A program made the translations under genes and the position numbers. The notes below the pieces were generated by a model. The model was not told where the DNA came from. It did no database searches and saw only the letters and a list, made by a program, of their open reading frames with translations. Source: Entomortierella parvispora E1425 (taxonomy: Eukaryota; Fungi; Mortierellomycota). From it: a stretch of DNA of 64,000 bases. Positions 1 through 64,000 of this stretch are shown here, in pieces. Every line of letters starts with the position of its first letter. Within the stretch, counting starts at the first letter, position 1. The DNA is taken from the NCBI GenBank assembly GCA_020891255.1, contig BQFW01000015.1:1550001-1614000 (forward strand), read 5' to 3'.

Positions 1-1602
1 ATGTACCTAGCGTGGCTCTTGGCCATCTCGTCCTCACTAATATCCCAGGCCTGCATGTCCTCTTTAGCCAATGCCTCCATGATCAGAGGTACCTCCTTCT
101 TGCGATCCTGGCAAAGAAAAGACATGTAGATCTGGGCCCTCCTGTTGGGTGCGTAGCGATAAGAGAACTCGGTGACCATCAAGGGGTGGATATGCTTGTA
201 GAGTCTCAAGAAAGCGCCAGGTGTCTCGGGGATAACAACAGACATCAAGGCTTCTTTTTGTTCTCCCAAGAGAGCACGTTCTGCTACGAAGCGAAGACGC
301 TCAAAGTTCATGTTGGCACCGGAGGTGACGGCGACACAGGTCTTTTGAGTGAGCTTATGCTCACGCAGGTATTTTTTGCAGGCAGCCACGGCCAGTCCTC
401 CCGCAGGCTCGACAATCGAGCGGGTATCCTCAAAGATGTCCTTGATCGCAGCACAGATCTACACGACAGAAAAGAAGAAAAAAAGATACCAATCAGTCGA
501 TTCATCTCGAGAGAAAGAGAGAGCACTGCACTTCGCCCACTGGACGGAAATCCAGTCTGCACGAGCTTAATTTGGCAGGCAATCGCAAATCACGGGCAAA
601 TGAACGGTGCACGGGAGAGGAGGCAGGGAGGCAGGGTTCAAATGTGTCACAGATAAGAGACTTCTTTCGGCATGCTATTGCCCTTACCTCGTCGTTGGTC
701 ACCTCCACCATCTCGTCCACAAGGTCGCGGCAGAGTCGGAAGGGCTCCTCTCCTACTACCTTGACCGCCGCTCCATCTGCAAACAACCCAACATCGGTCA
801 GGGTCACTCTCTTGCCTACAGCTAAACTTTGAGTCATGGCGTTGGCATCCACGGTTTCGCAACCAATAATCTTGATATGAGGCGCTACCCGCTTCACATA
901 GGCAGCGATTCCAGCAATCAATCCACCGCCACCAACAGAGCAAAAGATGGCATGGATCTCCTGCAGGTTGTGTTGTCTCAAGATCTCAGCGCCAATGGTT
1001 CCCTGCCCTGCGATCACATAAGGATCATCGAACGGTGGGATGTTGGTAAGATTCTCCAAGGCCGACAGACGTTCACATTCGGCTTTAGCCTCGTCAAAGT
1101 TTTTGCCGTGCAAGATCACCCTTGATCCCAGTCTTAATACGTTCCGAGACTTGATTTCGGGCGTAGGGGTCGGCATCACAATGGTAGCCTTGATCCCCAT
1201 CGTCTTGGCAGCCGAGGCCACACCCTGGGCATGGTTTCCGGCCGAACAAGCAATAACACCCCGACTCTTTTCCTCGTCGGTCAGATGTGCCACCTTGTTG
1301 TAGGCTCCACGGATCTTGAAACTGAATACGTCCTGAAGATCCTCCCGTTTAAGATAGATCTGATTATGGGTCCTGTTGGAGAGGTTGACGGCATGGGTCA
1401 AGGGCGTTTGCTTCAAGATCTCGTAGCATCGAGCAGTGAGGATCAGGCGAAGGTAATCTGGATATTGGTTGTCGAGAGGGGAGGGCGAGACACAAATGGG
1501 TGTTCCTGGTAAGGACTTTGTGCGAACGTAGGGAGGTACGTAGGTCGAAGTCTGATCCTTGAGTCCCCCTTCGGCGACGGCGTTTGGTAATGAGGTGGTC
1601 AT
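1..1602 (-). CDS. ILV1: Biosynthetic threonine dehydratase/deaminase, 3' end runs off the window; intron 459-687
   Basis: PLP-lysine motif [16 protein letters not shown] and VGGGGL motifs. Exon 2 (458 down to 1) reads [25 protein letters not shown]...[12 protein letters not shown] into the regulatory domain. Donor GTAAGG and acceptor TAG are in frame. Confidence 0.96.
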
Positions 1603-1835
1603 GGCGTGTGTAATGGTGAAGGGTGGTGATCGAATCGAAAGAGAAAGGAAGAAAGTGAAGTTTTGAGCTTGGACTGGAAGGAGGTTATAGCGATTCGTAG
1701 ATATGGTTTCTCTTCTGTCAATTTACTCATGGGCAGTCACATAGTGAGTAATATATGGCAAGGTGCCTTTTTTATCATAGAGAGCACTGGCCCAAACACC
1801 TATCCTACGTTCTGCAAATGGACACGGGCAAAAGT

Positions 1836-2932
1836 CTAGTAAGGGCGGTAAAAGACCTTGTCCCAGAGCTTTGTATCTTTGAAGGAGCCGCGTCTGTCGA
1901 CAAAGAAGGCCATACGTTCCTTCTTGGATCCCAGCATGATATGAGCGCTCGACCCTTCCTTGAGAGGCGACGTTCCTTGAGGCCCAACATTGGTCAGGAG
2001 CTGCTGTCGGCATTGCATGTCCTGAATTGGGTAGACACGGTGATAGCCTGTGGGGAACTTTCTTCCGGTCTCGATCCGGACCTGAGTTCCGCCGCGCAAC
2101 AATGTCAACTGTGTCACATATCGCCATGGGATCGCACAGATTCCGAATGCAATCACCAGTCCTGTGCCAATCAACCCAGCTGAAATCAAGATGCGAGTGC
2201 GAAGGGGCGCCAGTGGCACATCGACAGGCTCTATTCCCTCAGTGCCTGGAAGTGGAAGTGGTGGTGGTGGTGGCTGGGTGGCAGAAAACATGGGGTTGTC
2301 GGTGTAATGTGTGAAGGCGTACTGGGCAATGTTGCCCCAGAAGATCAGCTGCAATCCTGCGGTTGCGTAGGCTAGCCAAAATGTCTTTTTGAGCGTCTCT
2401 GGTGGCGTATAGAAAACGACATCCCTACAAGTAGAAAGAAAGAAAGAAAAGGAAAATGGTGCAAAAGTACAGACAATCCCCCGGAAGTGTTCGTGTTAGT
2501 CGACCATCCCTCCTCCGGTTACAAGAGAAGTACTCTTGTAGATGCCCTCCTGATAGTTTATGAGCTGATATCAACAGCGACTTACTGCTTTGAGCACATG
2601 TCGGCTAATTGACGGGAAAAGTTGGTGTTTGAACCAGCGCTTCCAGCAGCGGCCCTCTTGGCCGTCCATGATCCTGTCGTCGCAGCCGAAGTGGCTGCTG
2701 TCGCAGCTGCTGGAGATGAAGTGGCGATAGAAGAAGGCGAGAGAGTTGCGTTGGGGTTCTTTGACTCTGGATGTGAGTATTTGAAAGGCGTGGTCTTTTT
2801 CGTGGAACCGCGTCCAGAGGCCGTGGCGAAAAAGCGGAACCGTGCGGCCGATGCATTGACCGTGGGGGTCGCGAGTCCAACAACTTTGCCGAGTCCCAGT
2901 GTTGATGGTGTGAATGAGTGAATCCTGATCAT
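1836..2932 (-). CDS. TMEM223-like mitochondrial inner-membrane protein; intron 2425-2585
   Basis: ATG at 2932 followed by an Arg/Ser/Ala-rich presequence-like N-terminus. Spliced exon 2 reads DVVFYTPP...FWLAYATAGLQLIFWGNIAQYAF, with a second TM segment and RYVTQLTLLRGGTQVRIET, resembling the TMEM223 family. Confidence 0.7.
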
Positions 2933-3112
2933 GTCCTGAAGCTGCTTTGGTGTTGTTAAGAGATTAGGATGCAATGCGTGGGAAGCTCATTGTCATTCCG
3001 TCATTGATCAGATCACATTAGATCTCCGGGTGGCAACGCCACCAATTTTTTTAGTTGATTTCAATGATAAGTTTATGGTAGTATTGTACAATGCAGTAAG
3101 GGTGAAGCTAAT

Positions 3113-4228
3113 CTAGTAACCGGCGGCCTCTGCCTCCGCATCATCTGCCGCAGCATCGTCATCATCGGCTCCTCCTGAACGATCCAAGGCATTGCGAGCC
3201 TTCATCATCCTATAGTTCTCAATGGCCTTCTTTCGCTCCTCCTCCAGAATACGTCTTCCGGCTGGCGTCATGTTCTTCATCTTTGACTTCTTGGCCTCAT
3301 CCTTCTTGTCGCCCAAGATATCTGCCAGCTTTCTCTTCTTCTTGGGGTCGGCTCCAGCGGCATCCACGACCATGTCCTCAAAGTCTTCCTCACCGGGGGT
3401 ATTCTTCCACTTCTTGTTGGCCATAAAGTCATCGTTCCTGCGCTTCTTGGGAACAGCGGTCAAGATGGGTGGTGCCTCTGCTACTTCGTTCAAGCGGACC
3501 TTGTCGTGAATGGTCTCATACTCCTGGTATGCCTTCTCTTCCTGTGCCTTGAGCTTCTTGGCCTGCTCTTTTGCCTTCAACTTCTCAAAGTACCTAGGGA
3601 AAATAAATTCAAGGGTGGTTAGAGAAAAATGATCTACACAAGGCACTGATCTCGTACCCTCTATGCAATCATCAAACAACGCTCCTTTCAAGTGTTTGTC
3701 CATGCCAGATAAAGCGTTCCTTACTTCTTCTTTTTGCTTCCCTCGGCAGTGTTGTCTTTGGTAGACTTCAAGAGCTTGTCACGCATGTGATCGTCCACAC
3801 GACGGGAGAATTCACCCATCTTTTCACCAGGTTGAATTCGGAGCTCATCCATGGCTGAGGGCTTTTTAGCGTTGGGGTTGTTGTTTTCGGCAGGCGCAGA
3901 CTTGTCGCCCTTCTTGCCCTTGCCCTTGGGCAATCCCAGATCCTCCGATGAAAATCCACGACGCTGTTCCATTGATTCCTTTTTGTACATGATTCTAGAA
4001 AAGCCCTTGGGGGTATCGCTCACTGCGTTCTTGAAAGGCGACTCATCGAATCTAGAGAGACACCACAGATAGAGAGTTAGACGACCGAACGGCAAACTGA
4101 GCGACTCGACTTTTCTTGTAAAAGACGTGTCTATTCTCATTCTGAGCTGATGAGTCTGGTGTAGTGTTTTACCCCCTGGAGTTGCGGTCTGCGACACGCT
4201 CTGAAAACTTTTTGCGTTTGTGACCCAT
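3113..4228 (-). CDS. CCDC137-like basic coiled-coil (probably nucleolar) protein, 3 exons
   Basis: Spliced model MGHKRKK...DTPKGFSRIM...IQPGEKMGEFSRRVD...DKVRLNEVAEAPPIL...LEEERKKAIENYRMMK. GT-AG introns are in frame. Motifs resemble CCDC137 homologues. Confidence 0.65.
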
Positions 4229-4380
4229 GTTTGAGAGATGCTGTTCAAGGAATGGGAGAGAAGAATGGCGTTGAATGCATGCTCTCCTCACAAAAAAAAG
4301 AAAAAGACAACAACCTTTTGCCAAAGGCAGTCACTGGGTCCGAAAAATTGGTGGCAATATGAGCATTTTATTTTTTCTGC

Positions 4381-6812
4381 TCACTCCTTCAAGGCCTTGA
4401 GCACGCGTTCCTTCATCCAGAAACACTGCTGAACAGAACTGTCATCAGTTTCCATCCTAAACTGGTTCAAGTAGGAATCACCTTGACCTGGACTCAGTAT
4501 ATTTGCTTTTTGCGCCGCGTCGAAAAAGAATGTGAGCTCGGCAAAGATCGTATTCACGACCCATGACACAAATCCGCCTCCCTGCTCAGATCTTTGGACG
4601 CCCCGTGGGCCACGTCTGTCTTGACTTGGACGATTGCTGAATCCCTCATGCAACGGGTCTTGGCCGGGAGAAGGGAAAACTACGGCCTTTGTGACCGGCT
4701 GGAACGCGGCCGATACGTCGGGTGGGGGCACGTACATGTTCAGTCCGGATTGTTTAGCCGCAGGCGTGGAAGGTGGACGCAAAGGAAAAGGTTTTGGAGC
4801 TTCTGGGATGTTTGAAGAAAGATCTCCGAGGGCCCCCAACAAGAATGGCACCATATTTTGAGGTAGACCAATGGCGCCACGAAGCTGATCGATCAAGAAC
4901 TCTTTCACGCTGGTGAACCGTTTCCAGAACAGATCTAAAATTTCCTTCAGGAAGATCTCCCAGTGCCTCTTCAGACATTCAAGGGCCATAGCTCCAATAC
5001 GAGCATCCCAAATATCCTTGAAAAACACCGATCCATCTGGTTGAACCAAAGTGGCTCGATCCTCCATAGCCAGCCTACGGGCCAAACTGTCGTCCCCGTT
5101 TGCATCCTTGCCATCAATGTGGGCTCCCGGAGTCGTTGAACAAAGCCAGAACAAAAGGTTTCGAAGATCGGCCCGCAGCTGTAGAATAAACGGAGGCGCG
5201 AGAACGTTTAGAATCTTTTGAAAAAACACGGCCGCAACAGAGGGCGGTGCTGGGGAGGGACTGGGGGCCTTGGACACGTCAGAGCCGGTGGGTGTGGGTG
5301 TGCCGTCCTCTGCTTTGAAGATGGCCTCGGCGCGCGAGACCGCTTTTGGGTTTCGGAAGAGCAGGATGCGCTGATCCTTCTGGCCGAGGTCCCGCTCCTG
5401 TTCCATGATCTTGGAATGAGTAAACGATTCGAGATTGAGTTTTTCTTCAGCTTTAATGTTGGCGTTCAACAAGTACTCGACGACATCCTTGTGCTGCTCC
5501 AATTCTGGGCTCGTGGCAATCTTGTTGGCGATTTGGGATAGAGCTCTTTCAAGAGAATCAGATTGCTCATCCACAATGGCATTGATGGCAGCTTCGAGAT
5601 CCTCTGGCCGTGCCTCGCTCTTGCTCTTTGTTTCCTTTTTGCCGCCCTTGCCTTTTGTTCCCTTTGCATGTTTGTTGTTGGTCTTCTCTGCAGGCTGTTT
5701 TGCTTTGCGTTTTTCCAGTTCAGGCTGAAGAGGGTACATGGTCTTCACTGGATCCGGAACTTTGACGCTTCGAGCAATGTCGATGATCTCTTTCAGCGTC
5801 AGTTTGGGCTCTGTCGTCTTGGACTCTTTCTCGAAATCATTGTTGGGAGGATGAACTGCTCTGGGCTGATGTGGTGGGATATGTTGAATGTTGCCACCAG
5901 CGGCAATTCGACTGCGACGCAAAAGGTTCGAGATCTTTTTCTGACTGACTCGGTGATGATGATGTCGCTGTTGAGATCCCTTGCTGTTGCCTTTTGTCTT
6001 TATGGATCTACGGGCCAGATCTTTTATCAGAAAGAGTCGATTAGTCGTCAACGATCAGCTTGAGATACATTACTCTTTCTTCTTGACTTACTGTCGTCTT
6101 CGTCTTCGTCAGCTTCGTCCTCGTCATTTTCATCGCGATAATCCTCATCTTCATAGTCCTCATCTTCATAGTCCTGACCTTCATCGACCTCATCTTCATT
6201 GACGGAAATGGCCCAGTTACTTTCATCGTTTTCAGTACCCTCATCCGCTATTTCTTCTTCACCAGTAAAGATCTCTCCTTCGGCGATACCTCGAGTTAGG
6301 GTACTGTCTTCGGACATATCGGACAATTTCTTCTTTTCTGTCTCGATAACCTTGGGTTTATCAGCGGTGCTCTGATATCCCTTCTTCTTGTGGGAGCCAG
6401 ATTCACCATGTTTGTCCCTGGTGTCCCCATTATCATCTTCTTTTTCCTCCTCTTCTTCTGTGTCCTCGTCTTCTTCATCATCGTCGTGTTTACTATCTAC
6501 TTTGCCAGACTTGCCCAGGTCAGGCTCTTTGCGATCTTGGTCCCTGTCCTGCACTTCAGGAGAACTGTCTGGGAAAGGGACTTGATCCTCTATTGCAGGA
6601 GGCTCAAGGTGAGGAGAAGGGGTCGGCACTAGCGAGAATATTGTCGGCGAGATTGTCGGCGGCACAAGAATGGGGTGTATGGAAGTGGCAAGACTAGGAG
6701 ATTGGACGGCGATGGGTACTTTTGGGGTAGGGTGAGAGAAGAGCAGCGAGACACTATAGATGGCGACACCGACCAGGGCTGGTACCAGCATCAAGGAAAG
6801 AAGAGATACCAT
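4381..6812 (-). CDS. Hypothetical protein with N-terminal signal anchor, acidic tract, Lys-rich segment and helical C-terminal domain; intron 6021-6091 joins two ORF-track ORFs
   Basis: Donor GTAAGT, branch CTAAT and acceptor AAAG join ORF 6048-6812 to ORF 4381-6051 in frame. Hydrophobic N-terminus MVSLLSLMLVPALVGVAIYSVSLLF. Confidence 0.75.
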
Positions 6813-7309
6813 GTTCTCCTTGCAGAATTCAAAGAACAGGCCTTGAGGGGGATAAAAGAGTAAGGAACTGAAAGAATGGAAAGAGAGAAAGATAGGGAGA
6901 AGGGAATAGAAAAAAGATGACGAGAGAGAGAGCTTTGACCTCTACGCGCCTGTGCCAGTGCAAGGTGGAACTCTTGAAAATGTGCGCAAGTCGCGCGAAT
7001 GGCTGTGCACATGGCTGTGCGCATGCAATCGCACGGGACAATCCCGGAGAGAAGGGCTTGCTGCGAGAAGAAAGATACCCACCGAATCGCGTCCCACAAT
7101 AAAAGAGCTTGCATAGAAAAACGCGTCCTTGGAAGGGCGAAGCGACGCCGTTGCGGAGATGAGATGACAAGAGCCCCCGCCCTGTTTAATTGGGGAAAGA
7201 GTACCGCTGGCGCGAACTCTCTTGCCCCCCTCTTTCTTCTTTCCCATAAGCCATCCCTTTCCCCTCATTCTCTCCCATTCCATTCCCACGCAAGCCCTGA
7301 ACAGAAAGA

Positions 7310-8321
7310 ATGGCACCCGCAGGACTCGCATGCTTCGACTTTGACTGGTGAGTGCATGCCTGCTAATCAGCCGCCATCCCACTCTCCCCTTCATTCACTC
7401 TAACAACCTATACTTGCTCTTCTTTTTCTTTGACCTGGCTGGCTTCACAGGTCCCTGATCGAGACCGACTCGGACCGTTTTGTCATCGAGTACCTCTCTC
7501 CAGCCCTCAGGAAAAAACTGGACGAGCGAGCCATGCAGTGGACCGATCTTCAGTATGTTGTTACCCTGAAAGAGCTATCCTCAATTGCTTTCATGGTTGT
7601 CTGACATGCCTTTCTCTGCCTTCATAGAAACGAGTGCCTCAAAGAGTTTCATGAACAAGGTGGCTCTAGTCAATTGGTCCGGGAATCTCTTACCAAGGTC
7701 CCCATGGACTCGGACATGATCAAGACCTGCCATCTTTTGTACGAGAGAGGTTGGGATCTTGCCATTGTATCGGATGCCAACTCGGTGTACATTGAATCGA
7801 TCTTGGAGGTAAAAGATCGAGTTTTTTTTTTTTTTTTTTTGTGGAATTGATGACAAAAGAAACAATTCACGTCAAGGCTGATCGGTAGATACTCTTCCCT
7901 CAAACTGTAGCACTATGGAATCAGACACTTGTTTTCAGCCATTGTGACCAACCCCGCCTTCTGGGACGCCGAAGGCCGTCTTCACATCCATCGCTTGACA
8001 CCCGCAGATGTCCCTCATGGATGCCCTCTCGGAGTCTGCAGTCTCAACATTTGCAAAGGACAGGAAGTTGATAAGTTGGTGCAACAGCGTCTGGGACCAA
8101 ACTCTGCCAACGGTAGCACTTTAAAGATGCTCTATGTGGGCGATGGTCAGAACGATTACTGTCCAGCGTTGAGGATGAAGAACCCAGAGGACTTGTACTT
8201 TGTCAGGAAAGGCCGGTCCTTGGAAAAGTATCTGGAAAAGAACAGTGCGGCCAAAGATGCCCTCCCTTCCAGGATCGTCTACTGGTCCTCTGCCAGCGAC
8301 ATTTTGAAAACTATTCAGTAG
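7310..8321 (+). CDS. HAD-superfamily PHOSPHO1/PHOSPHO2-type phosphatase (pyridoxal-phosphate/phosphoethanolamine phosphatase-like), 4 exons
   Basis: Motif I FDFDW in exon 1 (ATG 7310, donor GTGAGT), then SLIETDSD, IVSDANSVYI, NICKG and motif IV YVGDGQNDYCP. Confidence 0.9.
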
Positions 8322-8461
8322 AAAGAATACAATTGTCCCTTTAGACGTTAGAAATCACAAAGACAGAGATATAAAGTGTTTTACTCCCTCCCACTCTCTC
8401 TCTCTCCTTTCCAGGTCGACAAGATGGATCTAATGAGCGATTTTATTTTTTTCTTCAATAT

Positions 8462-11400
8462 TTATGCCCAGGTAAGAATCAAAAACTCTCTAAAGGCCGA
8501 AAGAACCGTCTTAAGATCCTTGGCCACGATCTGCTCCCGGAATAGAATCTCTTCGACATGGTGTTGTCCATCGAAATAATGAATCAACCTGAACAGCAAC
8601 AGTGGGAGAAGAAAACGATTAACATACGCGACAGAGAAATCGTAGATAAAAGTCAATTGCAGCCCATTCCTTCTTACCTCATAAACAGCTCAGCGACACT
8701 CTGGGGTTGGTTTTCGCACATCCGCATCACCCATTCCCTTTCTGTTTCGGAAGCCTGTCCAGGATTAGAGAGGATTGAACTGGCATCCTGTCTTTTACCG
8801 TAGAGTCGTCCGAAAGGGCTTCCGGTACTCATGTGTGATTTAAAACTGGAGCTGATCATTCCGACTCCCCCCGCTCCAGAGACACTGGCGCTCACGAGTC
8901 CAATCGCGCCTGCTCCAACACTGTTTGCGCTTGAAGGTCCGCCTTGGAGTGCAGGCCCGGAGGACGAGGCTCCAGGTCCAGTCGCATCCCCTGTCTTTGG
9001 GCCAGTTAAGGATCGGTTATGGTAGCGGTAGGTCTGAGAAGGCATCGTTTGTTGCTGTTGCTGTTGCTTTTGCATTTGCTGATGCTGCTGGTGTTGAAGT
9101 AGTTGTTGCTGCTGTAGCAATGCAAAATCTGCGCTCTTTGCACTCGTTCCATGTTGGTGGAGCAAAGTCGGGGATTCCAAAGTAGGTGTCAAGGTGCCTC
9201 CATTCATGTGGCTTCCATGGCTTTGACTGAACAGGTTACTGTTCTCCTCGCTCATCAAGTGCTCGTACTCTTCCGCCGAGCAGCCCAATTTGATGTATTC
9301 GGGTACCAAGACCAAAATGTATGTGTGCAACTGAACCACCAGATCCTTGCGGAGCAAATAGGTCAACATTTCCAAGTAGACTGTCTGCACTTCTTTGTCC
9401 CTTCCTGCACCGGGTATATGTGCCTTGTAGGCCTTGGGTGTTGACAGCTCATGAAGGACCGAAGGTAAAGAAAGTGTCGGAAAGTGTTGAGAAAAATCAT
9501 TCACTAGATTCCTATATTGACAACAGTGCGGGATACACCCATCAACCGTTAGTTCGACTCTGTCAACGTGTGGCATGTCTCTCACGTACTCGATCATTCG
9601 AACGTACTCGTTGATTCCAGCTTGCGGCGCCACCACATAGACATTGCTAATACGGATCTGATCAATCAGCTTGGCCTTTCTCCAGTAGATTAGGTGGGAT
9701 GCTAAACGATAAATCTGGGCCATGGAGCAATCTAAGATATATTGCAGTTCGTCCAAGCTATTAAAAGAGAGGTTTGGTCAATTCAGTATGCCACTCATAT
9801 GCTTCTTCGCTACAAAAAATAAATCTAGAAGCTTACCACTGGTATGGCACTAAAATTTGGACCAGCTTCACAAGCGTCGGACTGGCATCCAGCGGGATAT
9901 CCTTCAAAATTTCCTCTGGATCCTCCAGTAGAAGCAACGTATGATACGGAAACAGGATAGGAAAGTTCTCGTACTCGTAGGCAATTCCGACCTCGTAGTC
10001 GTCCATCATGTAACCCATTCCGCCAATGCCTCCGTACTGTGAGACGAAGGGCGTCATCAGAGCCTGCTGTGAAGCCGCGATATTGCTGTTACTGCCATTG
10101 AAGGTATTAGTCCCAGCAACGGCCGGGGAAGAAGTTACTCCTGTATTGGTTCCGTTCGTTGTCGGACTGTCGCCGTTGAGTGAACGTTGGATTTGACGAG
10201 TAATGTATGAGCTAGCCCGCGGCAGAGGCGCCAAATGAGGTATTTGGAGAGAAATGTCGATAGAGTCGTTCAAAACCACATGGCAGACCTTGTCTGCAGA
10301 AATACAATCGTAGATGGATCGAACAGCGCGGGCGAGTGAAGATGCGGCCAAAACTTGTTCATGGAACTTTTCTAAAGTCAAGGCTAATCATGGCAAAAAA
10401 ATAATAAACCAGGCCCATTGTAAGTATCAACATCGCTTGAGCATCCTTTTTTGTGACCTATTTCGACAGGGAAAACACGAACCTGATTGAGCTGCCTCCT
10501 CCCGGATGCCCAAGATTTTGGTGGCTTCCTGACTAACATATTGACTGTTGAGTTCCTCATATCTTAGAGCTGCTGTCAGTTTACAAGCAATGTTCTTGTA
10601 TACTTGATCCGCCGCCGAATTGAGTTGAAGCTCGGGAGGCTTTAACACGAACACAACGTGAAAGAACGACATTTGTTGAACGTAGGCTGAGGGTGTCGTT
10701 ACGGTATGGGAAAAGATGCTAGACACATTCCCTTGCGTAATTTGAATTGGTGGAGGGATCGCCAGATGGGAAGAAAAGGTGTTGCCCTGAACTCCTCCTA
10801 TAGGGGTCTGAGGCATCGACATGGGGTGGTGAAGGAGTGAAGGTGTAGCTGATGCAAAACTGGACTGATGAGCGAGAGACGGCGTATTCTGCTGTTGATT
10901 CTGAATCGATTGAGGACTATCCCCCGATGATGGCGACGTTGGATTGGAGTTGTAGGTATGGCTTCTAAACCGTTGTTGACGCCATCCAGCGGGATCTGTC
11001 GAAGATCGTGCGGCCGTGCTGCTATCAGGCTCTTCCTTGGATCCACGACGTATCATCATCTCTTTGACTACAGATGTTGCTGCTGTCGCCGTTGCTGTTG
11101 CTGCTCCAGTTCCGGCTCCTAACCCTGATACTCCGTCCTTTGCGCCTTTACTTGTTACAGAACCTCGACCGGAATCACCCTCGTCATTCGAGTCCTCGCC
11201 ATAAAAATCCGAGTCGGAATCATCGTCATCTCCCAAGAATGGCGCCGCTCCTCCGACGATCCAGCCGCGCTTGACCTTCTCCTTTGGGGGTTTTGAGGCT
11301 CGCCACTTCCAATAGTCCCGTCTCTGTCGAAATTCGGGTCCGCTCATCGAGACGGGGTGTCCGATAAATGTCAAGTCGTCCACTGTCAGTTGGAACCGCT

Positions 11401-11647
11401 TGTCGCATAGCGCCAGCTTCGGTGAAAGCAGGTTGGCGAGGAACTGGGGATCGTAACCAAGGACCTTGGATGTGACCTGGAACTCCTCTGTGGTCGCCTG
11501 CGACGTGGACGAGGTTGCCTGGGCCTGGTAGGGCCGTCCTGAGGAGTCGTCTGGCGTGATGCCGCCTCTTTCCCGCGGGTACTTGTACACGAAATGATGG
11601 CCTCTGCTCGAATTCGTGACGATGATGATGCCAACGAGGCCATCCAT
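8462..11647 (-). CDS. NPR3: Nitrogen permease regulator 3 (GATOR1/SEACIT subunit), multi-exon
   Basis: Longin-like start MDGLVGIIIVTNSSRGHHFVYKYP, then LANLLSPKLALCDKRFQLTVDDLTFIGHPV, MSFFHVVFVL, KLTAALRYEE, PYHTLLLL, QIYRLASHLIYWRKAKLI and the C-terminal YFDGQHHVEEILFRE. Confidence 0.93.
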
Positions 11648-11909
11648 GCTGGCGAATGTGGTGTTGTTCAACGAGTGTGGAGTCGAGAGATGTTGACAGA
11701 GAAAGAGAGAGAGAGAAACGATGCATGAAGCAATGCAAACGCGGTTGCATTTGACCCTTGCATTCATTCCACTCTTTGGCCGTCACAAATTCTTTCCTTG
11801 GGCCCTTCAGAGGGTGGTATTCAAAGTGCTTTTTTTTTATTGCTCCTGTTTTGTAACAACCAGAGGTTCCTTCAGGACGTTCTTTTCTGTCCTGTCTGGC
11901 GAAATCCAC

Positions 11910-13169
11910 CTACGAAATATCCATGGCCTCAGTCGTGACAACGTGGACAGTCTCCTTGATATCAACAAAGTCGCGGATCGAAGACTTGAGCACCTGGGTC
12001 GTGCCAGGAGGGAACTTGTAGCTATTATGGACAGTCGATCACCAGCAGTTGTTAGTGTTTACAGGTTCAACACAATAGAAAAAAGATAGTATAGTGGCTG
12101 CATATCCCAATTCGTACCTTGCTTCCTTCACTCCACGCTCGTTGGGCTTGCCATAGTTACGGAGCACCTCGACCTTTTCACTGTTGATCACAACAACATC
12201 TACATTTGATCCTGATCCGAGATCGTTGAAGATACCAGCCTCAATGGCGTCCTGAACCAAGGCAATAGCATCCTCACGCTAATACAGTAGATGAATACAG
12301 AGTTTCAGAAGCAATCCTCTAAAGCACAACTGATGTGTACTAGTCCATCTTGCAATCAAAACTCACCTCCATATCTGCGACGAAACGACTTTCAAAGACA
12401 CTCATAGCAGCAAGAGATCCTGAGCCCATGGTGACATATGGGAGCTTATCCGTGCTTCCGTGTGGGTAAATTGTGTAAAGATGTGGTCCATTGATGTCAA
12501 CTCCTCCCAGAATCAGGGCGGCTCCGATTTGTCCTTGGTACCTAAAATTTGCCGTACAAAGGGAAATGTTAATCTACTGCTAACTGGAGATCTCGCCACT
12601 GAAAGTGAACATCTCAGCCGACCCTTACTTGAACAACATCTGCTTCAACATGGTCATGGCAGTGACCACGCGTGCCTGTCGTCCTGTGCTCAAGCGGTGA
12701 AGTTCCAATTGACTGCTGATCAAGGCGGTCGTCATCTCTGTGTCTGCTGCTGTACCAGCTCCACAGCAGTACATGTTGGGAGCCAAGTAATGAATCTTTT
12801 CACAGTTCTTGTCGGCGACAATGGGCCCAGCCGTGGCACGGGTATCAGCACCGAGAACAAGTCCATCCTTGTAAATTAAACCAACGATAGTTGTTCCTGT
12901 CTTGGTCGCCTTGGGAATGCCGAGGCCTTTGCCCTCCATGACAGTATTACTATAGAACCAAAAAAGACATCAAGTACTGTTAGTCGCTGCCAGTTGTTGA
13001 CGCGTCTCTTGCATTATTCTTCCGCCCGAGGAGATGACCCATCTACTCCTTGGGAAGAAGAGAAATGAATAAAAGTCGCGTTCCACGTCCAATGGTTCGT
13101 TTCTCTTTACCGAACATGGTTGTCAAAGTTGAACCCGCCCTTGGTCTGAGAAGGCAGTCTTGCGGTCAT
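11910..13169 (-). CDS. PUP1: 20S proteasome beta-2 subunit (trypsin-like), multi-exon
   Basis: Propeptide GGFNFDN, KTG|TTIVG catalytic Thr, [33 protein letters not shown]. Last exon [10 protein letters not shown]...MDIS-stop. Confidence 0.97.
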
Positions 13170-13333
13170 AGCGATGGTCTGTTTCTGCTTTGTGTCGGGT
13201 GGTCGTATAGATGGTGAGAAGAGAAGAAGGAGCAATGGTCGTATGAGTGGAAATGAATGCAAAGAACAGAGCGGAACGCGCACCTTTTCCTGTCCGTCTG
13301 TCTGACAAGTCCCTCTTACGTGGGAGGGGATTA

Positions 13334-13407
13334 GGTGGCAGAAGCGCGCCAAAAATGGCAGGTATATGTCACGGTACTACTATCATCGCATGCACTATGT
13401 CACGTGA
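13334..13407. promoter_or_regulatory. PACE-like GGTGGCAGA (13334-13342) and E-box GTCACGTGA (13399-13407) upstream of PUP1
   Basis: One mismatch to the Rpn4 PACE element GGTGGCAAA, 165 bp upstream of a proteasome gene, plus a CACGTG bHLH site. Function is inferred only. Confidence 0.35.
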
Positions 13408-13463
13408 TTCGTGCTGGATTACCGATTCATAGTAGAAAATAACCTTCAGCTTATATATGAGAA

Positions 13464-13535
13464 TCCCCGATAGTATAGTGGTGAGTATCTCCGCCTGTCA
13501 CGCGGAAGACCCGGGTTCAATTCCCGGTCGAGGAG
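13464..13535 (+). tRNA. tRNA-Asp (anticodon GTC), intronless
   Basis: 72-nt cloverleaf: anticodon stem TCCGC/GCGGA with loop CT-GTC-AC, T arm CCGGG-TTCAATT-CCCGG, G73 discriminator, followed by a T-run Pol III terminator. Confidence 0.97.
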
Positions 13536-13536
13536 C

Positions 13537-13545
13537 TTTTTTTTT
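13537..13545 (+). terminator. RNA polymerase III terminator (T9)
   Basis: Oligo-T immediately after the tRNA 3' end. Confidence 0.85.
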
Positions 13546-15321
13546 GCCGGTGCCAGCAGCAGGCACCTGCTTGTTTTTTTGCCCGGGTCCCCGGGACCGC
13601 AGAGTGCAACTGAACCAAGAAACTTGTCTTTTCGGAAAGGCCAACGATGACAAATTCTCCTGTGGTCGACAATTGTTTTTTTTTTTTCTTGTAAGCAACG
13701 GAAGGAATCGGGCCATTAAAACCTTCCAGAAAGTGCAAGGGACCACCTTGAAACGCGTCGATGGGTCCAAGGCAAGGGACACGCAGAAATGGGAATTACG
13801 CACAGACCGCTCTGCTGACACCCTGTACATCCCTGTGTGCGAATTTTACATCGATAGAGCAAAGACCAAGGTCTGGATTCTGTGGACCCTGCGCCAAAAT
13901 CCAAGAACAGACAGATTCTTGACATCCTCAGTTTCCTCTTTGTCTGAACTCTGGGAATAGCAACATATCCTGGGCATCGAGAAGGGAACCGCTGATCTGC
14001 TCGCATCCATGTCGACGCGTGGCTCTGGCATGTGTCTTTTAGTCTGAAATGACGAAGAGAGGAGGGAGCAAAGGGACCTCCTGGAAAAGAGCAAAGCTGC
14101 AAGAGGTCCCGTGTTGCCTAGCCGGAGTTGCGGTTAAAAAGAAATCAACGACTAGGGCTCAGAATCAAAGGTATCCACGAGAAAGACCATGGACCTTCCC
14201 CTCAATTGTCAAGAGCAACGCGACTCGCTGTCACCGACCCCTTTTTCTGAAATGAGGAAAAGAACATCATGCCTAAAAAGAGGGCTGTAACTCTTTGCAA
14301 AGGCGATCCTCTCTCCGTTTTGCGCATCTGCATGCAATCAACACGCAAAGAGGGAGGATCAGGGAGCAAAAGTGTTGCAGAGCATGCACTTCGTACCATG
14401 CTTGCTTGCACTAGCATCGCAATTGATGTTTGACCGGTTCGCCCATCTCTCATCTCGTTCTCTTTCTGACAGGCAGAAAACATCTCTCCTCCCCCCTTCC
14501 CCCTGTTCCTTGTTCCTTGTTATTTTCTTAATGTACTGCCCTGTCGGGAGTGAGTGTGGTTGCTGTGTTGACCCACCGTCCGAAATGAGCTAGATGGGTG
14601 AATGAGCCATGGGCCTTGTTTGCGACACAAGAGTGTTATGTTCCTTGCATCGGGCTGCATGCCTTGACCATGGCCTCTGTCCCCAATGGTATGACGAAAG
14701 GTCCCAAGGTGGGACGAGGCACAAAGGCCCGCGCTTCAACTTCGATTCATCTCTCTTTCTTTGTCTTTTCTTCCTTGACAACTTTTCTCCAGTTCTCCAG
14801 TGGACGCTTGTTTCCACCCCTCTCCCCTCGTATATTGGATGCCGTAAGTCTACTTTACTCCCTTTCATCTTTATCCGTTCGTCTCCCACTTTCCGTCCCC
14901 TTTTTTCTTTCTTTAACGGTTCAGGAACAAAATCCATCTGCTAATCCCACCATCGCCATATCGGCCACTACCCTCTCTTTCTTTTCCCCCATCCTGTCGC
15001 TCCCTATCTCTCCATCCAAACCATCCAGTTAGCCGCAATGATGATGGCAACGCTTGTTCAGTAGAAATCTGATCTCCAATACGAACAAGACCTTGAGAAG
15101 GTATATCCTGCAAAAGCTGCTCGCTTCAATCCAAAGACCCAAAATGAATCGTATGAGATTGACATGCTGTCGTTTTTTCTGGTGCTGTGCATGGTAGAAT
15201 ACGAGTCCTTTGATCTGGCCCCTCAATCACAAACCGCGACTGCCTCGCCCCTCATCCCCACCCGCCTCTTCTCCTTTGTAAAATCCACCATTCCTTAATC
15301 ACTCCATTCGACTTTTTAATA

Positions 15322-18300
15322 ATGATGACTTCCGCCATTTCATCTTCCCTGCCTTCCCACCCGAGCTCGGGAAGAAAGGGCATGGCAGTTTCTACTCCCA
15401 TCGACATTCCTAGAGCGACAACGACCTCCCACGACTCTCCTCGATCACCTCTTTTTACTTCGCCCTCGAGGCGATCCATGTCTCCAATGGGCGGTTCGGC
15501 CGTTGGAGTAATGAAAAAGTTCCTGAGACGAAAGAATCGCGACAACATCAACGATGACATCCATGACGATGACTTGGCTCTTTTTCAGCCCACCGCCACC
15601 ACCATTTCCCTCACTTCTTCCTCTGTATCTATGATGCAGTCCTTTGTCCTAGTTGGTGGATACGGTGCCGAACCTGGATCGACTGTTATTCTCGACAACA
15701 TCAGCAATGGCAGTGATGGTAGTCTCGATAGCCACTATGGCGACATGACAGATGTCATGGTGGGGATCGCCAAAACTGCGACCGTATCTACCGCTGCATC
15801 CACCACCCTTACGACCCACAGCCCCGGCTCAAGCTCGTCCAACTTCTTTGGACGTTTCAGTAAAGACAGGTCCTCGATCAATGGCCACAGCGATCTAGGC
15901 ATTCCTGGATCGAGCTCTCGCAAGGGACGCTCCCGCCACCTACCAGGGACTGAGAATGGGGACGGTCATGGATCTTTGACTGGAAGCTATGGCAGTAGCG
16001 GCAGTGGCCTTTTGGCAGCCACTGCTGCATCCATGCGCCGCAAGCTTAACAGACGATCTCTGTCCGCCGACAGCGCACCAACTGCACAACACCTTCAACA
16101 ACAAGAGCAGCGCACTCGAAAGCCAAACAAATCACGACCAGTGGACAGGAGCACAGGGATGGTGACAACACGATCTTTTGAGGTCTTGAGCGATCTGGAC
16201 AGTAAGAAAGGCATCCAGAGCCCAAAAGAGAAGGCCAGTGACGATTCGGGCGATAACAGCTTCATTACCGACTCCTCGTGGTCCTTGGACAGCCCGCTAG
16301 GCTCGCAAAATTTTGGTTCGTCTTACAATATCAGCCCAGATGGCCAGATCTTGGACACCACGGACAAACCCAAGCTCGACCCTCTACAGAAGCAAAAGGC
16401 GTCTACGGAAAAGGCTCCTCGCAGATCCATCGACAATGGATATTCGTCTCATAAGCAACGCATCCCCATCGGCGATGCTTGGGCATCGTCTCTTAATATG
16501 ATCGCCTCCATGCAAACCCATATCGACCCTGTCTCTGAAGAACCCATGGAAGTTGCCGCCCAACATGGTTCTCGCGTGAGGCCAGCTCGCCGCCAGAGTG
16601 AATCCGGCCTGGATCGACTTGAGAAGGTTGGGGACAGCGACAACTTTGTCCTTGTAGCAGAGACATCCTCGCCTACTCAATTTTACGACGCATCCCATAC
16701 TCGCGATGTTCTTCGAAAGTACCTGTCAGTCAAGAGCAGTGGCGATCTATTTGATGAGATGATCGAGTGTGGCTTTCCTTCAGATGGACTTGAGAGTCAG
16801 GACAACAACAACGATGTTCAGGGAGGCGAGGACGCTGGGCCAAAACCACTGGCGTCTGACGAATTGCCAAGCAACAAAGATGATGATGCCGACCAATCTT
16901 CACGCTCCCCAAACTGTCGGTACATGACCTTGAGAATTACACTTACTCCATGGCATGCCAGAGCTGATGAGTGCCAGCTCTATGGACCTGCAAGCGTGTC
17001 CGGTCGACTTCAACTCAAAACCAGAGTGAACAGGTTCTTTTCCCGATCCTCGAATCTCTCGAGCACCTCTTTGCAATCGAGCTTGATAAAGTATCCATCC
17101 TCAGTCTCTCTTCACTCGGCGCCTTTGCCCACTCGCAGTATTTCCTCAGTCCTTCTCTCGGCTGCCAATGACAGGCCGGATGTGGAAACAGAGTCGACCA
17201 AGCCAGAGAACCTTGACAAGATCCAAACGTTGACTTCTCGATCTATGTCAGTAGCCGAGCTACGAGAGATGGCCATGCAATCCACACCAACCAGCCCAAC
17301 AACCCCGACTTCTCCCATTACACCTTCTTCAGCACCGCCAAGCCGTCCTAGCAGCAGGGCAGCAGCCATGAATCCAAAGAAGAGTACCAGGAACTCTCCA
17401 ACGCCACCCCTTTCCTATCGTATCAAGGCCGACCACCAGAGGGATACCGTCAACAGCCGAATCTTGTCGCCACCACCCCTAACCACAACTTTTGCTCGCT
17501 CTCTTCGGTCGCCCTCCCCACTGACCATTAGAGATCAGAGCGATAACCAGAGCCAGAGCCCCCCAAGGAAAGGATCGTTGTCTGCATTATCACTACCAAT
17601 GTACAACGTGGAAACTGGTACACCTCTTTCACCGGAGGTAGCTTCGCCTCCCCCTCGTCGAAAGGGCTCAACGCCTGCCATCTTTTTCTCTCCTGCCGCC
17701 GCAGCGGCAGCAGCAGCTGCGACGGCCGCTCCAGTCTTTATTGCCGATGGCGAGGCAAAGCTGCCATTGCCCTCAGGGACTTCAGCTCGTAGATCCATGA
17801 CGATCAATGTGCCTTCTGCTCAAGCAGGGAGCCATCTTCCTCGGGCAATAAGTCCACGGTACCCTTTCCCAGAGCACTACCGCAACCAGGAGCGACTCCA
17901 AAATGCTCATCAGTATCGTCAAAAGGTGACATCGCCCACACTTCCTCCTCGAAAGAAGTCTGATCAAACCGACGACAGTATCCATCCCATGGCAAGGGTG
18001 AACGCGGCAGAGGTACACTCAGGGCTGAATGAGGGTCAGCATGGTTATTATGGTTGTTATGGATATGGATCCCTGTCCACACCAAACACTCCATTGGCCA
18101 CCTCGACCGCTTTCACAGGCCAAGGTGAACCTTGGTCGCCAACTTTTTCGGCATCGAAGGGTCAGTACCCTCGATCTGGTTCCATCGGGAGCGGGTTGGC
18201 TAGTGGACCTGTAGTACCAAGGGAGCAAGGACGAATTAGACGAGCTATCTCCAAGGATGATTACCTCTATCAGCAGCAACACCACCAAGAAATCTTGCGC

Positions 18301-19131
18301 GATGCCGAAAATGTTACTGGACTAGAGAACACCTACAGGTCTGGAGCTCAGGAATGGGCAGTGCCGTCTCTTGGCTCCCATTCTCAGAACAGAAGACCTT
18401 CTCATCAGGTGGATGGCACTTTCTACGCCCCACGAACAACCGCTTCATCCCCCATGGCGACGCAGCCTCTGGCCAAACAGCCAAGGGACCCTCGGCGCCC
18501 ATCATCCAGGTCCAATGTACGGGATACTGCATCTGCAGCCCCCTCGCCATCACCTTCGCCTCTCCTGAGCCCACAGCAACAACAGCACCGACAAGGCACC
18601 AGACTCTTTGAAGGAGAAGACGAACGAAGAGTTCAGCGTCAACAGAGTCAAGACTTTCCCTCGGCTATGAAGTTGCCTCCAGCACTCACGGCCAAAAGTG
18701 CATACCGTCAGCGACAAGGATCTACTCAGTCGAATGCCTCTTCCACCGCGACACTTTCCAACGACAACACCAGCATCAATGTCCCCAAGAGCAACTACTC
18801 TCCCCTTAATGAGACCATGAAAACGAGTAATGAGCATGACCGTTATGAAGGCGTGGAGGATTTTGGCCCCGCAGAGTACGATACCAGCATTGACCCTGAC
18901 CTGAGCTTTGGCAGCGTCCTGTCCACAGTTTCAATGCCAGAAGAGACTGAGGACAGAGGCTTTGTTGGGGGCCTGCAGCAGGGAGAAGAGACGGATTCAT
19001 ACCCGCTCCCTAGACCACGTCCTCGCCGTGGGCCATCCGAGCATAGGGACGCCGAAGCACGCAAGGGAGGATGCTGGCGTCCGATCGAGAGCCATCAAGC
19101 AGCGGCCATGACAACCTTTGCGTTTCCTTAG
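15322..19131 (+). CDS. 1269-aa Ser/Pro-rich, mostly disordered hypothetical protein with a short conserved-looking core
   Basis: Uninterrupted ORF. The core DVLRKYLS...FDEMIECGFPS...RYMTLRITLTPWHARADECQLYG stands out from the low-complexity flanks. Confidence 0.85.
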   Translation: MMTSAISSSLPSHPSSGRKGMAVSTPIDIPRATTTSHDSPRSPLFTSPSRRSMSPMGGSAVGVMKKFLRRKNRDNINDDIHDDDLALFQPTATTISLTSSSVSMMQSFVLVGGYGAEPGSTVILDNISNGSDGSLDSHYGDMTDVMVGIAKTATVSTAASTTLTTHSPGSSSSNFFGRFSKDRSSINGHSDLGIPGSSSRKGRSRHLPGTENGDGHGSLTGSYGSSGSGLLAATAASMRRKLNRRSLSADSAPTAQHLQQQEQRTRKPNKSRPVDRSTGMVTTRSFEVLSDLDSKKGIQSPKEKASDDSGDNSFITDSSWSLDSPLGSQNFGSSYNISPDGQILDTTDKPKLDPLQKQKASTEKAPRRSIDNGYSSHKQRIPIGDAWASSLNMIASMQTHIDPVSEEPMEVAAQHGSRVRPARRQSESGLDRLEKVGDSDNFVLVAETSSPTQFYDASHTRDVLRKYLSVKSSGDLFDEMIECGFPSDGLESQDNNNDVQGGEDAGPKPLASDELPSNKDDDADQSSRSPNCRYMTLRITLTPWHARADECQLYGPASVSGRLQLKTRVNRFFSRSSNLSSTSLQSSLIKYPSSVSLHSAPLPTRSISSVLLSAANDRPDVETESTKPENLDKIQTLTSRSMSVAELREMAMQSTPTSPTTPTSPITPSSAPPSRPSSRAAAMNPKKSTRNSPTPPLSYRIKADHQRDTVNSRILSPPPLTTTFARSLRSPSPLTIRDQSDNQSQSPPRKGSLSALSLPMYNVETGTPLSPEVASPPPRRKGSTPAIFFSPAAAAAAAAATAAPVFIADGEAKLPLPSGTSARRSMTINVPSAQAGSHLPRAISPRYPFPEHYRNQERLQNAHQYRQKVTSPTLPPRKKSDQTDDSIHPMARVNAAEVHSGLNEGQHGYYGCYGYGSLSTPNTPLATSTAFTGQGEPWSPTFSASKGQYPRSGSIGSGLASGPVVPREQGRIRRAISKDDYLYQQQHHQEILRDAENVTGLENTYRSGAQEWAVPSLGSHSQNRRPSHQVDGTFYAPRTTASSPMATQPLAKQPRDPRRPSSRSNVRDTASAAPSPSPSPLLSPQQQQHRQGTRLFEGEDERRVQRQQSQDFPSAMKLPPALTAKSAYRQRQGSTQSNASSTATLSNDNTSINVPKSNYSPLNETMKTSNEHDRYEGVEDFGPAEYDTSIDPDLSFGSVLSTVSMPEETEDRGFVGGLQQGEETDSYPLPRPRPRRGPSEHRDAEARKGGCWRPIESHQAAAMTTFAFP

Positions 19132-19269
19132 GCAACCCAAGCCCCCCTTATTAATACCCTCCCTTTACCCGTATACCTTATATATATATATATTCTTCTA
19201 CAGCAATATGAAGTCGGTCTGAAAGCTCACTGTACATAAATATATTCAAGACCGCAACGGTTTTATTCG

Positions 19270-21484
19270 TCATACACGTCTCTTGACTTCATACTCAAAC
19301 CGCGGGTCTCGATCTTGCACCTTTTTCTCACAACGCGCTCTCATGGCCACTTGTCGAACATACGCCACTAGACAGACCCAGCTGTACATCTGGGCCACGA
19401 GCACGACAATAAACACGCTGAGCCAGATCCAGGGGTTGACCAACCACTCGTCCGAAGGAAACAAGGGTCCTGCGGGTTTCAACAACGATTGAAAAGAGAG
19501 GAGCGGCGAGGGTTGAGCCTGGGAGGGGTTGGAGGTTCCGACATCGTCCTCTTCAGAGAATGGAGGAAGACGCATGTGGTCCCATTGTCCTGTTTGGTCC
19601 TTGTTTAGTTTTAACCAGTAAAGCATGGATGCCGAGGTGAGGAGAGAAACGAGCAGAAAGAGGAAATGAAAGATCCTGAAGAGGATGGACGTCAATGGAG
19701 AGGTGCGTGTTGCCCTGAGGCTGGTCAAGGCCCAGACCAAGAGCCCAAAGAGCGCGACAGCAGCCGATACAAGAAAGAATAGGGTGAACAGCGTGGCTGG
19801 AAGGGAAATCGAAGGGGAGGCTAAGAATGGGTGGTATCCACTGGCCTGGTAGACAAAGATACCAAGGACGACATTGTATGTGAACATGAATATGCAAATT
19901 AGAAGAGCCATAAGGCCAAGAGGAATAGGCCCGCTATTTGGCAATAGGAGAGTATGTGCTTTTAGTTGCGGTGGTCATCATGGGTAGCAAGCCTTGAAAA
20001 AGATCTCAGTTGTGTTACCTTGGGTTCAAGTTTCCTGATTTCTTCTTAGTGTCCTTGTTGACGTCCTTGGCATCATTGCTGTCACCCCCCTGCGAGTCTC
20101 GGGTCGGCCAAAGTTCTGTCAATGTGGACTCGGAGCCATTGAGCGTCCAACTGTCACTCAACATCGTATCCCTTCTCCCTCGGACGGATGCATCGAGGAA
20201 GGAGTTCCTCGTCGTAGCCAACGCGGGCCGCTGTAGCTGATCCTGTCTCTGGGGATCAAAGAGTGCAGGGAGCTGCCTCTGCTCCCCTCCAGAGGCACCC
20301 GCGGCGTTGTCTCTCGAGCCACCCTGACCAAAGACTCGAGTTGCAAAAGAAATCCTCTTTGATCTGGACGAAAGAGTAGGCGGCAGCGATCGATGATGTT
20401 GTTGACGTTGCAGATCCTCCCATTGTTGTTGCTGAAGAGAAAAAGTCCATTTCTGTGACCAAGCTCGATCCAAAGGCTTGATCGACGGTTGTGGCTGGTG
20501 TTGTGAGGGCTGATGTTCAGTTCCCAATAGGGGTAGCACGGATGAGGGAGATGGCATGGATCGATGTCGCCCATGGGAGCTGTTGGCCGAAGCAAGAGAG
20601 GTACGATGAACTGGCTGGAGCAAAGAGGATCGTTTCAGCATCTGTTCCTGACGCGTTTGTCTTTCCAGTCGTTCTTGACGGGCTGCGTGCTCTGTCCAAA
20701 TGGCTGCTGGCGTTGCAGAGGAGGTAGCTGTTGTGGATGCGCTATTGTTGTGAAGCATGGGCGATTGAGGTGACCGAGCGCGTGTTGATGTCGGCGTGGT
20801 GGGACTGGAAAGTGGCGAAGACCGACTGCGCCGATCCTGGTGTGATGGCTGCTGCTGAGGTCCACTTCCCTGAGCCATTGCCTTCAACTCACTGGCTGAG
20901 CCCTGAGTACGCAGTGGGTGAGCCTCTTCTCGAGACTGATCCTCCTGTTGGCGAAGATAAGTAGCTACGAAAGGAGATACTGAGCGAGCTTCAGGGGACG
21001 GTGGTTGTTCTTGCTGTTGTTCAAAGTAGGGAAGAAAGGGAACTGAACTGGTGGACGTGGGAGAATAGGGCGATGGAGGGTGGACAATTAACAAGGATGG
21101 TGGCTCAAGTTTAAAAGTCTCATCATCCAAAACCGCCTCAGCTGAAGTTGTCGCCATGGCTGCCGTCAAAGTTGTGGAGGCAGGGCGCATTGCAGAGCTG
21201 GCCTCTTCATACCCTCTTTGAGCTTCAAGTGACACAGTTGAGGAAGTGGAGTATGGCGAGGGGATGGAGGGGAGGGGTGGCAGCCGTGATGGTACATATT
21301 CTGTCCTTGGGATGTAAAGCCTTCCTGGAGGGGATGTCGACCGTTCTTTCATTCGGCGAGCGTTCGCAGGATTGAGATTGGCTTGTGCTGCAAGCAAGGT
21401 TTGAGTTCGGAGCAATTGGGCAAGATACTCTCGATCCTCAACTTCTTTGTGGGTTTCGGATCTGTTGAGGGGGCGGGTGTCCAT
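19270..21484 (-). CDS. Hypothetical membrane protein: long disordered N-terminus plus four C-terminal TM helices; intron 19934-20018 joins two ORF-track ORFs
   Basis: Donor AG|GTAACA and acceptor AATAG|C give NPS-GPIPLGL in frame. Four hydrophobic stretches lie in the 19270-19933 exon. Confidence 0.75.
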
Positions 21485-22162
21485 GATGTTCAGTTCTGTG
21501 GAAAGAAGTTACACTCTGAAGGATTCTTTGAGGGGCGGGGAAGGGACGCGGTGAAAGACAAAAGATGGCAAACAAGCGAGGGGGGTGCTGTGTCTTTATG
21601 AGAAGTCCCCGACGGCACACGAATTGACGGAACAAAGAAAAAGAAAAAGATGAAAGAGTGAGGTTCGCGTCAATGGCGTAAGGGTGAAAAGATTTTTTCT
21701 TTTTATATCGTCCCTAGTAAAAAAAATAGAATCTTGGGCTGAGGTTGGCCATGACCATTGTCAACAAGCAGTACGGAGAATGAAGCGCGTCAAAGGGTTG
21801 TCGCCCTGAACCAAACGCCAAAAGGAAAAGGTGGGCACGTTGTGATCACTTTTGTACAAAAATAGAGAAAGGCGTGGGCGATGCAGCTGGTACAAACAAA
21901 CATACACAAACACAAAACAGAAGGACAGACGCTTAACTTTCCGGAGGCAGTGAATGGCCACAACTAGTACCCAGCCTTTCGCTTTGTTCTCCTCTGTTCT
22001 CCTTTGAAAGAGATGCACGGTACTCTGGGCTTAGGGGCACTTATCTGTTATACATGTTTGTTGTTTTTCAAGTATTGTTACATATCTATGGCTGAGGACT
22101 TGAGTATGGATCGCCAGACACGCATGAGAGACATTCCAGGGGAGAGGTTCAAGATCGAGCCA

Positions 22163-25100
22163 TCAAAGATAATGGATCGACAGACCTTTTGCGGCAAAGT
22201 TAAGCCCAACGCGGACCTCGGCCTTCACCTTCTTTTTCCTCACCTCCAGCGGTCCAGGCTGTCCTTGGGCGCTGTCCTTTGATGTTCGGTCCTCCTCAAC
22301 GTTATCCTCATCGGACTCGGAGTTTGCGTTATTCAGCTGCCTCATGATCTGGACCCATTGATCTCGACACTTCCAAAAATCGGCCTCATCTCCACTAGTC
22401 ATCCATTTGTCAGCGGGTACCTCAGCAAAGACCTGATTTCCTAGCTCCATCTGACATCGGACCTGAATCATCTCCATCGAAAGACTCGCTCCCAGTCTCG
22501 AGATGTTTGTTCTGTCTGTCAGAGTGATCTCAAAGGGTGGGTAGTACCATTCCAGAGTGCTGGTCTGTCGCCGCTGAGGGTCCAGATGACAGTGCGGACA
22601 AAAGAGGATGCTCGGATTCTGAGGTGAGGCCACAGCAGGTGATGAGCAGCCTTTGCAGTAGCATTGGATGAAACTGAACATGGCCTCCTGGTCGTTGTCA
22701 TCAACGTTGTAATTGCTCGTCAAGTTGTAAAAGCGCACGGCAAAGATAGTGGCCTCTTCTACAAGGGCATCACCTACACGAAGAAGTAGCAGCGTTAGGG
22801 TGGAAATTTATTATAGATAGGCTGGTATCCATTCACGGAGTTTCATGTCCTTACCCATGAACTGGTGTTCCCGCAGGGATCGAATGGATCGGAACCGCTT
22901 CAATTCGATTTGTTTGATTGAGTTCCCCCATGCGTTCTCGGACAGAGAAGCCGGGTCTCTTGCCCCATCCAAAGAAACTAATAAAGGTGGGACAGGAATG
23001 TCGTTAAAACGCTGGTTCATAGTGTCCACGAGTTTCTCCCCCCGCTGTCCGTCTATCCTTGAACCTACACACTACCGTGCCGTCATTTAGCTTGGTGAAT
23101 TTTCCAAAGAAGTTCATCAATTTTCCTGGCACGATCTTGGTTATCCACATCGGGGCATTAGAGGTACTATGTCCATGGTGCTGAAGCCCGTTAGTTTGTA
23201 TACAAGTCAACAAGGAAGCATTGGCTGTCATAGTTAAGAGCATACCTTTGTACTTTGACAAACCGTCCATTCGCCATCACTGCTCCAATTTCCCATCCGG
23301 CGCTGTCATCATTTGGGGCAATGAGCATTCGGTACACTACACTTGCGCGGATAGAAGCTCCAGACGCAACAAGCGGAAGGATACTGCCTTTGGCTGTAGG
23401 AGGTCGAGCAATCGAGGTGGATGGAGTGGTAACTGGTCCTGGCGTAGACTTGACGATCACTGATGCCGTCGTACCTGGCCCAATCTGTTGAAATCCCTGT
23501 TCCTGAGGGTGCTGCGGTGGGCTGAAAAGTGACATGGAGGGGGACAGGTAGCAAGATGGTGCTCTGGCAATACCCTTGTCTGGGTCCAGTAGATCTAGGG
23601 CTAAAACTCGCCGCTTCTCCATGAACACTTGGACAGTCGATTCGATGGTCGTGGCGGCAGGGTCATCCCGATTATCTTTAGAGCCTTTGTACCGAGACAT
23701 GACTGAGCCATCCAGTCTAGTCATCCTGGACCAAGAGCTGGAATTACCGGATATCTTGTTTCTGTACTCCTTCATCTGCAGATCTGAAAAAAAGATGGAG
23801 AGACAGACATTTCAGTGAAAGGATAGGGACGAGCATTTCTTTTCAGAAAATAAATCCACTAGATAAATACCTGTAAATAAGACAGCATCTCCTGGCTTGA
23901 AAAGATAAATCCAGTCGGCCTTTTCCCTCCAGAGGACAACCTTAAAGGACGTCGTGCTTTGATCGCAGACCGAGACCAGGACCTTCTGGAAGCTGCGACT
24001 ACTATTGCTTGTATAAGCCTTGGCAGCAATAACCTCCATGGGTTCAATGGCCATGACCAATGCGAAAATATGATAGCGACCTTCCTTCACAGGCGCCCAC
24101 TTGATTTGATCAATAGGCGTCAATTTTGGGGCGTACTCGAGGATATCTTCCGGAATGGGGATTCTATCCTTGTCGGAGATGGGCTCAGAATGGATGGGCG
24201 CTGGTTTTTCAGTTGACGCAGGTGAGGTCGATGTTGCTGGTGGAGGCGGCGGAAGAATTAAAGGTGGCGAAGTAGACTCTGAAGAAGAAGACTGTTTCAA
24301 AGTGCGTCTCATGGCATAGACCTCTGACAAAAGCTCCTGTTTTTTGCGTTCCTTCTCCCGTCTTTGCTTTTCCTGATCTTCCCGTCCACTTTGTTTTTCG
24401 TGGCCTGTTGATAATAGTTCCGTTCGGGCCACAGGCAAGGGATGATCATCCACCAAGGGTATATCGCGGCCTATTACAGGAATGATGGGCGATGTGTCGT
24501 CATACTCTGTGCTTGCACTCCCTGGGGTCTGGGACTGAGGCGGACGTGTTGTAACTTTCTCCGGCTTGCTCCCTTCCCTGTCCTGCTCCTGTTTAACGTG
24601 ATTCCATTTTGGAGATTCGCGATGACCGCTCAATGAATCGGTTGCTTTCCGCTTCTCAGAAGTATTGCCGCCTACCCCTTGATCTGCCCTAACACGCGAG
24701 TTGTTCGATTCATTATATCTCGTCCTTGTTTCTACCCTTTGCTCATCCTTGATCTCGTTTGTGGGGTGATGTGCTTTCGGGCCAGAAGGAGATACTTTTT
24801 GGTGTCCTGGAGCAAAAGTAGGGAGCCTGAATGACCTCGCAATATCTGTCAGTCTCAACTTGGGTACTGAAACTGTCACTACCGCATTCGCCATCGTCGT
24901 CGTCTTCAACGTCGCAATATGTGTAGCAAGCCGTCCCGAATTAGTCCTTTGCCTTAAGGGCGGAAGAACTGTTGTAGAGGAATACGTTTCAGTCGGCGGA
25001 GGGGGTATCGAAGTAGTAGAATTGGTAGAGGTGGTAGTTGTCGAAGAGGATGCAGGGGATACTGCTGCAAATATCCGAGAGAGTTCGCTCACAGGACGTA

Positions 25101-25905
25101 GAGGTCTCGCAGGAGATGAAGGAGCGGTGTCTTGTTTTGCTGGAGATGGTAAAGGCACATGGAATTTCTGGCGACCGGGAGAGACCAAATGTTGTGGCCG
25201 TTGTGGGGGTAGTGGCGACGGTGCTGGCTGTAAGAGTGCTCCTCGCCCGCGAGGATTTTGCGTCTTTTTACGGTGACTCTTTGAAGGTGCCCAAGCAGTG
25301 CCCATCGCAGAAGCTGTTGTCGGTGCCAGGCTGTTGAGGATGGGCTCGTCCATAACTTCTGCAACAGTGGTGCTATTGCTGTCCTCGTCACTGTCAAAGT
25401 CTGCAATGGGATCCGGGTCCAAGTCTTCCTCCAGGGTCCTGGATGGTTCCTGTGGTCTTTGATAGTGGTTTTTTAAATGACGAGTCGCGGTTTTGGCTGG
25501 TTTCCTCGACGGTTGAATTAACACAGGAGACAACAACGGGAGGTGAGGTTGGTTATCCCTTGGAGGCGGACTAAGAGAGGGTATAATAGGACTCGTCGAC
25601 TCGTCGTAGGTAGTTTGGTCCGTGTCCACGCTCAGCTGGTCCCTGTTGTTTGTAATGTTTTGGCCAGGATTCAAATCGAAATCCCACGAAGACGACGTTG
25701 TCTCTGACGATGATGTCCTAGAGAATGAGACGGACATCGTGGGGTTTGTCGGGAAGGTGGACGGTATTATATCCGAGAAATCTCTCTTCAGTCCAGGCCG
25801 GCCATCTTGTTCCTGCATATTAGACGATGCGGATGTGGATGCTGCAGATGGACGAACGCCTTTTGGGGCAGAGACTTGTTTCCGAGCAGAAGTCGGGGGC
25901 AACAT
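22163..25905 (-). CDS. SHLD2/FAM35A-like ssDNA-binding protein: long disordered N-terminus and three OB folds, the last with a CxxC...CxxC zinc ribbon; introns 23784-23870, ~23167-23245 and 22774-22854; apparent 1-nt frameshift at 23038-23043
   Basis: OB-A reads YHIFALV...VSVCDQSTTSFKVVLWREKADW...GDAVLFTDL. OB-C reads CKGC...CPHC...WYYPPFEITLTD...IQVRCQMELGNQVFAEVPAD. Both resemble my recollection of human SHLD2 motifs. Confidence 0.7.
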
Positions 25906-26196
25906 GGCTTATTTGTCCGTTCCTTTGCAGAGGTGGTCACTAGCCGAGAGTTGATTGTGGACCATGGGAGCACGCTCGTGTGTATCCTGCGTGTGTCGAT
26001 GTGTATCCTCTATCCTGTCTGAGTGCGATGAAAGAAAAAGAGAGAAAAAAAGCAGAAAAAGCGAAGGGGCGGGCTCATTTGACCTGTGATTGAAATCTAA
26101 GCCATCGGATTAGTTTTTATTCAAGATTATTTATACCGAAAATGTTGTTCCGCAAAAGGAGGTCAGTTATCCGAGATTTTAGTGAGTAGAGTCCCA

Positions 26197-28946
26197 CTAT
26201 GGGTTCTGTGAGGAAGAAGGCAGCGTCTGAAGAAGATCAGGCGTGCTTCCCCCAGCCTTCCAAAAGTGCAGCAGCTCCTTGTACGAAGAAGGTCTCCGGA
26301 TATTCTTGGCCGGCTTTGGTCCAGCAGAAGTAGGCGAGGGAATCGGTGTCCCCGTAGATTTCAACGCGCCTTTGAAGCCGATTAGCGTCGTTTGGGAGGC
26401 CGATGATTTCTGTGGACTTGCACTATGAATATAGTTGTTTTGTTGACCGCCAGGGAGAGATTGGCTGTATGAGGACATGCTGGAGGAGGATTGCATGTTG
26501 TCAAATGTCATGGCTCGCTCGAGGTTCCGTGTATTTCCCGGTCCAGCAGAATGAGGTCCAGAGGTCCAGTTTGTGGATCCATGGGGGCGAGTTCCGTTGA
26601 CGGTGCTGTCGGTCGTGATTCGGCTTGGTCGTCTCACAGCAATACGACTCGTTCCCTGGAGAGCAGATAACGAAGAAGAAGAGGAGGATGCAGCTGTAGA
26701 GACCCCAAAGTTGTGGTTGTGTACGGTCCCTGATGGGTTGGAGCTCGGCCAAGGCAAGGGGGTTTCTGGCGACGAATCTAGGTTTCGCTGGTAAGGTCTG
26801 CGATTTTGAGTCTCCTCCTCTGACGAGGATGTCGAAAGTGGTCGCTGATAATAGATGCTCTCAGGTCGAGGCCGCTTGGAGGCCAGGACTGTCTCCAACG
26901 CCCCAAGTCGACCTTCCATCTTGTCAAAGCAGGTCGCGAGTCTAGACGAGGTCTGTTCCATGGCTCTGACGCGTTCCTGGATGCGCAGCTCAATGTCATA
27001 AAGTAGTTTGGCGTGCATCTCAGCTTCGATCCTATCCACTCTCTTGCCAAGCCTCTGGTCTGTCTCGTCCACGGTCTCGAACAACATCAATTTGGCCTCT
27101 CGGAGTTGAACCATGAGGTCTGTCAACAGTCCGTCGTTCAGCTCATGATATCTCATTCCAAATGCCTGCAGTTCCTGGCGAAGTTCTGTAATAGAGGCGT
27201 TGTCAACGACCACAGGCGGGTAAGATTGATTGAACAGAGCATTCTCAACAGCGGGTTGATATCTCTGTAGCTCTTTGCCTTGATTCAGTAGCTCGACTTG
27301 ATCCATTTCTGTCGCAATTGCCTGTTGCTCGCCGTCAAGTTCTTGGACCTATCGAATAGAATAGATGAATGAGTACAGAGAGCTCGATCGACGAGGGATG
27401 AGCGAGCTTGTACGCACCTTTGATTCAATATCCACCAATTTGTAAGAGACCATGGACTCCATTTGATCCACTCGAGAGTCCAAATCGCCCACGCGCTGAG
27501 ACACGTTCGAAAGCATTTCCTTTCGAAGCGCCAACGACCCTTGCAAATGGTGAGAGCGCTGGGATTCATTTCCTTGAGCCGCTGGTACTGCTCCAGTCTG
27601 GATCTCCAACCTCTGAACGCGCTCAGAGAGTTTCCGTTCAACCTGCAGCACGGCATCCTGAATCCTTTTGTCCAATTCGCTCTTGACCATGTCCTCGTAA
27701 ATAGGGGAAGTCACCCTTTCCTGTTGCTCCTTGGGCTGTGTCACATTGTCTCTAACACTAGTGTGGACATTACCCTCCTGCAGGGGTTGGGAGTCCATTT
27801 GACCTGTCCTACTGATTTCCTTGTCTGAACTCATAACTGCTTTATGTTTGCTCGTACCCTCGTGTTGGCCTGCTCTCTCATTATCGATGTCGTCCTCTTC
27901 CTCCCGGATAGGTCCAAGTGAATGCGCTAGAATAGAGGAAATGCTTGTAGATTGAGGAAGAGCCTGGGCGGTCGATGTAGACTCCTGTTCTCCAGCCACG
28001 GCACCCGGCGCCTTCTCGGTCTTGACTGGTTTTTTCGCCACGGGTGGATCATGAAGTTGGTATCTCTTGACAAAGATCTCGTCGTAAGGCTCTGCTTCAG
28101 CAATGTTCTCGCCATCAAAATAATGTGGATGATCGCTATTCTGCCCTGGTTCCTGACCAGAAAGGGTCCCATGTGCCTTCCCTGTGTGTGTGCCTTTTGT
28201 GTTCTTGAAAGCGCGACGCGCCCCTAATTTTCCCAAAAAAAAAAAAAAAAAAAAAAAAAACAGGGCATCAACAACGGACGTAATCGTCAACTGACCAAGG
28301 GCATGGCATGCAGGGCTGTTGAAACAGGTTCTTCTTTCTTACCAGACACTGGCGAGAGATAGGATAGATCCTCTTGCTCCTCATTCTGTGCACGCTCAAA
28401 GTCAAGGCGGTCGCGGGTATGATGTTCATACGAGTCGCTTCGGGCCAGTCTAGAGTTCACATTCATGGCCCCGTCCAAGAACGAGGGCGAGGGCTGGAGG
28501 CGACGGGCTTTCTCGAGAGCCTCAGTATCGGAATCGACCTCGTCCTCTTCCTCCTCGATGGCATCTCCCTCCTCGTATTCATAGTCTTGATCACTGTCGC
28601 TCTCGTCAAAGTAGACGGGTTCTGTGTGAATGGGCAGCAAACGAATAAAGGGCTTTGGACCCTCGCCTTCCAGAGGCGATTGGATCGGGGCAGAGACTGG
28701 GGTAGAGGCAATGGTGGACGACGAACGAGGTCCACCAGCGGGTATGGAGGCTACGGCATTGGCAATCCCCGCAAGAGTCAGATTGGCGCTCGAGTTGTTA
28801 TGCACAGTTCCATTCCGTTTGAGGTCTCGATTGAGCAACAGGTTGGTCGTCGAGAGAGACAGTGAGTTTTGACGCTGGATCTGTCGATTTGTCTCGTTGT
28901 AGTGGCGTTTGTGGTAGGGTTCTTCGACGCTCTGGTTTTGACCCAT
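26197..28946 (-). CDS. Hypothetical coiled-coil protein with N-terminal MGQNQS motif, 3 exons
   Basis: Three ORF-track ORFs are joined by in-frame GT-AG introns (first intron has a T26 tract on the coding strand). Two heptad-rich regions are present. Confidence 0.8.
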
Positions 28947-29759
28947 TGTGAAGAAAGGAACAAGGAATAGGAAGAGAAGGAAGGGACAAGGCTGAAAGAG
29001 AGAGGTAAGGGCTGGGAGGAATGTCTTTATGTTCTCGATCCTTGTCGAAAACAGGAGGAAGGAGAGAGAAAGAGAGATGGAGAGAGAAAGAGAGATAGAG
29101 AGAGGAAAGAGAGAGATGAGAGCGAAGGGGGGAATGAGACGAAAGAGAGGGAAAGAGAGGAGGATTCGAGTTCTCTGTCAGCACCAAGTGCACTCAGAGC
29201 CACAGAGCAGCAACCTCTTCCGAACACCGTGCATGGCACAGGCGTGGCTTACGAAGGAGGGCAGGAGAACGGCGGGAGGGGAGAAAAAGGGGCCCGCTGA
29301 AGGTCACTCCTTCGCTCATTCATTCGATCATCGTTGGCTGCCTGCAGCGCCGTTCATATCCTCACGTTCGTGCGCGCAAGAGAAGCAGCGGCCTTGTAGC
29401 CCTGTTTGCCGTGTTGAACCCTGTGCTGGCCAGATGTCCATTTCCAGAATTCGTCATGTTGTCAGGCTCACGTCTTTCCCCCTTTGTCCCTTGCGCGGGT
29501 CTTATTCACATCCATCCTGGTCCACATTGCACTCAGCCCACACCCTCCCATCCTCACCTGGGATCAATGCCGAGCGGGACCGAGGGGCTAGGAGACGCGA
29601 CACAAGAAGATAACACAACAGTAAAAAAAAAAACCAAAAAAACAAGGAGCCCTGGTTCGGTTTCTGATATTACTATTTTCCTTGAGAGTTTGGGCATGTG
29701 GAAAAAGGTGACTATGGTACAATGCGAGAATAAAAGAATGCAAAAGGCCCTCCTCCCCT

Positions 29760-30822
29760 CTACTCGTCGTCGTCCGACACATCCTCGCCAGCGCGTTTAC
29801 GCTTCTTGATGTTGGCCGTCTCGGACTCCTTGGCCATGTCGGCCTCCTTGGCCGTCTTCTTGACAAACACGAATGTCTTTGGGCTCTTGTTCAAGATCTC
29901 GACGTTCTCTCCCTGAGAGACACCCTCCTTGAAACCAATTGTCCGACGATGCTCATATCCGGGGTATTGTTCAGGCTTGAAAGGGAACGACGTCTTGTTG
30001 CCCAACAATCCAGTTCCCGTCGCCAAACGTTTGATATTCCAAAGATCGTAGGGCAAGCCTGTCTTGACTGTCACGTGGATCTCTCCCGCCTTCTTGTCAC
30101 CAAGGTCAGGGTCGGTCAAGAAAGGCACAGCCGACTCAAAGAAGGAGCGCATCAACTTTTGGTTCGACACCACGTTCCTGTCTTGATCCTTGATTCCAGC
30201 ACCTGGTAAAGGAGTGGTTTAAACAAGAGGTTAGCCGACGGGTTAAAAATATTGGTATGTATCTCGATTTCGCGTTCAGTGGTAAAGGACGAGAACCAAT
30301 TAACTTACCAGCGTGAGGGAAATTGAAGACAATCTTGGAGAAACGTTTTCCCTTGAAGCTCTTGATCTTGTTCAATTTGGTGGCGTCCACCTCAAAGACA
30401 ACGGTTGCACCCGCATCCTCAAGCTCCTTGACGTTCTCCTGAGCATCGGTAGGGTACTTCTCCATCATGGTCGAGAACGAGTCCAAGGTCGTGGCGGTGA
30501 TCGTGTCGCCTCGATTCAAGATCTCGAGCGCCAAGGACTTTGCAAACGAAAAGTTGGCCTCGCCCACAAGCAAGATGGTATCGTAGTCGTAGTAGGGTGG
30601 TGGTGGCAACTTGGCCATGGCCTTTCGCTGTGCCTTTGTGGCCGAGGCCTGCTTGACACCCTGAGCCTGTTGTTGCTGAAGAAGGGCGGCCTTCTTGGGG
30701 GCGGCAGCCAATGCAGCCTCCTTTTGATCACGGATCTGCGTCGCGCGCTGGCGCTTGGCATGGGTATCCTGGAGCTTGCCAAGGGCCGACTTGAGCTTTG
30801 ACTTCTTGTACTTGGGCGTCAT
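29760..30822 (-). CDS. BMT5: 25S rRNA (uridine-N3)-methyltransferase BMT5-like (DUF2431 family), 2 exons
   Basis: ILLVGEANFSFAKSL, VDATKL, IVFNFPHAG|AGIKDQDRNVVSNQKL and TVKTGLPYDLWNIKRLA motifs. Confidence 0.9.
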
Positions 30823-30935
30823 TAGGTCGAGATGGGTGAATGATGGAGCGAATGGCGACAGACGAATGGCTCTTTTTTTTCTTTTTTTGATTGTTTACAT
30901 TTTTTTATTATGACTGCTTATTTTTTACCATGTTG

Positions 30936-32177
30936 CTAGAAACTGTTCTTCAGCTCACGCAGCACATGCATCACGTCGATAGGATCGCTCTTGCCCGTAA
31001 ACGCTTGCAGGGAGGGCTCGCTATGAGGAGATCGGACAAAGAAGAATAGGGGTCAATAGCAGGCACCACGGACTGACTGGCTGCGAACAAGTGGTGGGTT
31101 CAAAGACGAGCACAACAGAGTGAAACAACGCACTTACTTCACGCGCAAGAAAGGATTGCAGAGCAGCTCCTCACCAATGGTGCCAGGGATCGTGACCTTG
31201 ACGTTCTCGTCCAATAGCCACCTCAACTTTTGAGCCACATGAGTATTGTCAGGCTCGACATGCATGGCGAACTGAAGGTTGGCCCGGGTGTATTCGTGTC
31301 CACAATACACCTTGGTCTCGACGGGCAGCGTTGCTAGGATATGGAGCAAGCTGTTGTACATGTCTGCTGCTGTGCCTTCAAAAAACCGACCGCAACCGCT
31401 CAAGAAGAGAGTGTCGCCTGTGAAAATGGCTCTGTCAGCGCCATCCTTTGCATAGTAGCTGACACTGCCTTTCGTGTGACAATGTGTCCAAAGGGCTTGG
31501 ATAGTAATGTTGCCAATCTTGAACTCTTCTTTGTCCTTGACCACATAGTTGATCTCGGGGATTCTTGCATCGGCTCCGAAAACGGCCAGGCCTGGCTTCT
31601 TGGCAATCAACTCCACGTTACCGCCGGCATGGTCCCAATGGTGATGTGTGCAGAGGACCGAGGTGAGTTTGGCTCCAAGATGTTGAAGGATGTGCATCAT
31701 TTTCTGTGGCTCGACTGGATCCACCACGGCCGCCTCGGACGTGGTCTCGTCGAGGATGATGTATGCATAGTTGTCTACAGAATAGCCATCGAAGAAGACG
31801 GTTAGGGTAAAGCAGAAAGAAGAGGGCGTTGAGTTTGTTTGCTATGGTTGTGTCAAAGGGCAAAAAAAATAAAAAATGAAAGCGACGCGTCGCACGAAAA
31901 GGGGCGCAAGGCTGAGTTTTGAGCAGAGGCACCTTCCATGGTCGTTTCTTTCTTCTCCACTGCTCTCCCTCCACTGCACCCCCTCTTCTTCCACATCCTC
32001 TCTTTCTCTGTCCGACTACATCCACCCACATTTGTAAGACAGCGCAGGACTCTTTACATCCTCGGACCATTGTCGGTACTGTTGACTCGCCTCTCATTCC
32101 TTTCCTCCCCCTTCTCTTCACGAAGGGCGATTGTGTGTTGTTTTACCTTCAAGAACTGGGACTGGAATGATGCGCAT
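30936..32177 (-). CDS. GLO2: Hydroxyacylglutathione hydrolase (glyoxalase II); introns 31775-32146 and ~31022-31137
   Basis: MRIIPVPVLE|DNYAY start, THHHWDHAGGN metal-binding motif, FTGDTLF, YCGHEYT, NPFLRV. Last exon ends LRELKNSF-stop. Confidence 0.95.
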
Positions 32178-32570
32178 GTTGAAGGAGCAAATGGAGAGGA
32201 ATGATGCTTCGGATTGCTGTGCTCCAAAAAAAGCTACAGTTGGAACTGTGTATGGGCCTAGAAAGTCGTCAACGGTGGAAAAAAAAAACAAGCGGGAGGT
32301 GGGTATGCAGGGCCGTTTTATGTATGAAAGACGAAAGGAAGCAACGGAAAATGTTTGGTATATCGGAAGCTCAATTGATGTGAGAGAAGGGAAGCAGAGC
32401 AGGTGGAGGTAGGGGTGGAGAACCGGGTACTAGAGGGTTGGAGAGATATGTTTGGGCAAACAAGTTGTGAATGTGAATGTCGATGGAAAGCGTGGAAGAA
32501 ATGGAACAATGAGAACCAACGAAAAGAAAAAGAAATAAAAAAAAAGGACGATCGCCGTGCAGGCGCCTGG

Positions 32571-32578
32571 TATTTATA
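32571..32578 (-). promoter_or_regulatory. Candidate TATA box (TATAAATA) for GLO2
   Basis: Followed by a ~390-nt pyrimidine-rich, ATG-free stretch leading to the GLO2 ATG. Confidence 0.4.
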
Positions 32579-34527
32579 ATGACCTTCAACTGGCCCACAC
32601 GAGCTTGACGAAGTGGAGGGAACCGCCTCGTTGCTGACCAGCAAGACGGCGCTGTGATCGGGCAATTGAACAATTGATACATACCTACATACCCTTTGGA
32701 ATTCGGTCTTTCGTCGGATGGATAGATCCGAAGGAAAAATATAAAAAACGTCCACTGTGCGCCATTAATTACCAGTGAGCACCAGAGATGAGGGGGGTGG
32801 AAGAACTTCGTTCATCAAGGACTGAGGGGCCAGACAGACAGACAGACCGTCTTCCTCTCTTCTTTTCTCGGGCGACCGCGCGAGCAGGCAGGCAGGGTCG
32901 ATGGAACAAGAAAAAGAGCACAGAGCGAGATTAAATGACAATACCACACCGAAAGGCAACAATTTAGCGTTGCGTCCAGATGAATGGATGGATGAATTTC
33001 TTTTCTTTTTCTTGGCCGAAGGTTCTTTCGTTCTATTCGTCTGTCTGCTCAACCTCTTTTTACGGAGAGTGCACCCTTCCTGCAGTTGACCCTGTCTTCC
33101 ACACCACACCGCAGCGCCGTTTTTTATTTTTTATTTCTTTTTTTTTTTTAAATAGTCGTCATGTATTTATGTACTAACCATGTTCTTTTGTTCCTTCTTT
33201 TTCTGTGCTCTCGATCATCTTTGTTAAAACGGTGCACCGTGTGCTTGGTTCATTTCGCCTGCGTCCTCAATAGAAGGCCGAGAACATAGCAGTGAAATAT
33301 CCCGATAGGATTAGGAAAAGAAAGAACAGGGGGAAAAACACCAGCCTCCGCCGAGGCGTCCACTGGTGAGTCCCAAAACTTCAAGTCTTGTCAACCACGT
33401 TGAGCCGATCCTGGGCTCACGAGAGGCCTTGTTTCTCGTGCCTTTTGCATTCGAATTTGGCACAAAAAAGTTACCGACAATTCGCCCCTTTTTTCATTTC
33501 CTCTTTGTTTACCTTTTGTCGCATGTTGTTGTGTGTCTGTCTGTCTGTCTGTCCGCTCAGAAGAAAATTACGCACAAGTGACTTGGCATGCTGCCAAGTT
33601 GCAACAGAAACTGGTCTTGTGCAAGACCACATCCGCGTTGACTGCCCCTGAATGACCCTGACGCCGATGGCAATGATCATCTACAATCGAAACCGGGGTA
33701 GCTGGAAGGTGTGTAAGGGTTTCACTCTTTTTTTTTTGTCCCCACTCTTTTTTATACACCCACGTTGTTTGCAATGAAGGGCTTTTATATGAATGGCAGA
33801 TAGGAGCGGCCCCTCTCCCCAAACAAATAGCCCGGTACCACACGGTCTTGCGGAGCAACTTCGGAGATGGTCTCTACTTTGTTGTGTCCGTTTACTTGTC
33901 TCTAAAAAGACGCCATATTCTACCACTGTCTGGCGATCCGTGGCGAACCTGTCGTTTATGGAAGACTCAGACCTTTATCCTCTGCGTTCACCCGTCATAC
34001 CTCTTCAAACCTCTCTCATCTGTTTTTCATGTACCGCGCATTCATCTCATGAGTAAAAAAGTATCTTGGGAGAGAGAGTGAGTTTATTAGCAGCGGACAG
34101 TGTTGTGGCACCATGAACTTTTTTGCCATCAACCTTGATCTCCCACTCAGTTCTCCCCTACCACTGTATGTGCCTCGGATGAATAATCGCGGTAGAAATA
34201 TGGCGCTCCTCTTGTGGATCTTGTATCCCGCCGCATCCAATTACCAAGCAATCAAACGATCAGATAGATGCGAGCCAAACTATTGTCTATTTACTCTCTA
34301 GTCCCTATTGCTTATCTATACACTGTACTATTGTATGTGCTAGAACTGCAGCCCAAAAGCGGACATTTTCCACAAACTTGATCGAATTCAAGGTCGAAGC
34401 CTTCTGTTTGAAGGAAGGATTTGTCTAGACCTTCCACTGCAAAAAAAAAAAAAAAAAAAAAAAGACCTACGAAAGCCCGAACGACCAGAAAGAGAGAGAG
34501 GGCGAGAGATCTGCAAGGTGAATTAAC

Positions 34528-35074
34528 ATGGCAACATCTGCGACAGGTACGGTCCACTCCACGGACTCTAATTATCAAGCCAGTCAGTACTGCACGACCC
34601 AAGACTGTATTATAAATGCCTCAGCCTTTGTGTTAACAATAATATCCTTCAACATCAACAGAAACGGCCGGGCTTAGTCGAGGACTTAGTTCATCGTCCG
34701 CCTCCATCCGTTCCTCCTCCTTATCCAGTGGGGGCAGCACCAACCCAGCCTTCCAAAAGAGGCTGGCGGCTGAGATGCAGAACGCACATCACGAACTCTC
34801 TTCGGTTTTGACCCAGACACCCCTTCAGAATGCTCAGTTGGCCCTGGACCAGACAAGTCTTCAATTGGAGCGAACAAAGCTGGGTTTGAAGGATGTTCAT
34901 GGGGATTTAGACCGCACATTGAAGAACCAAAGGACTATTTTAGATCGAATTGATAGCGCTGCAGAGTTTTTACCAAAGGTGTCGTCTACCTCGACCCTCA
35001 CAAAAGCAATAGGAAGAGACGAGTCCACTACCAAAGTGTTGCCAATTTCTGCAAGTGGATCATTCTCAAAGTAG
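34528..35074 (+). CDS. Small (143-aa) coiled-coil protein; intron 34547-34661
   Basis: ATG GCA ACA TCT GCG ACA G|GTACGG ... AACAG|AA ACG splices in frame into the ORF 34775-35074 frame. Heptad pattern LALDQTSLQLERTKLGLKDVHGDLDRTL. Confidence 0.6.
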
Positions 35075-36718
35075 ACCCAGTGCTCTTGTTGGTGCTCGCT
35101 GAATAGCCTCCAAAAAAAAAAAAAAAAATAAATCAATAAAGAGAAAAAAAAAAACAACAAAATAACCATGCGGAATGAAAAAAATGGAACATTGGGATGT
35201 TTCTTCCTCTTTGACGAAGCTCCTCGTTCGCTCGCAGAGTTCATTATCATCTGCTGTGTGATAATACGGAGACGGTAGTTTACTTTACCCTTTCGTTGTC
35301 TTTTCTTTTTTTTTCTTAATTGCTCTTTTCCATCTAACCCCCCAAGAGATGTCATTATTCGCGCACCTGGGCTGTTTAGATCTCGAGGATTTCCAATATA
35401 GAAAGTAGGTAGGCAGTGATGAATGAGGTGTTGTTTGTCCAAGTATCTTTACCGCAAAGCGGTACGCGCTGTCTTTCGCGGTTGGACTGCTTCAGTGTGG
35501 CTAGTCAAGAAGCAAAAGATAAGGAAGGAGCGGAGAGGGTGCCATGCGAGTTCCTCGGTGTATCACCTATCCGTTTCGCCGATGATTCAACTTTGCTCTT
35601 CATGGGAAGAAGGGGTTGCCCCTGCCAACCAAGTGCCCGCCCGCCCCTATAGGCTCAAAGACCTTCCAAGGCAAAGATTCTGAGAGCAATTGAAGTTTGG
35701 GTTCTCTCTTAGTCGTCCATGTTTTCCTGGGATGAACGAGAGTCCAAATTTTGCTTCCTGCAGTGGCCCTTACCACCTTTGTAGCAATAGACCATGACTT
35801 CCACCATGTCATTCCCACAACATTCAGTAACGTACGTTGAACGCCAGTTTTTCAATATGGTATATAATGCAGTCAATTCCGTCGGTGATCCTCTGAAATG
35901 CAAAGGGGCTTGACAACGGTTCCCTAACTCCTTGCATTCTCCCCCCTCTTTTCTTTCTTCCACCAAAAGGGGGGAGACGATACCGGCACCGGCACTAGCA
36001 CATTCACTACACCACAAACAACCGTTTCGGATCACAGTCTCCGTCTTAATTTGGGTGAGGTAGCTCCTGCAGGCAAATCCAAGGTCGAGCCCCAAAGGGC
36101 TTACACTTTTACCACCCATTGTTCCGAAAACTGGAGCATTTCATGGTGGTCTTCAATACGAGGTGGATATGAACACCAGTAAGTACTTTACGATCAAACC
36201 GAGATGGATGGCGGTGAATAAAGGTCTCGTGAGTTTCGTAAGACAACTCAATTGCCCCCAATGCCATCGCCCAGCACCAAGTCCCTTTTTTTTTTTTTTT
36301 TCCGGAGAAAAAGCGAGGGGACATGTGGATATCTTTGATTCCCTTAGGATGGTACAACCCACATTTGAGAACAAGGAGCTCCGGCCTCACAGGACCCACT
36401 TCAAAAACAAAAAACAAAACAAAAGCAAAAAAAAAAAAATCGAGGGGGTCTCCTTTCACGCGTTGTATCTCGCGTTGAGCAACATATTCCTGAATCATCG
36501 GCACGAAGTCAAGCTCCCTGGATTTCCAAGAGGGGTTATGGGGCTAATGCTAACCCCATGCACCCCTCCTTGATTCTCGATCTTTCATCTTTTAACTTGC
36601 ATGCCTCTCTTGCTCGAGTTTTTTAAGGCTGACGCTCAAATTCGCTCTTTGCTTTCCACTCCCCGGTTTCGCTTTCCAACTCACCCATCAACCACAAAAA
36701 CATTGCAAAGCACATACA

Positions 36719-38181
36719 ATGAAGGCTTCCACCTCCATACTGATCGCGAGCACCATTGCGTTCGCTTCAACCATCTACGCCGCCCGCCCTACCTTTCTCA
36801 ACCGTGCCGGGAATGTTGCAGAGGCAATCTCATGTCTTTCTTCGTAAGAGCTCTCTCTCGTTCTTTCTTTCGATTGACAACCCCTCATCCTCCTTGCCGT
36901 TATTTACGTGTTTTTTCCTGAATGTCGGTCAGTATCTTCTTGAACCCCATGAACTTGGGTTCACTTGCGCTCACTGACTGTCAATCAAAGCTTAGTGTAA
37001 GTAGCAGATCCATGCCAACCAAAAAAAAAAAAAAAAAAAAAAAAGGTTCTGCAGGGACTGACCCATCTTTTCACCTTTTAAAAAACAGCAAGATATTGGG
37101 TTGGTCAAGAGCACCTCTCTGAACCATCTGGAGTTTGACTTGAGCGGCGAATCTCCAACGATCACGTCGAATGATATCAAAGTTGAGCTCATGTCGTTTC
37201 TTCGACTCCCTTCAATGCCTGTCAGCCGTGCCAGGCTCCATGTAAAACGAGATCATCATTCAACGTTTGACGTCTGCACTTTCTTTCATCTTGCTTTTAA
37301 TCCCTTTTGCTAATCCTCCTTTTTCGTTCATCTCTCTGTCGTGTCTCATCGCTGGGTTCAGATGATTCTCAATGTAATGTCAAAGTCAGCGTGGTCCCGT
37401 TCTTCTCACATTTGCAGGTGTCCTCTCTAACCGTTTCAATCATCTATATATCCTTTTTCCAAAGGATGGTACCACTGTCATGGGGACGTCCTCTTCAAAG
37501 TGGTCACCCACCAGAATGGACGGCTTCTCACTCGAGATGGTCTATCCTACTACCCCTCTCATTATTACTGAAGAACAGAGGCCTGCCTTTATTGCCTTCC
37601 TTGCTGCCCTGACTACAGGCGGGTCGCGTACAATCTTGATCACTGGCAAAGCCGACGTGGAATTGTCCCTCTCCATTACGGATGCTCTCAGCGCGATTCC
37701 TATTCCTTTCGGTCTCAAAGCTCCTACTGTGGCGACCAAGATTATACCTTTGCTGGGTGTGGGTATCTCTACCCCTATTACTGTGAAGGGCATGCACAAC
37801 CTTGGCGGAGTGGCTCATGGCAACTTGGACACTCTCTCAACAATCCAGATAAGCGCCACGGGGGAACGCTCGATTCATGGCCAAATTGTGATCACCAGCC
37901 CCACGGATGTCTTGGTGCATTTGGGTGATATTGATCTTCAAGTATGGTCCAAGGACGCGCAGCCAGAGTTCTTGGGCATTGGGACGGTGGAGAATCTGAG
38001 CCTTGCACCTGGCGCAGAAACATACAATTTTATCCTCAAGATCGATGCTGCCATTCAACTCGACAAGTACTACCCAGTCAAGGCTGGATTGACGGTGTCG
38101 GCTAATGGATTTGCTGGTTCGTCCAAGAATGTCATTGTGAATGGTGTCGTGGCAGGTCTCAAGTTTGACATAGTATTCTAG
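36719..38181 (+). CDS. Secreted DUF3712-type protein, multi-exon
   Basis: Signal peptide MKASTSILIASTIAFASTIYA. Later exons read FIAFLAAL...ITGKADVEL...ITVKGMHNL...SPTDVLVHLGDIDLQV...LGIGTVENLSLAPG, typical of DUF3712 repeats. Confidence 0.6.
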
Positions 38182-38581
38182 GAAAGGGAGTTTGAGAAAA
38201 AAAAAAGGCAAACGAATGTTGTGTCTCTACATATATCTTAATAAATCTTGTCCTGCATTGCTAACATATACAAACACACACACACATACATTGCAAATCT
38301 CTGTTCCTGTTCTTGTCGTCTCCACCGTCGCCGCCACAGCTGGTCGTAGCAAAAGAGCGCGTCTGTAATGCATCGCCCCCATGCATGCAAATCTAGCACC
38401 TTTGGAAACACGTCACTTTGAGTCTAAGCCACCCAGCCAGAAAACATGTCTCCTGCCCTGTCTCGCGCTGTCATCACAACGCATTGGACCCAGGGACAGC
38501 ATTCGTTTCGTTTCGTTCTACTGTACTTCATCCATCCACAACACCCATCCCCTTCCCCTTCCTCTCCTCAGGACAACAACA

Positions 38582-40414
38582 ATGTTTTGTGCTAGTAAGA
38601 ATCCTGCCACCTTGAGGCCGCGATCGTGGATCATTCATTCATTTTTTCACCGAGATCTCTCTCTAACCGCATTCTTTTGTCTTGATTGGTGATGGAAATA
38701 AACAATCAGTTTCTGGTGAGGCCCCCGAGCACCCCGTGGTGTCCAAGAAGAGCGGTCAGGTCTATGAGCGCCGCTTGATCGTCAAGTACATTGAAGACAA
38801 CAACAAGGATCCCGTCACTGGCGAGGAGCTTTCAGTCGAGGATCTTTTGGACATCAAGTCCTGTAAGTCCTTTTTTATTTTGTTTTTTCAAACACTACCT
38901 TGAGGAGGAGACAGAGAAACAAGGAAACTAACGAGTTGGCGAACCATTCGTTCCCCTTTCCTTGAATTAGCCCCCAGCACGGTCAAGCCCCGCCCTCCCA
39001 ACATGACCTCGATCCCCTCGATCCTCTCGGTCCTCCAGAACGAATGGGACTCGATCATGCTCGAGACCTTCACGATGAAGCAGCAATACCAGCAGGTTAG
39101 ACAGGAGCTCAGCCACGCTCTTTACCAGCACGATGCTGCTTGCAGAGTCATTGCTCGTTTGATGAAGGAGCGCGATGCTGCCCGCGAGTAAGTCTACCAC
39201 TATTCTCTTACATAAGAGACATGAACTCGATCACTAGTGATTTCCCAATGTCTAATGAGATGACCATTTTTCATTGGTCTATTAGGGCTCTTGCCAACGT
39301 CCAGGCTCATATCGGTACACAGGCACCTTCGGCAGTGGAGGATGTGAACATGGAGGATTCGGCGGCTTCTTCAGGAATGATCTCAAAGGAGGCTCGGGAG
39401 AAGATTGAGGCAACGACTGCGATCTTGTCCCAGAACCGGAGGCGCAAGCCCAAGGTCACTGCGGAGCAGGTTCAGACCTACAGCCAGCGCAAAGTCTTCC
39501 CTGGACTTCATGCTGCCCGTACACCCGGTATCACTGCTTTGGACATCTCTCTGGATCAGAACAAGAGCGATTTGATCTTGACTGGAGGACAGGATAAGAA
39601 CGCCATGGTCTTTAGTCAATCAGAGGAGAAGGTTGTGTCAACATTGAAGGGACATGGCAAGAAGATCACGCACGTTGCCTGGAATGAGCAGGAGAACCTC
39701 GAGCACGACGTTGTTTTGACCTCGTCGGAGGATCACACCGTCAAGATCTGGACAGCCTCCGGATCCAAGAGCGCCTACAGTGCTGCCCATACGATCAAGG
39801 CCCACGAGGCCTCTGTGACAGGATTGTGTGTCCACCCCACCAAGGCCTATGTTGCTTCGGCCTCGATGGATTCTACTTGGGCTTTCCATGACATTGAGAC
39901 TGGTTCGACCATGATGACGGCACAGTCTGGAGATGTGGTCAAGGGTTATAGTTCGGCTGCTTTCCACCCCGACGGTCTTTTGTTTGGCACAGGCACGGCA
40001 GAGTCAGGAGCAGTCAAGATCTGGGATATTCGTACCAAGGAGGCAGTGGCTAACTTTGAGGGTCACCACGGATCTGTGAGGACCATGACGTTCAGTGAAA
40101 ACGGTTATTTGATGGCGGCTGCTGGCGAGAACAACGAGGTCAGCATCTGGAACTTGAGAACCATGGATGTGGTGCAGAAGTTGCAGGTGGCTGAGGGTGG
40201 ACAGATCCAGTCTTTGGCCTGGGATCAATCTGGCACCTACTTGGGTGTGGGTGGTACCGATATTCGCATCTTCAAGGTCAAGACATGGAATGAGTTGGCC
40301 AACTTGACCGACAACACGGCCGAGATCACGAGCCTCAAGTTTGGACCCTTGGGTGACTACCTCGTTGCCGGTGGCATGGATCGCAGTCTCCGTGTTTTTG
40401 GAATCACCGAATAG
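38582..40414 (+). CDS. PRP19: Pre-mRNA processing factor 19 (U-box, coiled coil, WD40), multi-exon
   Basis: MFCA|[29 protein letters not shown]-box, [21 protein letters not shown] coil, and WD40 repeats. Confidence 0.97.
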
Positions 40415-40700
40415 ATAAACAAAACAACAACATTTTCAGTTCGTCGTTCGTCGCCTAGATCGATCAAAGAGTTCAAGAAATAACAGAGGAGAGAGAGAGA
40501 GAGAGTAAAGATACAACCTGCAATAAATAATTGAAACCAGAACTTGTCTTATTCTCTAGTTTTTTCTTGGGAGAGAGATCGACCGCACGGCGGGTGGCGG
40601 ATCCTCAATTGCAAAGCTCGCCTCAGTCCTGTGCTCAAAAAAAAAAAAAAAAAAAAAAAAAAAATCGCAAACAAGATTCCATATTTGGTGTTTGCTGCAT

Positions 40701-40810
40701 GCTTCGCGAAAGACTTCGCAAAGCGTTCATTCTTAGAACTGCTTCGCGAAATGTTTCGTGAAAGACTTTGCAAAGCGTTCATTCTTTGATTTGCTTCGCG
40801 AAATTTTTCT
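40701..40810. repeat. Imperfect tandem repeat (40-bp, 52-bp and partial units) built on the palindrome TTCGCGAA
   Basis: GCTTCGCGAAA begins at 40701, 40741 and 40793. The first two units share GACTT(C/T)GCAAAGCGTTCATTCTT. Confidence 0.85.
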
Positions 40811-41441
40811 TCTAGCAATTGCATCGCTTACAGAAAAGCTAGAGCGGCCAGAGTAGCTGCGCTGGAAAGATCTATTCTGTGGCGCTCCTCTGGTTAGGTC
40901 TTGCAAGACATCTAGCTGATGCTGACACCTGGCACCAGCACCAGAGAAGAGAAAAACATCGATCCTATTCGCTATTAATGTTCACGGTTCGGTCTCCAAA
41001 AAAAGATGTTTGTGTTTGAGGAATCCACCAGGCTTGAGACCCAAGAATCTTTTGGGCAATGAATGACCTCCATGGTCCAGCAAGAGTCAAAGGTATAATA
41101 ATGCTGCCGAGATCTTGTAAAACAGCTTTAAATTGTCTGCTGCCAACATTGAACCGTTGCTTTGCCTTCAGCTTTGCATACAACCTCGCCATGACCTTTG
41201 TGCCTCCTCAAAAACTGTATATCAACCTCTTCTGTGGAGAAAACCCATAAAGTCTCTGATCATTAAGTGGAGTCGCAAGGTGAACATTTATATATGGATA
41301 TTTTTTTTTGTACAATGAGGTGCCTCGACTACAAATGATGACGGAAGATGCGGTAGATGGTTGAGAGTGTGGGGTGAATGCAAAATTAAACAGGGACTAC
41401 AAGAGGGGAGAGAAACGAAACTTGGTCATAGAATCAATAAT

Positions 41442-43247
41442 CTATGAGAAGAGACGCTTGGTGTAGCTGTGCAATGAGTGCACACCACCCTCAGCCTGAG
41501 CGGCAGCGGTACGGCGCTCGAAGCGGACGGAACCGGCACGCATACCGTCCTTCATGGCCTCAATGCTGTCGACACCAATATCTTGGAGCGAGTGCTGGAG
41601 ACCAGTGTAGAGGTAAGGGACAAACTTCTTGATCGAACCCTTGTCGACAACGGATCCGGAGACACCCTGGGCGACCTTGACAGAGTCGGACTCGGAGTAG
41701 TAACGCTTGGTGGAGCCGTTACCGCCGTCACCGGCCTTCTCCATGGCATCGAGGGATCCCATACCGCGGTACTTCTTGAGACGCTGACCGTCCAAGTAGA
41801 AGTACTCACCGGGGGACTCGGTGGTACCGGCCAAGAGACCGCCCATCATGACACCAGAGGCACCGAGGGCCAAAGCCTTGGTGATGTGACCAATGTTACC
41901 GATACCGCCATCAGCAATGACGGGGACACCGTACTTGGAGGCGAACTGGGCAACCTTGTAGACGGCGGTACCCTGGGGACGACCGCAGGCCATGACCTCC
42001 TGGGTGATGCAGATGGAGCCAGAGCCCATACCGACACGGAGACCATCGGCACCGGCGGCAATGAGGCGAGCAGCCTGCTCCCAGACAACGACGTTACCGG
42101 CAATGACCTCCAAGTCAGGGAAGGTGGCCTTGATCCACTTGATCATATCGATCTGGAAGGAGGAGTTGCCCTGGGACGAATCCAAGACGACAACATCCAA
42201 TCCAGCGGCAACCAAGAGGGCGAGACGATCGCGATCATCGGGGCGGGTTCCGATGGCAGCACCGCAGAGCAATTGCTTGGACTTTGCGGCCTTGCTGGCC
42301 AAGGGGAAGTTCTGGTTCTTGAGGAGATCGGAACGGGCGAGGAGAGAGCAGAGCTCACCCTTGGAGTTGACGACGGGCAACTTGCCCTTCTTGGACTCGC
42401 AAAGGATCTTGTTGGCCTCCTCGAGGGTGACACCCTCGTTGGCAATGACGAGATCGGTGGTCATGCAAGACTTGAGGGTGGCGGTGTGGTCGTTGACAAA
42501 CTGAATGTCACGAGCAGTGACGATACCGACGAGCTTGGAGCCGAGCTTTCCGTTCTCGGTGATGGGGATGCCGCAGAAACCAAACTTCTCCTTGATGGCC
42601 AAGACATCGGCGACGGTGTGGTTCTCGGTCAAGCAGATGGGGTCGGTGATGAAGCCGTTCTCGAACTTCTTGACCTTGCGGACCATCTCGGCCTGCTGCT
42701 CGGGGGTGCAGTTGTGGTGGATGATACCAATGCCTCCAAGCAACTATGTCAAAAAAGATAGAGTTTTGGTCAGAAACGAGAGCGATTGAGAAAAACATTT
42801 ACGGTGCTTGCCCGATAAAGAAATTTGCGGGGAAACAGAGCGAGAAAAACATGCGCGCTACGACCACCTTGCAGGCAAAAGCAGGCCACGCCACCCCCAA
42901 GGTTGTGTTGTGCAACACTTGTCATGTCATGTCCTATTCAGAATGGCATGTGCACTTACTGCCATGGCAATAGCCATCTCGGTCTCGGTGACAGTGTCCA
43001 TGGGCGACGAGATGAAGGGGGTCTTGAGGGTGATGCGCTTGGTGATCCTGGACTCGAGCTGGACGGCATGAGCCTGGAAGTTGATGAATCCGGGAAGGAT
43101 CAAAAAGTCATTGTAGGTGAGGCCACCCTGGGTGACAGAGTCCATCAACTCCTCGGCCGAGAGACCGTCGCGACGGTTCTTGGTACCGCAGTGCTCGAGC
43201 TCTTGGAGAGCGAGGGTGTGATCGGGGTACTGGGCTTGGACGGTCAT
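41442..43247 (-). CDS. IMD: Inosine-5'-monophosphate dehydrogenase; intron ~42745-42958
   Basis: [20 protein letters not shown], two CBS domains, catalytic [12 protein letters not shown] loop, KKYRGMGS, and C-terminal HSYTKRLF. Strong codon bias. Confidence 0.98.
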
Positions 43248-43676
43248 GCTTGCTTGCTTGCTTGAGGACGGAAGAGAGTGCGTTCTTGCAGAGGTCTTGA
43301 AGCAGACGGGGAGGTGGTGGACGGGGGGAAGGAGGAGGAAGATAACCAAATCGAAAGAAGACCGAAAACCAAAACCAGAAAAACAAAAAAGAGAAAACCC
43401 AAGAAAAAGGACGAGCGAGAAATCGCCCTCTCTTTATACTCGCCGTTGCGACGTCGTGAGCAGCGCAGGACTGCCCTTTTTTTTTCTTTTTTTTTTCTCT
43501 TTAAGGTTGTGCAAGCCACCCACGTACACAACATTACAAATGCCGACCACGTATCGTGGAACCCCTTTGATTCTCGTCACGTGGCTGATTTTTGGTGGCA
43601 ACAGGTTTTCTTTCTTTTTTTCCGCTGATCACACTCACCCTCTCATTCACGTTCCATCGTAGCACCATCGCCGAGC

Positions 43677-44732
43677 ATGCGCGTTACGAGCCAATGGCCC
43701 TTGCTGAGGCAATGCACCTTCAGACATGCACTTATACCCGTCCCCACTCCCGTCCTACCAGCCAGGAATCTGGCCCATTGCACGCCAATCCAGCGAGTGA
43801 CTCCGTTATACACCAACTCTTCTTTGTCCACTTCTTTTTCGCCCAAGCCCTCTCTTCTTGGGTGTCTTTCTTCGTCCCAAAGCTTCTTCTCCACAACCTC
43901 CATCTCCTCCAAGGATTCAAATTCAACCCCTCCTCTTTGGACCCGTAGCGATGACAGGCTGCTCTCCAGTCTTCGCAAGAAGGCGACCACCTTGGCCGAG
44001 ATCCAGATCTACATGCCCCATCAGCCAATCAGCGTCTTGGAGGCCAAGCTGCAAGAGCTCGAAACGAAATCTGCATCCTCGATCGCTGGCGTTAAAAAGA
44101 GACCGACTTTTCAAAGGTGGACTCCCGAAGAGGACAAGCAACTGTTGAAGGCCGTCGATGAGTTTGGCAATGAGGGCCACTGGACTGAAATCTCGGATCT
44201 GTATTTTCTGGAAGGGAGCAGCAGCAGTAACAGCCAGACGGGCCAGGGCATCCAAAAGAAGACAACGAGCCGTAGCCCCAGGTCTTGTCATCTTCGGTGG
44301 AAGTTTTTACAGTCGGAATCAGGGTTCCGGCAAGGTCCGTGGTCAGCAGAGGAACTCGAGCTCTTTCAGGAACTCGTGCACACGGCACCCCGACCTTCAG
44401 ACGAATCTTTTCTAAACACGGAGGGCGAAGAGGAGACGTCGGCAGTCCTCAATGATTGGGATGCCATCTCTGAGGCCATTGGCACCCGGAGTCCGGCACA
44501 GTGTTACTCTCAGTTCAAGACGGTGATGCATTCGGGCCACAAGGGCAAGTGGACAGTGGATGAAGTGAACAAGCTTCTAGAAGCCAGGGAGCTGTACGGC
44601 GGTGATTGGCAAAAAGTATCCAAGCATGTAGGAACCAGAGCACCAGGACAGGTCCGACAGAAATGGAACCAGTTCTCGGAAGATGTTCTGAGACGGTTGG
44701 AGGCAAGGAGAGCCAAAGGTGGAAAACAATAA
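43677..44732 (+). CDS. Myb/SANT-repeat protein (3 clear repeats plus 1 degenerate) with an N-terminal mitochondrial-presequence-like region
   Basis: Repeats WTPEEDKQLL...W...RSPRSCHLRW, GPWSAEE...W...GTRSPAQC and GKWTVDE...GGDWQKVS...GTRAPGQVRQKW. The first ~79 aa contain no acidic residues. Confidence 0.85.
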   Translation: MRVTSQWPLLRQCTFRHALIPVPTPVLPARNLAHCTPIQRVTPLYTNSSLSTSFSPKPSLLGCLSSSQSFFSTTSISSKDSNSTPPLWTRSDDRLLSSLRKKATTLAEIQIYMPHQPISVLEAKLQELETKSASSIAGVKKRPTFQRWTPEEDKQLLKAVDEFGNEGHWTEISDLYFLEGSSSSNSQTGQGIQKKTTSRSPRSCHLRWKFLQSESGFRQGPWSAEELELFQELVHTAPRPSDESFLNTEGEEETSAVLNDWDAISEAIGTRSPAQCYSQFKTVMHSGHKGKWTVDEVNKLLEARELYGGDWQKVSKHVGTRAPGQVRQKWNQFSEDVLRRLEARRAKGGKQ

Positions 44733-44921
44733 CGCCCACGGCTGTTGCACACACCATAATCTTGTGGCAGTGTACATGTTCAACATGAATAAAAGAGGCC
44801 TTGCACTCTTTTCCATTTTTTTTTCTTCTTATTTTTCTTTTGCACCCTTCCCTTTGCTCCTTTCCTTTGCCCTTCCCCCTTCCCCCTTCCACCAGCCTCA
44901 GGCCTCTAGCTCTTTCTTATC

Positions 44922-46340
44922 ATGGAGGCTACAACCACGACTGCAGTCCAGAAAGCCCTGCGAATACCCGAGATTGTGTATGCCATTGTACCGTGCCTGT
45001 GGGAATACGACAAACAACGACAACCCCGGCTGTGTTCCCTGGTCCTTGTCTGTAAGGATCTTCACGAAATCTGCACTCCACTTCTCTGGCGCAATATTGA
45101 CCTCACCAGCAGGGGCTTTGAGTCCATTAAGCCTTTCTCATTTTCGATACCAAGCAAGTACTCTCTTGTGGAGCCCAGGCATCATCGTCGTCGTCAGAAA
45201 CTGACTGTTTGTTGGTTCAAACAAGGTCTTCGGAAATATGGATCCTTGGTCCGATCCATTAATTGCAATGAGCTGCGGGAGGGCAGATATTCACATCTCT
45301 TCAGCGCACGATCCCAGGAGGACGAGCGGATGCGCTTGAAGAAAAGTGGTGCGTTGTCTCCATCCGCCAAAAATGCAGAAAAGAGGGCAAAGCACACTGG
45401 CGCAAGAAAGTGGGTTCTCCCGGGAGATCTTCCAGCATACGATTTCGAGGGTGATACCGATGACGACGAGATGGAGGACAAGCTCCTCAGCAGCGAGGAC
45501 CTTCCAAAGGATGACGGAGGAGTGAAATTCCGAACTTGGATCCTCAAGTTCTGTCCGAATCTGGAGCACATCTCTATATCCCATTCTAGTAGCGGTATGG
45601 ATATTTATCGACCCTTCTTTGTTGAAGCTGCAAAGAGGACGATGCTATCGTCCATCTCGATCGGGATCGAAGATAGAGATGGTCGTTATTCATATTCTGG
45701 AGGCACCTTGACCGACTTTTTTGAATCCCTCACAGGGAGCATGAAGAGCAACGGTTCCATGGAGAGCCCTCCCAACAAGCTGCCCGGCGACACGAATGTC
45801 TCTACCATGGACACAGCCAAGGATGTCACGATTAGCAAAAGTAGTGCATATCCGCGAGCAGGGCGACTTCTCACACTTTCCATGGAGGATCACTCATACT
45901 ATGAAGGTGGCGATGATCGTCAAGGGAAACAACAATGGTCCCACGTCATTCGCATGTTGGACACACACCCAAGCCTTCAATCGCTCAGGTTGTATGGTTT
46001 CGATTTTACGGGGACGTGGGTTTCCAAATCTTCATACCCGGCCATGCAAAGTGTCCAGATCAACTTTGAAAATTTCAATGAGAAGCACCTCTCTCCCTTT
46101 CTTTCACTTTTCCCCAACCTCGAGATCCTGGATTTCAAGCTTCAGAACATGTCCATGAAGAGAACCCTGGCGATAGTTAGCCAACATTGCCCTTGTGTAT
46201 ATGACTTGGATATATTTGCGTTACACGCTCTAGAATTTTGTCACGTCAGTGACTTTCAACAGTCCTTACCCCACCTCAAGAGACTCCTTGTGACAATAAG
46301 AGGCAAATGCAAATACAACTGGGTCGCGCCCAATGCCTAG
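44922..46340 (+). CDS. F-box-like / RNI-like leucine-rich repeat protein
   Basis: ALRIPEIVYAIVPCL...LVLVCKDLHEICTPLLWRNIDL N-terminus and LRR-like motifs (CPNLEHISI, FPNLEILDF, LPHLKRLLV). Single exon. Confidence 0.8.
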   Translation: MEATTTTAVQKALRIPEIVYAIVPCLWEYDKQRQPRLCSLVLVCKDLHEICTPLLWRNIDLTSRGFESIKPFSFSIPSKYSLVEPRHHRRRQKLTVCWFKQGLRKYGSLVRSINCNELREGRYSHLFSARSQEDERMRLKKSGALSPSAKNAEKRAKHTGARKWVLPGDLPAYDFEGDTDDDEMEDKLLSSEDLPKDDGGVKFRTWILKFCPNLEHISISHSSSGMDIYRPFFVEAAKRTMLSSISIGIEDRDGRYSYSGGTLTDFFESLTGSMKSNGSMESPPNKLPGDTNVSTMDTAKDVTISKSSAYPRAGRLLTLSMEDHSYYEGGDDRQGKQQWSHVIRMLDTHPSLQSLRLYGFDFTGTWVSKSSYPAMQSVQINFENFNEKHLSPFLSLFPNLEILDFKLQNMSMKRTLAIVSQHCPCVYDLDIFALHALEFCHVSDFQQSLPHLKRLLVTIRGKCKYNWVAPNA

Positions 46341-46441
46341 TTTCTGCGATTTATTTGGAGGCTCGATTGTCAGAGCAAGAGAATAAGGAGGAAAAAATAA
46401 AATAAAAAGAGCCACGGGTACGCTCTTCCTCTCTTTCATAT

Positions 46442-49238
46442 TCAATGAACATGAACGATAATATCGTCGTATGGAGCTTCCTGCTTAGGGTGTAGAATTC
46501 CCATTGAAGAGAGAGCTATTGATAGTTGAACAGAAAAGGAGATCAATCAGTTTTGTACTTCGGATATGTGGGAAGGGTCTGAGCGGACTGAAGTGGCCAC
46601 AACTTACTCAAAATGTGATAGAACGCGTTCGCTGAAACATCGCGCCGTCCATGAATGGAAAATACGTCTGAAAATGAAAATGAGGTTGCAGCTCCCCCGG
46701 CATCCCGCAAAATCGAACGCACGAAATCCAAGAATTGACTTGTTTCTCGTTCAAGCGCAAGTCGTTCCTGGGTTAAGCCGGGGCCTTCTGCAAAACGACC
46801 CCCCTCATCCTGCGAGAGAGCCTGTTCGTGTCCACCGAGGGACCCAGTTTGTGAACCAGCCTCTCTTTCGCTGCTTCTTGGCCAGCCGGTGCGGTCTCGA
46901 GAAAGCGAGCGAGATTTTGAGCCAGAGCGAGAGCGAGCTATCCTTGGTCGTCGTCTGGCTTGAGCTCCATCTTCTGATTGCATCTCATCTTCGCTCTCCC
47001 ACTGTGGCCCTTGTCCAGCTGCTCGTGTTGTCCCGGCCGTTTGACCGAAAGCAGATTCAAAATCGTTCCAGTTCTGTTCAGAGCCAGAGCCATTCACCGA
47101 GGAGTCACTCTGGGCACCAGTGGTCACCAAGTAATCTGACCATGGCATGACTCCTCCAAAATGGCCGCTTCCAGAAACACCGCCGCCACCACCGCCTCCA
47201 ACGCCTAGGCCCACTGGGGTTCCTCCACTCTCAACACTGGGGTGCCGACGGCGGACCTCTGGCTCAAGAATGTCATATCCAAAATCATGCCCTACCCCAA
47301 GATCCATGTCGGCGAGCTGAAGAGACTGATACTGAGCTGGGATGTCGCGACCTGTTTTGCCCGCTCTTTTGTGCGCTTGAGTTTCGAATCCTGCATCGGC
47401 GAGGTTGGCTCTAAGTGACGTGCCTGCAGAATCCCAAAACTCATGCAACTCTGGAGCGCAATCTGCGAATGCAATTGGTTTTGATAGCATCCTTTCGATC
47501 CGAGCCTTAGCATCAGAAGTGGCCTGTTTCGTAGCAAGTTCACGGATCAACATAGCCTGGTGTCCCATAAAGTGTTCTTGGCCCTCTAACAGTTCCTCGC
47601 GTGAGAGCATGGTATTTTCATCGATGACCAGGCCGAGGGACTTTGTCTGTCGAGAGCCGATTCGGGCTCGTTTCTGAACATCATCCCTGTTGGCTTCAGG
47701 GTATAGGTGTCCTTGGTCATCTCCCCCAAGATCTTCTAGATCAACTTCGCCCACGAGAGATGGGACGACTTGAGCCTCAGACATAGGGTCTTGTTCGCCT
47801 GGTCTCTTTCGTTTTCCAAGATTGACTTCCAACTCAGGCAGAGTTGTCTCCATTCCTTCGTCGATGACAGGAAATCCTTCCTCGGGCATGTAATCCACAA
47901 GGTTTCCATCGGCATCAAAGTAAAGACTGGAAAAGCTCCATTGTCAATAACGAAAATAGAGTCTATGCTCATCTGCAAGAAAAATCACACTTTGGCAGAA
48001 TAGAACAGCATACCCGTGATCTTCGCTCAGGAGAGCATCGTCCGGTAAGTTGAAGTGAAATTTCTCATTGGAATCCGATCCTGGCTCTGTGGGTCGTTCG
48101 TCCAAGGTGATAGTTCGCCGTCGTTCATCGGAAGGTATAGCAATGACCACTAAGGGATTGGGGTTTGTGAATGTCAGTCCTTTTTTTTTACCCACATTGT
48201 TCTTTACGAGCTGATCAATTCAACTTACACTCAGAATGGACTGATGGAGTATCAGACTCGTCGTTTCCCAAGTCAAAGGTAAGGTGATCTGTCCATCCAA
48301 ACTCGACAGCCAACTCCTTCCTTCGGCTATGACGCTACGGTAGGAGAGGACTTGTGAGCAAATGTGCAGGACTCTGCGAAAAAAACAACCTTATATGTTT
48401 ACGAACTTACAGCAACTTCGAAGTCTAGGTCATGAGTAGCCCACATAGGTCTTGCGATAGTCTTTTCGATTTCCAAATCATACTCAAAAGTCACTGCGTC
48501 CAACCTGATGACAATGAAGAAGCGCGCCGAATGTCAGAGTCTAAAAAGCCAAGCAATCAACAAATGAGAGTTGCTTGTCTTACCGTGATTCTGGATTGAT
48601 CATGTCCAGATTGGCGGACTGCACCAATGCTAGGTCCTTCTTCAGTCGCATCCAAGTGTTGTTGACTTCACCTAATAAGATTGTCACGCAAAGTACCAAC
48701 GAGGCCAGCCGTGAGTAAAATCAGAGATGCAGATCCATTGCAGATCAAGCGGTCGCTCTTCGCATACCATAGTAAAAGTTGTACTGTTGGTTGTAGACGC
48801 GAATGACTCCCACCATTAGATTAGAGGAAAGCCGCAGAGCAAAAGGTTCCACAGGCTGAGATATGTCTTTGCTGTTTGATCAACAAGTCGTCCCAATCGC
48901 ATGCCGCGTTCGAGTTGTAGCACGATGAGAATGGGATTGAGGGGCTATTTCATCAGTGTCGTGGCAGCAAAAAGCCAGCTGAGGCAACACACACGTAAGA
49001 GGCACATACCATGTTTTCACTATGTCGACTTTGTTGACCTCCTTCTTGGACATTTTACTGACGCGAGAGCCGATGGTAGCAGCAAGCCTGTTGTTCAAAG
49101 AGCAACTCGGTTGAGAGGGTTGCATTTTCAGGAAAAAACAAAACGCGAAGTGGAGAGGACACAGGGGTTTCAAGGCGCGTACCAGATCAAACCAAGTTGT
49201 GTGTCCTTGCGCGTTAGGATCTCCTTGCTGTAGAACAT
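46442..49238 (-). CDS. REC8: Meiotic cohesin kleisin REC8, multi-exon
   Basis: N-domain MFYSKEILT...LGLIWLAATIG...PFALRLSSNLMVGVIRVYNQQY matches my recollection of S. pombe Rec8 (ALRLSSNLMIGV) better than Rad21 (ALRTSGHLLLG). C-terminal winged helix RRDVSANAFYHILT|LSSMGILHPKQEAPYDDI. Confidence 0.85.
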
Positions 49239-49443
49239 GACTCCCGAGTTGACGGAGGGACAAGGACTTGGGGGTTATGGGTCGCTTGGTGAAAGGGCGA
49301 ACGTGAGAAACGATCCTGCGGGAAGAAAGAAAAGCAGCAAAGACAAGGACATCATGTGATCCTTGCCACCAACCCAAAAAAAAAAAAAAAAAAAAAAAAA
49401 AAGGACGCTTCTCCCTCTCTCTGCTACTGCTCACTGTCCCGGG

Positions 49444-49463
49444 ACGCGCGTGGCGCATCGCGT
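49444..49463. promoter_or_regulatory. MCB-like CGCG elements (ACGCGCGT, TCGCGT) upstream of REC8
   Basis: Two CGCG-core motifs 206-225 bp upstream of the REC8 ATG. Function is inferred from yeast MBF-regulated cohesin genes. Confidence 0.35.
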
Positions 49464-49594
49464 TGCTCCTCGGCCATTGAAACTGTCGACTGGTGGCACC
49501 CGCATTGGCTCAGGTAGGCTCTCTCGGGCATCTGTCGCCCCAGGTGTTGTCCTTTGATAGCCACCGTTTGTCATTTTGTGCCGGTTGCTTACAG

Positions 49595-49897
49595 TGTTGA
49601 TGGCCAGGACGGTACGATACACCCTTAAGTAGAACCACTATATGTAGTTGCTCGCACGGCGTGGCCCTCTGCTCTTTATCCGTCTTATTCCACATTGATC
49701 GATACTGACAGAGGCCAGCACGGCGACCCTTAGGTAGCCCTCTCGTTATTTATTATTACCAATACATGATCCGTCTTATTCCACATTGATCGATACTGAC
49801 AGAGGCCAGCACGGCGACCCTTAGTCTGATTCTCACTCGTCACCTAGGATTGCCATATCCCGCACAGCGCCCCTCAAGCCTGCCCCCGTACGCAACA
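49595..49897 (+). repeat. 5' LTR (303 bp) containing a 56-bp direct repeat (49678-49733 and 49769-49824)
   Basis: TG...CA termini with a 5-bp terminal inverted repeat. Matches 53268-53570. Confidence 0.97.
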
Positions 49898-49903
49898 GTC
49901 TTT

Positions 49904-49920
49904 TGGTGATCTACGCAGGG
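49904..49920 (+). other. Primer-binding site candidate TGGTGATCTACGCAGGG
   Basis: Reverse complement CCCTGC-GTAGATC-A-CCA has the layout of a tRNA 3' end (T-stem strand, acceptor strand, A73, CCA). It lies 6 nt from the LTR. Confidence 0.65.
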
Positions 49921-49933
49921 GAGGGAAGGGACG

Positions 49934-52900
49934 ATGGTGAAAACAGATTTGTTAAAGGCGTTGACCGATGAGATCCCGAAGTGGCCCATAGCCAATAAGA
50001 AGGGAACCGAAGCTTCCGCTCGAGCATGGATCCGCGAGCTAGGAGACTTTTGGGCCGACGAAGGATTTTCGTTCCAGCTGTATGTGGTTCGGAGCAAGTT
50101 AGACGACCCCACGAAGAGTTGGTTGGCATGGTGGAGACACGCTGTCCCCGAGAATGAACAGAACTGGACCAAGTTAGTAAAGGATTTCGCGCAAGAACAT
50201 GTCCAGGAACGTACCCCCGCCACGACCAAAGCAGAGATTATGAGAATGACCCAAGGAGACAAAGAGCCTTCGGACGACTACGTTAAACGGTTGGAGCTGA
50301 AGTTAGCAATGCTGCCGAAGGACGAGGATGGGAAATACAAACTGAGTCCAGATGAAGAGGAGATGATCGCCCTTCAGTTTTGTACCGGTCTCCATCGCGA
50401 TCACAAGTTCAAGACGAGGAACACAGAGCCATCCAAGACTATTGCCGAAACGATCAAGAATGTATCCAAGCTGGGAGAGGTCAACCGCTGGGAGGACGTT
50501 CCCGACAGGCAGCGTGAGCTGAGAGATAGGAACTGGTCGGAAGAGACTCCAAGCCAAGGAGACAATATTTTGTTGGGTACCACGTCGGTATCGCGACCGC
50601 AGTTCGCTCGCTTCAAGAACGATTTCGGGAAAGAAGTTATCAACAATGCATCAGATATTGACGACTTGGTCAAGTTGTTTGGGGCCTGGACAATCACCGA
50701 CTTCACCGAAACCAAGCCAGAGAACCGAGTTACTGAAGCGATCAAGCGGCTCGATGTCAACGTTGCCCGAAGAGTACTTCACAACACTTCGTTATCGAGG
50801 CATGTGTCGTTGGCGAACATCCCGCCGCCGCCCGCGCCTCCCATACAAGGTAATCCGAACAGTGGAGCGGCTGTAGTCCTGGGGGGGTCTTATCCACCTT
50901 GCCCCGAATGCAACCAGATGGGACATGGGCGAACCCGTTGCCCCCGAGTGGAATGTCGCAATTGTGGCCAGCTGGGTCATATTTCGTATAACTGTCCAAA
51001 CAACAGAGCGAACACAACGGTTGCACAAACAGAGCTGAATTCGAGAGCAGAGCAAGATTCGTCGAGGCGGGTTCGATTTGTTAATGGAGACGAAACCACT
51101 AGTACTCTTGTGACCACGAGAGCCACGGGACGAACAGCACCAGTTTCAGGGACTCTGCAAAGAAATAGTGCAGATCGGAGCAGTGTGCCAACGGGGATAG
51201 GATCCCAGAGGAGAGCCGAGACCGCAGGGGTAGCGCCACCTATTCGAAGAATGGATGTGGACCCAGAGGTCGAACAGGAACAACCACAGGAGGGACCCCA
51301 GATGCCGAGAAAGCTAAAGATCAAGGAGATTGCCGCAATGAAGTTGAGGAAAGTTCGCATTCCAGTTGTGCCAGACCCCGAGATCATACGACAAGTCGAA
51401 GAGTTAGAATTCGACCCTGAGATCGTGGACAAGCACCGAGGAAGGATGGCCCCACAATTGAAGGCTGCCATAGGAGCGATTTGGACGGAGCGTCGAAACA
51501 AACGCAAGGTTGCCAAGGAGAAGCGAGGAGTAACGTTCGCGAATCGCGCCAGTGTTCAAGCGGGAGACCAGGTTACGGCATGGATAGGCCACCACCGATT
51601 GGACAACTGCATTGTCGACCCAGGCAACGAGAAGACAATGATTTCAGAGCATGCTGCCAGGCAAGTTGGTCTGGAGGTGCGTGCCACCGTAAACCAGATC
51701 AGACAGGCCGACGGGAAACCTATTTCCTTGGTGGGCACTACCGGACAATTTACATTCTCGGTAGCTGGCACCGAGGTAGAGATGAGTAGAGGTATGAACG
51801 TCATCGACTGCAAGCGATCGTATGATATGTTGCTTGGTGACGACTGGCTGAAAGCTGTCCGTGCGAAAGGGAAGTGGACCAGCAACGCTGTGGCATACTA
51901 CGTCACTCGGAATGGCAAGAAGGTCAAGCTAGGAATCGACCCCACTTTCGAGAGTAGCGATGACTCGAGCAGTGACGACTCAGGTAGCGAGGACGACGAC
52001 AATATCTACCCGGTTTTTGACGAAGACGACGAAGTCGAGCAAGGCCACTCGTTGCGAGTGCAAGAGGTCCAGGTCGAGAGCAATGGAGTGATAGACGTCG
52101 TGAAGGAGTTGTCCCCCGAACAGCACAGTGAGGTCGACGTACTATTAGAGTGCAACAAAGACCGATTCACCATGGATCTGAGCGAGTTGGAGGTCACCGA
52201 CGTGTTTGAGCGTGAGATGAATGTCAGACCAGGGGCAAAACCGATCTATCCCACCGGATGCAGACAGTACGCGCCGAAGGAAAAAGAATACACGAAAAAG
52301 AATCTCGACGAGGAATTAGAGACTAGCAGGATCATTCCTACGGAATCTGAATGGTGCGCACCCTTGTCCTTTGCACCAAAGGAAGATGGCAACATTCGGA
52401 AGTGTGTCGCGTATATCGGATTGAGCAAAGTAACCGAGCGAGGAAGCTGGCTCATCAGAGACAAGACGGCCGGGAGCGTTACCACAGTATTGTTCCAGCG
52501 CGTCCTTTGCAGATTTGATATGCCTGACACCATTCGAACAGATGGTGGATCAGCGTTCAGGACCGAGTTCAAAACAATATGTGAGCTGTCCGACACCCAA
52601 CACTTTGTGGGGTCCACAAAAGAAGCACACAGCCAGGGGTCAGTGGAAGCGATGAATAAGCAGCTAGAAGAGAGATTGAGACTGACCTCCAGAGTGCCGC
52701 AGAACCAGCTGGACCAGTATTTGCCGCAGGCTGTGCCCGACATCGACAACCACGTTGAGGCAGCAACAGGAATGTCCCCGATGCAAGCGCTGATGGGATA
52801 CATCGGGCAGTCGGCGTTGAGCCGACACCTGGCGCAACAATGGCAAGAGGCAGCCCCTATTGCTGAGCAGTTGACTGAAGACCGAGAAGTGATGGCCAGA

Positions 52901-53305
52901 TTTGCCTGTCAACGAGAAGGCATCCAGGAACAAGCGTATCTGAACCGTCTCAAGGCTAATGAGTGGACGAAGAGGTACTGCGACCTGAACGTTCGACCTG
53001 CCTCCTTCGAGGTTGGAGAACAAGTATGGGTGTATAACCTATCTATCACGTCTGGATTTGGCCGCCAGTGGACACCGCGTTGGTTAGGACCATTCAAGGT
53101 AGCATGGGTAGGAAAGGCAGGGTCCTACGGCGTGCGCACGGGAGGACCAAATTATGATATTATTAATGGTGTGGAAAAGTTGAATAGAGATATGTTAAAG
53201 AGGTGGTGGGAAGAAGAGCGCATTGAAGATGTGAACTGCCAGAGGCCGGGTTCACATCTTGGGGGGGTGTTGATGGCCAGGACGGTACGATACACCCTTA
53301 AGTAG
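49934..53305 (+). CDS. 1123-aa Gag-protease-deltaPol polyprotein of the LTR element
   Basis: Capsid major homology region MTQGDKEPSDDYVKRL, two CCHC knuckles (50900-50995), protease IVDPGN...LLGDDW, an RT N-terminal remnant ending RKCVAYIGLSKVTERGSW fused to integrase IRDKTA...RTDGG...GSVE, and GPF motif WLGPFKV. No YxDD, RNase H or HHCC. Confidence 0.93.
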   Translation: MVKTDLLKALTDEIPKWPIANKKGTEASARAWIRELGDFWADEGFSFQLYVVRSKLDDPTKSWLAWWRHAVPENEQNWTKLVKDFAQEHVQERTPATTKAEIMRMTQGDKEPSDDYVKRLELKLAMLPKDEDGKYKLSPDEEEMIALQFCTGLHRDHKFKTRNTEPSKTIAETIKNVSKLGEVNRWEDVPDRQRELRDRNWSEETPSQGDNILLGTTSVSRPQFARFKNDFGKEVINNASDIDDLVKLFGAWTITDFTETKPENRVTEAIKRLDVNVARRVLHNTSLSRHVSLANIPPPPAPPIQGNPNSGAAVVLGGSYPPCPECNQMGHGRTRCPRVECRNCGQLGHISYNCPNNRANTTVAQTELNSRAEQDSSRRVRFVNGDETTSTLVTTRATGRTAPVSGTLQRNSADRSSVPTGIGSQRRAETAGVAPPIRRMDVDPEVEQEQPQEGPQMPRKLKIKEIAAMKLRKVRIPVVPDPEIIRQVEELEFDPEIVDKHRGRMAPQLKAAIGAIWTERRNKRKVAKEKRGVTFANRASVQAGDQVTAWIGHHRLDNCIVDPGNEKTMISEHAARQVGLEVRATVNQIRQADGKPISLVGTTGQFTFSVAGTEVEMSRGMNVIDCKRSYDMLLGDDWLKAVRAKGKWTSNAVAYYVTRNGKKVKLGIDPTFESSDDSSSDDSGSEDDDNIYPVFDEDDEVEQGHSLRVQEVQVESNGVIDVVKELSPEQHSEVDVLLECNKDRFTMDLSELEVTDVFEREMNVRPGAKPIYPTGCRQYAPKEKEYTKKNLDEELETSRIIPTESEWCAPLSFAPKEDGNIRKCVAYIGLSKVTERGSWLIRDKTAGSVTTVLFQRVLCRFDMPDTIRTDGGSAFRTEFKTICELSDTQHFVGSTKEAHSQGSVEAMNKQLEERLRLTSRVPQNQLDQYLPQAVPDIDNHVEAATGMSPMQALMGYIGQSALSRHLAQQWQEAAPIAEQLTEDREVMARFACQREGIQEQAYLNRLKANEWTKRYCDLNVRPASFEVGEQVWVYNLSITSGFGRQWTPRWLGPFKVAWVGKAGSYGVRTGGPNYDIINGVEKLNRDMLKRWWEEERIEDVNCQRPGSHLGGVLMARTVRYTLK

Positions 53306-53570
53306 AACCACTATATGTAGTTGCTCGCACGGCGTGGCCCTCTGCTCTTTATCCGTCTTATTCCACATTGATCGATACTGACAGAGGCCAGCACGGCGAC
53401 CCTTAGGTAGCCCTCTCGTTATTTATTATTACCAATACATGATCCGTCTTATTCCACATTGATCGATACTGACAGAGGCCAGCACGGCGACCCTTAGTCT
53501 GATTCTCACTCGTCACCTAGGATTGCCATATCCCGCACAGCGCCCCTCAAGCCTGCCCCCGTACGCAACA
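53268..53570 (+). repeat. 3' LTR (303 bp)
   Basis: Base-by-base comparison with the 5' LTR showed no differences. Confidence 0.97.
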
Positions 53571-54217
53571 ACAGCTGTGCTCTTTTCGCTCAGATACAGC
53601 CATGCAGCGAGGAGAAGTGAGAAAAAGGACTACAGAGAGAGGGAGGGTAAACATGGGCCGATGGTCGACGTTGGTCTTCTTCTCTTCTTTCATTTGTCTC
53701 TCGTCTCCGTTCTCCGTGCAGCACAGGTGCAGCGATTGCTCTGACCTCTACCCATTTTTATATTTCCACACATTACAGTTCTCCTGATTTTCGGATTGCA
53801 GAGCACTGCACAACCCCCTTGACAAGGAAGGAAGGCAAACCAAAGAGAAAAAGGAACCAGTTTGACCCTCCCTTTGCATTCATATCTCGACTGCAATGGA
53901 AGCTGCTGGGTCGGTGTCCATATCGATCCCAACCCCACCCCACCTCTTTTTTTTTTTTTTTTTTTTTTTTCCCTTGTTGTTCGTTATTTCTCAACTATAA
54001 TACCCTCTTGTTCACAATTGGCCTTTACTCCAAATGAATCTTGTCCTTCGCACTCCATGCCATCCACGCCTGTCTCAGAACTGAATAGTTTGTCTTCCAT
54101 CTCTGCCAACTATCATCTCAACCGAGCCTTGCGACAATACCTTGCGACAGTCCTGCACATCCCGTCACCACCCTAACCCTGCGTCCTCTTCCCGCTGTAA
54201 AAAATTTGACATACATC

Positions 54218-56661
54218 ATGCTCTCTTCAGATATCGCCACCACCCTCCAAGAGGACCAAAGTGTGACCCCTCCTTCAGCTCTTAATCCTTACTCGCCCTC
54301 ATCAGAGACAGAAACATCCCGAAGTGTAGCACCTTCTGCGCCTGCGCCTCTCACTGTCGAAGCACAGTCCACGCAGCCGCCCCAGGAAGTGTCATCACCC
54401 ACAAAGCCTAATTCTTCTGACAATGCACCAAAATTCAGGAAGCGCAAGCGGCCACGTCTCGACATCATGTCTCGCAGCTTTGATATTCTTCATCTCATAT
54501 TTCAGAAACTCAAAGAAGGACAGGAAGACGAGGACGACTGCTGTGATATGATCTCGTCGCAAAATTCCTTGGCACACGATTGTTCGGGAACAAGGAGCAT
54601 GGCCAAGAACCCATTCGAATCAACTACCATTCATAAGGGACCTCATGCAGCAGCCACGTGCATTGCTGTGTCGACCATGGCCAAGAATCGTTCTCATGAT
54701 CATGTGCAGGATGCTTTCTCAAAGATCTGTCAGGTCAATCGAGCATTCGCCAAAGTGGGACTTCCCTTTCTTTGGGAGAGTCCTCGAATTCGGACCAGTC
54801 GTCAACTGGACAGATTCGCGTATACATTGGAGCAACGAGGATTCAAATACTACGACTACCTACACGATATTGTCATTCGCCAAGGATCAGTCCCTGACGC
54901 GAATCACGAAAGTCTTTGGTGGGGTCATGCAAGGGTCCGCGCCATCCTGTTCAAGATCGCGACCCATTGTGGAGACCGACTGAGATTCGTGGATTGTAAC
55001 TGGGCTGGGTCCGCTTTTGATCATAAGCTCATGAAGACGTTGAGCGAATCTTCGACTGTGTTTGCGTGCTTGAAATACTTGCGCCTCGAACCACTTCAGA
55101 TGCCATCCAAGGAACGATCACTGAACGAGAAAGATTTCAATGCCCTCATGAACTGTTGCCCACACCTCGAAACTCTTGAATTAGAGGAAGGGTACGAAGT
55201 TTCGGATCGATCCATGATCCATCTACTCATGGTTTGTGAGAAACTGTTGCACCTCACTTTTCCATCTTGTGGTCTCTTTGGCTGGGTTGACGCCATTGAA
55301 ATGGGCTTTGGGGACAGTCTGCGGTCTCTAAAGATATATGACAGTACCTGCGAGTCCTATCTCCTCTCCTCCTCCTCCTCAGTCTCCCTTTATTCTTCCT
55401 CCTCATCTTCGTCCTCAATCTCGATTCGGACACCCACACTCCCTTACGAGTACCCGGCCATGGGGTGTTACTCTTTCCGCAAAGCCAGCCTTCCTAATCT
55501 CGAGACCTTGAACCTCGAGACTACTGGACCAAGATTCATTCGGGCCATCCTCACAAAGCCTCGACTACCAGCTCTGCGATCCCTTCGGATCCCCCACGCC
55601 TCTAACGAGATCATTACAATTCTTGCGAGCGGTTTAGCATCTCAACTGACCTTTTTTGAGACCAAACTAGATGAAACTGCGGACGCGGAGGCCTTTCAGC
55701 GTTTTTCAAACAATATGACCATGCCAACCGCAGCTCAAACCTTGGATTGCAGTCCTGGACCGGTCTTGGGCTTGATCGGTCGAACTATCACCACTCTTTC
55801 CGCCAACAGTTCCCTCCGACTTTTGGACACGATCGCCGAGAGCTGTCCAAATTTGGAAGATTTGACTCTATGGGGAGGAAGCGTTTCGAGGAATCCACCT
55901 TACCCAAGAGGGAGTGCCCGTTCAGCCGATCCACAGAGTGGAATGATTTACTTGATCGAGATGTGCCCTATCAAGCGGTTGAGGCTCGTGAACGCGTATT
56001 TGGGATTGGGACCTCCGTTTTGGCAAGCCTGCGGAGAATTTGGAAAAAAGATCAGGGTGCTAGATATTGAACTCTTGGATTGCAAAGGGATGAATGCTTG
56101 GGGCATGTTTGAAGGACTGAGCCAATGCAAAAACCTGCGCTGGTTGCGATTAACAGAGCTTTTGGGAGTCCAAAAAGAGGTATATTCATTGATCTGAACC
56201 GCATGGGCCACCGTGAGAAGGGGTTTGCTGTTGTTTTTGATTTGAGAATGGAACGCTGACGATATTCTTCGTTTCTCTTTCATTGGTATGGGCAGATCAT
56301 GGTGGCCGGCCTCGTATGTCTAAAACGACTTTCCGCCCTTCATCTGAGCATTCCTGATCGAGAAGTCGGCCGGTTCTCAATGACGATGGAAGAGATTGCC
56401 GAGTTTCTGTCTCATTTCTCAGACCTCTCGGAAGTGGACTTGATCATGCCCAAGCCCTGGCCCAACTCGGCCTCGACCACGCCACGGACATCCATGGATC
56501 TGAGCGAGCGCAAAAAGGAGCAGAAGCAGCAGCAACGATATCGACAATATGGAGGACTATCGTTTGCACGCGCAGAGCCGACCATGGTCTTCAAGGACGT
56601 GTTTGGACAAAACATCTACGGCAATGTGGAGTGGTCTGCACCCATGTTTTCGTACTATTGA
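54218..56661 (+). CDS. F-box-like / RNI-like LRR protein; intron ~56179-56296; possible extra upstream exon 54057-54087
   Basis: Interrupted F-box (FDILHLIFQKL...ICQVNRAFAKVGLPFLWESP) and repeated LRR motifs (CPHLETLEL, LPNLETLNL, CPNLEDLTL, CKNLRWLRL). Confidence 0.8.
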
Positions 56662-57198
56662 ACGATGAGACGCATTGGCGACGAAGAGGTTATTAAAATG
56701 ACAAAACACAAACGCGAGCTCCATGAGCTCCACTTTTCAAGGTTTGCACATCAAAAGAAAAAAGTACGAGCTGTGACATGAAACGCATCCTGGTAGCTAA
56801 GCGCGTCCAGGTCGGATCAGAATTACCCTTTTAAAGTGCACAGGAGAACAGCAAAGAGGCTATTGCCACTCATCTTTGACCAAGTCGGGTGCTGGATGCT
56901 GGTGTGGCATGTCATTTTTTGCCAAATGGGCACAGAGGTTTTGCCATCAGAGCCGGTGCTTCCTCCACTGTTCATTTCTTTACTGCACTTACATAAAGGT
57001 AAAGTCGTTGGAAGGCGGCAGGAGTGCACCGCATCGTAATAAAAAACCACGCCATTCTCTTTCGTCTCTTTCTCTCTCCTTTTCACAATTACTTTCTTTT
57101 CTTGGGTATATTGGTTGCTCTTTCACAGCAACGACGGATAATCCTCCATCCTTTAATACTTTCCCTCCCCCACCAGCATCCCCCAAACAACTTTCAAT

Positions 57199-60100
57199 AT
57201 GAACAGGGCCCTGACCACTGCAGCCCCTGCTCCCTCTGGGCGCCAGGCTCTTAAAAAAAAGGCGGCCCCAACTACAAAGACAATATCCACTGCCCCTCTC
57301 ACCGTCTCTTTCACGGACAAGGCTGTTTCATCTGCACCCTCCTCTTCCTTGTCACCGTCGCCTAGTGCAGCTGTTGTAAGAGCAGCAATGACTCCCACCT
57401 CGCCTCTCCCTTCCTCCTTTTCTTCCCTTTCTCCCATCCAGAACAAAGTGGTGGTGGTGGTGACACAACCTCCATCGTCACCATCACAACAAAATCAGCA
57501 AGTACAACCATATCAAAAAGAGCCGCTTCAGCGATCCAGGACAAAGACCAGCACTACCGTTTGTGCACAGACTCGGGGCACCGTTGTTTCCAAACCTGTG
57601 ACAAACCCCTCCCGTCTCCCCTCTCGCACTTCTACTTCGTGCTCTTCTTCACCTCCCCCCATTCCTTCCACTCGCTCAACCAGAGTCCTCATCCCACCAC
57701 TCTCAACGCCTTCTTCTCGTATTCAATTGCACCAGCAACAACAGATTCCTCCTCTTATTCGGACCCGTCAATATCAATCTTCACAACAACAACAACGACA
57801 ACAACAGCTGCTGCTGCAAAAGCAACGACAGCGTCTTCGAACCATGACCTGGTTGGATCATTCATTGACTAAACCGACTATATCAGAAGAGCCTGTGTTG
57901 TTGGCAGTGGAGAACAAGAGAGGCAGCAGGACTCTCTCCATGTCACCGTTATCACCGTTGCCAAAAATAACGGTAAAGGATGAAAAGGATCTTGAAGGTC
58001 CAATCGCTGGTCATAACAGCAGTAACCAGCACGATGGCAGAAATGAAGATGAACACAGTCTCTATCAAGAGGAAGACGAAGAATACGAGAGCGAGCAAGA
58101 GGACGAGGGGTTGAGGACACTGATCCTTAATAGTGCAGGCGAAAGCCCCACAGAGGTGATGTCCTGGCTCCAGGAGGCTATCCAGACCGTCAACGTGCTC
58201 GAATCCAGAGTCCAGGAACTAGAGCAGGATTGCAGTGTAAGCACCCCCTGTTGCTGACACGGAATTCAGGCACCTCACTGAACTTCATTCTTATCTCGTT
58301 TCCCACAGCTGATCCCTCTTTACGAGCAAGATCGGATCCAGATGTCAGAAGTTATCCAAGGGCTGGACGAGATGGTGGTTCAGGACCGACAGTGGATCGA
58401 ACATACGGAGAGTGCAGTTCAATGGGCAGCTCATGTGCTCGAGGAGACGTTGTTAGGCTCTTTTCCGCCTGCCCACCAGAGAAATGGCACCGTGCCGTTA
58501 TCATTATCTGCAGCTGCAAGGATGAGAGGCTCCCGCTCAGAAGGCATGCTGCCGAATCTTGTCGCAGCGAGGAGTCAGCTTGATGAGGTTGTGGCTGAAC
58601 CCATTACGACGCCACTCGAGTCTCAGGGGGCTCTAGAGCAAAAGATGGCAAAACGACGGGGTACGCTCCAGGACGAAGAAACAGTGACGGCGGCGACATC
58701 ATCCGTCATGTCTGCAGAGGCGACACGGTATAGGGATGGTATCCAGGCCGCTCTTCGCCACTTGCGAACGATCGAACATTCACACACACTTTCTTCCTGC
58801 AGCAACAGCAACCACGGACAACAACGCGTGGATGAATCTACCAAGAGGAAGAGTCTGGTGCCAGACAAGGCCATGAAGACCTGGCTGGAGAATGCAAGCG
58901 TTACTAGTTTGACAAGCGACAGTGCGGCGATGCAGGTGGACGACAGTCAACTCGATATGACCTTTGATAACGATGACGATGAAGATGAAGAGGACGAATG
59001 CGAGCAGGAGGACAGGAGGGACTCGATCAACAAGGCCGCCCGTTTGAAAGCGTCGACAGGAACCATGACAGAACCACTTTCTTCTCCCTCATCCCCACAA
59101 CAGCACAGTCCAGCATCCAACCAACTCGTTCAGTCTTCGATTTCCCTCCAGGCCACCCTTTCGGGAAGCTCTCAGTCCATTATGGCTAACGCCGATCTCG
59201 GCGATCCTTGTCTTGTGGATGAGCGCATTTATTTGAAGCAGCATGTACAGGGGTTGGACCGATTACGACTCCAAGAAATAGAACGGCATCGAACCACAGA
59301 GTCGGGATATGGCCAGCTTGTTCAGGATCTGGCTCGTTTCTCAAATGAGATGCTTCAGGCAGTGAACACATTGACTGTTGCCCAGGCTGCTCTGGATGGA
59401 GCCAATGAGCTGTCGCTGCTGACTCTCCGGATGGTGGAGAAGGAAGAGGAGGAGCTGTCTGGATCCCAGAGTTCAGACATGGAGAACAAAAAGGGCCAGT
59501 CATCTCACTTGCAGACCAGTTCCCACTGCCAAAGAAAGGGTAACATGATCCGGAGCTCTTGCCGCGAGTTGACTGAGAGTGTGAGCCTCGTGGAGCTTGA
59601 GATCCGAAAGATGAGGCGACTGGCAGCAGACTGCGTGGGCATCACGGAGCTAGCCCATGAGCGTCTTGTCGCCGGAACTGATGGCGTGGCTACAAATGGA
59701 GCCAGTCCTTGTACAGACATCATCACCGCCTCAGAGAACGCGCCGTCTTCGCACCCGCCGCCAGTTCAACCGCAACCAAGGACGTCTCTGTCTATCAATG
59801 TACCTCCAGTGCAACTTCCATCGAACCAATCTCTTTTTGTGGATGGAGTGAGTCTGCAAGAGTTTGAAGCCCATCTTGCAGCTATCCGGAGCGACAAGAA
59901 GAACTCGTCCGCCGCCAATTCCATGATGACGCCCTTCATGAAGCGGGTCCTGGTCGAAGACATTCAACCCTGTCTGCTCGTGAATCTCTCGGACTCAGGT
60001 CATCATCACCGCAGCGCTAGCCGCGCCAGCATGAATGGCGGAAGGTGGATCGGCTCTCTTCTCGGCTCTCACCCACAAAGCCCTCAGGGCGACCTCCTTG

Positions 60101-60678
60101 ACACGTCCTCGCTCAACTCGGCTGCCCTGTTACCAAAGCTACTCAAAGCCATGGAGAAGAATGCTTGTGAAATCCAAACACTGAACGGATCGGCCAAAAT
60201 GTCTTCATCCGCCGTGGTCTCTACAATGTCTGCTGCTTCCGCTAGCAGCGTCAATGCACGCTGCTGTCTCTGCAGGATTGAACGGCCCTGTGAATTCCGA
60301 ATTCGGATATTGGAAGACCAAATCGCACCGGATGCTGTCTCGACGTCTTCTTCTTCCACTTCCACTTTGCAGATCGGCTCGAGAGCATTCAAAACAACCA
60401 GCATCATCTCTCAAGGTAACCAGAGCACCGCAAGTGGCAATCCCAGTCACTTTCACCCGTTAGATCGATTCTGCCGTGAGCGGGTCGTTGCAGTCTGTGA
60501 TTTCTACATGTTCATGGCTCATCTTCGTCAAGGTCTGTTGAATCATCAACCGAGCCTCGAGTTGTTCCGGAGAGCATTGGTTCTGAGGCAGCGTATGGGT
60601 CAGGCCAGGATTGGGTCCATGGATATTGTGGCTTCCACCGCTGTCAGTGCCAGTGCGGGCGATGTGACAAGACAATAA
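57199..60678 (+). CDS. Sec2/Rabin8-like Rab GEF-family protein (~1135 aa); intron 58237-58308
   Basis: C-terminal Sec2-type region FMKRVLVEDIQPCL...CCLCRIERPCEFR...HPLDRFCRERVVAVCDFYMFMAHLRQGL...LRQRMGQARIG, with an upstream coiled coil. Confidence 0.7.
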
Positions 60679-60743
60679 ACAAAAATAGCAGAATAGACGT
60701 AATATATTATTTTATATTTTTTTCTTTATTTTCGTTTCTACAT

Positions 60744-62224
60744 TTACATGTTGCCTCCCATAAGCTGTGCCCGAAGCTGAAGAATATTAGCCCTCTGATC
60801 CTCAGGCAAAGACGCGATATCTGCTGGTGTCAATGCCATAACCTGAGCCATAAGCTGGCGTTGTTGCTCTAAACACACATATATAATATTAAACAGTCAG
60901 TAAAAAACGCTCATAAAGCAGCAAAATCGTAGGCAAACACGTAGTCTTGTGCAATTACCTAATGAAGGTTGAGGAAGAGGAGCGCTGCCTTTCTGTGGTG
61001 GTGGAGGAGCCTGCGATGGTGGTGGTGGAGGTCCTCCTGGGAATCCATGGGGCGGTGGTGGTGGACGCTGACCAAGGTGGTGGGGAGGAGGAGGAGGAGG
61101 ACCGCCCATTCCCATGTGTGGATGTTGTGGAGGGGGTGGTCCTGGAGGCATGTGTTGCTGAGGAGGTGTTGGCATATTAGGTGCAGGAGACCCTTTGGGT
61201 CCGCCCGCTGGGAACATTCGCTAGAAGGAGGCAGGCACAGGGGAGAAAATTAACATCGTAGGACTGAAATTAGCAATAAAAGGTACGCCATCGCATTGAG
61301 TACGAGGTTCTTTACCTGTAATGAACTAGGTTCAACCAAGTTCATCATTAACAAAGCTTGGAATAGCGCATATGAGAGTTGGGGGTTTGCATTCAATACA
61401 GCCTTTGCCCGATCTGGTTCTGTTGCGCCAAGTACTTTCATAGAGGAGATCAGATCAAAGACATTTTGAGGTGTCATGGTAGCCAAAACTGCCGATATTG
61501 CGTCCGCCGAGTTGGGTCCTGGTGGTCCAGCGCCCCCGATCTGTGCTGGTGGTTGCGGTGCACCTGGCTGTGGCATGGGGGGTCGACCTCCTGGTGGCAT
61601 ATTGTTTCCCATGCGAGGATCCACTCGCCCCTGCTGAGGCGCCATGAATGGTGGGTGAGGGGGTCCTCCCATATTCCTTGGGGGCATAGGACCCCCAGCT
61701 GGAGGTCCGCTTGCAATATTCCTCATGAATGAGCCCTCATCCAGATCTCGTCCTCCGTTCCTTGCTGGATCCGACTCTGCAAAGTCAACCTTTAAGGACC
61801 GGTTTCCAATGTCTCTCCCGTTCAAGTTTCTCACAGCTGAGGCTGCTGTCCTTTCATCCTGAAATTCACAGAAGCCGTATCCTCTTGGCTTGGCTGTTTC
61901 GCGTTCAAACACCAATCTATCCAATGTTATCAGATCTGCCAAGTCAGTATTGATGTTCCAGGACGAATGAGATATAACCTGGTTCAAGCGTTTTGTCTGT
62001 CAAGTGTACCTGAAAGAAACCACCGGCCCTACTTCGCTGAAGATCTCGATCAGTTGTTCCTCTGTTTGTTCGTAGGGGATATTGCCCACTGTCGCGCAAA
62101 AAAGGAAAGAAGACATGTATGTTAGCTGCATGTATGAAATGCGGTGGCAACATTGATGCAGAGTCGCAGTCTCGCTTAAGCCTATAATCCTGTGCATACC
62201 GAAAACGACCTTTGACCCGCTCAT
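60744..62224 (-). CDS. CSTF2: Cleavage stimulation factor 64-kDa subunit (RRM, hinge, C-terminal domain), multi-exon
   Basis: MSGSKVVF|[13 protein letters not shown]...|[21 protein letters not shown], hinge DAISAVLA...[16 protein letters not shown], Pro-rich linker, and last exon ending ...[10 protein letters not shown]. Confidence 0.93.
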
Positions 62225-62383
62225 GATGTTGATGTAGATGGACAGGTTGAGAATGAACGGCAATCTGTCAATGGTGGCGAAGTGAGAAGGCAAAGAGGCG
62301 GATCCACGTTCATGATTCTTCACGTACAACAGACTGGGTGACGTCACCTGACCGGGGTCACATGATTCCCGCAGTTTTCTCCA

Positions 62384-62390
62384 TATAAAT
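62384..62390 (+). promoter_or_regulatory. Candidate TATA box (TATAAAT) for SUI1 in the CSTF2/SUI1 divergent promoter
   Basis: About 75 bp upstream of the SUI1 ATG, followed by a pyrimidine-rich leader. Confidence 0.45.
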
Positions 62391-62462
62391 TTTTTCTTGC
62401 TTCTGTTGTGTTCCTTCACCCCTTTCCCTCCACACTTCCCCTTTGTATATATCCATCGTACC

Positions 62463-63234
62463 ATGTCCGATATTCAGAACCTCCAGTCTTACGGTAAGAA
62501 CACCCGACACTGACCTGCCGCAACTTCACGGATGATTCCAACGGGCAACCGATGAGGGCGATTACCCTCACGGATCTAGATCAGTGTGCTCATCAGATGA
62601 TCCTCTTTCTTTGATCTATAGATCCCTTTGCCGACATCGGTGATGCCGGCAACACTGGCGATCAGCAGAGCTATATCCGTACGTGTTTCCTCCCTGACTG
62701 GCTGTCAAACTCATCAACGTCCTCCCCTCCATACAAACACACAACCCTTCCCCATCCACAGGGGTCAAAAGTGATGATAACTTTTTTATAACCGTAGCGG
62801 GGCTTTGACAAACCGTTTTGGTTTGTTTCCTGTTCTGTCGGTAGTATATTTTATATACGCCATTGTCATAGTTACACTGATTTATTTTGTTGACCCCTCC
62901 CCTCCCCTTCCCCCCTTTCACCTATCGTGTCCATTGTATGCCAGCTGATCCCACTGACTAACACTGTGTGTTTTAATGTCAAACAGATATCCGTATCCAG
63001 CAGCGTAACGGACGCAAGACCTTGACCACCATCCAAGGATTGCCTGCCACCTTTGACCAGAAGCGCATGCTCAAGATCTTCAAGAAGGATTTCGCTTGTA
63101 ACGGTACTTTGGTCGAGGACGAGGAGTTGGGATCTGTCATTCAGTTGCAGGGTGATCAGCGTACCAAGGTCTTGACCCTCTTGACCACCGAGGGTGGCAT
63201 TGACAAGAAGCAGATCAAGCTCCACGGATTCTAA
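62463..63234 (+). CDS. SUI1: Translation initiation factor eIF1, exons 62463-62493, 62622-62678 and 62987-63234 (111 aa)
   Basis: [10 protein letters not shown]|DPFAD...YI|[18 protein letters not shown]...KKDFACNG...IQLQGDQR...IKLHGF. Confidence 0.98.
62767..62884 (+). ncRNA. Intronic box C/D snoRNA, snR63/SNORD46-like, guiding 2'-O-methylation in LSU rRNA helix 69
   Basis: C box GTGATGA (62771-62777), D box CTGA (62877-62880), and flanking complementarity (GTCAAAA / TTTA..TTGAC). The 11-nt guide GTCATAGTTAC is the exact reverse complement of conserved LSU rRNA GUAACUAUGAC. Confidence 0.88.
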
Positions 63235-64000
63235 ATCCTGTCCCCTGTTGCCAACAAGAGAAGAAGAAAAGAAGAGACGGAGAGCCACCGCCATTATATC
63301 CAGCATCAAGTCTTTTTCCCAACGTTTTTTCTTCTCAGAAATCCCTATTCTGCTGTTGATCTACCCTCTCTCCTTGTATTTATATATGTACTGTATTATT
63401 TTTTTTTCTTTTTTTGATTTTCATAATAATATTCTCAATTGAAGTCAACCATGATTTACTTTCAGCTCTTTTTTTGTGGATGGATGTATGTTTGAAATGT
63501 TTATTTTTTTTTGTCGCGGAAATTGAATTGTGAGTGGTGGCGCTTTTGGCGTCGGTTTGTTTTGAATTCTTTTAGATGCGCCTGTGGCAGACTGCTTTCT
63601 GTCGCCAACTTGACGATGATGCCCTTTGTTCAATTGCCCCTTGATACCGCCCCAGCCAAATCCACATCTTGTGCAACAAGCGTGGGCAAGCATTGGGTAT
63701 GCTCGTGCAAACGTCGCGTTGAGGTTGCGCTGAAGTCTGGACAATGTTCTTTTTATGGTGAATAGGTGTAACATGCAACATCATGAACGTGGTTTGCTCG
63801 CACGACTTTGAAACGCGTCCCGCACTCTCTACATGATGTTGTGCATGCAGAACGTTTTTCGCGAGATAAAAGCGAGGGAACAGAAAGAAAACGTTCATCC
63901 ATCCCATCCTTCCCATGTCTTCTCAGTCATTTATCCCTCTGCGTGAAAAGGGATCACCCCTCAAGTTTTTTTTACTCGGTGCTTGGTTGGGAGCTGTCTC

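Follow-up and report, generated by a model that had tools for sequence, protein, structure and literature searches.

Is SHLD2, the subunit through which the shieldin complex grips DNA, confined to vertebrates, or does an early-diverging fungus also encode one? SHLD1-3 have been reported as undetectable outside vertebrates (PMC11526942) and as absent from yeast, fly and worm (PMC11616998), and this stated absence has led to searches for functional substitutes, among them Cryptococcus Njf1 and budding-yeast Rev7-MRX. In the literature on SHLD2 in fungi, invertebrates or plants we found no description of a non-vertebrate SHLD2. The original prediction, which described shieldin as a vertebrate innovation in agreement with both of the above papers, nevertheless placed a SHLD2-like gene in a 64,000-nt stretch of DNA from Entomortierella parvispora (the window, to which all positions below refer; every feature lies on the minus strand).

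The gene lies where it was predicted, at 22163-25905, and is spliced. It runs from an ATG at 25905 to the end of the stop codon at 22163 in five exons (25905-23871, 23783-23246, 23166-23069, 22977-22855 and 22773-22163), with 1134 codons plus the stop, and the spliced translation is letter-for-letter the deposited 1134-aa protein EMPS_11159 (P0001). The four introns (23870-23784, 23245-23167, 23068-22978 and 22854-22774) are 87, 79, 91 and 81 nt long, and all have GT..AG ends. A read-through of exon 3 with a frameshift at a six-G run near 23045 was considered and rejected, the deposited model having a 91-nt GTAGGT..TAG intron at 23068-22978. Exons and introns are collinear with those of a Mortierella alpina locus (L001), where the introns have the same phases and a canonical GTAAGT donor stands at the place of the 23068-22978 intron. 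In addition, the gene models of 16 relatives align across the middle exons and their junctions (alignment A1). Since the M. alpina introns are collinear and the relatives' models align through these exons, no frameshift is required in EMPS_11159 and, as judged from its sequence, the gene is intact. The deposited model and the collinear orthologues also join the exons of the second and third OB domains (OB-B and OB-C) to the first (OB-A), as had been predicted. The adjoining ORFs at 20015-21484 and 26197-27306, both also on the minus strand, carry no Pfam domain and are uninformative as context.

A disordered N-terminus of ~600 aa followed by three OB domains had been foreseen, and both composition and AlphaFold2 modelling bear this out. 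Exon 1 (23871-25905) encodes aa 1-678 plus one base, comprising the disordered Pro/Ser/Thr-rich region as well as the first two thirds of OB-A; Pro, Ser and Thr make up 37% of the first ~600 aa (13%, 13% and 10%, respectively). Three short stretches of this region are conserved in an N-terminal alignment of 16 Mortierellomycota proteins: aa 39-57 (25735-25791), which read LKRDFSDIIPSTFPTNPTM and have the family consensus LKRDxSxIIPSxIPTQ; an acidic motif at aa 161-176 (25378-25425; consensus DxDPIxDFDxSDD); and a basic motif at aa 262-278 (25072-25122; consensus SPxKRLRPVSE). The PxxxPT core of the first resembles in sequence the REV7-binding motif, defined as PXXXpP (PMC7181697).

The AlphaFold2 models have three confident OB folds, at aa ~610-702, 821-919 and 931-1134; for aa 590-1134 the mean pLDDT is 79.9, with OB cores >90 (models 80-81). 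EMPS_11159 has three tandem RPA70-like C-terminal OB folds behind a long disordered region. OB-A (aa 610-702; 23713-24078), whose strands have pLDDT >90, is split by intron 1 (23870-23784). Behind it come a helix that is conserved in alignment A1 and present in the AlphaFold2 model (aa 720-738; 23605-23661) and a linker modelled with low confidence (aa 759-814; 23544-23377). OB-B (aa 821-919; 22892-23358) is encoded in exons 2 to 4, with the introns 23245-23167 and 23068-22978 inside it, and has the conserved block SIRAxVVYxML...GWEIGAV in alignment A1. It is a generic SSB/PriB-type OB fold (Z ~10), and by VIA-align OB-B/C match only such folds, a result that is not discriminating. OB-C (aa 931-1134; 22166-22858), interrupted by the intron 22854-22774, resembles RPA70 DBD-C in its modelled OB fold and has a long C-terminal helix as well as two closing strands. 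Within it, C971, C974, C990 and C993 form a Cys4 zinc ribbon (22589-22657), and each of these cysteines is conserved to at least 90% in a 25-sequence alignment (A3). The zinc ribbon CKGC...CPHC had been predicted correctly, although with a spacing of x16, where we count x15 (CKGC-x15-CPHC). The other strings that had been quoted from the protein, namely VSVCDQSTTSFKVVLWREKADW...GDAVLFT|DL (which reads across intron 1), WYYPPFEITLTD and IQVRCQMELGNQVFAEVPAD, are all present.

Evidence on the identity of the protein comes first from Pfam. OB-A matches the first OB domain of SHLD2 (PF21669, SHLD2_OB1) over aa 606-704, scoring 49.4-51.1 bits (cut-off 26; E 5e-13 to 1e-13), and the part of OB-A encoded in exon 1 scores 35.3 bits on its own. 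SHLD2_OB1 ranks first among the families in 26 of the 39 relatives or fragments scanned, these 26 being all those taken to include OB-A, and also in every distant relative scanned singly; its gathering score is exceeded in every relative tested. The other two SHLD2 models behave differently. The C-terminal model (PF15793, SHLD2_C) finds nothing at E<=1 across the 39 members scanned, and the second-OB model (PF22779, OB_SHLD2_2nd) reaches 13-15 bits against a cut-off of 27, its weak match in EMPS_11159 lying on OB-A and not on OB-B; in the protist relative P0036, a weak match (E 0.022) is found at the second OB position.

By sequence comparison, the family is conserved across Mortierellomycota, where it is present in many genera. 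An exhaustive phmmer search returned 38 representatives out of 1.84 billion at E<1e-3, with no vertebrate protein and no RPA1 at that threshold. When alignments A2 and A4 were used in word-indexed searches, nothing beyond the fungal family or the query came back, and no animal SHLD2. Weaker relatives of OB-A occur in chytrids, Neocallimastigomycota and protists. When the Mortierellomycota profile was compared by hhalign with three such distant relatives (P0036, P0039 and P0040), OB-A was aligned with a probability of 94-98%, and OB-B and OB-C were not aligned.

Structural comparison extends the likeness to the whole OB array. In a Foldseek search of the Swiss-Prot AlphaFold models, the first three ranks are held by SHLD2 of mouse (Q3UEN2), orangutan and human (Q86V20) (E 5.9e-18, 4.3e-17 and 3.6e-14, respectively), in alignments of 13-14% identity that cover the entire three-OB span. 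Next come Teb1 (rank 4, 6.3e-13), RPA70 (6e-13) and POT1 (8e-12). The global TM-scores of these matches stay low (0.15-0.27), a consequence of the flexible arrangement of the three domains. Among the AlphaFold clusters, ranks 1-3 and 5 are SHLD2-type and stand ahead of the RPA clusters. A7SBY0, titled 'Shieldin complex subunit 2 C-terminal domain-containing protein', and A0A0D2WTK9, titled '...first OB fold domain-containing protein', are both among the top five, C1E799 is another hit of this search, and from their accession prefixes we take the SHLD2-type matches to come from Nematostella, Capsaspora and Micromonas. An ESM-Atlas shape search with the whole OB region lists the chordate SHLD2 cluster first, and the same cluster is the closest shape when OB-B and OB-C are modelled on their own (TM by query 0.45 over 198 residues). 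A language-model feature search gave another order, with POT1, MEIOB/hold'em, CDC24-OB and a CTC1/SHLD2_C cluster ranked above the chordate SHLD2 cluster, which is weak counter-evidence to a SHLD2 identity. It had been set beforehand that a lead of RPA1, MEIOB, POT1 or CTC1 would count against the SHLD2-like identity; in both Pfam and Foldseek, SHLD2 leads. From these results, EMPS_11159 is probably a fungal member of the SHLD2 (FAM35A) family.

The alternative that fares best is that EMPS_11159 is a lineage-specific, RPA70-like OB-array paralogue, a generic single-stranded DNA binder without specific kinship to SHLD2, and that its SHLD2_OB1 match reflects features common to RPA-type OB folds. 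SHLD2_OB1 is indeed not fully specific: it is carried by 76% of the members of an archaeal RFA1-like Atlas cluster. The RPA model REPA_OB_2 (PF16900) is the second-best Pfam family, found in 24 of the 39 members (best 1e-08), and two of the relatives scanned singly exceed its cut-off of 27 (33.4 and 33.7 bits). The missing SHLD2_C and OB_SHLD2_2nd matches also fit such a paralogue. However, EMPS_11159 itself reaches only 16.8-18.1 bits with REPA_OB_2 and has no match to Rep_fac-A_C (PF08646), and in all nine proteins scanned singly REPA_OB_2 scores below SHLD2_OB1, usually by 15-50 bits and at the least by 1.4 bits. The best-matching solved structures are those of RPA70 (4gop_C, 1e-11; 9pd4_N; and, for OB-C, the DBD-C trimerization core 1l1o_C with a Foldseek TMt of 0.55). 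Likewise, a search of PDB sequences with the family profile gave only marginal RPA and POT1 matches (E 0.0018 to 0.1), the best being an archaeal RPA-related protein at 0.0018. No SHLD2 OB-domain structure was matched by the profile and the PDB apparently holds none, so a lead of RPA70 among solved structures is to be expected. Among the Swiss-Prot models, where SHLD2 is represented, every RPA70 lies four to five E-value orders behind the three SHLD2 entries, with an identity of 9-11% against 13-14%. The failure of exhaustive phmmer to return RPA1 at E<1e-3 argues in the same direction, and of the N-terminal DBD-F domain of RPA70 there is no sign, the 600-aa disordered region occupying that position. 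We therefore regard a generic RPA70-like paralogue as unlikely.

A telomere end-binding protein like POT1, CTC1 or Teb1, one that would cap or process the telomeric 3' overhang and would not be a break-repair factor, is less probable still. Such a role could be argued from the language-model search, in which POT1 clusters come first (0.93 and 0.92) with the CTC1/SHLD2_C cluster close behind, and from the places of Teb1 and POT1 in the Swiss-Prot ranking given above. OB-B and OB-C are matched by CTC1 chains at 2.6e-05, and a zinc site in the last OB fold is also present in POT1 and CTC1. The Pfam POT1 model (PF02765) appears below threshold in nine members (best 5.4e-06), but its cut-off of 29 bits is not reached in any member scanned singly (best 25.9 bits), and EMPS_11159 has no match to it. 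Moreover, the OB folds of POT1 are N-terminal, the Foldseek alignments starting from residue 11 in mouse and human POT1, whereas those of EMPS_11159 start at ~aa 610, and SHLD2 is structurally ahead of POT1, CTC1 and Teb1 alike. A MEIOB- or RADX-like specialised single-stranded DNA binder, regulating recombinases in meiosis or at replication forks, is very improbable: MEIOB and hold'em do appear among the Foldseek matches (~1e-10, ranks 26 and 29) and stand high in the language-model search, and OB_MEIOB_N is weakly matched in 2 of the 39 members, but these scores are much weaker than those of SHLD2 and RPA70, no profile match is above threshold, and the MEIOB entries and clusters are listed at ~430-490 aa, too short to accommodate a long disordered N-terminus as well.

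If EMPS_11159 is a SHLD2 homologue, its OB array would bind single-stranded DNA at resected ends, as RPA70 and vertebrate SHLD2 do, while the N-terminal motifs would tether the protein to its partners. The likeliest partner would be the HORMA protein Rev7, contacted through the IIPSxIPT motif, possibly together with the CST/polymerase fill-in machinery. EMPS_11159 would in that case restrain resection and tip repair towards end joining; alternatively, it could protect DNA ends at telomeres or in meiosis. Taken further, SHLD2 could be an ancient eukaryotic end-protection factor, dating at least to the ancestor shared by animals and fungi, with a later loss in the Dikarya model yeasts. Mortierellomycota might then retain a minimal shieldin, in which the IIPSxIPT motif is captured directly by the Rev7 seatbelt without SHLD3 and the three OB folds hold the resected strand. 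We offer this larger scenario tentatively, as a possibility that we think less likely than not.

The vertebrate-only picture would be altered if an early-diverging phylum of fungi has an intact and conserved homologue of SHLD2. The Mortierellomycota homologue, the relatives in chytrids, Neocallimastigomycota and protists, and the SHLD2-type folds presumably from Nematostella, Capsaspora and Micromonas together suggest that the single-stranded DNA-binding core of shieldin is old and has been repeatedly lost. Our claim to novelty is tempered because UniRef and some NCBI records already give these proteins a SHLD2 label by automatic annotation. EMPS_11159 itself is tagged with a SHLD2 domain in sequence databases, which also hold other non-vertebrate SHLD2-domain proteins. 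What is new is how the match is interpreted, and that this reading is at odds with the literature; the domain match itself is not new. Mortierella species are transformable, and a pre-animal origin of 53BP1/Rev7-linked end protection could accordingly be tested by knock-out and pull-down. Should the ancient minimal-shieldin reading be true, these fungi would offer a transformable system for the origin of shieldin and its core mechanism.

Among known systems, the closest parallel is vertebrate SHLD2/FAM35A, with which EMPS_11159 shares the order of its parts (an N-terminal short motif, a long disordered region and three C-terminal RPA70-like OB folds), the above-cut-off profile match of OB-A, and the best structural neighbourhood, both for the whole OB array and for OB-B/C alone. 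The two differ in that identity is only 13-14% in structural alignments and that the second-OB and C-terminal Pfam models are unmatched, and we know of no SHLD1 or SHLD3 partner in fungi. SHLD2 contacts REV7 (with SHLD3) by its N-terminus and SHLD1 by its C-terminus, and acts downstream of 53BP1-RIF1. In its published description, SHLD2 has an interaction motif at the N-terminus and an RPA70-like OB domain at the C-terminus, with a disordered linker between them (PMC7181697). In human SHLD2, aa 1-60 form a beta-strand REV7/SHLD3-interacting module (PMC7181697), whereas the IIPSxIPTQ motif of EMPS_11159 resembles the seatbelt-type PXXXpP motif and is not obviously that module. With DBDs A, B and C of RPA70/Rfa1, the EMPS_11159 model shares the tandem OB folds and the zinc ribbon in the last of them, and RPA70 gives the best solved-structure match, but the RPA Pfam models stay below cut-off or, as with Rep_fac-A_C, find no match, and DBD-F leaves no sign. 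POT1, CTC1 and Teb1, which are also multi-OB binders of single-stranded ends, show significant structural similarity, but rank below SHLD2 and RPA70, have sub-threshold Pfam matches and differ in domain order. Finally, Njf1 of Cryptococcus neoformans is a 'shieldin-like' NHEJ factor proposed to promote end joining with Rev7, whose seatbelt is predicted to capture an Njf1 peptide; it was reported to be detectable only in basidiomycetes, and not as a SHLD2 homologue (PMC11526942). As described, that peptide parallels the PxxxPT-type motif of EMPS_11159, whereas the Mortierellomycota protein has an apparently recognisable homology to SHLD2.

The SHLD2-like gene occupies positions 25905 to 22163 on the minus strand of the window, as originally predicted. 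A long first ORF (23812-25905, minus strand) has a GT donor just past GDAVLFT, and frame comparison showed coding-looking pieces in each of the three reading frames midway through the gene. Searched as a protein query, the portion of OB-A encoded by exon 1 retrieved a 100% identical deposited protein of 1134 aa (P0001), recorded as 'hypothetical protein EMPS_11159 [Entomortierella parvispora]' and given a UniRef name starting 'Shieldin complex subunit 2'. Translation of five minus-strand exons (25905-23871, 23783-23246, 23166-23069, 22977-22855 and 22773-22163), separated by GT..AG introns of 87, 79, 91 and 81 nt, reproduces this protein exactly. At the Mortierella alpina locus L001 (JAABKD010000183.1), the introns match in position and phase, one having the canonical GTAAGT donor, and 16 relatives align across the junctions of the small middle exons. 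From this comparison with relatives, which is the sole basis of the splice model, the two small middle exons appear genuine rather than an annotation artefact, and OB-A is probably joined to OB-B and OB-C, as it also is in the deposited model.

M. alpina's own deposited model, P0002 (EC968_002879, 859 aa), has splicing errors at OB-B (L001:5040-5420) that put part of this region out of frame ('...RHSARKINELLWK...'). Spliced correctly, the M. alpina exons are collinear with those of E. parvispora; another M. alpina entry, P0057, is longer (929 aa). The E. parvispora gene is flanked on the same minus strand by two Ser/Pro/Gln-rich ORFs, at 20015-21484 (489 aa) and 26197-27306 (369 aa), neither of which matches a Pfam family at E<=0.01.

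EMPS_11159 is intact and conserved, with three RPA70-type OB folds, a Cys4 ribbon and a disordered N-terminal region containing short conserved motifs. Its first 600 residues are 37% Pro+Ser+Thr, in keeping with the disordered N-terminus of about 600 aa originally proposed. Modelled with AlphaFold2 from an alignment of 39 rows, aa 590-1134 (mean pLDDT 79.9) fold into the expected three OB barrels, at about aa 610-702 (OB-A), 821-919 (OB-B) and 931-1134 (OB-C), with a helix and a low-confidence linker separating OB-A from OB-B; when aa 815-1134 were modelled by themselves, pLDDT was 81.4 and pTM 0.79. All of the sequence strings quoted in the original prediction occur in the protein, including the zinc-ribbon cysteines, which are spaced CKGC-x15-CPHC rather than x16. 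Conservation across 25 aligned sequences, protist relatives among them, is at least 90% for the four ribbon cysteines, one tryptophan and one aspartate.

Among Pfam models, the first OB fold of SHLD2 (SHLD2_OB1, PF21669) matched aa 606-704 with 49.4 bits (E 5e-13; curated cut-off 26), REPA_OB_2 reached 16.8 bits, below its cut-off of 27, and the POT1 model had no match in EMPS_11159. Of 39 relatives and fragments scanned, 26 had a match to SHLD2_OB1 (best E 4e-19), and these are all the ones taken to contain OB-A; 24 matched REPA_OB_2 (best 1e-08) and nine POT1 (best 5e-06). In seven members scanned singly, SHLD2_OB1 came first and above its cut-off every time, at 34-66 bits. The remaining SHLD2 models were not matched: SHLD2_C (PF15793) found nothing at E<=1 in the 39 relatives and fragments, and OB_SHLD2_2nd (PF22779) reached only about 14 bits and falls on the wrong domain of EMPS_11159. 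SHLD2_OB1 is also imperfectly specific, cross-matching RPA-type OB folds, since 76% of the members of an archaeal (Nitrososphaerota) RFA1-like ESM-Atlas cluster carry it; a match to it is not in itself proof of SHLD2.

When the OB region was searched with Foldseek against the Swiss-Prot AlphaFold models, the top three matches were SHLD2 of mouse (5.9e-18), orangutan (4.3e-17) and human (3.6e-14), each aligning model residues 5-543 with the SHLD2 OB region at 13-14% identity. SHLD2 thus ranked ahead of RPA70, POT1 and MEIOB, as anticipated: Teb1 and fission-yeast Rfa1 followed at 6.3e-13, then other RPA70s (~1e-12 to 1e-11), POT1 (8e-12) and MEIOB (2e-10). The loose arrangement of the three domains keeps global TM-scores low. 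In the AlphaFold clusters, ranks 1 and 3 were two entries without a protein name, presumably from Callorhinchus and Xenopus by accession prefix. RPA clusters began at 1e-12, behind A7SBY0 ('Shieldin complex subunit 2 C-terminal domain-containing protein', 1.2e-18), C1E799 (3.2e-16) and A0A0D2WTK9 ('Shieldin complex subunit 2 first OB fold domain-containing protein', 8.8e-14), whose prefixes we take to denote the cnidarian Nematostella, the green alga Micromonas and the filasterean Capsaspora. These ranks suggest a wide, patchy eukaryotic spread of SHLD2-like proteins. In ESM-Atlas shape searches, the chordate SHLD2 cluster headed the list both with the complete OB region as query and with just OB-B and OB-C (TM by query 0.45 over 198 aligned residues), so the modelled C-terminal half points to SHLD2 without OB-A and despite the failure of its Pfam models. 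SHLD2 is the nearest known family.

That EMPS_11159 is instead a lineage-specific RPA70-like paralogue would fit the REPA_OB_2 matches among its relatives and the best solved structures, RPA70 (4gop_C at 1e-11; DBD-C core 1l1o_C, TMt 0.55). This last result is expected, since the SHLD2 C-terminus is described as RPA70-like (PMC7181697) and the PDB seemingly contains no SHLD2 OB-domain chain; RPA follows SHLD2 in both Foldseek searches of predicted models, and we consider a paralogue unlikely. A telomere protein of the POT1, CTC1 or Teb1 type is more improbable still: CTC1, POT1 and the ciliate telomere-end-binding protein alpha subunit come after RPA70 among solved structures, and Teb1 and POT1 rank below SHLD2 among the Swiss-Prot models. 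A language-model feature search placed POT1, MEIOB/hold'em, CDC24-OB and a mixed CTC1/SHLD2_C cluster above the chordate SHLD2 cluster, an order that counts weakly against the SHLD2 assignment. A MEIOB- or RADX-like regulator shares in that result, has MEIOB well down the Swiss-Prot ranks and is very improbable. On balance, EMPS_11159 is probably a genuine SHLD2-family member.

Searched exhaustively with phmmer, 1.84 billion representatives yielded 38 proteins at E<1e-3. The strong matches are without exception from Mortierellomycota, with genera including Mortierella, Entomortierella, Dissophora, Modicella, Podila, Gryganskiella, Gamsiella, Haplosporangium, Lobosporangium, Benniella, Linnemannia and Actinomortierella, and the NCBI records of several are named 'Shieldin complex subunit 2'. 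Weak matches, to OB-A only, came from the chytrid Phlyctochytrium arcticum, the Neocallimastigomycota member Anaeromyces robustus, Plasmodiophora brassicae, a marine protist transcript and one further eukaryote; the best Pfam family in each is SHLD2_OB1, and hhalign linked them to the fungal profile over OB-A only.

An N-terminal alignment of 16 Mortierellomycota proteins revealed conserved islands amid variable sequence: LKRDxSxIIPSxIPTQ (aa 39-57; 25735-25791, minus strand), DxDPIxDFDxSDD (aa 161-176; 25378-25425, minus strand), SPxKRLRPVSE (aa 262-278; 25072-25122, minus strand), PPxPLGPxLxxIAxE and, directly preceding OB-A, IPLPxxILEYAxKLTPID. Within the first, the PxxxPT core of IIPSxIPT follows two hydrophobic residues. 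Its resemblance to the REV7-binding motif, defined as PXXXpP (PMC7181697), makes it a putative REV7-binding site, as a lead only. The OB array may bind ssDNA at resected ends and the N-terminal motifs might recruit partners, most plausibly Rev7, so that EMPS_11159 would be an end-protection scaffold favouring end joining or fill-in. That it both belongs to the SHLD2 family and works in a Rev7-linked shieldin-like pathway is a tentative and rather doubtful proposition.

Shieldin subunits other than Rev7 are described as not detectable outside vertebrates (PMC11526942), in agreement with the original view of shieldin as a vertebrate feature, and as missing from yeast, fly and worm (PMC11616998). 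The Rev7-binding 'shieldin-like' factor Njf1 is reported as detectable only in basidiomycetes (PMC11526942). Our literature search found no description of a fungal or other non-vertebrate SHLD2, and a wide eukaryotic distribution of SHLD2-like proteins is absent from the repair literature. Because databases already attach the SHLD2 domain name to EMPS_11159 and its relatives, by automatic annotation, this is not a new kind of system; the interest of a fungal SHLD2-like gene is that it runs counter to what the field commonly states and would allow the ancestry of shieldin to be tested in a fungus.

What the first reader, a model, noticed from the sequence alone, without database searches (positions are those of the whole stretch)
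49595..53570. Young LTR retrotransposon that keeps Gag and protease but has deleted RT core, RNase H and half of integrase, in frame
Seen: LTRs that appear identical, an intact TSD, and one 1123-codon ORF with no stops. The RT remnant ends at RKCVAYIGLSKVTERGSW (degenerate from CVDYRxLNKVT...YPLP) and is fused at ~52450 directly to the integrase segment LIRDKTAGSV (normally AxPLxxKTA). YxDD, RNase H, HHCC and the first catalytic Asp are gone. The Pol remnants look decayed, yet the frame is open and the Gag MHR and both CCHC knuckles are perfect. Inference: a non-autonomous element that supplies its own capsid, with cis-preferential packaging, and borrows RT/IN from a helper. This is analogous to plant TR-GAG-type elements. 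Identical LTRs mean the deleted form itself probably transposed recently.
Basis: partly seen in the sequence, partly recalled or inferred. Interest (0 to 1): 0.75.

Follow-up and report, generated by a model that had tools for sequence, protein, structure and literature searches.

The report
Gag-protease-only parasitic LTR retrotransposon in fungus
This is a recently inserted, internally deleted Ty3/gypsy retrotransposon of the soil fungus Entomortierella parvispora that still makes its own capsid and protease but must borrow reverse transcriptase and integrase; at least four copies share the deletion, so it is a well-supported example of a kind of genomic parasite already known from plants and mice.

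Summary
The element spans 49595-53570. Its two 303-bp LTRs are 100% identical, start TG and end CA, and are flanked by a 4-bp target-site duplication, ACAG. One 1123-codon ORF runs 49934-53305.

Full-length relatives in the same genome (Entomortierella parvispora, 1583 and 1603 aa) show two in-frame deletions. One removes 21 aa after K724. The other removes about 542 aa at 52450|52451: the RT catalytic core, RNase H, the integrase zinc domain and the first integrase Asp.

Three more gene models on three other contigs carry both junctions, so the deleted form itself has spread. One of them keeps three ancestral residues, which implies at least two waves.

Polarised with an outgroup, the deleted lineage changed 48 times against 3 in the Pol remnants, but 8 against 5 in Gag-NC-PR. 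All family-invariant Gag, NC and PR residues kept by the full-length form are also kept here.

Two points are not shown: cis-preferential packaging, and the existence of an intact helper. Two details are corrected: the "degenerate" RT motif is a family trait, and the last ~34 codons are a frame-shifted tail.

This is a new member of a known kind.

The parts
49591..49594 (+). 5' copy of the target-site duplication, ACAG
   Evidence: identical to 53571-53574.
49595..49897 (+). 5' LTR, 303 bp, TG...CA. It contains a 56-bp direct repeat (49678-49733 and 49769-49824).
   Evidence: 303/303 identical to the 3' LTR; internal repeat.
49904..49915 (+). Putative primer-binding site TGGTGATCTACG, 6 nt after the LTR. 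The primer was not identified.
   Evidence: Sequence read. It does not match the only tRNA in the window (tRNA-Asp). No inverted repeat for self-priming was found. The assignment is an inference.
49934..53305 (+). Single ORF of 1123 codons: Gag (CA-like + NC), PR, RT N-terminal remnant, integrase remnant, frame-shifted tail
   Evidence: Pfam finds Retrotrans_gag, zf-CCHC and gag-asp_proteas, with no RVT_1 or rve hit up to E = 1.
50123..50320 (+). Gag capsid-like domain (Pfam Retrotrans_gag, aa 64-129), including the MHR Q107-x3-E111-x7-R119 at 50252-50290
   Evidence: 34 bits against a cut-off of 24.1. The MHR is conserved in all 16 family members. Residues 1-300 are 98-99% identical to the full-length relatives.
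50900..50995 (+). Two CCHC zinc knuckles of the nucleocapsid (aa 323-336 and 341-354)
51578..51853 (+). Retropepsin-like protease (aa 549-640). The active-site motif is D562-P-G (51617-51625) and the LLGDDWL motif lies at 51830-51850.
   Evidence: gag-asp_proteas, E = 2e-4, below the gathering score. Both motifs are conserved across 13 relatives. 14 of 15 invariant columns are kept, the same as in the full-length form.
52105..52106 (+). Site of the first in-frame deletion: 21 aa (DNKAATVSQYTIGGHPIDINP in P0002) are missing between K724 and E725.
   Evidence: shared by all four deleted-form proteins.
52106..52450 (+). RT N-terminal remnant (aa 725-839), ending ...CVAYIGLSKVTERGSW
   Evidence: Aligns to P0002 746-860 and to the Ty3 RT N-terminus. 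17:1 lineage-specific changes; 22/29 invariant columns kept against 28/29.
52450..52451 (+). Main deletion junction, W839|L840. About 542 aa are missing: RT motif A, YMDD, RNase H, integrase HHCC and the first catalytic Asp.
   Evidence: The parental flanks ...ERESW|PLPN and ...WVEAW|PIRDK share E-x-W-P, a protein-level microhomology.
52451..53200 (+). Integrase remnant (aa 840-~1089): the C-terminal part of the catalytic core with D870 and E905 (35 apart), plus the C-terminal domain with WLGPF (53081-53095)
   Evidence: 31:2 lineage-specific changes. The invariant HPQ..GQ motif is replaced by EAH..GS.
53201..53305 (+). Frame-shifted C-terminal tail (aa ~1090-1123). It reads through the polypurine tract into U3 of the 3' LTR. 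The ancestral-frame stop TGA is at 53224-53226.
53261..53267 (+). Polypurine tract (GGGGGGG) directly abutting the 3' LTR
   Evidence: its function is inferred from position.
53268..53570 (+). 3' LTR, 303 bp
53571..53574 (+). 3' copy of the target-site duplication, ACAG

Best explanation
This is a non-autonomous Ty3/gypsy (Metaviridae-type) LTR retrotransposon of Entomortierella parvispora. It descends from a full-length Gag-PR-RT-RH-IN element by two in-frame internal deletions. Its RNA encodes one 1123-aa polyprotein: capsid-like Gag with an MHR, a nucleocapsid with two CCHC knuckles, a protease, and catalytically dead RT and integrase remnants. The proposed cycle is as follows. The element is transcribed from the 5' LTR. 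Its own Gag, processed by its own protease, helps build particles together with the Gag-Pol of the full-length relative. The helper's RT/RNase H copies the deleted RNA, which regenerates identical LTRs. The helper's integrase inserts it with a 4-bp duplication. Shown: the structure, the exact deletions, at least four copies on four contigs with the same junctions, and strongly asymmetric decay of the Pol remnants against preserved Gag/NC/PR. Inferred: trans-supply of RT and IN, co-assembly, and any cis preference of Gag for its own RNA.
For: The deletion was mapped against P0002, P0011, P0003 and Ty3. Three further proteins from other contigs of the same genome share both junctions. P0009 keeps ancestral L758, I888 and P898 where the other three copies are derived. 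The deleted lineage therefore transposed in at least two waves, and the remnants went on changing in between. The relative-rate test gives 48:3 changes in the Pol remnants against 8:5 in Gag-NC-PR, or 19% versus 3% at polarisable sites (p = 4e-9). Family-invariant columns kept, deleted form versus full-length: Gag 13/13 v 13/13, NC 6/7 v 6/7, PR 14/15 v 14/15, RT-N 22/29 v 28/29, IN core 16/23 v 23/23, IN C-term 8/10 v 10/10. The Gag capsid region is 98-99% identical to the candidate helper, as co-assembly would require. The organism and the long-read assembly are documented.
Against: Four things are therefore untested: shared LTR/PBS, independent TSDs of the other copies, dN/dS, and nucleotide microhomology at the junction. 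Both annotated full-length gene models look imperfect. P0011 lacks the protease active-site stretch and part of the RT N-terminus, and P0002 diverges after about aa 1545 and loses the integrase C-terminal domain. An intact helper is therefore not demonstrated. The near-identity of Gag 1-300 could reflect recent recombination with the helper rather than selection on the parasite's Gag. Short-read polishing of a Nanopore assembly can homogenise repeat copies and inflate their identity. The PBS primer was not identified.
Confidence: 0.85

Rival explanations
1. The structure and mobility are the same, but Gag/PR is not needed by the parasite. The 5' third looks conserved only because template switching between co-packaged helper and parasite RNAs recently overwrote it with helper sequence. 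The element is then effectively a LARD-like passenger that still happens to carry coding sequence.
For: Gag 1-300 is 98-99% identical to the full-length relatives, while NC/linker is 82-89% identical. Yet both regions are about equally diverged (38-40% identity) from the outgroup. That pattern fits a more recent common ancestor for the 5' part.
Against: NC/linker and PR are clearly diverged from the helper (changes 4:5 and 3:0, plus unresolved ones). Even so, they keep every invariant residue that the helper keeps. The zinc knuckles and both protease motifs are intact. Homogenisation alone does not explain conservation there.
Confidence: 0.2
2. The deletion arose once in place and was copied to other chromosomes by segmental duplication or ectopic gene conversion. 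The deleted form itself never retrotransposed.
Against: The window copy has its own TSD flush with perfect TG...CA LTRs, and the LTRs are identical. The four copies lie on four different multi-megabase contigs. Nothing else in the 64-kb window is duplicated with it. P0009 differs by lineage-informative substitutions.
Confidence: 0.04
3. It is a host-domesticated Gag-protease gene (like Arc, PEG10 or other co-opted Ty3 gag genes) rather than a mobile parasite.
For: Gag/NC/PR are conserved while Pol decays. The copies are annotated as ordinary hypothetical protein genes.
Against: The intact identical LTRs, TSD, PPT, multiple near-identical copies on different contigs and ORF run-on into the LTR are hallmarks of an active transposon. 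A fixed single-copy host gene would not show them. No orthologue was found outside this genome.
Confidence: 0.03

Closest known systems
Plant TR-GAG elements (terminal-repeat retrotransposons with a GAG domain), e.g. Arabidopsis AT5TE33540 (PMC8704663)
   Same: Both are non-autonomous LTR retrotransposons that retain an intact gag ORF, have a closely related autonomous relative in the same genome, and transpose without their own RT/IN.
   Different: TR-GAGs encode GAG only. This element also keeps protease and in-frame RT and integrase remnants in one 1123-aa fusion ORF. It is Ty3/gypsy-type (AT5TE33540 is a copia element) and comes from a mortierellomycete fungus.
Sugar-beet non-autonomous LTR families retaining GAG/PROT, some with partly decayed POL domains (PMC13570524)
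   Same: The domain content is the same: GAG/PROT is kept and RT, RH and INT are lost or decayed. That paper treats such elements as part of a continuum of non-autonomous derivatives.
   Different: Those are plant families, often without a traceable autonomous partner. Here the partner lineage is 87-88% identical overall, the deletion breakpoints can be mapped to the residue, and the frame is still open across the remnants.
Mouse IAP 1-delta-1 proviruses (PMC6466679)
   Same: A single in-frame internal deletion creates a novel fusion ORF. Retrotransposition is non-autonomous, yet the deleted form outnumbers full-length forms among new insertions. The fusion protein is reported to act in cis.
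   Different: The IAP deletion removes part of gag and part of pol, whereas here gag and PR are entire. IAP is a vertebrate endogenous retrovirus. No functional data exist for the fungal element.
Ty3 of Saccharomyces cerevisiae (PDB 7q5b, 4ol8)
   Same: The full-length relative aligns over RT-RH-IN with Ty3 Gag-Pol (E = 1e-84). It has the same domain order, a CCHC nucleocapsid and a D,D35E integrase.
   Different: In this family gag and pol form one continuous ORF. The protease motif is D-P-G. The TSD is 4 bp, whereas Ty3's is 5 bp by general knowledge. The window copy lacks the RT core, RNase H and the integrase N-terminal half.

Membership tests
Ty3/gypsy (Metaviridae-type) LTR retrotransposon | Direct long terminal repeats ending TG...CA, flanked by a short target-site duplication | tested here: met
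   303-bp LTRs, 100% identical, TG...CA, 4-bp TSD ACAG.
Ty3/gypsy (Metaviridae-type) LTR retrotransposon | Gag with a capsid domain and a CCHC nucleocapsid | tested here: met
   Pfam Retrotrans_gag and zf-CCHC score above their cut-offs. The MHR and two knuckles are present.
Ty3/gypsy (Metaviridae-type) LTR retrotransposon | Pol domain order PR-RT-RH-IN | tested here: met
   The order is seen in the full-length relatives P0002 and P0003. The window copy keeps the same order in what remains: PR, RT N-terminus, IN C-terminal part.
Ty3/gypsy (Metaviridae-type) LTR retrotransposon | PBS next to the 5' LTR and PPT next to the 3' LTR | tested here: inconclusive
   A G7 purine run abuts the 3' LTR, and a TGG-starting stretch lies 6 nt after the 5' LTR. 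No matching tRNA or self-priming repeat was found.
Autonomous retrotransposon | Catalytically complete RT, RNase H and integrase | tested here: not met
   No RVT_1, RNase H or rve hit. RT motif A, YMDD, RNase H, HHCC and the first integrase Asp fall in the deleted 542 aa.
TR-GAG | LTR-bounded non-autonomous element with an intact GAG ORF | tested here: met
TR-GAG | GAG is the only coding capacity (single ORF encoding GAG, per PMC8704663) | tested here: not met
   The ORF also encodes a conserved protease and 366 codons of RT and IN remnants.
Non-autonomous element that has itself transposed | Several copies at different loci share the same deletion junction | tested here: met
   P0001, P0008, P0009 and P0010 lie on four contigs and all carry both junctions.
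Non-autonomous element that has itself transposed | Each copy has its own TSD and unrelated flanks | not testable with these tools
   This is shown only for the window copy. DNA of the other loci was not retrievable.
Helper-parasite pair | An intact autonomous element with matching LTR, PBS and packaging region in the same genome | tested here: inconclusive
   Only one close full-length cluster exists, P0002/P0011, and both gene models show local defects. LTR and PBS could not be compared.

The most novel reading that the evidence does not exclude
The open reading frame across the dead Pol remnants may itself be selected. One possibility is that a premature stop would expose the genomic RNA to nonsense-mediated decay. 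Another is that the retained integrase part (D870, E905 and the GPF C-terminal domain), fused behind Gag-PR, acts as a hook. That hook would bring the parasite's polyprotein, and with it its RNA, into the helper's particles or pre-integration complex. This would be a cis-acting fusion protein comparable to the one in IAP 1-delta-1, and here a testable basis for a parasite out-competing its helper (4 deleted versus 2 full-length gene models). The support is one simulation: under neutral substitution, 372 remnant codons stay stop-free only 1-3% of the time after the observed 48-70 replacements. The remnants carry only in-frame length changes relative to the full-length forms until about codon 1090.
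Probability: 0.15. Interest if true: 0.6.

Novelty: new member of a known kind. Interest (0 to 1): 0.4.

Why it matters
This is a clean case in which an LTR-retrotransposon parasite can be compared residue by residue with its autonomous lineage. The breakpoints are exact. The parasite outnumbers the full-length form among annotated gene models. Gag, nucleocapsid and protease are held constant while the adjacent Pol remnants lose invariant residues. That pattern argues that encoding one's own capsid and protease pays off for a non-autonomous element. The idea has been discussed for plant TR-GAGs and for mouse IAP 1-delta-1. My limited paper searches turned up no comparable report for fungi, and none for Mortierellomycota. 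In practice, four "hypothetical protein" gene models in the E. parvispora annotation are transposon ORFs and should be masked.

Tried and rejected
- **Fetching other copies.** Shared LTR/PBS, other TSDs, dN/dS and nucleotide microhomology therefore stay untested.
- **Recombinant 3' half.** I considered that the IN remnant came from a second, divergent functional element. The changes are almost all on the deleted lineage at sites where full-length and outgroup agree (31:2), and invariant motifs are lost, so I rejected this.
- **Other copies in the window.** There is no other copy, solo LTR or full-length relative (blastn, tblastn).
- **Primer.** The only tRNA in the window (tRNA-Asp, 13464-13536) does not match the putative PBS. 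No inverted repeat for Tf1-like self-priming was found.
- **Metagenome scans.** The family alignment and the exact junction 27-mer both found nothing.
- **Word search with the junction-bearing piece alone** (aa 661-1123): no shorter fragments were found.
- **Rfam** on 49000-54200: no hits.
- **My own error, corrected.** I first placed the second integrase Asp in VVVVVDSFTKW, which is deleted. The D-35-E spacing shows it is D870 in IRTDGG, which is retained.
- **Searches not run.** I did not run the exhaustive representative-protein search, because the protein is not open. I did not run structure prediction, because domain identities were already clear from sequence.


Full report
**1. What is in the sequence**

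The element occupies window 49595-53570 on the + strand.
- Its two 303-bp LTRs (49595-49897 and 53268-53570) are identical at all 303 positions and run TG...CA.
- A 4-bp duplication, ACAG, flanks them at 49591-49594 and 53571-53574. The chance of such a match is 1/256.
- Each LTR contains a 56-bp internal direct repeat.
- A G7 purine run abuts the 3' LTR. A TGG-starting stretch lies 6 nt after the 5' LTR.
- One ORF of 1123 codons runs from 49934 to 53305 and ends 38 nt inside the 3' LTR.
- Pfam finds Retrotrans_gag, zf-CCHC and a retropepsin-type protease. It finds no RT, RNase H or integrase domain even at E = 1.
- Rfam finds nothing in 49000-54200.

**2. Where it comes from**

The word-indexed protein search returned the window's own protein on a 2,802,632-bp contig. 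It also returned a 1583-aa Entomortierella parvispora protein (P0002, EMPS_05409) that is 90% identical over the first 860 residues. That contig length equals the N50 contig of the published E. parvispora E1425 assembly, which was built from Nanopore reads and polished with Nanopolish and Pilon into 19 contigs. The rest of the window looks like ordinary gene-dense fungal chromosome, with Prp19-like WD40 and Myb proteins and one tRNA-Asp. This is not human sequence.

**3. The deletions**

P0002, its cluster-mate P0011 (1603 aa) and a metagenomic relative P0003 (1691 aa) have the full Ty3/gypsy order: Gag, CCHC, PR, RVT_1, RNase H, Integrase_H2C2, rve. P0002 aligns with Ty3 Gag-Pol (PDB 7q5b) at E = 1e-84.

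Against these, the window ORF has two in-frame deletions.
- The first removes 21 aa between K724 and E725, at nt 52105|52106.
- The second removes about 542 aa between W839 and L840, at nt 52450|52451.
- The lost block holds RT motif A (YTGLDGF), YMDD, both RNase H-like domains, the HHCC zinc domain and the first integrase Asp (IFIDLI).
- The second Asp (D870, IRTDGG) and the Glu (E905) remain, exactly 35 residues apart. The C-terminal domain with WLGPF also remains.
- The parental sequences either side of the main junction are ...ERESW|PLPN and ...WVEAW|PIRDK. They share E-x-W-P. This fits a microhomology-guided template switch, but I could test it only at the protein level.

- The RT motif it called degenerate, CVAYIGLSKVT, is CVAY(I/V)GLNKVT in the full-length relatives and in the outgroup too. 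It is a family trait, not decay.
- Near codon 1090 (about nt 53198-53203) the ORF leaves the frame used by P0011 and P0003. The ancestral frame would stop at TGA 53224-53226. The new frame runs through the polypurine tract into U3.

**4. Has the deleted form spread?**

The window protein's 90% cluster has four members from four different contigs.
- P0001 is the window copy.
- P0008 (EMPS_02644) is 1123 aa and differs by one residue, which falls in the LTR-encoded tail.
- P0009 (EMPS_03849) is 924 aa.
- P0010 (EMPS_00648) is 908 aa.

All four carry both junctions.

P0009 differs at seven positions, five of them in the remnants (p = 0.007). At three of these (758, 888, 898) it keeps the residue found in the full-length forms and the outgroup, while the other three copies are derived. 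The deleted lineage therefore produced copies at two or more different times, and the remnants went on changing in between.

Only two full-length-type gene models exist in the database for this genome. A search with the junction-bearing piece alone found no shorter fragments. Two metagenome scans found nothing.

**5. What is constrained and what is not**

I polarised the differences between the deleted and full-length lineages with P0003 as outgroup.

| Region | Changes on deleted lineage : full-length lineage | p |
|---|---|---|
| Gag 1-300 | 1:0 | |
| NC/linker | 4:5 | |
| PR | 3:0 | |
| RT N-terminal remnant | 17:1 | 1e-4 |
| Integrase core remnant | 19:2 | 2e-4 |
| Integrase C-terminal part | 12:0 | 5e-4 |

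Per polarisable site, the rate is 19% in the remnants against 3% in Gag-NC-PR (Fisher p = 4e-9).

I then aligned 13 more distant relatives (42-74% identical in RT-IN) and counted family-invariant columns.

| Region | Invariant columns kept, deleted form | Kept, full-length forms |
|---|---|---|
| Gag | 13/13 | 13/13 |
| NC | 6/7 | 6/7 |
| PR | 14/15 | 14/15 |
| RT N-terminal remnant | 22/29 | 28/29 |
| Integrase core remnant | 16/23 | 23/23 |
| Integrase C-terminal part | 8/10 | 10/10 |

The integrase HPQ..GQ signature has become EAH..GS. The MHR, both zinc knuckles, the protease active-site block and the LLGxDWL block are intact.

**6. Two open points**

*Selection or recombination in Gag.* Gag 1-300 is 98-99% identical to the full-length forms, while NC/linker is 82-89% identical. 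Yet both regions are about equally far from the outgroup, at 38-40% identity. This could mean very strong constraint on capsid co-assembly. It could equally mean that the 5' part was recently exchanged with the helper by recombination. Only synonymous-site data can decide, and I could not obtain the DNA.

*Why the frame is still open.* In a neutral substitution simulation, the 372 remnant codons stayed free of stop codons in only 1-3% of runs after 48-70 amino-acid changes. The remnants carry only in-frame length changes relative to the full-length forms before about codon 1090. This hints at selection for an open frame, or at residual function of the remnants. It is the basis of the novel reading, and I rate it unlikely but not excluded.

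**7. Mechanism**

The best explanation is a helper-dependent parasite. It supplies Gag, NC and PR from its own RNA and depends on RT/RNase H and integrase made by the full-length lineage.
- Shown: anatomy, copy sharing, and differential constraint.
- Inferred: trans-complementation, co-assembly, and cis preference.

The helper itself is not secured. P0011's model skips the protease active site and part of the RT N-terminus in a way that looks like a frameshift bridged by a predicted intron. P0002's model departs from the family after about residue 1545. These anomalies may be real defects or residual Nanopore indel errors in repeats.

**8. Comparison with what is known**

- Plant TR-GAG elements keep only GAG, and one has been caught transposing in an Arabidopsis ddm1 mutant (PMC8704663).
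- Mouse IAP 1-delta-1 proviruses carry an in-frame deletion that makes a gag-pol fusion protein. That protein acts in cis, and this subtype causes most new IAP insertions (PMC6466679).
- A recent survey of mobile elements in Cryptococcus neoformans found no mobilisation of clearly non-autonomous copies (PMC12810828).

The present element is therefore a new member of a known kind. It fails the strict TR-GAG definition because it encodes more than GAG. In domain content it works like the beet GAG/PROT families, and in its in-frame fusion ORF like IAP 1-delta-1.

**9. Limits**

Every statement about other copies rests on annotated protein models, which AUGUSTUS may have shaped with predicted introns.
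- LTR identity bounds the age only loosely, because the LTR is short.
- Repeat copies may have been homogenised by short-read polishing.

Noticed in passing
window 51617-51625 (aa 562-564), and proteins P0002, P0003, P0012-P0025: The protease active-site triplet is D-P-G rather than the usual D-T/S-G. It is invariant (IDPG or VDPG) in every relative that covers the site, 15 of the 16 aligned, down to 42% identity in the RT-IN block. This looks like a clade-specific retropepsin variant, not a defect.
   Followed up: partly
window 49678-49733 and 49769-49824 (and 53351-53406 and 53442-53497 in the 3' LTR): A perfect 56-bp direct repeat lies inside each LTR, separated by 35 bp of AT-rich sequence. 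It may be a duplicated U3 regulatory module.
   Followed up: no
window 53198-53305: Near the end of the ORF the frame changes relative to the full-length relatives. The protein therefore ends in about 34 novel residues, the last 12 of which are encoded by the 3' LTR. The single difference between this copy and P0008 (R1116K) lies in that LTR-encoded part.
   Followed up: yes
proteins P0002 (EMPS_05409) and P0011 (EMPS_07844), not in the window: Both annotated full-length gene models have local anomalies. P0011 has an out-of-frame-looking stretch and gap at aa ~511-565, which removes the protease active site, and a gap at ~807-838. P0002 loses similarity after aa ~1545. These may be frameshifts bridged by predicted introns or assembly indels.
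   Followed up: partly
proteins P0009 and P0010, not in the window: Two of the four deleted-form gene models end early inside the integrase remnant, after residues ~924 and ~903. P0010 is otherwise identical to the window protein. The cause (stop, frameshift or gene-model artefact) is unknown.
   Followed up: no
window 13464-13536 (+): A tRNA-Asp (GTC) gene followed by a T-run. Its 3' end does not match the element's putative primer-binding site.
   Followed up: yes
window 40699-40809: A 52-bp tandem repeat of 2.1 copies (88% matches) lies just downstream of the Prp19-like WD40 ORF (39140-40414).
   Followed up: no
window 15322-19131 (+) and 54206-56197 (+): Two long ORFs (1269 aa and 663 aa) have no Pfam match at E <= 1e-4. 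The 663-aa ORF lies about 640 bp downstream of the element's 3' LTR, so LTR read-out transcription could reach it.
   Followed up: no
window 41442-42743 (-) and 41478-42761 (+): Two ORFs of about 430 codons overlap almost completely on opposite strands. I did not work out which, if either, is real.
   Followed up: no
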